In this document: positions 1 through 21,326 of the stretch, one piece after another
How positions within the stretch are numbered: position 1 is the stretch's first letter
Layout: each line of letters opens with the position of its first letter
From: Chiloscyllium plagiosum
Taxonomy: Eukaryota
Assembly: GCF_004010195.1 (NCBI RefSeq)
Contig: NC_057718.1
Location: forward strand, 96,557,765 to 96,579,090
DNA: 21,326 nt
Reading direction: 5' to 3'
Made by a program: the position numbers and the translations under genes
Notes under the pieces: generated by a model
Databases searched by the model: none
Told to the model about the DNA's origin: nothing
What the model saw: only the letters and a program-made list of their open reading frames with translations

Positions 1-120
1 CATTCCTATGTAGAACTATATGAACTAAACAGTGCACTTCAGGATCACTTAATGATACTACCAGGCTAAAGCATTGCAGTTTATCTTGAATTTAGGAAAA
101 TAAAGCAGCTTCTGAAATTG

Positions 121-420
121 GGGTGGTACAGTGGTTAGCACTGCTGCCTCACAGCGTTCGATTCCAGCCTCAAGCGACTATCTGTGTGGAGTTTACACAT
201 TCTCCCTGTGTTTGCATGGATTTCCTCCCACAGTCCGAAGATTGTGTGGGTTAGGTGGATTGGCCATGCTAAATTATCCCATAGTGTCAGGGGGGGGGGG
301 GTTAACAATGGGAAATGCAGGATTACAGAGATGGGGTGAGTCTGGGTGGGATGCTCTTCAGAGGGTTGCTGTGGACTTAATGGGCTGAATGGCCTGCTTC
401 CGCACTGTGGGGATTCTATG
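121..420 (+). mobile_element. HE1-type tRNA-derived SINE (V-SINE), degenerate
   Basis: Head gtggttagcactgctgcctcacagcg..ttcgattcc, V-domain ctgtgtggagtttacacattctccc, LINE-like tail atgggctgaatggcctgcttccgcactgt..gattctatg; homologous to the copies at 1388 and 15092. Confidence 0.88.
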
Positions 421-467
421 CAATCAAAACGAGTCAAATTCAGATAATGTGAAAAATCCATGATATT

Positions 468-625
468 GAGGTGCTGGTGTTAGATTGGGGACTGGATGAA
501 GTTGCACAACACCAGGTTATAGTCCAGCAGGTTTATTTGAAATCACAAGCTTTCAGAGTGCTGCTCCTTCGACAGGTGAAGCAGAGGGATGCACACAGGT
601 GCAGAATTTATAAGCAGAGAGATAA
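468..625 (-). mobile_element. Penelope-like terminal repeat, second family, with decayed hammerhead motif
   Basis: Minus strand reads cCTGTCGA-aggagcagcactct-GAAA-gcttg..aataaacctgctggactataacctggtgttgtg (core about 547-576); resembles a common shark PLE repeat from memory. Confidence 0.65.
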
Positions 626-682
626 TGGCACAATAATTCCACATAATTAATCCGTGCCTATGAGCTTCCTGCCACACTCCAG

Positions 683-733
683 AATGTTGCACGGGAACAC
701 CAAGACAACCCATTTGTCTGCATTGACGACATG
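683..733 (+). other. Candidate 51-nt exon of an unidentified transcript
   Basis: Acceptor cttcctgccacactccag and consensus donor ATG|GTGAGT; length divisible by 3; open in two frames (NVAREHQDNPFVCIDDM or MLHGNTKTTHLSALTT). No homology recognised. Confidence 0.3.
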
Positions 734-799
734 GTGAGTTGTATCGCTGTTGGCTAAAGGCAGCGCGCTAAACAGGAAAAGTAAAGGCAGAAGGCTGGA

Positions 800-1020
800 G
801 ATTAAGAGGGGATTTGAGGAAACTTTTTTCTCACACAGAGGCTGGAACGCACTGCCTGGGATGGTTTTGGAGGTGGATTAACTCCTATCTTTAAAAAGTA
901 CTTGGATGAGCGCTGAAATGGATAGGACAAGTGCTGGAAAGTGGGACGAGCATCGATTTAGCATGGCTTTGGTAGACTCGATGGGCTGAAGGGTCTGTTT
1001 TGTGCTGCATGATTCGATGA
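800..1020 (+). mobile_element. CR1-clade LINE 3' fragment
   Basis: gaggggatttgaggaaac-tttt-cacacagag..tggaacgcactgcctg..tttaaaaagtacttggatgag matches the decayed CR1 ORF2 C-terminus; tail gatgggctgaaggg..atgattcgatga. Confidence 0.75.
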
Positions 1021-1149
1021 TAACTGAGATTTTTCAGACCCAGCTCCCGACATTTTTCAATGTCGTTTCCTGTACCAGGTGAATCAAAGTAAGGCTTGGA
1101 AACAAGTTGAATGTTTTGGAAGGTTGAGGTGATGGTGGGGGGGGGGGTG

Positions 1150-1797
1150 TAATTGAAACGTACAGGATACTGAAAGCCTTGGAGTGAGTGACACTACCTC
1201 AGAGAGAGGGGATGATCCTTTCAAACTGAGATGGGGAGGAACGTCTTCAGCCAGAGGGTAGTGAATCTGTGGAGCTCATTGCCACAGAAGGCTGTGTGGA
1301 GGCCAATCCATTGAGTGTGTCTAAAGCAGAGATAGATGGGTTCTTGATGAATAAGGGGATCAAGGGTTATATGGAGAAGGCAGGAGAGGGCGGCACTGTG
1401 GCTCAGTGGTTAACACCGCTGCCTCACAGCACCGGGGACTTAGGTTCGATTCCAGCTTCGGGTGACCGTCTGTGTGGAGTTTGCACGTTCTCCCCGTGTC
1501 TGCGTGGGTTTCCACCGGGCGCTCCGGTTTCCTCCCACAGTCCAAAGATGTGCAGGTCAGGTGAAGTGGCCGTGCTAAGTTGCCCATAGTGTCAGGTGCA
1601 TTTGTCAGAGGGAAAATGGGTCTGGGTGGGTTACTCTTCAGAGGGTCAGTGTGGGCTTGTTTGGCTAAAGGGCCTTTTTTCACACTGTAGGGAATCTAAT
1701 CTAAGTTGAATTGGGTTGAGAAATGTATCAGCCATGATCAAGTGGCAGTGTTGACTTGATAAGGTCAATGGCTGAATTCCACTCCTTTCTCTCCTAT
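1150..1797 (+). mobile_element. CR1 LINE 3' fragment interrupted by an HE1 SINE (1388-1704)
   Basis: Decayed FSQRVVNLWSSLPQKA..KAEIDGFLMNKGIKGY up to 1387; 3' UTR resumes at ~1705 (atcagccatgatcaagtggcag). Confidence 0.8.
1388..1704 (+). mobile_element. HE1 SINE, full length
   Basis: A box tggctcagtgg, B box ggttcgattcc, V-domain, tail cacactgtagggaatctaatcta. Confidence 0.92.
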
Positions 1798-1926
1798 TTC
1801 TTGATGAAGGGCTTATGCCCGAAACATCGATTCTCCTGCTCCTCAGATGCTGCCTGACCTGCTGCGCTTTTCTAGCACTGCACTCTCAACTCTGAATTCC
1901 AGCATCTGTAGTCCTCTCTTTCTCCT
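1798..1926 (+). mobile_element. Penelope-derived hammerhead repeat (family 1), monomer with tail
   Basis: TTGATGA-agggcttatgccc-GAAACATC at 1801-1828, then ctcctgctcctcagatgctgcctgacctgc..tttctcct. Confidence 0.85.
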
Positions 1927-2002
1927 ATCTTACGGTCCATGTTTCACACATTTACTGCTTTTGTGCCTCTTCCTTCGGGATTCTTTGCTTCCATGAAATA
2001 AG

Positions 2003-2014
2003 TGGAGCCGCAGG
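2003..2014 (+). other. Candidate 12-nt microexon
   Basis: Long pyrimidine tract 1951-1992 with TGC motifs, then aag|TGGAGCCGCAGG|gtaaga. Confidence 0.3.
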
Positions 2015-3019
2015 GTAAGAAAAAGTCTTCAAGTTCAGTCCGATCGTGATGAAAAATATGATGGCTGCGTTTTTGTTTCTAACACAATCTGCAACAGCCG
2101 TCAAACTTAGGAAGCTAAATCATTCAAGTGAGAAACGTGACTGGTGAGAGTGAAGAGATGGGAGCAAAATCGGGTTCTCTAAAATCTCTGCTTAAGGTGT
2201 ATTTGGGGCCAGATCTGCTGCAGTTTGACTCACAGTGATTTCACTCAAATCTCTTTCCTTTCCAAAGTGTCTTGTGATTTATAGCTGTACCTTTTGTGTC
2301 CCCAATTTGATCAGAACCCTTGAACCTCGTTTGCTATCCCGGGCGATCCCTGATGAAATTCGGGCCGAAACCTCCACACAGACATTACCCCAAACTATTG
2401 TCATCTTCAGAAGTACCCTGCTCAAAACAGTCTCCTCCTCCAATCGAGTCTAGACTCATGAACAGGAAGCAAAGTTGGCAACTGGAATGTCTGCAAGACA
2501 GGGTTTAACACTTGCTCGTTCTTGAAAGAAAGTAAACGGAATCCTCCTGTGTCTGACTAATCTCAGAACACCCAGACGAAGCATTTGGAAAAATATCATC
2601 TTTCCCAGGCAGGAAGTGCAGGTGTTACATTAAAGGGCTGCTAGGGGAGCTGTTTTGGAACCAACGATTGGATTTATAACTCAATTTTTTTTTACAAATT
2701 TATGCTTCATGATTAAAAACATGTTGAACGCAGACTTAATTACCACCTCTCGTGTTTTCACTTCAGTTTCTTGCAGTTGAAGGATTCGTTCATTGTTAGA
2801 AGAATTTAAAGTATAATGAGTCAAACTCTGTCACGATAGCAGATGACAAAATGTATTTGTATAACAGTTGACGGTCTGCATTTTAGATATTAGATATTGA
2901 ATGTGTATTTTCACCCTCCTATTGCTGTTCAGTCATTCTCTGTGAGTACTTTGTTTGAAATACTTAACAAGGATTATATTTAGCAGGATCACACACAATG
3001 AAATTTGGCACAAATGGCA

Positions 3020-3395
3020 ATCATAGAATGACAGAAAAGTCATAGGACTGAAAGAGGCCATTTGGCCAATTGTGAATCCACTTGAACTCCGAATAAGCAA
3101 CTCACTGTGTATCATTTTTCGCCTATCATTGGTTGCTCAGTTGAGAAGGTGATATTGAGCTGCTTTCTTGAACCACTGCAGCCAAGATAGAGTCATCGAG
3201 CATGGAAACAGGCCCTTTGGTCCAACCAGTCCATGTCGAACCCTGTCCAGCCCCCAGCTTAATAATACCCTTCCTATAACTGGGTGACTAGAACTGGACA
3301 CAATATTCCAGAAGACATCTCACCAACATCTTGTTTAACCTCATCACAACTTCTCAACTCCTAGACTCAAAGGACTGAGCAATGAAGGCAGGCAT
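3020..3395 (-). mobile_element. Cluster of CR1/HER1 LINE tail and ORF2 fragments
   Basis: Reverse tails catagaatgacag..gaggccatttggcc and atagagtcatcgagcatggaaacaggccc; ORF2 piece gggtgactagaactggacacaatattcc. Confidence 0.65.
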
Positions 3396-3739
3396 ATTAC
3401 GATGTCCTTAGGGAGGGAATTCCCCAATTGTGACCAGTGACAGTGATATATAGTTGATTCAGGATGGTGAGTGGCTTGGAGGGGAATTTGAAGGTGGTGG
3501 TATTCCCATGTACCTGCTACCCTGGTCCTACAAGGTGAATGTGGTTATGGATTTGGAAGGTGTTGTTGGAGGATCTTTGATGAGTTTTGGCAGTGCATCT
3601 TGTAGATGGTACACCCTGCTGCTACAGAGGAGTGGAGGGAGTGGATGCTTGTGGATGTGGTGCCAATCAAATTGTCCTAGATGGTGTCAAGCTTCTTGAG
3701 TGTTGTGGAGCTGAACTCATTCAGGAAAATGGGGAGTTT

Positions 3740-3834
3740 GAGATAGGCAATGGTCTAGTGGCATTATTGTGAGACTATTAATCCAGAGACTCAACTAATG
3801 TTCTGGGAACCTGGGCTTAAATCCCACTAAGGCA
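3740..3834 (+). mobile_element. 5' head of a tRNA-derived SINE (same family as 16311-16773)
   Basis: ggcaatggtctagtggcattatt..ttaatccagagac..ctgggcttaaatcccac aligns with the head at 16311. Confidence 0.75.
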
Positions 3835-3882
3835 AAAGTGAGGACTGCAAATGCTGGAAAGCAGAGTTAAGGTTAGAGTGGT
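3835..3882 (-). mobile_element. Family 1 Penelope repeat, 3' tail fragment only
   Basis: aaagtgaggactgcaaatgctggaaagcagagttaaggttagagtggt matches 16364-16411. Confidence 0.75.
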
Positions 3883-4148
3883 ACCTTCACCACACTCCTG
3901 ATTTGTGCCTTGTAGATAGTGCAGTTAGAAGGTGAGTTACTCACTGCACTATTCCTAGCCTCTGACCCGTAGCCACTGTGTTTAAGTGGCTAGTCCAGTT
4001 GAGTCTCTGGTAAATGGTAATCACAGGATGTTAATAGCGGGGGTTTCAGTGATGGTAACGCCATTGACTGTCAAGGATGGTGGTTAGATTGTCCATTATT
4101 GGAGATGGGCATTGCCTGGCGTTTGTGTGGTACAAATGTTGCTTACCA

Positions 4149-4279
4149 TATTCCTGATGAAGGGCTTATGCCTGAAACGTTGATTCTCCTGTTCCTCGGA
4201 TGCTGCCTGACCTGCTGTGCTTTTCCAGCATCACACTCTCGACTCTGATCTTCAGCATCTGCAGTCCTCACTTTCTCCT
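4149..4279 (+). mobile_element. Family 1 Penelope hammerhead repeat, monomer with tail and 10-bp TSD
   Basis: Complete unit; flanks ttgcttacca (4139-4148) and ttacttacca (4279-4288). Confidence 0.88.
4150..4185 (+). ncRNA. Minimal type I hammerhead ribozyme motif (best preserved copy)
   Basis: CTGATGA 4154-4160, stem II GGGC-ttat-GCCT, GAAAC 4174-4178, NUH triplet GTT, palindromic ACGT in place of stem III. Activity not demonstrated. Confidence 0.7.
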
Positions 4280-4482
4280 TACTTACCACTTGTCAACCCT
4301 GGATATTATTCAGAGCTTGTTGCATTTCAGAAGGAGGGATGCCTTACTGCAGTTGTACAGGGCCTTGGTGAGACTGCACCTGGATTATTGCATGCAGTTT
4401 TAATTTCCGTACTTAAGAAAGGTTATACATGCCATCGAAAGAGTGCAGCAGACGTTCACTCTGTTGACACTGTGGATGACAA

Positions 4483-4578
4483 ATGTCTAGATTAGAGTGG
4501 TGCTGGAAAAGCACAGCAGGTCAGGCAGCATCCGAGGAGCAAGAAAATCGATGTTTCTGGCAAAAGCCCTGCATCAGC
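4483..4578 (-). mobile_element. Family 1 Penelope hammerhead repeat, tail-less monomer with perfect 15-bp TSD
   Basis: cactgtggatgacaa at 4468-4482 and 4579-4593; minus core CTGATGC-agggcttttgcca-GAAACATC. Confidence 0.9.
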
Positions 4579-4631
4579 CACTGTGGATGACAAGACTTTC
4601 TTTTGAGGAGAGATTGGCTCAGAAGGATGAG

Positions 4632-5425
4632 ATTGATTGATTTATTGTCACATGTACCTAAGTACAGTGAAAACCTTTGTTTATGAGCAGTATAGGCAGA
4701 TCATAGTAACCAAGAATATACAGATCAAAAAGACTTCGACAAAGACCTACAGGCGACTTTGCACAGGGTATGCGCCAGGCGGTATCAATGTTAGCAAGAT
4801 CAGCAATATTTGAGGCTACAGAGTTCATTTCACAATTTAATAATGGCTGGGAAGAAGCTGTTCTTGAACCCACTGGTGCATGTGTTCAAGCTTCTGTATC
4901 TTCTGCCTGATGGAAGAGGTTGTGGGAGAGCATTGCCGGGGTGGGATGGGTCTTTGATAATGTTAGCAGCCTTTCCACTGCAATGAACCGTGTAAATGGA
5001 ATCCATGGATGGAAGCTTGGCTTCCAGATGGCTTGGGCTGTGCACACTGCCTTCTGCAGTTTCTGACTGTCTTGGGCAGAGCAGTTGCTGTACTAAGCCA
5101 CTCTGCATCCTGCAGAAGTTGGTGAGGGTCCTTATGGACATGGAAAAAGTGAGGACTGCAGATGCTGGAGACTTGAGTCAAAAAGTGTGGCGCTGGAAAA
5201 GCACAGTCAGTCAGGCAGCAGCCGAGGAACAGGAGAGTCAAATTTTCAGGCATTCATGAAGAAGGGCTTATGCCCAAAACTTCAACTTTCCTGCTCTTCC
5301 GATGCTGCCTGGCCTGCTGTGCTTTTCCAGAGCCACACTTTTCGACTTGGTCCTTATGGACATGCAAACTTCCTGAGCCACCTGAGGAAGAAGAGAAATT
5401 GTTGTGCCTTCCTCACTGTCGCATC
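4632..5425 (-). mobile_element. Rex1/Babar-type LINE 3' fragment
   Basis: KAANIIKDPSHPGNALPQPLPSGRRYRSL..FKNSFFPAIIKL and decayed KKAQQ.LFFLR.LRKF; tail ttgattgatttattgtcacatgtac. Confidence 0.8.
5143..5348. mobile_element. Head-to-head inverted dimer of family 1 repeat with perfect 16-bp TSD
   Basis: ggtccttatggacatg at 5127-5142 and 5349-5364; left arm minus with tail, right arm plus without tail. Confidence 0.9.
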
Positions 5426-5774
5426 CAGAGAGGATCAGATTGAAGCTCATTAAATTCTAATAGGGCGAGACAACTTCGATGCAGGAAGAGGTTTAGCTTG
5501 GCCAGTGAAGTCTAGAACCAGGGGACACAGTCTCAGGATACAGGCTAGGCTATTTAGGACTGAGATAAAGAATTTTTTTTAACTCAGAGGGTGATGAACC
5601 TGTGGAATTCTCTACCACAGAAGGAAATTGGGTCAATTCAATAAAGAGGTTGATACATTTTTCGATATTAAAGGCATGAAGGAGTATGGAGAGAAAGTGA
5701 GACTATGGTGTTGAGATAGAAGATCAGCCATAATTATACTGAATGACAAAGCAGGCCCAAAGGACCCAAGTCAG

Positions 5775-6460
5775 AAGATAAGTGCTAGGAGCAGGAGTAG
5801 GCCACTCAGCCCCTTGAGCCTGTACTTCCATTTGAAACGAGCATGGCTGATCTCATCCCAGCTCCACTGTCCTTGCTGTTGTCCATAACCTTTCAAACCC
5901 ATTACGAATTAAAAATCCTAAAGCTATGACCTCTCATTCTATACCACCTGCATCATGAAGCCTCCTTTCCACATCTACTTTGAGCATCTTAATTAGATTG
6001 TAGAATCCCTACAGCATGGAAACAGGCCATTCAGCCCATTGAGTCTACATTGACCCTCTGAAGAGCATCCCATCCAGACCCAGCCTCTTACCCCATCTCC
6101 GTAACCTTGCGTTCCCTACAGCCAATCCATCTACCCTGCACACCTTTGGACTGTGGGAGGAAACCGGAGCACCCCAAGCAGATGCGGGTGAGAACATGCA
6201 AACTCCACACAGACAATCGCCCGAGGGTGGAATCAAACCCAGGTCCCTGGCGCTGTGAGGCAGCAGTACTAACCACTGAGCCACTGTGCCAATAAACCAT
6301 TGCTTCTCAGTTTTCTGAACTCTGGAGAATGTAGGCCTAACCTGCTCAATCTCTCTTCATAAGACAAACCGCTCATTTCTGGAATCAATGCAAATACCCT
6401 TCTCGGATCTACCTTCAATGTAACTCCATCTCTCCCCAAGTAAGGGGACCACAATTATAT
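5775..6460 (-). mobile_element. CR1 LINE 3' fragment interrupted by an HE1 SINE
   Basis: Reverse tail aggagcaggagtaggccactcagcccc; WSPYLGRD..LIPEMSGLSYEERLSRLGLHSPEFRKLR at 6295-6454. Confidence 0.8.
5993..6290 (-). mobile_element. HE1 SINE
   Basis: Reverse complement of ggcacagtggctcagtggttagtactgctgcctcacagcgccagggacc through ctgtagggattcta. Confidence 0.9.
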
Positions 6461-6524
6461 GTGATGTTTGTACTTTCTGTGTTTCTAATCATGCATCATG
6501 AACACGCCTTGCCTGACCAACAAG

Positions 6525-6578
6525 TCATGGAGTGGGACTTGAACTCAGAGGTAGGGACAATACCAGTGCACCACAAGA
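6525..6578 (-). mobile_element. Decayed tRNA-derived SINE head
   Basis: Minus strand tcttgtggtgcactggtattgtccctacctctgagttcaagtcccactcca has A-box and B-box-like motifs. Confidence 0.45.
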
Positions 6579-6980
6579 TTTCCTGTCAGCAGACTTTAAT
6601 GAGATAACTAATTGGACCATTCCATCCCATTTGCACTGACACAAGTGAAGTCTCACAGCACATTATTTAACATAACCTGCCACATTACAACTACAAACAC
6701 ACACACGAATACCCATATCTAATATTATTTCCTCCTCATAAATCTAATTCTGAAAATATATTGCACCACACCATAAAAAATAAATCAAAACCTATCAGAT
6801 TTTCCTTTAACAGTAACAATGTGCGGTGCATAATGTATGGTGCACAATGAGTTATGAGCCAGTAACATCGGATGTCAGGAGTCACAAAAGCAAAGCTCTG
6901 ATGATTTATTTTTGTGAGGCGTGTTCTTGTCTGAAAACACTCATATTTTGCAGTTTCTCCTCTTTTTTTTCCTCACTAAG

Positions 6981-7050
6981 ACACTTTAGAGAGGGGCTGG
7001 AGCTATCCAGTTCTGGAAAGAATACAACGGAAGATAAGATAAATGAGAAA
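6981..7050 (+). other. Candidate 70-nt exon
   Basis: Strong pyrimidine tract tttctcctctttttttttcctcactaag, donor AAA|gtaact; open as HFREGLELSSSGKNTTEDKINEK. Confidence 0.25.
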
Positions 7051-7169
7051 GTAACTTGAAGCTTAGGGTTTAAGTACCAGATGGTAGAAGGAAGGAAAAT
7101 GTGAAGGAATAACATAATTCTTGGTTTGAGATCTTGGGGAAAGAATTTGGCTGTGAGCAAAAACCATGG

Positions 7170-7560
7170 CTTAAGAATTCTCCTTCTTGTTTATAAACCT
7201 CTCCATCGCCCCACTCTCTATTTCTGTAGTTTACTCCAGCATTAAAACCCCCTCAGAAATTTGCACACTAATTCTAGCCCCTGAGTAATCTAATGATAAT
7301 TATTCTACCATTGGCGGACATGCCTGCAGTTATCGTGAACTAAGCTCAGTAATGGACTCCTTAAACCTGTCCATCCTCCAATTCCTTTTCCTGACTCAAG
7401 AGAGTCTCAAACTTGGCCTCATGGGCCAGACATTTGGCCACATCTGACCCTGATGCTCCCTCCATAGCTTAATATCAATCTCTGTTTAGAACGCTCATGT
7501 GAACTGCTCTAGGATGTTTCATATAGTAAAGGTGCTATATTAATGCAAACTGTTGTTGAT
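7170..7560 (+). mobile_element. L2-clade LINE 3' end, old
   Basis: Decayed KILLLVYK.LH and IGGHA.S motifs; L2-type tail taaaggtgctatattaatgcaaactgttgttg. Confidence 0.65.
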
Positions 7561-7825
7561 ATGAAACAGCCTTGATGCCAATACCCTAACAAGGCAGGGA
7601 GACAGAACTGCAAGTTATAGCCAAGGATGTACAGGATTGGAGTCAGGATATTGATCAGCCCTGAACTAATTAGTGGTATATCTTTTATAATGTGAGGTCT
7701 ACACTTGGTGAGCAAACGGCAGGCTCTGTTAAATATTTATAACATGCAGAGGCTGGTAAGGCAGATATCTTGCTCCAGTCCCCATTCCCATGTGCTTTCA
7801 TGACACTATGTAGTAGCTGTACACA

Positions 7826-8097
7826 TTAGACTAGATTAGATTTCCTACAGTGTGGAAACAGACCCTTCGGCTCAACCAGTCCATACCGACCCTCTGAAGA
7901 GTAACTCACCCAGACCCATTTTCCTCTGACTAATTCACCTAGCACTATGGGCAATTTACCTGGCCTGCACATCTTGGGACTGTGGAAGGAAACTGGAGCA
8001 TCCGGAAGAAATCTACGCAGACACGGGGAGAAAGTGCAAACTCCACACAGACAGTCGCCCGAGGCTGGAATTGAACCTGGGACCCTGGCACTGTGAG
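7826..8097 (-). mobile_element. HE1 SINE, 5' end missing
   Basis: ttagactagattagatttcctacagtgtggaaacag..gcaaactccacacagacagtcgcccgaggctggaattgaacc. Confidence 0.9.
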
Positions 8098-8333
8098 ACC
8101 AATAGGAAGCATCATTTTCTTTACTCTTCAAGACCTTGGCTGAAGGGGCTGAAAGGCCTCAACCTACGCATGTTGATGCACTAGAAACTTAGAAGGAAAA
8201 AATATAAAAACATCTAACTAAAGAAAAACAAGACTTAGTTCCAACTCATAGTAAATGGCGATAAAGTTAAGGTCCATTCCATTAGGACTGCAGCTGAATA
8301 TAGTGTGCATTTCCCATGTAACATATATGCATG

Positions 8334-8495
8334 AGTCACCCTAGTCTTAGAGACAACTGGTGGTGATCTCACTTGAGGGTCACTATATCTCAGGGGGAGG
8401 GAGAGGTTGAGAAGGGGAATCCTTTATGGTCACCTCAGCCAGTATAGGAACTGAACCCACACAGTTGGTATCATACGTGTTTAACCGAGCTAAAC
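8334..8495 (-). mobile_element. tRNA-derived SINE of a third family, degenerate
   Basis: Minus strand gtttagctcggtt..gtgggttcagttcctatactggctgaggtgaccataaagg..tgaccctcaagt..caccaccagttgtctct. Confidence 0.6.
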
Positions 8496-8524
8496 GCAGC
8501 CAGTGAAATGCCCTGGCCAGGGAA

Positions 8525-8705
8525 GCAGTTGAAGGTGCCTCATTGAATGTTTTTAAGGCAAAGAAATTTTTGAACAGTAAAGGGTTACGGTGAGAGGGCG
8601 GGTAGGTGGAGCTGAGTCCATGAAAAGATCAGCCATAATCTTATTGAATGGCGGAGCAGGCTCGAGGGGCCATGGCCTACTCCTGCTCCTAGTTCTTATA
8701 TTTCT
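8525..8705 (+). mobile_element. CR1 LINE 3' end
   Basis: agatcagccataatcttattgaatggcggagcaggctcgaggggccatggcctactcctgctcctagttctta. Confidence 0.85.
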
Positions 8706-8749
8706 TAAACCGACCCCCATCGCCACATTAGAGAAAGGATGTGACTGCC

Positions 8750-9220
8750 ATGGTTGGGTTACAGAATGATTCACCAGGACGTTACCTGGGATGGAGTGAT
8801 TCAGCTATGAAGAGAGCCCGGATAGGCCGGGGCTGTTTCTCTGCGAGCAGAGAAGGCCGAGCAGGGATCTGACTGATGTCTTTGAACCTCTGAGGGTTAA
8901 CAGCAGGATAGTCCTGAGTGGAGGGGTAGTAACTAGATGGCATGGTTTCCAGTTAAACAGCAGGAGGCTTTGAGGGGACTTGAGGAAATGCTTTCTCACT
9001 CAGAAAGTGCTGGTTATCTGAAACTCATTGCTTGAAAGGATGTTAGAGGCAGGAACCCTCAAGTGTTTTAAGAACTATTTCAATGATCTCTTGAAATGCC
9101 AGAGCATACAAGACCACAAACCACGAATTGGAAAATGAGATTAGAATAGGTGGATATTTGTTTTGTGGTCTTAGTGGGCTGAGGGCCCTCTTTCTCTGGT
9201 ATAAAACCTATGACTCTTAT
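8750..9220 (+). mobile_element. CR1 LINE 3' fragment
   Basis: Decayed VQ..FTRTLPGME.FSYEE..DRPGLFLCEQRRPSRDL..RGDLRKCFLTQKV; tail ctatgactctta. Confidence 0.8.
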
Positions 9221-9482
9221 CATATCGTTCAGGTTCCATACTCATTGAAGAGCTTTACTGACATGAATGTGAATAGGGCCTGCACCATCATAGAGAGTGG
9301 ATTTCCCACACTATTCCATGAACTTCTCAGAATACTTCACTTTATCCCTTAAAATATTAAACACAGCTGATTGTTTGGAGAGTCTGGAGGCCAAATCTAA
9401 TTACTCATTTTGCAGAAATATTTAGGTTCTAAACTCACAGGGAATCCAGATGCACTACTGACAACTGTGGTGTTTAAAACTC

Positions 9483-9856
9483 TTCAACTCCCCCTCTCAC
9501 GCCCCCAAGGGCAGACAAGTCCTGGGCCTCGTTTACGGCCAAATCCAGGCCACCACCAACTGGAGGAAGAACGCCTCTCCTTCCGCCTTGAGACCCTTCA
9601 ACCACACGGCATCAACATTGACTTCACTGGTTTCCAAATTTCCCCTCCTACCACCTCATGCCAGATCCAACCCTCCAACTTGACACAGCCCTCTTGACCT
9701 GTCCTATCTGTCCATGTTCCTTCCCACCTATCTGTTCCACACTCCCCTCTGACCTATCACAATCATGCGCCACCTGCCATCCACCTTCCAAGCTACCTAC
9801 TCCTCAGGCCCACCCTCCTATTTATATCTCAGCCCCCTTCCCCCACCCCACATTCC
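9483..9856 (+). mobile_element. Penelope-like element fragment: GIY-YIG endonuclease C-terminus plus 3' UTR, ending at the hammerhead boundary
   Basis: FNSPSHAPKGRQVLGL, frameshift, then LEEERLSFRLETLQPHGINIDFTGF; C-rich UTR homologous to 15835-15921 and to the minus strand of 21060-21326; ends cccacattcc. Confidence 0.82.
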
Positions 9857-11728
9857 CCCGCTCGCTACACCGTGGGACTCAGCCGGTGCTCGCTACACCG
9901 TGGGACTCAGCCTGCACTCGCTCCACGTGGGAATCAGCCCACGCTCGCTCCTCCGTGGGACTCTGCCGGCGGTCGCTCCTCCGTGGGACTCTGCCGGCGG
10001 TCGCTCCTCCGTGGGACTCTGCCGGCGGTCGCTCCACCGTGGGACTCTGCCGGCGGTCGCTCCACCGTGGGACTCTGCCGGCGGTCGCTCCACCATGGGA
10101 CTCAGCCTGTGCTCGCTACACCGTGTGACTCAGCCCGCGCTCTTGCTACACCGTGGGGCTCTGCCTGCAGTCGCTACATCGTGGGACTCAGCCCGCGCTC
10201 GCTCCACCGTGGGACTCAGCCCGCGCTCGCCACACCGTGGGACTCTGCCTGCACTCGCTACATCGTGGGACTCTGCCTGCGCTCGCCACACCGTGGGACT
10301 CTGCCTGCGCTCGCTACATCGTGGGACTCTGCCTGCGCTCGCTACATCGTGGGACTCTGCCTGCGCTCGCTACATCGTGGGACTCAGCCCGCGCTCGCTC
10401 CACCGTGGGACTCTGCCCGCGCTCGCTACATCGTGGGACTCTGCCTGCGCTCGCCACACCGTGGGACTCTGCCTGCGCTCGCTCCACCGTGGGACTCAGC
10501 CCGCGCTCGCTCCACCGTGGGACTCAGCCTGCGCTCGCTCCACCGTGGGACTCTGCCTGCGCTCGCTACACCGTGGGACTCAGTCTGCGCTCGCTCCACT
10601 GTGGGACTCAGCCCGGGCTCGCTCCACCGTGGGACTCTGCCTGCGCTCACTTCACCGTGGGACTCTGCCTGCGCTCGCTCCACCGTGGGACTCTGCCTGC
10701 GCTCGCTCCACCGTGGGACTCAGTCTGCGCTTGCTCCACCGTGGGATTCAGCCTGCGCTCGCTACACCGTGGGACTCAGTCTGCGCTCGCTCCACATGGG
10801 ACTCTGCCTACGCTCGCTACACCGTGGGACTCTGCCTGCGCTCGCTTCACGTGGGACTCTGCCTGCGCTCGCTCCACCGTGGGACTCAGTCTGCGCTCGC
10901 TCCACCGTGGGACTCAGTCTGCGCTCGCTCCACTGTGGGACTCAGCCCGCGCTCGCTCCACCATGGGACTCAGTCTGCGCTCGCTACACCGTGGGACTCA
11001 GCCCGCGCTCGCTCCACTGTGGGACTCAGTCTGCGCTCGCTCCACCGTGGGACTCAGTCTGCGCTCGCTCCACTGTGGGACTCTGCCTGCACTCGCTTCA
11101 CGTGGGACTCAGCCTGCGCTCGCTCCACCGTGTGACTCAGTCTGCGCTCGCTACACCGTGGGACTCAGCCCGCGCTCGCTCCACCATGGGACTCAGTCTG
11201 CGCTCGCTCCACCGTGGGACTCAGTCTGCGCTCGCTCCACTGTGGGACTCTGCCTGCACTTGCTTCACGTGGGACTCAGCCCGCGCTCGCTCCACCGTGG
11301 GACTCAGTCTGCGCTCGCTCCACCGTGGGACTCAGCCCGCGCTCGCTCCACCATGGGACTCAGTCTGCGCTCACTCCACGGTGGGACTCTGCCTGTGCTC
11401 GCTCCACCGTGGGACTCAGTCTGCGCTCGCTACACCGTGGGACTCAGCACGCGCTCGCTCCACCATGGGACTCAGTCTGCGCTCGCTCCACCGTGGGACT
11501 CTGCCTGCACTCGCTCCACGTGGGACTCAGCCCGCGCTCGCTCCACCATGGGACTCAGTCTGCGCTCGCTCCACTGTGGGACTCTGCCTGCACTCGCTTC
11601 ACGTGGGATTCAGCCTGCGCTCGCTCCACCGTGAGACTCAGCCTGCGCTGGCTCCGCCATGGGACTCAGTCGGTGCTCACTCCGCCGTGGGACTCTGTGC
11701 GCACTCACTCCACTGTGGGACTCAGCCT
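9857..11728. repeat. CpG-rich 28-bp minisatellite (VNTR), about 67 units
   Basis: Unit gtgggactc(a/t)gcctgcgctcgctccacc in tandem with no spacers; occasional 27-bp variants. Confidence 0.97.
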
Positions 11729-11899
11729 CCAGTGTACTTCCTATTAAGCCCCATCCCAGGATCTTTTTTATTTCAATCAAGCCATCGCTTGGTTTTCTAA
11801 TTTTGCATCATCACAGGCCCTCATCATCAGTGTCAGTTCCTATAACGGGAACTATGCAGGACTGGTACCTTTTCGCTGTACTCCTGCACTCAAAGGCAT

Positions 11900-12780
11900 G
11901 TGTCAATAAGGTCTAAATCTAAATGTGAACTCTATCAACATCTTTCTTGAAAGTCTCCAATGTTTAGGGCTTCAATAGTATTCCGCGACAGAGAATTCCA
12001 CAAGTGTCCACCATTTTCTGGGTGAACAAATTCCTACTCATCTCTATCTTAAATGTCAACCCCTTATCTTTAGACTGTTACACTGGATGCTGGGTTTCCT
12101 GATCAATATGAACCTCCTTCCTGCATCGACTCTGTCTAATCCTGTCATAATTTTACAGGTTCCTATGAGATTCCTCCCTAATTCTTCTAAACAAGTGGTG
12201 GAGGCTGGTACAATTGCAACAATTTAAGAGGCATTTGGATGGGTATATGAATAGGAAGGGTTTGGAGGGATGTGGGCTGGGTGCTGACAGGTGAGACTAG
12301 ATTGGATTGGGATATCTGGTCAGCATGGATGAGTTGGACCGAAGGGTCTGTACATCTCTATGACTCTATGACTCTATGTAGGGTGAACCAACACAGTCTC
12401 CCTCAGGATGCCAGTCACACCATCTCAGAACTCAGTCTGGTAAAAATTCATTGCACTCCCTCCACATTGAGAACATCCTTCCTGAGATAAGGAGACCAAA
12501 GTTACGCTCAGTGCTTTGGGTGTGGTCTCATCAAGGCCCTGTATAATTGCAGCAAGATATCCCTCCTACTGTACTCAGACCCTATGATGGCTAACCTACC
12601 ATTTACCTCCTTCACCACCTGCTGTACTTGCTTGGGTAGTTTCAGCGACCTGTGTATGATGCCACTGAGGTCTTGTTGCACCTCCTCTTTCTGAATCGAT
12701 GGCCTTCAGATAATAATCTGTCTTCCTTTTTAAGCCACTAAGCTGATCCTTCATTCTAGTTCGCATCACTATCATTAACA
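11900..12780 (-). mobile_element. CR1 LINE ORF2 3' fragment interrupted at 12193-12378
   Basis: Reverse-strand cagagaattccacaag..ttctgggtgaacaaattcct; gataaggagaccaaa..gtgtggtctcatcaaggccctgtataattgcagcaag (LLQLYRALMRPH). Confidence 0.78.
12193..12378 (+). mobile_element. HER1-like CR1 LINE 3' end
   Basis: VVEAGT..FKRHLDGYMNRKGLEG, tail ttggaccgaagggtctgt and (ctatgact)n. Confidence 0.85.
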
Positions 12781-12820
12781 CCGACAAACACTTGCTAGTT
12801 TCTGGATGCACATGTAACAC

Positions 12821-13026
12821 CAGAGTCAATAGATGCAGAGCTGGAAAAGCACAGCAGGTCAGACAGTATCTCATATATTCTGATGGGACTCGGCCTGTGC
12901 TAGCTCCACCGTGAAGCCCGAAACATTGACTTTCCTGCTCCTCTGTTGCCATGTGATCCGCCAAACTTTGCCAGCCTCACATCTATTGACCCTGGCCTCC
13001 GGCATCTTCAGTCCTTATTGTCTCCT
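12821..13026. mobile_element. Degenerate inverted dimer of family 1 repeat carrying one minisatellite unit at its centre
   Basis: Left arm gagtcaatagatg..ctggaaaagcacagcaggtcag, right arm gcccgaaacattgac..catctattgacc..tctcct; degenerate TSD tgcacatgtaacac / tgcacacatgacac. Confidence 0.8.
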
Positions 13027-13257
13027 GCACACATGACACACCTGCAATTTTGAGTTTAACGTGAGGAAATAAAAAGAAGCAATCACATTTTAACTCCAGC
13101 GAGTGAAGAGCATTGGATTGCCAAATGTGAGTTCACTCCTGTTTTATCCCCAGATGGTCAGACGGCTCATCACTTATTGGCCTCAGTTGGCTCACTTTTA
13201 TTGTGGGAATAGTATTTTGTTATATAATATAAATAATATATTTGAATATGTTATGAT

Positions 13258-13479
13258 CCATGAGTTGTTAAAGCGTGGTGCTGGAAAAGGCAGAGCAGGT
13301 CAGTCAGCATCCGAGGAGCAGGAGAGTTGATGTTTCGAGCACAACCCCTCTTCAGTACATATCATATGCCCGAATTGTCAAGTCTCCTGCTCCTCGGATG
13401 CTGACTGACCTGTTGTGTTTTTCCAGCACCACACTTTATCAACTCTGACTCTCTAGCATCTGTAGTCCTCATTTCCTCC
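13258..13479. mobile_element. Inverted dimer of family 1 repeat with ~11-bp TSD
   Basis: tatgttatgat (13247-13257) and tacgttatgat (13480-13490); arms are reverse complements around 13355-13367. Confidence 0.87.
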
Positions 13480-13519
13480 TACGTTATGATTAATAAGATT
13501 TAATATATTATTATTATTG

Positions 13520-13920
13520 CAGGAATAGAGAATTTATAAGGTGTGGTCGGTCACTCTGTCATTCAATTAGATCTGGTTGTAGTCTCAAAACATCATTCCT
13601 AACCTCTGCCAAAACCCTTTAACTCCTTTCTGTGTGAAAACTCTATTTCCTTACGCCTTGAATTAATTCAATGGCTCCACTGGAAGAGAATGCTACAGAC
13701 CAACAATTCCCTGGGAGGAGAACTTTTCTCATCTCTGAAGAGTTCCTCTCCTTTCTATCCTCAACAGGGGACACTCTTATTCTTAAATATTGTCTGCTAC
13801 AGTAGTTCTAGTCTCACCCTTACCAAAGGGAACAGTTTCCAGTTTACATCCTGTTAAACCTCTCCTACGATCCTATATGTATCTCTCAGTTTTCTAATCT
13901 CCTACCTGTACAGGCCAACC
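13520..13920 (-). mobile_element. Old CR1 3' fragment
   Basis: Reverse tail remnants (cattcaattagatc) and ggaagagaatgctacagacc..tttctcatctct..gttctagtctcacc. Confidence 0.55.
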
Positions 13921-14102
13921 TGATCATGGATGTCAGTTCCTATAATGGGAACTATGTAGGACTGATACTTTCAATCCATGGGAGGAAGTGGATTTATAAT
14001 TGATTTGGCTTAAATCTGACTTCCAGTCTAACTCTGAGGGTGCAGTGTCATTAATTTGTTTTTAAAAATTGTTCACAGACTGGTATTTATTGCCCATCCG
14101 CT

Positions 14103-14636
14103 TAGAGTCATAGAGTCATGGAGATGTACAGCGCGGAAACAGACCCTTCGGTCTAACACTTCCACGCCGACCAGATATCTGAAATTAATCTAGTCCTTTT
14201 TCCTAGCACTTGGCCCATATCCTCCTAAACCCTTCCTAATCATGTACCCATCCAGATGTCTTTTAAATGCTGTAACTGTACCAGCCTCCACCGCTTTCTC
14301 TGGCAGCTCATTCCACACAAGTTCCACCCTCTGTGTGAAAACGTTGCCCCTTATGTCTCTTTTATATCTTTCCCTTCTCACCCGAAACCTATGCCCTCTA
14401 GTTCTGGACTCCCCTACCCCAGGGAAAAGACATTGTCTATTTATCCTATCCATGCCCCTCATGATTTTATAAACCTTTATAAGGTCACCCCCTCAGCATC
14501 CGACTCTCCAGGGAAAACAGCCCCAGCCTATTTAACCTCTCCCTATAGCTCAAATCCTCCAACCCTGGCAACATCCTTGTAAATCTTTTCTGAACCCTTT
14601 CAAGTTTCACAACATCTTTCTGACAGCAGGGAGACC
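14103..14636 (-). mobile_element. HER1-like CR1 LINE 3' fragment, relatively young
   Basis: MRGMDRINRQCLFPGVGESRTRGHRFRVRRERYKRDIRGNVFTQRVELVWNELPEKAVEAGTVTAFKRHLDGYM; (agagtcat)n tail. Confidence 0.92.
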
Positions 14637-15091
14637 TTCTTCCTCTTTGTCATTGCACTATACAAAATACCAGCTGTTAGATCAATATGTTTGGAATGAA
14701 AACTCGTTGAATCAAAACCCTCACTACAGCATCAAAAGAGGTCAGTACCAGAAGGAAAATCTGGTAAAATTTGAAAAAGACACACTTACTGATGTGACTC
14801 AATGTGTTCCTCAATGTGGAGATCTAGTGCAGTTGTACCTTCATTTTCAAGTTTTCTGAACTCTTATTTTGTTTGGTCAGAGTATCGCAACTATCCCATT
14901 TATTTGAAAGACTCTCCCTTGGATTTCCCCACATTCTTATTCTATTTTATCCACTGTCCTTTTTAAAGGTTTTGCTTCTATTGTTGTTCCTACAGTGCCT
15001 CACATTTGTAACAACATCTTGAATCATGGAGTTCATCCAAACCCATTGTTTTTCTGGTTAAGTTGCTCATTTTCTAGTAATCACTACTAGT

Positions 15092-15404
15092 GGGCGGCAC
15101 GGTGGCACAGTGGTTAGCACTGCTGCCTCAAAGCGCCAGAGACCCGGGTTCAATTCCCGCCTCAGGCGACTGACTGTGTGGAGTTGGCACGTTCTCCCCG
15201 TGTCTGCGTGGGTTTCCTCCGGGTGCTCCGGTTTCCTCCCACATCACAAAGATGTGCAGGGTCAGGTGAATTGGCCATACTAAATTGCCCGTAGTGCTAG
15301 GTAAGGGGTAAATGTAGGGGTATGGGTGGGTTTCGCTTCAGCGGGTCGGTGTGGACTTGTTGGGCCGAAGGGCCTGTTTCCACACTGTAATCTAATCTAA
15401 TCTA
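15092..15404 (+). mobile_element. HE1 SINE, full length, CpG-rich (young)
   Basis: gggcggcacggtggcacagtggttagc, B box ggttcaattcc, (taatc)n tail; many intact CpGs. Confidence 0.95.
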
Positions 15405-15533
15405 GAAAAGATATCCCCATTACCTTATGGAAATCCTGTAATATTTCAAGCACATCGATCAGATCTTCTCCGAATATTCCAGTGTCTCAGTTATTTACTA
15501 ATGACTAACACCTCTCATTTCATCCAGGGCTTT

Positions 15534-15755
15534 TAAAATAACTCTACAGAGGCTGGTATCCCATCACCAAGTCACACAGAGAGTCCTTGACACTGATCCA
15601 GCTCCCTCACAGCCAGCTCTCAGGGTGAACAGAACCCCTGACACTCCTGTTTACTCTGAGAGACAGGGCTCCCTGACTGGGCCAGGTTAAGAGCCCCAAT
15701 CAAAGAACTCATATTCCATGATGTCCACCTGGTTGAACAAGTTACGATCACTACA
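15534..15755 (-). mobile_element. Solo LTR (probably Gypsy-type)
   Basis: Minus strand starts TGTAGTGAT and ends gttattttA (decayed CA); flanks gcttt / gattt resemble a 5-bp TSD; resembles a common shark LTR from memory. Confidence 0.6.
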
Positions 15756-15834
15756 GATTTGACATCTTTCTGAAAGTAGGGAATGCAAAACTGAACATTT
15801 GGTGAAAATGCTAGATATTAATAGATTTTCCTGT

Positions 15835-16010
15835 TGCCTTCCTAGCTACCTTCCATCAACCCCTCCAGCCCCACCCTCCCATTTACTGCTCAGCCCCCTT
15901 GGGCAGCCCCTGCCCACATTCTAATGAAGGGCATTTGCTTGAAGCATCGACTCCCCTGCTCCTTGGATCTGCCTGACCTGCTGTGCTTTTCCAGTGCCAC
16001 ACTTTTTGAC
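15835..16010 (+). mobile_element. 5'-truncated Penelope insertion (3' UTR plus tail-less hammerhead repeat) with perfect 14-bp TSD
   Basis: atagattttcctgt at 15821-15834 and 16011-16024; decayed core CTAATGA-agggcatttgctt-GAAGC. Confidence 0.88.
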
Positions 16011-16310
16011 ATAGATTTTCCTGTGCCTAGAATTGTTTGGGGTCTATTTGTTAACACTTCTATGCCTAGCCTTTCCTGGACCCAGCTTTTTATTTTGTAT
16101 GATCCCCAACATCTAAAATTCCCAAGGTTAAGGGTTTTCTCAGCCTATGCTTTTCTGGATACTCTTGCAGCCTAGAGTTTTCTGTTGATGTGTAGATTTT
16201 TCAATAGACACTCTTAGGCCTAATCTTCCCTTAGTCTAGATTTTCATCCTGTTTTTGCATATCATTGATGGAAAATCTGCAAGATGCAATGTTTCAGCCC
16301 CCAATGCAAT

Positions 16311-16773
16311 GAGGAGGCAATGACTTTATGGCATTATCACTGGTTTGTTAATCCAGAGAGATGAAAGTGAGTACTGCAGATGCTGGAGATTAGAGTCAAG
16401 GTTAGAGTAGTGCTGGAAAAGCACAGCATCCGAGAAGCAGGAAAATCGACATTTCGGGCAAAAGCCCTTCATCAGGAATGAGACCCAGGTCATTTTCTGA
16501 GGAGCTGGGATCGAATCCCACTGTGGCAGATGGTGGAATTTGAATTCAACAAAAATCTGGAATTAAGAGTCTGTTGATGATTGTGATACAATTGTCAGAA
16601 AAAACTCATCTTGTTCATCAAAGTCATTTAAAGAAGGAAGCTGCTATCCTTACCTAGCCTGGCCTACATGTGACTCCAGACACACAGCAATGTGCATGCT
16701 CTTAACTGCCCTGCATACAATAAATGCTGGCCCAGCCAGTGGCGCCCTCATCCCGTGAATGAATTTTGAAAAA
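16311..16773 (+). mobile_element. tRNA-derived SINE with LINE-like tail, split by a hammerhead repeat
   Basis: Head ggaggcaatgactttatgg..gggatcgaatccc, body ggcctacatgtgactccaga, tail caataaatgctggcccagccag..atcccgtgaatgaat. Confidence 0.8.
16360..16479 (-). mobile_element. Family 1 hammerhead repeat, monomer with tail
   Basis: Minus core attcCTGATGA-agggcttttgccc-GAAATGTC (16448-16479); possible short TSD gaga (16356-16359 / 16480-16483). Confidence 0.88.
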
Positions 16774-17530
16774 GCTCATACAAACTTTCCAGGTTATCCT
16801 GGAGTGCATCAGACCATCGATGTTGTTTCTGAATTGCGAAAGTTATTGCTCAATCGAGGAATATGGTTTTAGCCTGTTCAAAACCCTCTTTGTTAGCAGA
16901 ATGGCTAAGCATTGATATACACTGCCTGAAGTCATACCATTTCTTGTTATCACTAGAAGTGACAGTAAATTTATCACAGCAGCAGGCTTAAAGATAACGC
17001 TACAATAGAGAATGGGACAAAGATGCAAAGGCTCCATTATGTCTGTGAATTGAACAAGATTTAGTTCAGGTTCGGTCACTCAGTTGAACTGGGGGCTTGG
17101 TTCAGTCTCAGAATAATAACAGAGGATGCCAGTGGTTGTTCGACATTTTCCCTTGTGCTGTTGTACATCAGTTCAGAATTCCCAGCATTTTCACTGCCTC
17201 AGTGGAACGGTGTTTGCTTTCTGTTGTTCCATACTCTTATTAGACGCTGTAAATTGTTTGACAGCAATAAATCTGGCAGAGGATGCCATCTGCTTAACAA
17301 AGTTTCTGCTGAGTTCTACAAAATCGATCATATTTTTGGAAAAATTAGAATTTGTGTGTCCGCTACCATGTCCAATTTGACTATACAGGGATTCAATGAT
17401 AGGCTGTTTTAGGGAGGCTTTTGACAAACAGGTAGTTCATGATGTCCTAGACCTGTAAAAGGCCTGATTTGTTTCCTTGTGAATCCCAATCTTAATCACA
17501 ATCCAACCGACTGAACTAAGCCAGAACTGT

Positions 17531-17860
17531 GGGGTGGCATGGTGACTCAATGGTTAACACTGCTGCCTCATAGCGCCAGGGACCCAGGTTTGATTCCACC
17601 TTTGGGCAACTGTCTGTGTGGAGTTTGTACATTTTCCCCGTATCTACGTAAGTTTCCTCCGGATGCTCCAGTTTCCCCCCCCACAATCCAAAGGTGGGCA
17701 GGTTAGGTGGATTGGCCACGCTAAATTGCCAGGGATGTGCAAGTTAAGTGGATTCGCCATGGGAAATGCAAGGATAGGGTAGGGGTTGGGTCTGGGTGGG
17801 ATGCTCTTTGGAAGGCCAATATGGGCTGAATGGCCTGCTTCCACACTGTAGGGATTCTAT
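17531..17860 (+). mobile_element. HE1 SINE with internal tandem duplication
   Basis: Standard head and V-domain; ggttaggtggattggccac repeated as agttaagtggattcgccat. Confidence 0.9.
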
Positions 17861-18290
17861 ACATATTATGGTATAGAGCAGGCAATTGGAGTTAATGTAA
17901 AAAGCCAAATCCAATTTTAATAGACAATTGTTCCAATTCTCTTGTTCCAATTTTTCATGTTTCTTTATGATTTGAAAGTAACACTTAAGTCAGGAGTCAA
18001 GATAAAATGGAATTTAGACCACTGTTTATGGAACGTGAACTTTCCTTATTGAATTGGCTATAACACGATTCTGGCCCCATTCGTTGAAAGGCACGGCCAT
18101 TGCACGATTTTCTTTTAATGCAAGACCGCACGCCAACGCGTAATATCAGAACCGACCGTACACATGTTGCCTGGTCAGAGATTCCTGTAAGCAATAGTGA
18201 ACATAGCAGGGATTATGGGTGGGTTCTTATGGAGGAGATGGGGACCTTAATGGCCAGCTGAAGGACCTCCCTTTTACAGACAGGCCTTGT

Positions 18291-18378
18291 TGAAAAGTGT
18301 GGTGCTGGTAAAGCACAGCAATCAGGCAGCATCCAAGGAGCAGGAGAGTAAATGTCTTGGGTATAAGCCCTTCATCAT
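18291..18378 (-). mobile_element. Family 1 hammerhead repeat, tail-less monomer
   Basis: gtgtggtgctggtaaagcacagc..ataagcccttcatca; possible 7-bp TSD gccttgt (18284-18290 / 18379-18385). Confidence 0.85.
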
Positions 18379-18614
18379 GCCTTGTGGCCACTCAGGCGAT
18401 AGGCAGCACACCAGGGAAGCCTTCAGCTACAACCTGTCAACTAGGATCAAGGGCCCTGGGGTCAGATGGGATCCACTACGATCTGCTGGCCAATCAGAGG
18501 CCGGTAGCTCCCTGCACTCAGTAGTGCCATCAGTACCAGTGGCTGGTGACACCCTTCCCAGCAGACCTTGTACAGAAAAGATGAGCAGCCATTCACAATA
18601 TAAATTAATGATTT

Positions 18615-19494
18615 AAATGAGGGGAGCTAAATGTGATATCTCCAAGTTTGCTAACAAAGTTGGATAGGAGGGTGAAATGTAAAGAGGATGCAGAGGTGTT
18701 GTGATTTGGACAAGTTGAGTGAGTAGGCATACGTGTGGCAGATGCAGTATGATGTTAATAAATGTGAGGCTGCCCACTTCAGTAGCAAACTCAGGAAGGC
18801 AGATTTTCTGAATGGTCCCAAACTGGGGATGGTGAAGGTGCAGTGTGACCTGGGTGTCCTTGTACACCAGCCGCTGAAAGTAAGTACGCAAGAACAGCAA
18901 GCGATGAAGAGGACTAATGGTACGATGGCCTTCATAGCAAGAGGATTCCAGTAAAGGAGCAGGGATGCCTTGCTCCAATTGCACAGAGGAGAAAGCGAAG
19001 ACTGCAGAGGCTGGAGATCAGAGTCGAGAGTGTAGTCTGGTAAAGCACAGCAGGTCAGGCAGCACCCGAGGAGCAGGAGAATCGATGTTTCAGGCCTAAG
19101 CCCTTCATCAGGAATCCTAATGAAGGGCTTATGCCCAAAAAGTCAATTCCCCTGTTCCTCAGGTGCTGCCTGACCTGCTGTGCTTTTCCAGCACCACACT
19201 CTCAACCCCAATTGCACAGAGCCTTGATGAGACCACACCTGGAATATTGTGCAGAGTTTTGATCTCCTTATCTGAGGAAGGATGCTCTGGCAATGGAGGT
19301 GCAGCGAAGGTTTACCAGACTGATTCCTGAGGTGGCAGGGCTGATGTATGAAAAGAGATTAGATCGGTTAGGACTTTAATCACTGGAGTTCAGAAGAATG
19401 TGAAGGGATCTTATAGAAATCTCTGAAATTCGAACAAGACTTGACAGGGAAAATGCAGGAAGGATGTTCCTCATGATCAGGGGAATCCAGAACC
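18615..19494 (+). mobile_element. CR1 LINE reverse transcriptase fragment split by an inverted dimer
   Basis: ISKFAN..WQMQYDVNKCEAAHF..VQCDLGVLVH..RDALLQLH|RALMRPHLEYC..RRFTRLIPEVAGLMYEKRLDRLGL. Confidence 0.9.
18989..19207. mobile_element. Inverted dimer of family 1 repeat with perfect 14-bp TSD
   Basis: ccaattgcacagag at 18975-18988 and 19208-19221; centre ttcatcagg-aat-cctaatgaa. Confidence 0.92.
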
Positions 19495-20444
19495 GACAGT
19501 GCAAAGCAACTTAAAGTGTTCTGGGCCTGCTCAACCTTTGCTAAAACTGTGGGTGTGAATATGGTTTATAACGCAGTGTAGATCTTTCCTTTCTGGGAGC
19601 AGTGATTCCTCAATGGTATTCGTTGGCTGTCCATGAACATAATCGACTCAGTAAAATCTAAGCATCTAACTGGATCTCGGTGTGCACGGTTTAAACAAGA
19701 TTAAAAGTAAACAGGTCTTTTTATAGATATTAATCAGAACTCACAGTCCTCTCTGTTACCCTGAATATGGTGTTGAAACACTTAATGATTTGTGGGTGGT
19801 TTTTGTAAAAATATAAATGCAGACATTTTTGCTGAGTCAGCAGAGTGCTCACCAATTACGGGCACATTTCACAAAGGAAACATTTATTAAATATGGGGAT
19901 TCCAAAACTTTGGTTGAATGGTATTTTCCACCCTCAAAGCATAGTTTAATGAAATTTCAGTCTACTATTAGTATTGTACCTTTTCCAAACTGCAGGCTGT
20001 GTAAACAAGGAACCCTTTCAGTGCACACGATGGCTCCAAGGGCTAAAAGCACCTTGTTTGATACCATGATGAATGCAATAGAGGAAGCAGATTAAAGTTG
20101 TGTGAATTTTTCTCCTGATAGATTTAGAAACTGTGATAAATGAAAGCTGCAATACCTGTCACACCTAATACTGCAACCAATCTTTTCCTCGTTAAGTTTA
20201 AAGCATGACGTCAGTTAGTCCTGTTGCCTGTTAATATCATTGCTGTTTCATGTGCTATTTCTGGTGACCCATACCTCTTGTTGTATTGTCTCCACTGACT
20301 GTATCTCTTTCAGGTGGCCGTGTGCTTTTAATTACACTATAAGCTCGAAATGTGAGCAACTGGTATCAGTTATTTTCTAAGTGGCATCATTTAACATGCA
20401 CAGGATGGCCCGACCTCAAATAAAGGGAACCAATTCAAGTTGAA

Positions 20445-20545
20445 AATAAAAAGTCACTTCAGACTTGAAATGTTACCCCTGTCTCTCTCTCTCTCTGTCT
20501 GTCTTTCCACAAACACTGTCAGCCTTGCTGAGTTTCTCAGGCACC
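20445..20545 (+). mobile_element. Decayed Penelope-like terminal repeat, third family
   Basis: Hairpin aagtc-acttca-gactt followed by GAAATGTTA, a (TC)n tract and ccacaaacactgtcagccttgctgagtttctc; the CTGANGA box is lost. Confidence 0.5.
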
Positions 20546-20554
20546 TTACAACAA

Positions 20555-20660
20555 CACAGAGTACATGAGTAGGCCACTCAGCCCTTCACAGCTGCTACAC
20601 CATTCACCACAATCACAGCCGATCATCCAACTCAGTCCCCTATTCACACTTTCCCTCCAT
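20555..20660 (-). mobile_element. CR1 3' UTR fragment
   Basis: gagtaggccactcagcccttc..ccattcaccacaatcacagccgatc. Confidence 0.65.
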
Positions 20661-20766
20661 AAAATCTTTTTTTTCATTTTGTTTCTTCAGCATACTGGTG
20701 TGTTTTGATTTTGTTACAGTAACTAAAGAGGGTGTTTTTGAAGATACAAACAGTCAAGATCATATT

Positions 20767-21005
20767 ATCCCTACAGTGTGAAAACAGGCCATTTGGCCCA
20801 TTGAGTTCATAATGACCCTCCAAAGAGCATCTCACCCAGACCCATTCCCCTACCTTACTCCTGTAATCCACCTAGCCTGCACATCCTTGGACACAATGGG
20901 CAATTTCCTATGGCCATTTGGAATCCCCATACTTAAGAAGTGTTTCCTCTGTGAGATGTGCCTGTAATCCAACCCAGCCTGCACATCCGTGGACAAAATG
21001 GGCAT
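20767..21005 (-). mobile_element. HE1 SINE 3' portion with internal duplication
   Basis: tccctacagtgtgaaaacaggccatttggccc; agcctgcacatcc.tggaca.aatgggca present twice. Confidence 0.8.
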
Positions 21006-21008
21006 TTT

Positions 21009-21326
21009 AGCATCCGAGGAGCAGTAAAATCGACATTTCTGGCAAAAGCCCTTCATCGGGAATACAGGCAGAGAGCCTGCAGGGTGGAAAGATAAGTGAG
21101 AGGAGGGTGGGGGTGGGGAGAAAGTAGCATAGAGCACAATATGTGAGTGGGGGAGGGGATGAAGGTAATAGGTCAGGGAGGAGGATGGAGTGGATAGGTG
21201 GAAAGGAAGATAGGCAGGTAGGACAAGTCATGGGGACAGTGCTGAGCTGGAAGTTTGGAGCTGGAGTGAGGTGGGGGAAGGGGAAATGAGGAAACTGGTG
21301 AAGTCCACATTGATGCCCTGGGGATG
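21009..21326 (-). mobile_element. Penelope-like element 3' region (ORF end, UTR, hammerhead), running off the window
   Basis: Minus strand PQGINVDFTSFLISP, C-rich UTR, then attcCCGATGA-agggcttttgcca-GAAATGTC. Confidence 0.85.

Follow-up and report, generated by a model that had tools for sequence, protein, structure and literature searches.

In the genome of Chiloscyllium plagiosum, a decayed Penelope-like element (PLE) stops at the letter where its hammerhead should start, and a minisatellite follows directly. We sought to examine how a tandem repeat came to occupy this position and what, if anything, the element contributed to it. The window, meaning the whole stretch of 21,326 nucleotides analyzed here, is repeat-rich vertebrate DNA, shark-like by its closest named protein, and contains SINE copies, many short repeats that open with a minimal hammerhead motif, and LINE pieces that we take to be CR1-like from the reading frame at 14190-14492. 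The reading that we favor, at a probability of about 60%, is an ordinary single-locus minisatellite whose seed probably formed when a break was repaired in an old PLE that thereby lost its hammerhead-bearing end. The PLE would have given the break point, and neither the repeat sequence nor its amplification would derive from it.

The junction between PLE and minisatellite

The PLE remnant occupies positions 9483-9856 on the forward strand. Its first part (9483-9697) is a decayed C-terminal end of the PLE open reading frame, distributed over two frames and comprising the tail of the GIY-YIG endonuclease domain: 9483-9554 aligns to residues 400-423, and 9542-9691 to residues 420-469, together the last 70 residues, of P0006, a whale shark protein in which GIY-YIG (355-432) scores above the Pfam cut-off and RVT_1 (E 9e-05) falls below it. 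Through this alignment, the copy displays the C-terminal GIY-YIG endonuclease of endonuclease-bearing PLEs. The remnant itself has no Pfam match, and its reverse transcriptase region is missing by truncation. A comparison of the remnant with longer proteins (0/1) and an Atlas search yielded no usable match, a protein search with the junction reading frame retained 0 of 37 candidates, and the PLE motif has 0 matches each in metagenome, viral, and prokaryote contigs. An extension of the PLE upstream of 9483, to about 9377, was not significant (200/400) and was rejected, and P0001, the top representative match, is a repetitive protein that was set aside as evidence.

The second part (9698-9856) is the PLE 3′ UTR, which is 72-73% identical to sibling copies in the window. 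One comparison copy on the forward strand (15837-16010) runs from the end of the UTR through the hammerhead, with a target-site duplication around it; another, on the reverse strand (21009-21326), holds the end of the open reading frame, the UTR, and the hammerhead. Positions 9784-9855 share 73% identity with 15837-15921, and 9599-9819 share 72% with 21326-21101. Positions 9847-9856 of the window read CCCACATTCC. From the same position the sibling copies run on into the core, whose first letter lies at 15921 (forward) and 21059 (reverse). Position 9856 corresponds to this first core letter, ATT lies at 9852-9854, and the module that would carry the hammerhead is missing. The preliminary description, which had the PLE ending where its hammerhead should start and the array following at once, is borne out.

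The array is a GC-rich minisatellite (68% GC) of 66.9 units of 28 bp at 9855-11728 on the forward strand, as delimited by TRF and unit phasing. TRF reports one array at 9859-11728 with a period of 28, 67.0 copies, and 86% matches. Phasing by unit places the start at 9855, on the letters CC (unit positions 11-12), and the end at 11728 (unit position 13); the left (CC) and right (CCT) ends share one phase. The array overlaps the PLE end by 2-3 letters and has a terminal repeat of 2-3 letters, the left letters of which are common to the PLE end. Ends of this kind are expected when a segment next to a junction is duplicated locally. We estimate that about 3 of the 28 phases would fit by chance.

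Hammerhead-family DNA accounts for 2360 bases, or 12% of the window outside the array, and includes 13 head positions. Upstream of the core, UTR similarity is absent in 9 of the 11 other heads, which begin at the core edge and thereby mark it as the usual boundary of this PLE family; the count of 11 leaves out the head at 2350 because the family's downstream sequence is absent there. At that place (2350-2372), a CTGATGA...GAAAC motif lies in apparently unique sequence within short open frames and may be due to chance. Hammerhead cores are predicted to be intact-like in four of the 11 heads and to be decayed in both long sibling copies. An Rfam search found no hammerhead match and three weak miRNA-family matches, all below the gathering score. 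Target-site duplications of 4 of 10 sibling elements score in the top 0.2% of random pairs. Three further head-to-head hammerhead pairs lie at 5142-5347, 13262-13481, and 18987-19206; the centers of two are rearranged, and two have clear target-site duplications of 14-20 letters. Elsewhere, in non-repeat DNA, an 81-codon stop-free frame at 17191-17436 (reverse strand) has a possible exon look and no match in Pfam, PDB, or Atlas; one weak match from a further PDB search was set aside.

The array might instead have been born independently in a LINE-like fragment, with a later deletion or PLE insertion setting the stump against it, in which case the hammerhead edge would have no causal role. The abundance of hammerhead DNA speaks for this: either end of the array would fall by chance within 10 bases of any of the 13 head positions in 2.6% of cases and within 2 bases in 0.7%, figures that are post hoc and concern one of 241 windows of this genome under scan. 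Moreover, initiation of PLE reverse transcription is possible at internal sites and needs no homology (PMC11167929). The observed match is nevertheless within 2 bases, the phases at the two ends of the array agree, and a second event also fell in a hammerhead core. In the DNA to the left of the PLE, neither an array nor a LINE remnant was found: a degenerate unit considered at 9440-9470 was rejected, with 246 of 638 windows scoring as high, and a LINE continuation was significant for none of 12 LINE-like targets. We consider such a coincidence unlikely, and the repair-junction reading is pursued below.

Source and turnover of the repeat unit

Compared on both strands with eight stretches of PLE or hammerhead sequence, the unit shows no resemblance to any (16 comparisons, shuffle p 0.14-0.94), nor, in an anchored test, to what follows the junction in the 11 heads (1220/2000 shuffles). 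A repeat template inside the element's RNA, as telomerase-like addition would use, has no match in the UTR or the end module. On both strands the array contains 0 CTGANGA and 0 GAAA motifs; lacking a hammerhead core motif, it falls outside the retrozyme definition of 10.64898/2026.07.22.740005. In terms of non-LTR retrozymes, the units carry no type I hammerhead and no homology to the PLE pLTR. The unit pattern also has 0 matches in metagenome contigs.

Adjacent units resemble each other more closely than they do when their order is permuted (0/5000), and the differences between units rise with separation, from 3.7 to about 5.5. The edge units are the most diverged, with 3.4 and 4.3 differences compared to 2.3. 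Similar neighbors and diverged edges are the marks of local turnover in a minisatellite seeded by direct repeats, and this drift of variants, combined with the common phase at start and end, points to ordinary duplication and turnover. A weak 3- and 6-unit periodicity is seen in the distal half of the array (10742-11603), where 27-letter units recur. The preliminary description had suggested reiterative copying by the PLE reverse transcriptase; this mechanism finds no support, given a unit unlike the PLE and hammerhead sequence compared and a drift typical of gradual turnover.

The right flank of the array offers a candidate source for the unit. Positions 11717-11871 (forward strand) represent an old copy of the segment at 13828-13971 (forward strand; alignments, nhmmer E 0.0036), a paralogue with about 300 more LINE-like bases on its left. 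The segment takes in the margin of a CR1-like LINE fragment in antisense orientation, together with about 70 bases beyond it. Between 11729-11871 and 13839-13971, 101 of 130 aligned letters are identical (78%), and the best alignment of the flank to 13828-13971 reaches 12 letters into the last array unit. The end phase of the array is the best of 28 phases for the unit against five LINE-like copies (60/3000 shuffles), compared to 156/3000 against the single paralogue alone; without the anchoring letter, the LINE-origin scores weaken to 182 and 199 of 3000. One frame of the unit has 6 of 13 identical residues at the expected LINE place, evidence that is not independent. A LINE profile search left 11700-11800 undetected. 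The evidence (p about 0.02-0.07) is suggestive of a unit that continues the LINE-like fragment on the right of the array. The pair 11729-11871/13839-13971 is single-copy by read depth at 85% likeness, and could have arisen when a nearby stretch was duplicated into the broken PLE. The flank piece 11809-11864 was considered as an exon and rejected because GT is absent in both relatives and the paralogue.

In another scenario, the PLE reverse transcriptase would have used a foreign template of 28 letters at the target, copying it a single time or several times over, and then jumped to PLE RNA ending at the hammerhead edge. With such a jump during insertion, the PLE body and the seed would have arrived together. 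The array does lie on the side where target priming starts, PMC3846280 describes host DNA captured ahead of the 3′ pLTR in rotifer PLEs, and the upstream stump mirrors the numerous mini-elements that open at the core edge. A degenerate 10/12 direct repeat (9445-9456 and 11728-11738), whose second copy begins exactly at the array end, is a weak candidate target-site duplication around PLE plus array; however, it is not significant (36/400), and its first copy lies 27-38 bases outside the demonstrable PLE start at 9483. Since the PLE sequence compared holds no template for the unit, the homology of the flank runs on into the unit, and the units are heterogeneous with positional drift, we regard this scenario as decidedly doubtful and retain the repair junction as the origin of the seed.

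A single unit in a neighboring hammerhead element

Downstream of the array lies a head-to-head hammerhead mini-element. Its inverted arm (12821-12871, reverse strand, identified by alignment) has lost the inner part, and its direct arm (12880-13029, forward strand) has a disrupted hammerhead core and a shortened stem II, is preceded by ATT at 12877-12879, and shares 68-73% identity with five other arms. The probable left and right target-site duplications, 12809-12821 and 13030-13042, agree in 11 of 13 letters, a match equalled by 3.2% of 5000 random pairs. With its own likely target-site duplication, the element at 12821-13029 is probably a separate insertion and not the lost end of the PLE stump. 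Arms 12945-12996 and 12821-12871 have a common subfamily motif and are only 66% identical, differing mostly by transitions; the core of the left arm is still 93-96% like younger copies.

The core of the direct arm contains a single minisatellite unit with TG at both ends (12884-12913, forward strand). The unit proper, 12884-12911, matches the array consensus at 25 of 28 letters, or 27 of 30 including the flanking TG, a likeness expected by chance in the window at about 1e-7. It is the only strong match outside the array (score 38.6; next 18.9), lies in direct orientation 1156 bases from the array end, and agrees at 26 of 28 letters with the array unit at 11382. A nearby template and microhomology at the junctions are the hallmarks of a templated insertion. 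Because the letters of the lone unit run across the seam of the duplication, its source was most likely an array with two or more units; being a circular permutation that exists only after duplication, it does not represent an independent birth. Starting precisely where the lone unit ends on its right, 12912-12935 matches 11949-11974 in inverted orientation (22 of 23 letters, with a single gap of 3 letters); this may reflect a chance likeness between a LINE piece and a hammerhead arm, or the repair event may have drawn on a second template.

The preliminary description held that the satellite twice occupies the hammerhead position. This stands insofar as the array abuts the core edge, the lone unit interrupts a core, and ATT precedes the core at both sites. 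The junctions and phases differ, however: the lone unit sits 4 letters inside the core and not at its edge, in a phase other than that of the array junction, and the two cases are therefore similar without being the same junction. A further proposal, recombination between the two neighboring PLE copies, is not supported, given the probable separate target-site duplication of the element at 12821-13029 and the 1.1 kb of non-PLE DNA between the two.

A further reading takes the PLE stump and the hammerhead element at 12880-13029 as the two parts of a single element, or as partners in a recombination, with the unit entering the hammerhead first and duplication and later insertions parting the halves. 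We regard this as very improbable. In its favor, both parts are about 28-32% diverged from younger copies, are oriented alike, and border on the same repeat unit; Pen1_Av is known to have a long spacer ahead of its 3′ pLTR (PMC3846280); and part of the unit resembles, by eye, a stem II variant in one contig joint. Against it, the element has a probable target-site duplication of its own, the differing junction phases would need extra deletions at both array ends, and the sequence beyond the boundary at 13029 holds no target-site duplication that pairs with the PLE start.

To place these events relative to other lineages, we compared relatives' reads over 11660-13120 at likeness 85 (4 of the 24 listed runs), an interval that covers only the right flank of the array. 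In relative B, one contig of single-copy depth covers 11675-12222 with 25 differences and continues leftward for 186 more letters; another covers 12535-13013 with 30 differences, its sole gap being 16 letters at 12693. These two contigs show that B carries the last two units of the array as well as the lone unit. Evidence from relative C is weaker, consisting of a contig of depth 5 at 12902-12908 together with a certain unit depth. Both the array end and the lone unit are older than a split of about 5%, and neither an empty nor a single-unit allele was seen within the right-flank interval compared. At 12902, the lone unit of B has the array letter, whereas C. plagiosum and C differ there; a change common to B and C at 12907 conflicts with this signal, possibly through conversion by the array.

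Contig depth at 11670 is 1296 in C. plagiosum (single copy about 12), 290 in B (about 16-20), and 26 in C (about 7-10), figures from the rows listed that do not equate to copy number. Raw reads at 11670 number 23, compared to 0-2.4 in unique bins, about 4000 for the hammerhead arm, and about 40000 for the LINE end. The depth test gave no sign of a dispersed satellite family, for two diverged edge units at 85% likeness, a basis on which diverged arrays elsewhere could be missed. Within these limits, one locus suffices to explain the unit depth, and the array may be larger in C. plagiosum than in B and C.

Proposed course of events and comparison with known systems

The repair-junction reading would involve four steps. 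First, a break at the usual boundary of the family would have removed the end module, the PLE endonuclease possibly cutting at the ATT beside the core, and the stump would have been joined through 2-3 common letters (CC/CCY) to non-PLE DNA, probably a truncated segment from a LINE edge. Second, the first 28 letters past the junction, bounded by CCY and CCT, would have been duplicated, as suggested by the matching phase at start and end. Third, the array grew and drifted in the pattern described above, presumably by slippage, unequal exchange, or conversion. Fourth, a TG-guided template switch may have copied one array unit into the central break of the neighboring head-to-head element, where the insertion is seen today. 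A role for the endonuclease in breaks at the core edge would be a transfer to this family from Anolis, where the PLE protein cuts both strands in vitro at ATT downstream of its own ORF-pLTR junction (PMC11167929).

The preliminary description also envisaged a link between PLE termini and satellite birth. As a statement about place this is plausible, given the nine of 11 heads that begin at the core edge and the ATT at both sites; the mechanisms put forward for it are mostly unsupported. In its strongest form, cleavage by the element, or processing of its RNA, would take place at the edge where its hammerhead begins, the reverse transcriptase or repair would paste short foreign templates there, and satellite seeds would be enriched at such edges across a genome that has very many of them. 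We consider this quite unlikely. Should an enrichment of arrays and templated insertions at the hammerhead edges of PLEs hold true, these sites, in their thousands, would act as recurrent break points and give rise to new repeats; as it stands, this is one locus for which known mechanisms are sufficient.

How minisatellites start is a partly open question, and a survey found that known models explain only 6% of TE-derived human minisatellites (PMC3389668). The locus is a good test case for minisatellite birth, since its junction can still be read, the segment that probably served as the source is preserved, and one unit was inserted later. Among the matches listed in a literature search that left most subscription journals outside, no paper describes a minisatellite that lacks hammerheads and begins at the hammerhead edge of a PLE.

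In the Haber-Louis model, minisatellites are born between short direct repeats of 5-10 bp (PMC6947457, PMC3389668). The array described here resembles these in its whole number of units, short terminal repeat, position at a transposable element, local expansion, and diverged edges; it differs in that its terminal repeat is 2-3 letters instead of 5-10 and in that one side of this repeat comes from a PLE stump, where two unrelated repeats meet. Minisatellites derived from transposable elements are known from Alu, B1, MaLR, and LINE sequence, and they too form single-locus arrays in or at decayed retroelements (PMC3389668, PMC6947457), but here the unit does not come from the adjacent PLE, and the evidence for a LINE origin is suggestive. 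Templated insertions guided by microhomology (PMC8421209) share with the lone unit a short insert copied from nearby, 2-letter microhomology, and fixation in the germline. Those in PMC8421209 are inverted copies within 100 bp, whereas the lone unit is direct and lies about 1.2 kb away from its template.

Animal non-LTR retrozymes and PLE-derived hammerhead satellites (10.64898/2026.07.22.740005) likewise consist of tandem DNA tied to PLE terminal repeats. There, every unit bears a type I hammerhead and has its origin in the pLTR, whereas at this locus the unit has no core motif on either strand and takes the place of the pLTR. Minimal hammerheads occur in PLE termini both solo and as opposed pairs (PMC4209133, PMC8557442; architecture also in PMC3846280), and the family in the window agrees with endonuclease-bearing PLEs that have hammerhead pLTRs in its solo and head-to-head end modules, target-site duplications, and C-terminal GIY-YIG domain (PMC4209133, PMC3846280, PMC8557442). 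At the junction with the minisatellite, by contrast, the body of the element is kept and the end module is missing, the reverse of the usual truncation.

Follow-up and report, generated by a model that had tools for sequence, protein, structure and literature searches.

How does a single minisatellite unit come to lie between the two halves of a hammerhead motif, more than 1 kb from an array of the same unit? The question is raised by a locus of Chiloscyllium plagiosum that we analysed in a stretch of 21,326 nucleotides (NC_057718.1, positions 96,557,765 to 96,579,090), the whole of which is referred to here as the window. At this site CTGATG (12880-12885) is followed by a 28-nt unit (12886-12913), which ends in TG, and then by AAGCCCGAAAC (12914-12924). 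The original prediction had both the sequence and the coordinates of the interrupted motif right, and the distance from the unit to the end of the array, given there as about 1.15 kb, is 1156 nt by our measurement. The features of the locus, by position in the window, are the following.

9480-9859, plus strand: 3' body of a Penelope-like element (PLE) copy of subfamily A, with a decayed GIY-YIG C-terminus and a C-rich tract, stopping at the 5' boundary of its hammerhead, acattcc (9850-9856)
9859-11728, plus strand: orphan 28-bp minisatellite array of 67 copies (TRF), without host-element flanks
11729-11875, plus strand: copy 1 of an old local direct duplicate; the alignment enters the last array unit, with imperfect microhomology
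12808-12871, minus strand: left dimer arm, the 3' part of a subfamily-B pLTR (profile E 4e-13 for B versus 8e-10 for A)
12872-12885, plus strand: spacer ending tatt-CTGATG, that is, the 5' half of a hammerhead core, of A type, and the letters before it
12884-12913, plus strand: lone minisatellite unit, 28 nt plus the TG common to the left junction
12914-13028, plus strand: right dimer arm, a subfamily-B pLTR from the 3' strand of stem II (GAAAC, 12920-12924) to the pLTR end
13839-13975, plus strand: copy 2 of the old local direct duplicate, partner of 11729-11875

The bases at 12884-12913 are identical to the array unit at 11382 at 28 of 30 positions, and seven more array units have 3 mismatches to the same 30-mer, in agreement with the 2-3 mismatches first reported. 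We compared 40 distinct array 30-mers with mononucleotide shuffles of the non-array part of the window; in 30 of 30 shuffles the closest match had 10-12 mismatches, and the real window minus the lone-unit site gave 10 mismatches at best. The unit is rich in G and C (19 of 28 bases, 68%). A 2-nt direct repeat, TG, stands at its two ends, and at the left junction CTG-TG can also be aligned, with one gap, to units that read 'ctgtg'; microhomology of this extent lies within the chance range.

The hammerhead motif belongs to a repeat of about 135 nt that is the 3' end of a PLE. In repeat family A, a C-terminal GIY-YIG endonuclease is found upstream of the pLTR, as recognised on a paralogue whose ORF gave 0.96 with GIY-YIG clusters in the ESM Atlas; a Pfam scan of family-A ORFs returned matches for 0 of 4, and PDB sequence comparison gave nothing useful. 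Family B has a hammerhead motif, inverted truncated copies and frequent head-to-head pairs, as expected of a PLE pLTR, its tail is homologous to that of A, and its stems I and II covary. The two arms that flank the lone unit have the B motif in common, and the right arm is assigned to B with a profile E of 8e-31 versus 1e-14 for A and is 78-82% identical to its best paralogues. Of the two subfamilies A is common and B rare, so that a pair of neighbouring B arms indicates a single head-to-head dimer event: by motif B accounts for 1 of 91 copies in loci fetched without a B query, that copy being the lone-unit locus itself, and a profile-based split assigns more copies to B than this motif-based one. 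The lone unit lies inside the 43-nt spacer between the arms. The inverted dimer of the original prediction is real, with a minus-strand and a plus-strand arm, but the best local alignment of the arms now covers only about 30 nt, and the dimer folds at -28.6 kcal/mol, compared with -56.6 to -66.8 kcal/mol for three other dimers in the window. When young, the arms may have paired better.

Inverted 5'-truncated copies are described as a known arrangement of PLEs (Craig et al. 2021, PMC8557442), and the head-to-head pair of truncated pLTRs at this locus matches that description. What sets the locus apart from it is a 43-nt spacer with non-PLE sequence, most junctions in our data having fewer than 12 nt between the arms. 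We counted 32 dimers among 188 tail copies in 128 sequences, and spacers of at least 12 nt were present in 3 of the 32, namely the lone-unit site and two that look PLE-templated. The latter two dimers (L068 and L061) have spacers of 48 and 23 nt, apparently made of PLE pieces. On the same count we rejected local templating as a general source of the spacers in PLE dimers, and exact-word matches of spacers to local DNA were not above controls. Three more head-to-head pLTR dimers that form long hairpins are present in the window, at 5176-5347, 13272-13435 and 19037-19191, and a comparison of the dimer hairpins with Rfam gave three miRNA matches, all below threshold.

To what extent is the interrupted motif one hammerhead? 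Minimal type I hammerheads are described in PLE pseudo-LTRs (Cervera and De la Pena 2014, PMC4209133), and we recognised the motif by comparison with the minimal form given there. Consistent with that description, intact copies of the family have the core, an unpaired base before stem II, a G-C closing pair and the palindromic 15.2-16.2 pair, and copies occur singly or close together on opposite strands, as here. The lone-unit site differs from it in being interrupted after G8, in lacking the 5' strand of stem II and in its broken palindrome, and its halves probably come from two subfamilies. With TG counted once, 28 nt separate core positions G8 and A9, and the run from C3 to A9 with GAAA is not continuous. 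Compared with B copies, the 5' strand and the loop of stem II are absent, and with them the G10.1-C11.1 closure of helix II. At 15.2-16.2 the window has GAAACATT, which is not palindromic, and many B copies are identical there. Rfam gave no match to a hammerhead family at the lone-unit site, and folding of the region produced no hammerhead-like arrangement. The unit had been proposed to sit in a hammerhead core and to replace part of stem II; it does lie between the core halves, but there is no neat replacement: stem II is lacking.

The letters before the core at this site are TATT. Of 67 non-B copies, 44 have ATT or ATTC directly before the core, compared with 0 of 15 B copies; the 5' half at this site thus looks A-type, and the 3' half is B-type. 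A 5' core is natively lacking in 20 of 35 B copies, from a query that favoured such copies. As judged from these sequence comparisons, the apparent hammerhead is probably a chimera of a subfamily-A 5' half and a subfamily-B 3' half. A clean 28-nt insertion with a TG repeat and the loss of stem II is a plausible alternative, since an allele without stem II has 14 exact matches (1 in the control), representing a recurrent 8-nt deletion of stem II (L177-L188). Ten of the 12 that were fetched lie in PLE copies, none of them B-type by eye.

The unit itself belongs to a dispersed family. Searches gave 28 matches in 11 places, and wider searches gave 186 matches versus 8 in the control, 116 versus 0 and 1040 versus 0. 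The junction of unit and hammerhead is found once in the genome at up to 2 mismatches, and a unit followed by the hammerhead 3' half within 35 nt also gives 1 match. CATTCC followed by a unit gives 5 matches (1 in the control), with a PLE setting only at the window's array. A general link between unit and hammerhead was rejected; a further search for one returned 4 matches versus 1 in the control, and these are degenerate hammerheads by their letters. Among 25 other unit loci with readable flanks, 21 have a host-element flank and 0 adjoin a hammerhead core, in a test that is partly circular (L120 gave the host query, L114 overlaps the left-flank training locus, and ten of the test loci also trained the right-flank profile) and that excludes pure-array contigs (L024, L144, L145, L193, L254-L257), a chance match (L191) and loci without a unit (L118, L121, L123). 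The four loci at which no host flank was found are L022, L112, L127 and L253, the last two beside assembly gaps.

Most arrays have common flanks that are not PLE. They belong to a host that is a short element of about 600 bp with an internal seed (L120:610-1157; L147-L176, L221-L252) and at least 1186 candidates. One end has a conserved start and the other a short-tandem-repeat tail after an AATAAA-like motif, and several copies keep the tail side only. From this 3' simple-repeat tail and the one-sided (5') truncation we infer that the host is LINE-like. Among 60 host rows, some of which represent one locus, both flanks are present in 39, at a spacing of 64-1469 nt, at least one unit motif in 33 and three or more in 8; the unit is single in the dispersed element and expanded in some copies, as in minisatellites derived from transposable elements. 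The search for a target-site duplication gave only 5-7-nt matches, within chance, and no ORF of an autonomous partner was found among the 60 rows. The element may already be catalogued; among the papers listed in literature searches, none dealt with this minisatellite family in sharks. On sequence grounds, the family is not PLE-derived but has its seed in a separate LINE-like short element of about 600 bp, and expands in some copies. Minisatellites derived from Alu, B1 and MaLR elements are well known (PMC3389668; PMC6947457) and have in common with this family a single seed in a dispersed element and independent expansion in some copies; as compared with those described, the host here is the LINE-like element of about 600 bp, and the periods at different loci are 26, 28, 30, 34 and 45 bp among the matches listed. 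An origin of the unit from PLE pieces, suggested by the resemblance of G9, T15 and A19 to the B pLTR, was rejected, G9 and T15 being family-wide states in the host element.

The array in the window is an orphan within this family. Neither in the window nor in 10 kb on each side was there a match to the host-element flank at E<=0.05; an earlier four-copy profile had matched the array itself weakly and given one weak partial match about 9 kb past the window end, and host remnants near the array were rejected. Its left edge coincides with the 5' boundary of a subfamily-A hammerhead, 3 kb upstream of the lone unit. None of the best 29 paralogues of the adjoining subfamily-A body stops at that boundary; all continue into the hammerhead or pLTR, a few with deletions. 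On their left, array and lone unit alike adjoin an A-type hammerhead boundary. None of the 25 other loci has this, and it argues for a shared history of the two and not for a general preference.

Contigs from relatives provide evidence on age and authenticity. Twenty runs contained part of 12560-13260, 8 of them half or more of it, and contigs were also compared over the array flanks and the first two array units. No RNA run was listed, which says nothing for or against expression. Organism B contigs from two studies (runs X9 and X14), which cover 12533/12535-13013, span both junctions of the unit. An organism C contig (X17) covering 12887-13006 contains most of the unit and the right junction, with only 27 nt to the left of that junction. 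As the organism B contigs cross both junctions, the unit is old and is not the product of an assembly chimera, an artefact that the original prediction had considered. A further organism B contig (9813-9894) bridges the left junction of the array. Between the window and long orthologous pieces the divergence is about 3-7%, so that the array junction and the lone unit are both older than the split from organism B. Within the unit, organism B has substitutions at 12902, 12904, 12907, 12908 and 12910, and the organism C contig has none of these five letters (both among the differences listed). The five changes fall within 9 nt (12902-12910), for which the candidate explanations are decay of CpG sites on opposite strands, conversion by a variant of an array and a local tree in which the window groups with organism C. 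Between the two organism B runs there are differences at several sites in the roughly 700 nt of window positions 8900-9614, more than close individuals should have.

We consider it likely that the lone unit arose by a single-locus insertion: in a template switch guided by microhomology, a short patch of the neighbouring array, in its ancestral state, would have been copied to the point where the arms of the head-to-head PLE dimer meet. A free 3' end at the B-dimer junction, during or after PLE integration, would have annealed about 1-3 kb upstream, on the same strand, to the ancestral array; 30-41 nt would have been copied from the array, and the end would then have been rejoined to the right arm. 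In the version that we slightly prefer, the patch would be the array's original left junction, 3.0 kb upstream, consisting of the 5' half of the subfamily-A core and the first unit, and the apparent hammerhead would be a chimera; the array's own left junction would later have lost some 15-18 nt. In the other version, the B arm would have received an insertion of 28 nt in its own core and lost stem II. The chimera accounts for the A-type 5' half and for the boundary in common with the array, but would require a 1-nt loss in the patch and a later, unobserved deletion where the array begins. In either version the motif, its core, helix II and palindrome broken, is predicted to be catalytically dead.

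A local source, as originally proposed, is supported by inference from several observations. It is the only lone unit without a host among 11 places, and among 8 chromosome-placed places, in the matches listed, and it has the same orientation as the array 1.15 kb away. We estimate the chance of such proximity at less than 1 in 1000, using a guessed ceiling of 500 arrays in 3.56 Gb. Further support is provided by the direct duplicate, whose copies are 2.1 kb apart, bracket the lone-unit site and are 76-82% identical, with an alignment score of 140 versus at most 75 in 200 shuffles. Its sequence was found at these two places only in the genome, and we read it as a second mark of local copying at the locus. 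Against a local donor, the lone unit carries G at position 9 and T at position 15, the states found family-wide and at most other loci, whereas in the present array G9 occurs in 0 of 65 scored units and T15 in 4 of 65. As the present array is without this pattern, a local donor would have to be the array as it once was; CpG decay has often removed G9 in the unit family. Mismatch counts separate the candidate templates only slightly, the best-matching unit of the local array (at 1.15-3 kb) having 2 mismatches and five other loci 3 (27/30), and the organism B version of the unit has 2-4 mismatches to other loci versus 5 to the local array.

The G9 and T15 states would be explained if the unit had been copied from a distant host-element copy or array (from DNA, or from RNA when the reverse transcriptase jumped in the course of PLE integration) and the array nearby had been captured separately. 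Orphan arrays do occur elsewhere (L022, L112), the orientation of the unit would suit a jump to host-sense RNA during synthesis of the left arm, and distant templated insertions are described in human germlines (PMC5110952). For such a history, two captures would have had to occur independently within 1.2-3 kb, in one orientation and each at a hammerhead boundary, and no second lone host-less unit was seen among the 11 places or the 8 chromosome-placed places in the matches listed; we regard it as rather unlikely. Somewhat less likely again is a larger local tandem duplication, with a breakpoint at or in the array, which would have produced a second beginning of the array that a later deletion trimmed to one unit joined to the B arm. 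Tandem duplications of an array with its flank are seen at L115 and L112/L195, and the old direct duplicate, 2.1 kb apart, brackets the site. At least two events would be needed, at the end of which the unit must still be enclosed by a B/B dimer, and apart from the one duplicate and dispersed repeats no similarity was found between what flanks the array and what flanks the lone unit. A long tandem duplication over the flanks was rejected, tile comparisons being negative except for that duplicate and one trivially overlapping pair. We also rejected the idea that array and lone unit once formed a single array within one PLE copy, into which 1.15 kb was inserted with duplication of 12 bp. The left flank belongs to subfamily A and the right arm to subfamily B, and any partial unit would look like such a duplication.

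The original prediction had offered, next to local templating, a PLE variant with the unit in its hammerhead as carrier and source of the satellite. The left joins of array and lone unit to a PLE hammerhead boundary would agree with it, but the junction is unique, as is the unit followed by the hammerhead 3' half, and the other loci mostly have host flanks and none adjoins a hammerhead core; the family proved common genome-wide without PLE association, an outcome that the original prediction had named in advance as refuting, and carriage by a PLE is accordingly very improbable. Not part of the original prediction were the non-PLE nature of the seed element, the probable origin of the two hammerhead halves in different subfamilies and the position of the array's left edge at a hammerhead boundary. 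An assembly chimera or a chance likeness is the least credible of the explanations. The assembly does contain collapsed arrays and small pure-array contigs, and the same-species run X4 (84% read) has no contig over 12902-12910, an absence from which nothing follows, yet independent contigs of another species cross both junctions and the match to the array lies far beyond shuffles.

Returning to insertion by template switch, which known process would it resemble? Insertions templated by Pol theta, the type named in the original prediction, fit poorly. Their templates are described as typically within 30 bp, with single tracts rarely above 10 bp and AT-rich (Carvajal-Garcia et al. 2020, PMC7165422). 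The lone unit resembles those described in being an insertion of at most 30 nt, in direct orientation, with 2-nt microhomology and a possible deletion alongside, but the nearest array unit lies at least 1156 nt away and its tract is 28 nt long and GC-rich. Insertions of the MMBIR type would fit in form. The MMBIR/FoSTeS insertions described by Osia et al. (2021, PMC8421209) and the one at this locus have in common a short insertion, fixation in the germline and another local duplicate nearby, and possibly also microhomology at the junctions, here within the chance range. The difference is in distance, templates being within about 100 bp as cited there for yeast, whereas the likely template here would be 1-3 kb away.

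The ingredients of this history, namely inverted PLE copies, templated junction insertions and minisatellites derived from elements, are all known. The lone unit, an old and neutral scar in DNA rich in repeats, has no predicted function and matters little in itself. Two by-products are of wider use. The analysis traces a dispersed minisatellite family to a short element that is apparently not a PLE, in parallel to the minisatellites of Alu, B1 and MaLR origin, and it provides a datable case in which a short patch was probably copied from 1-3 kb away into an inverted PLE junction, a case relevant to the way in which these junctions are closed. A broader idea, which we think improbable and which draws its support from this locus only, is that the 5' boundary of the PLE hammerhead is a recurrent site of breakage or template jumping that captures single minisatellite seeds from the unrelated LINE-like element. 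In vitro, a PLE endonuclease is described as preferring an ATT just past the ORF-pLTR junction (PMC11167929). If boundary capture were true, the locus would keep both stages, an unexpanded seed beside a sibling grown to 67 copies, and would offer a route by which minisatellites leave their parent element and hence a mechanism for orphan minisatellites.

Several minor observations were made on the arrays and on other repeats. At L115 (arrays about 1.3 kb apart) and L112/L195 (about 0.5 kb apart) the array and its right flank are tandemly duplicated with the breakpoint at the array, and these duplications are possibly real, possibly assembly errors. The array at L100:1395-3001 switches strand midway, in a large inverted arrangement. 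At L022:1193-1860 an orphan array begins in a LINE-like fragment, with roughly three copies of a different short repeat after it; the units of this orphan array are similar to those at the end of the array in the window. Another dispersed short repeat, which we take to be a SINE type of cartilaginous fishes, is present in the window at 122-418, 1385-1698, 5995-6291, 7831-8097, 15089-15398 and 17529-17868.
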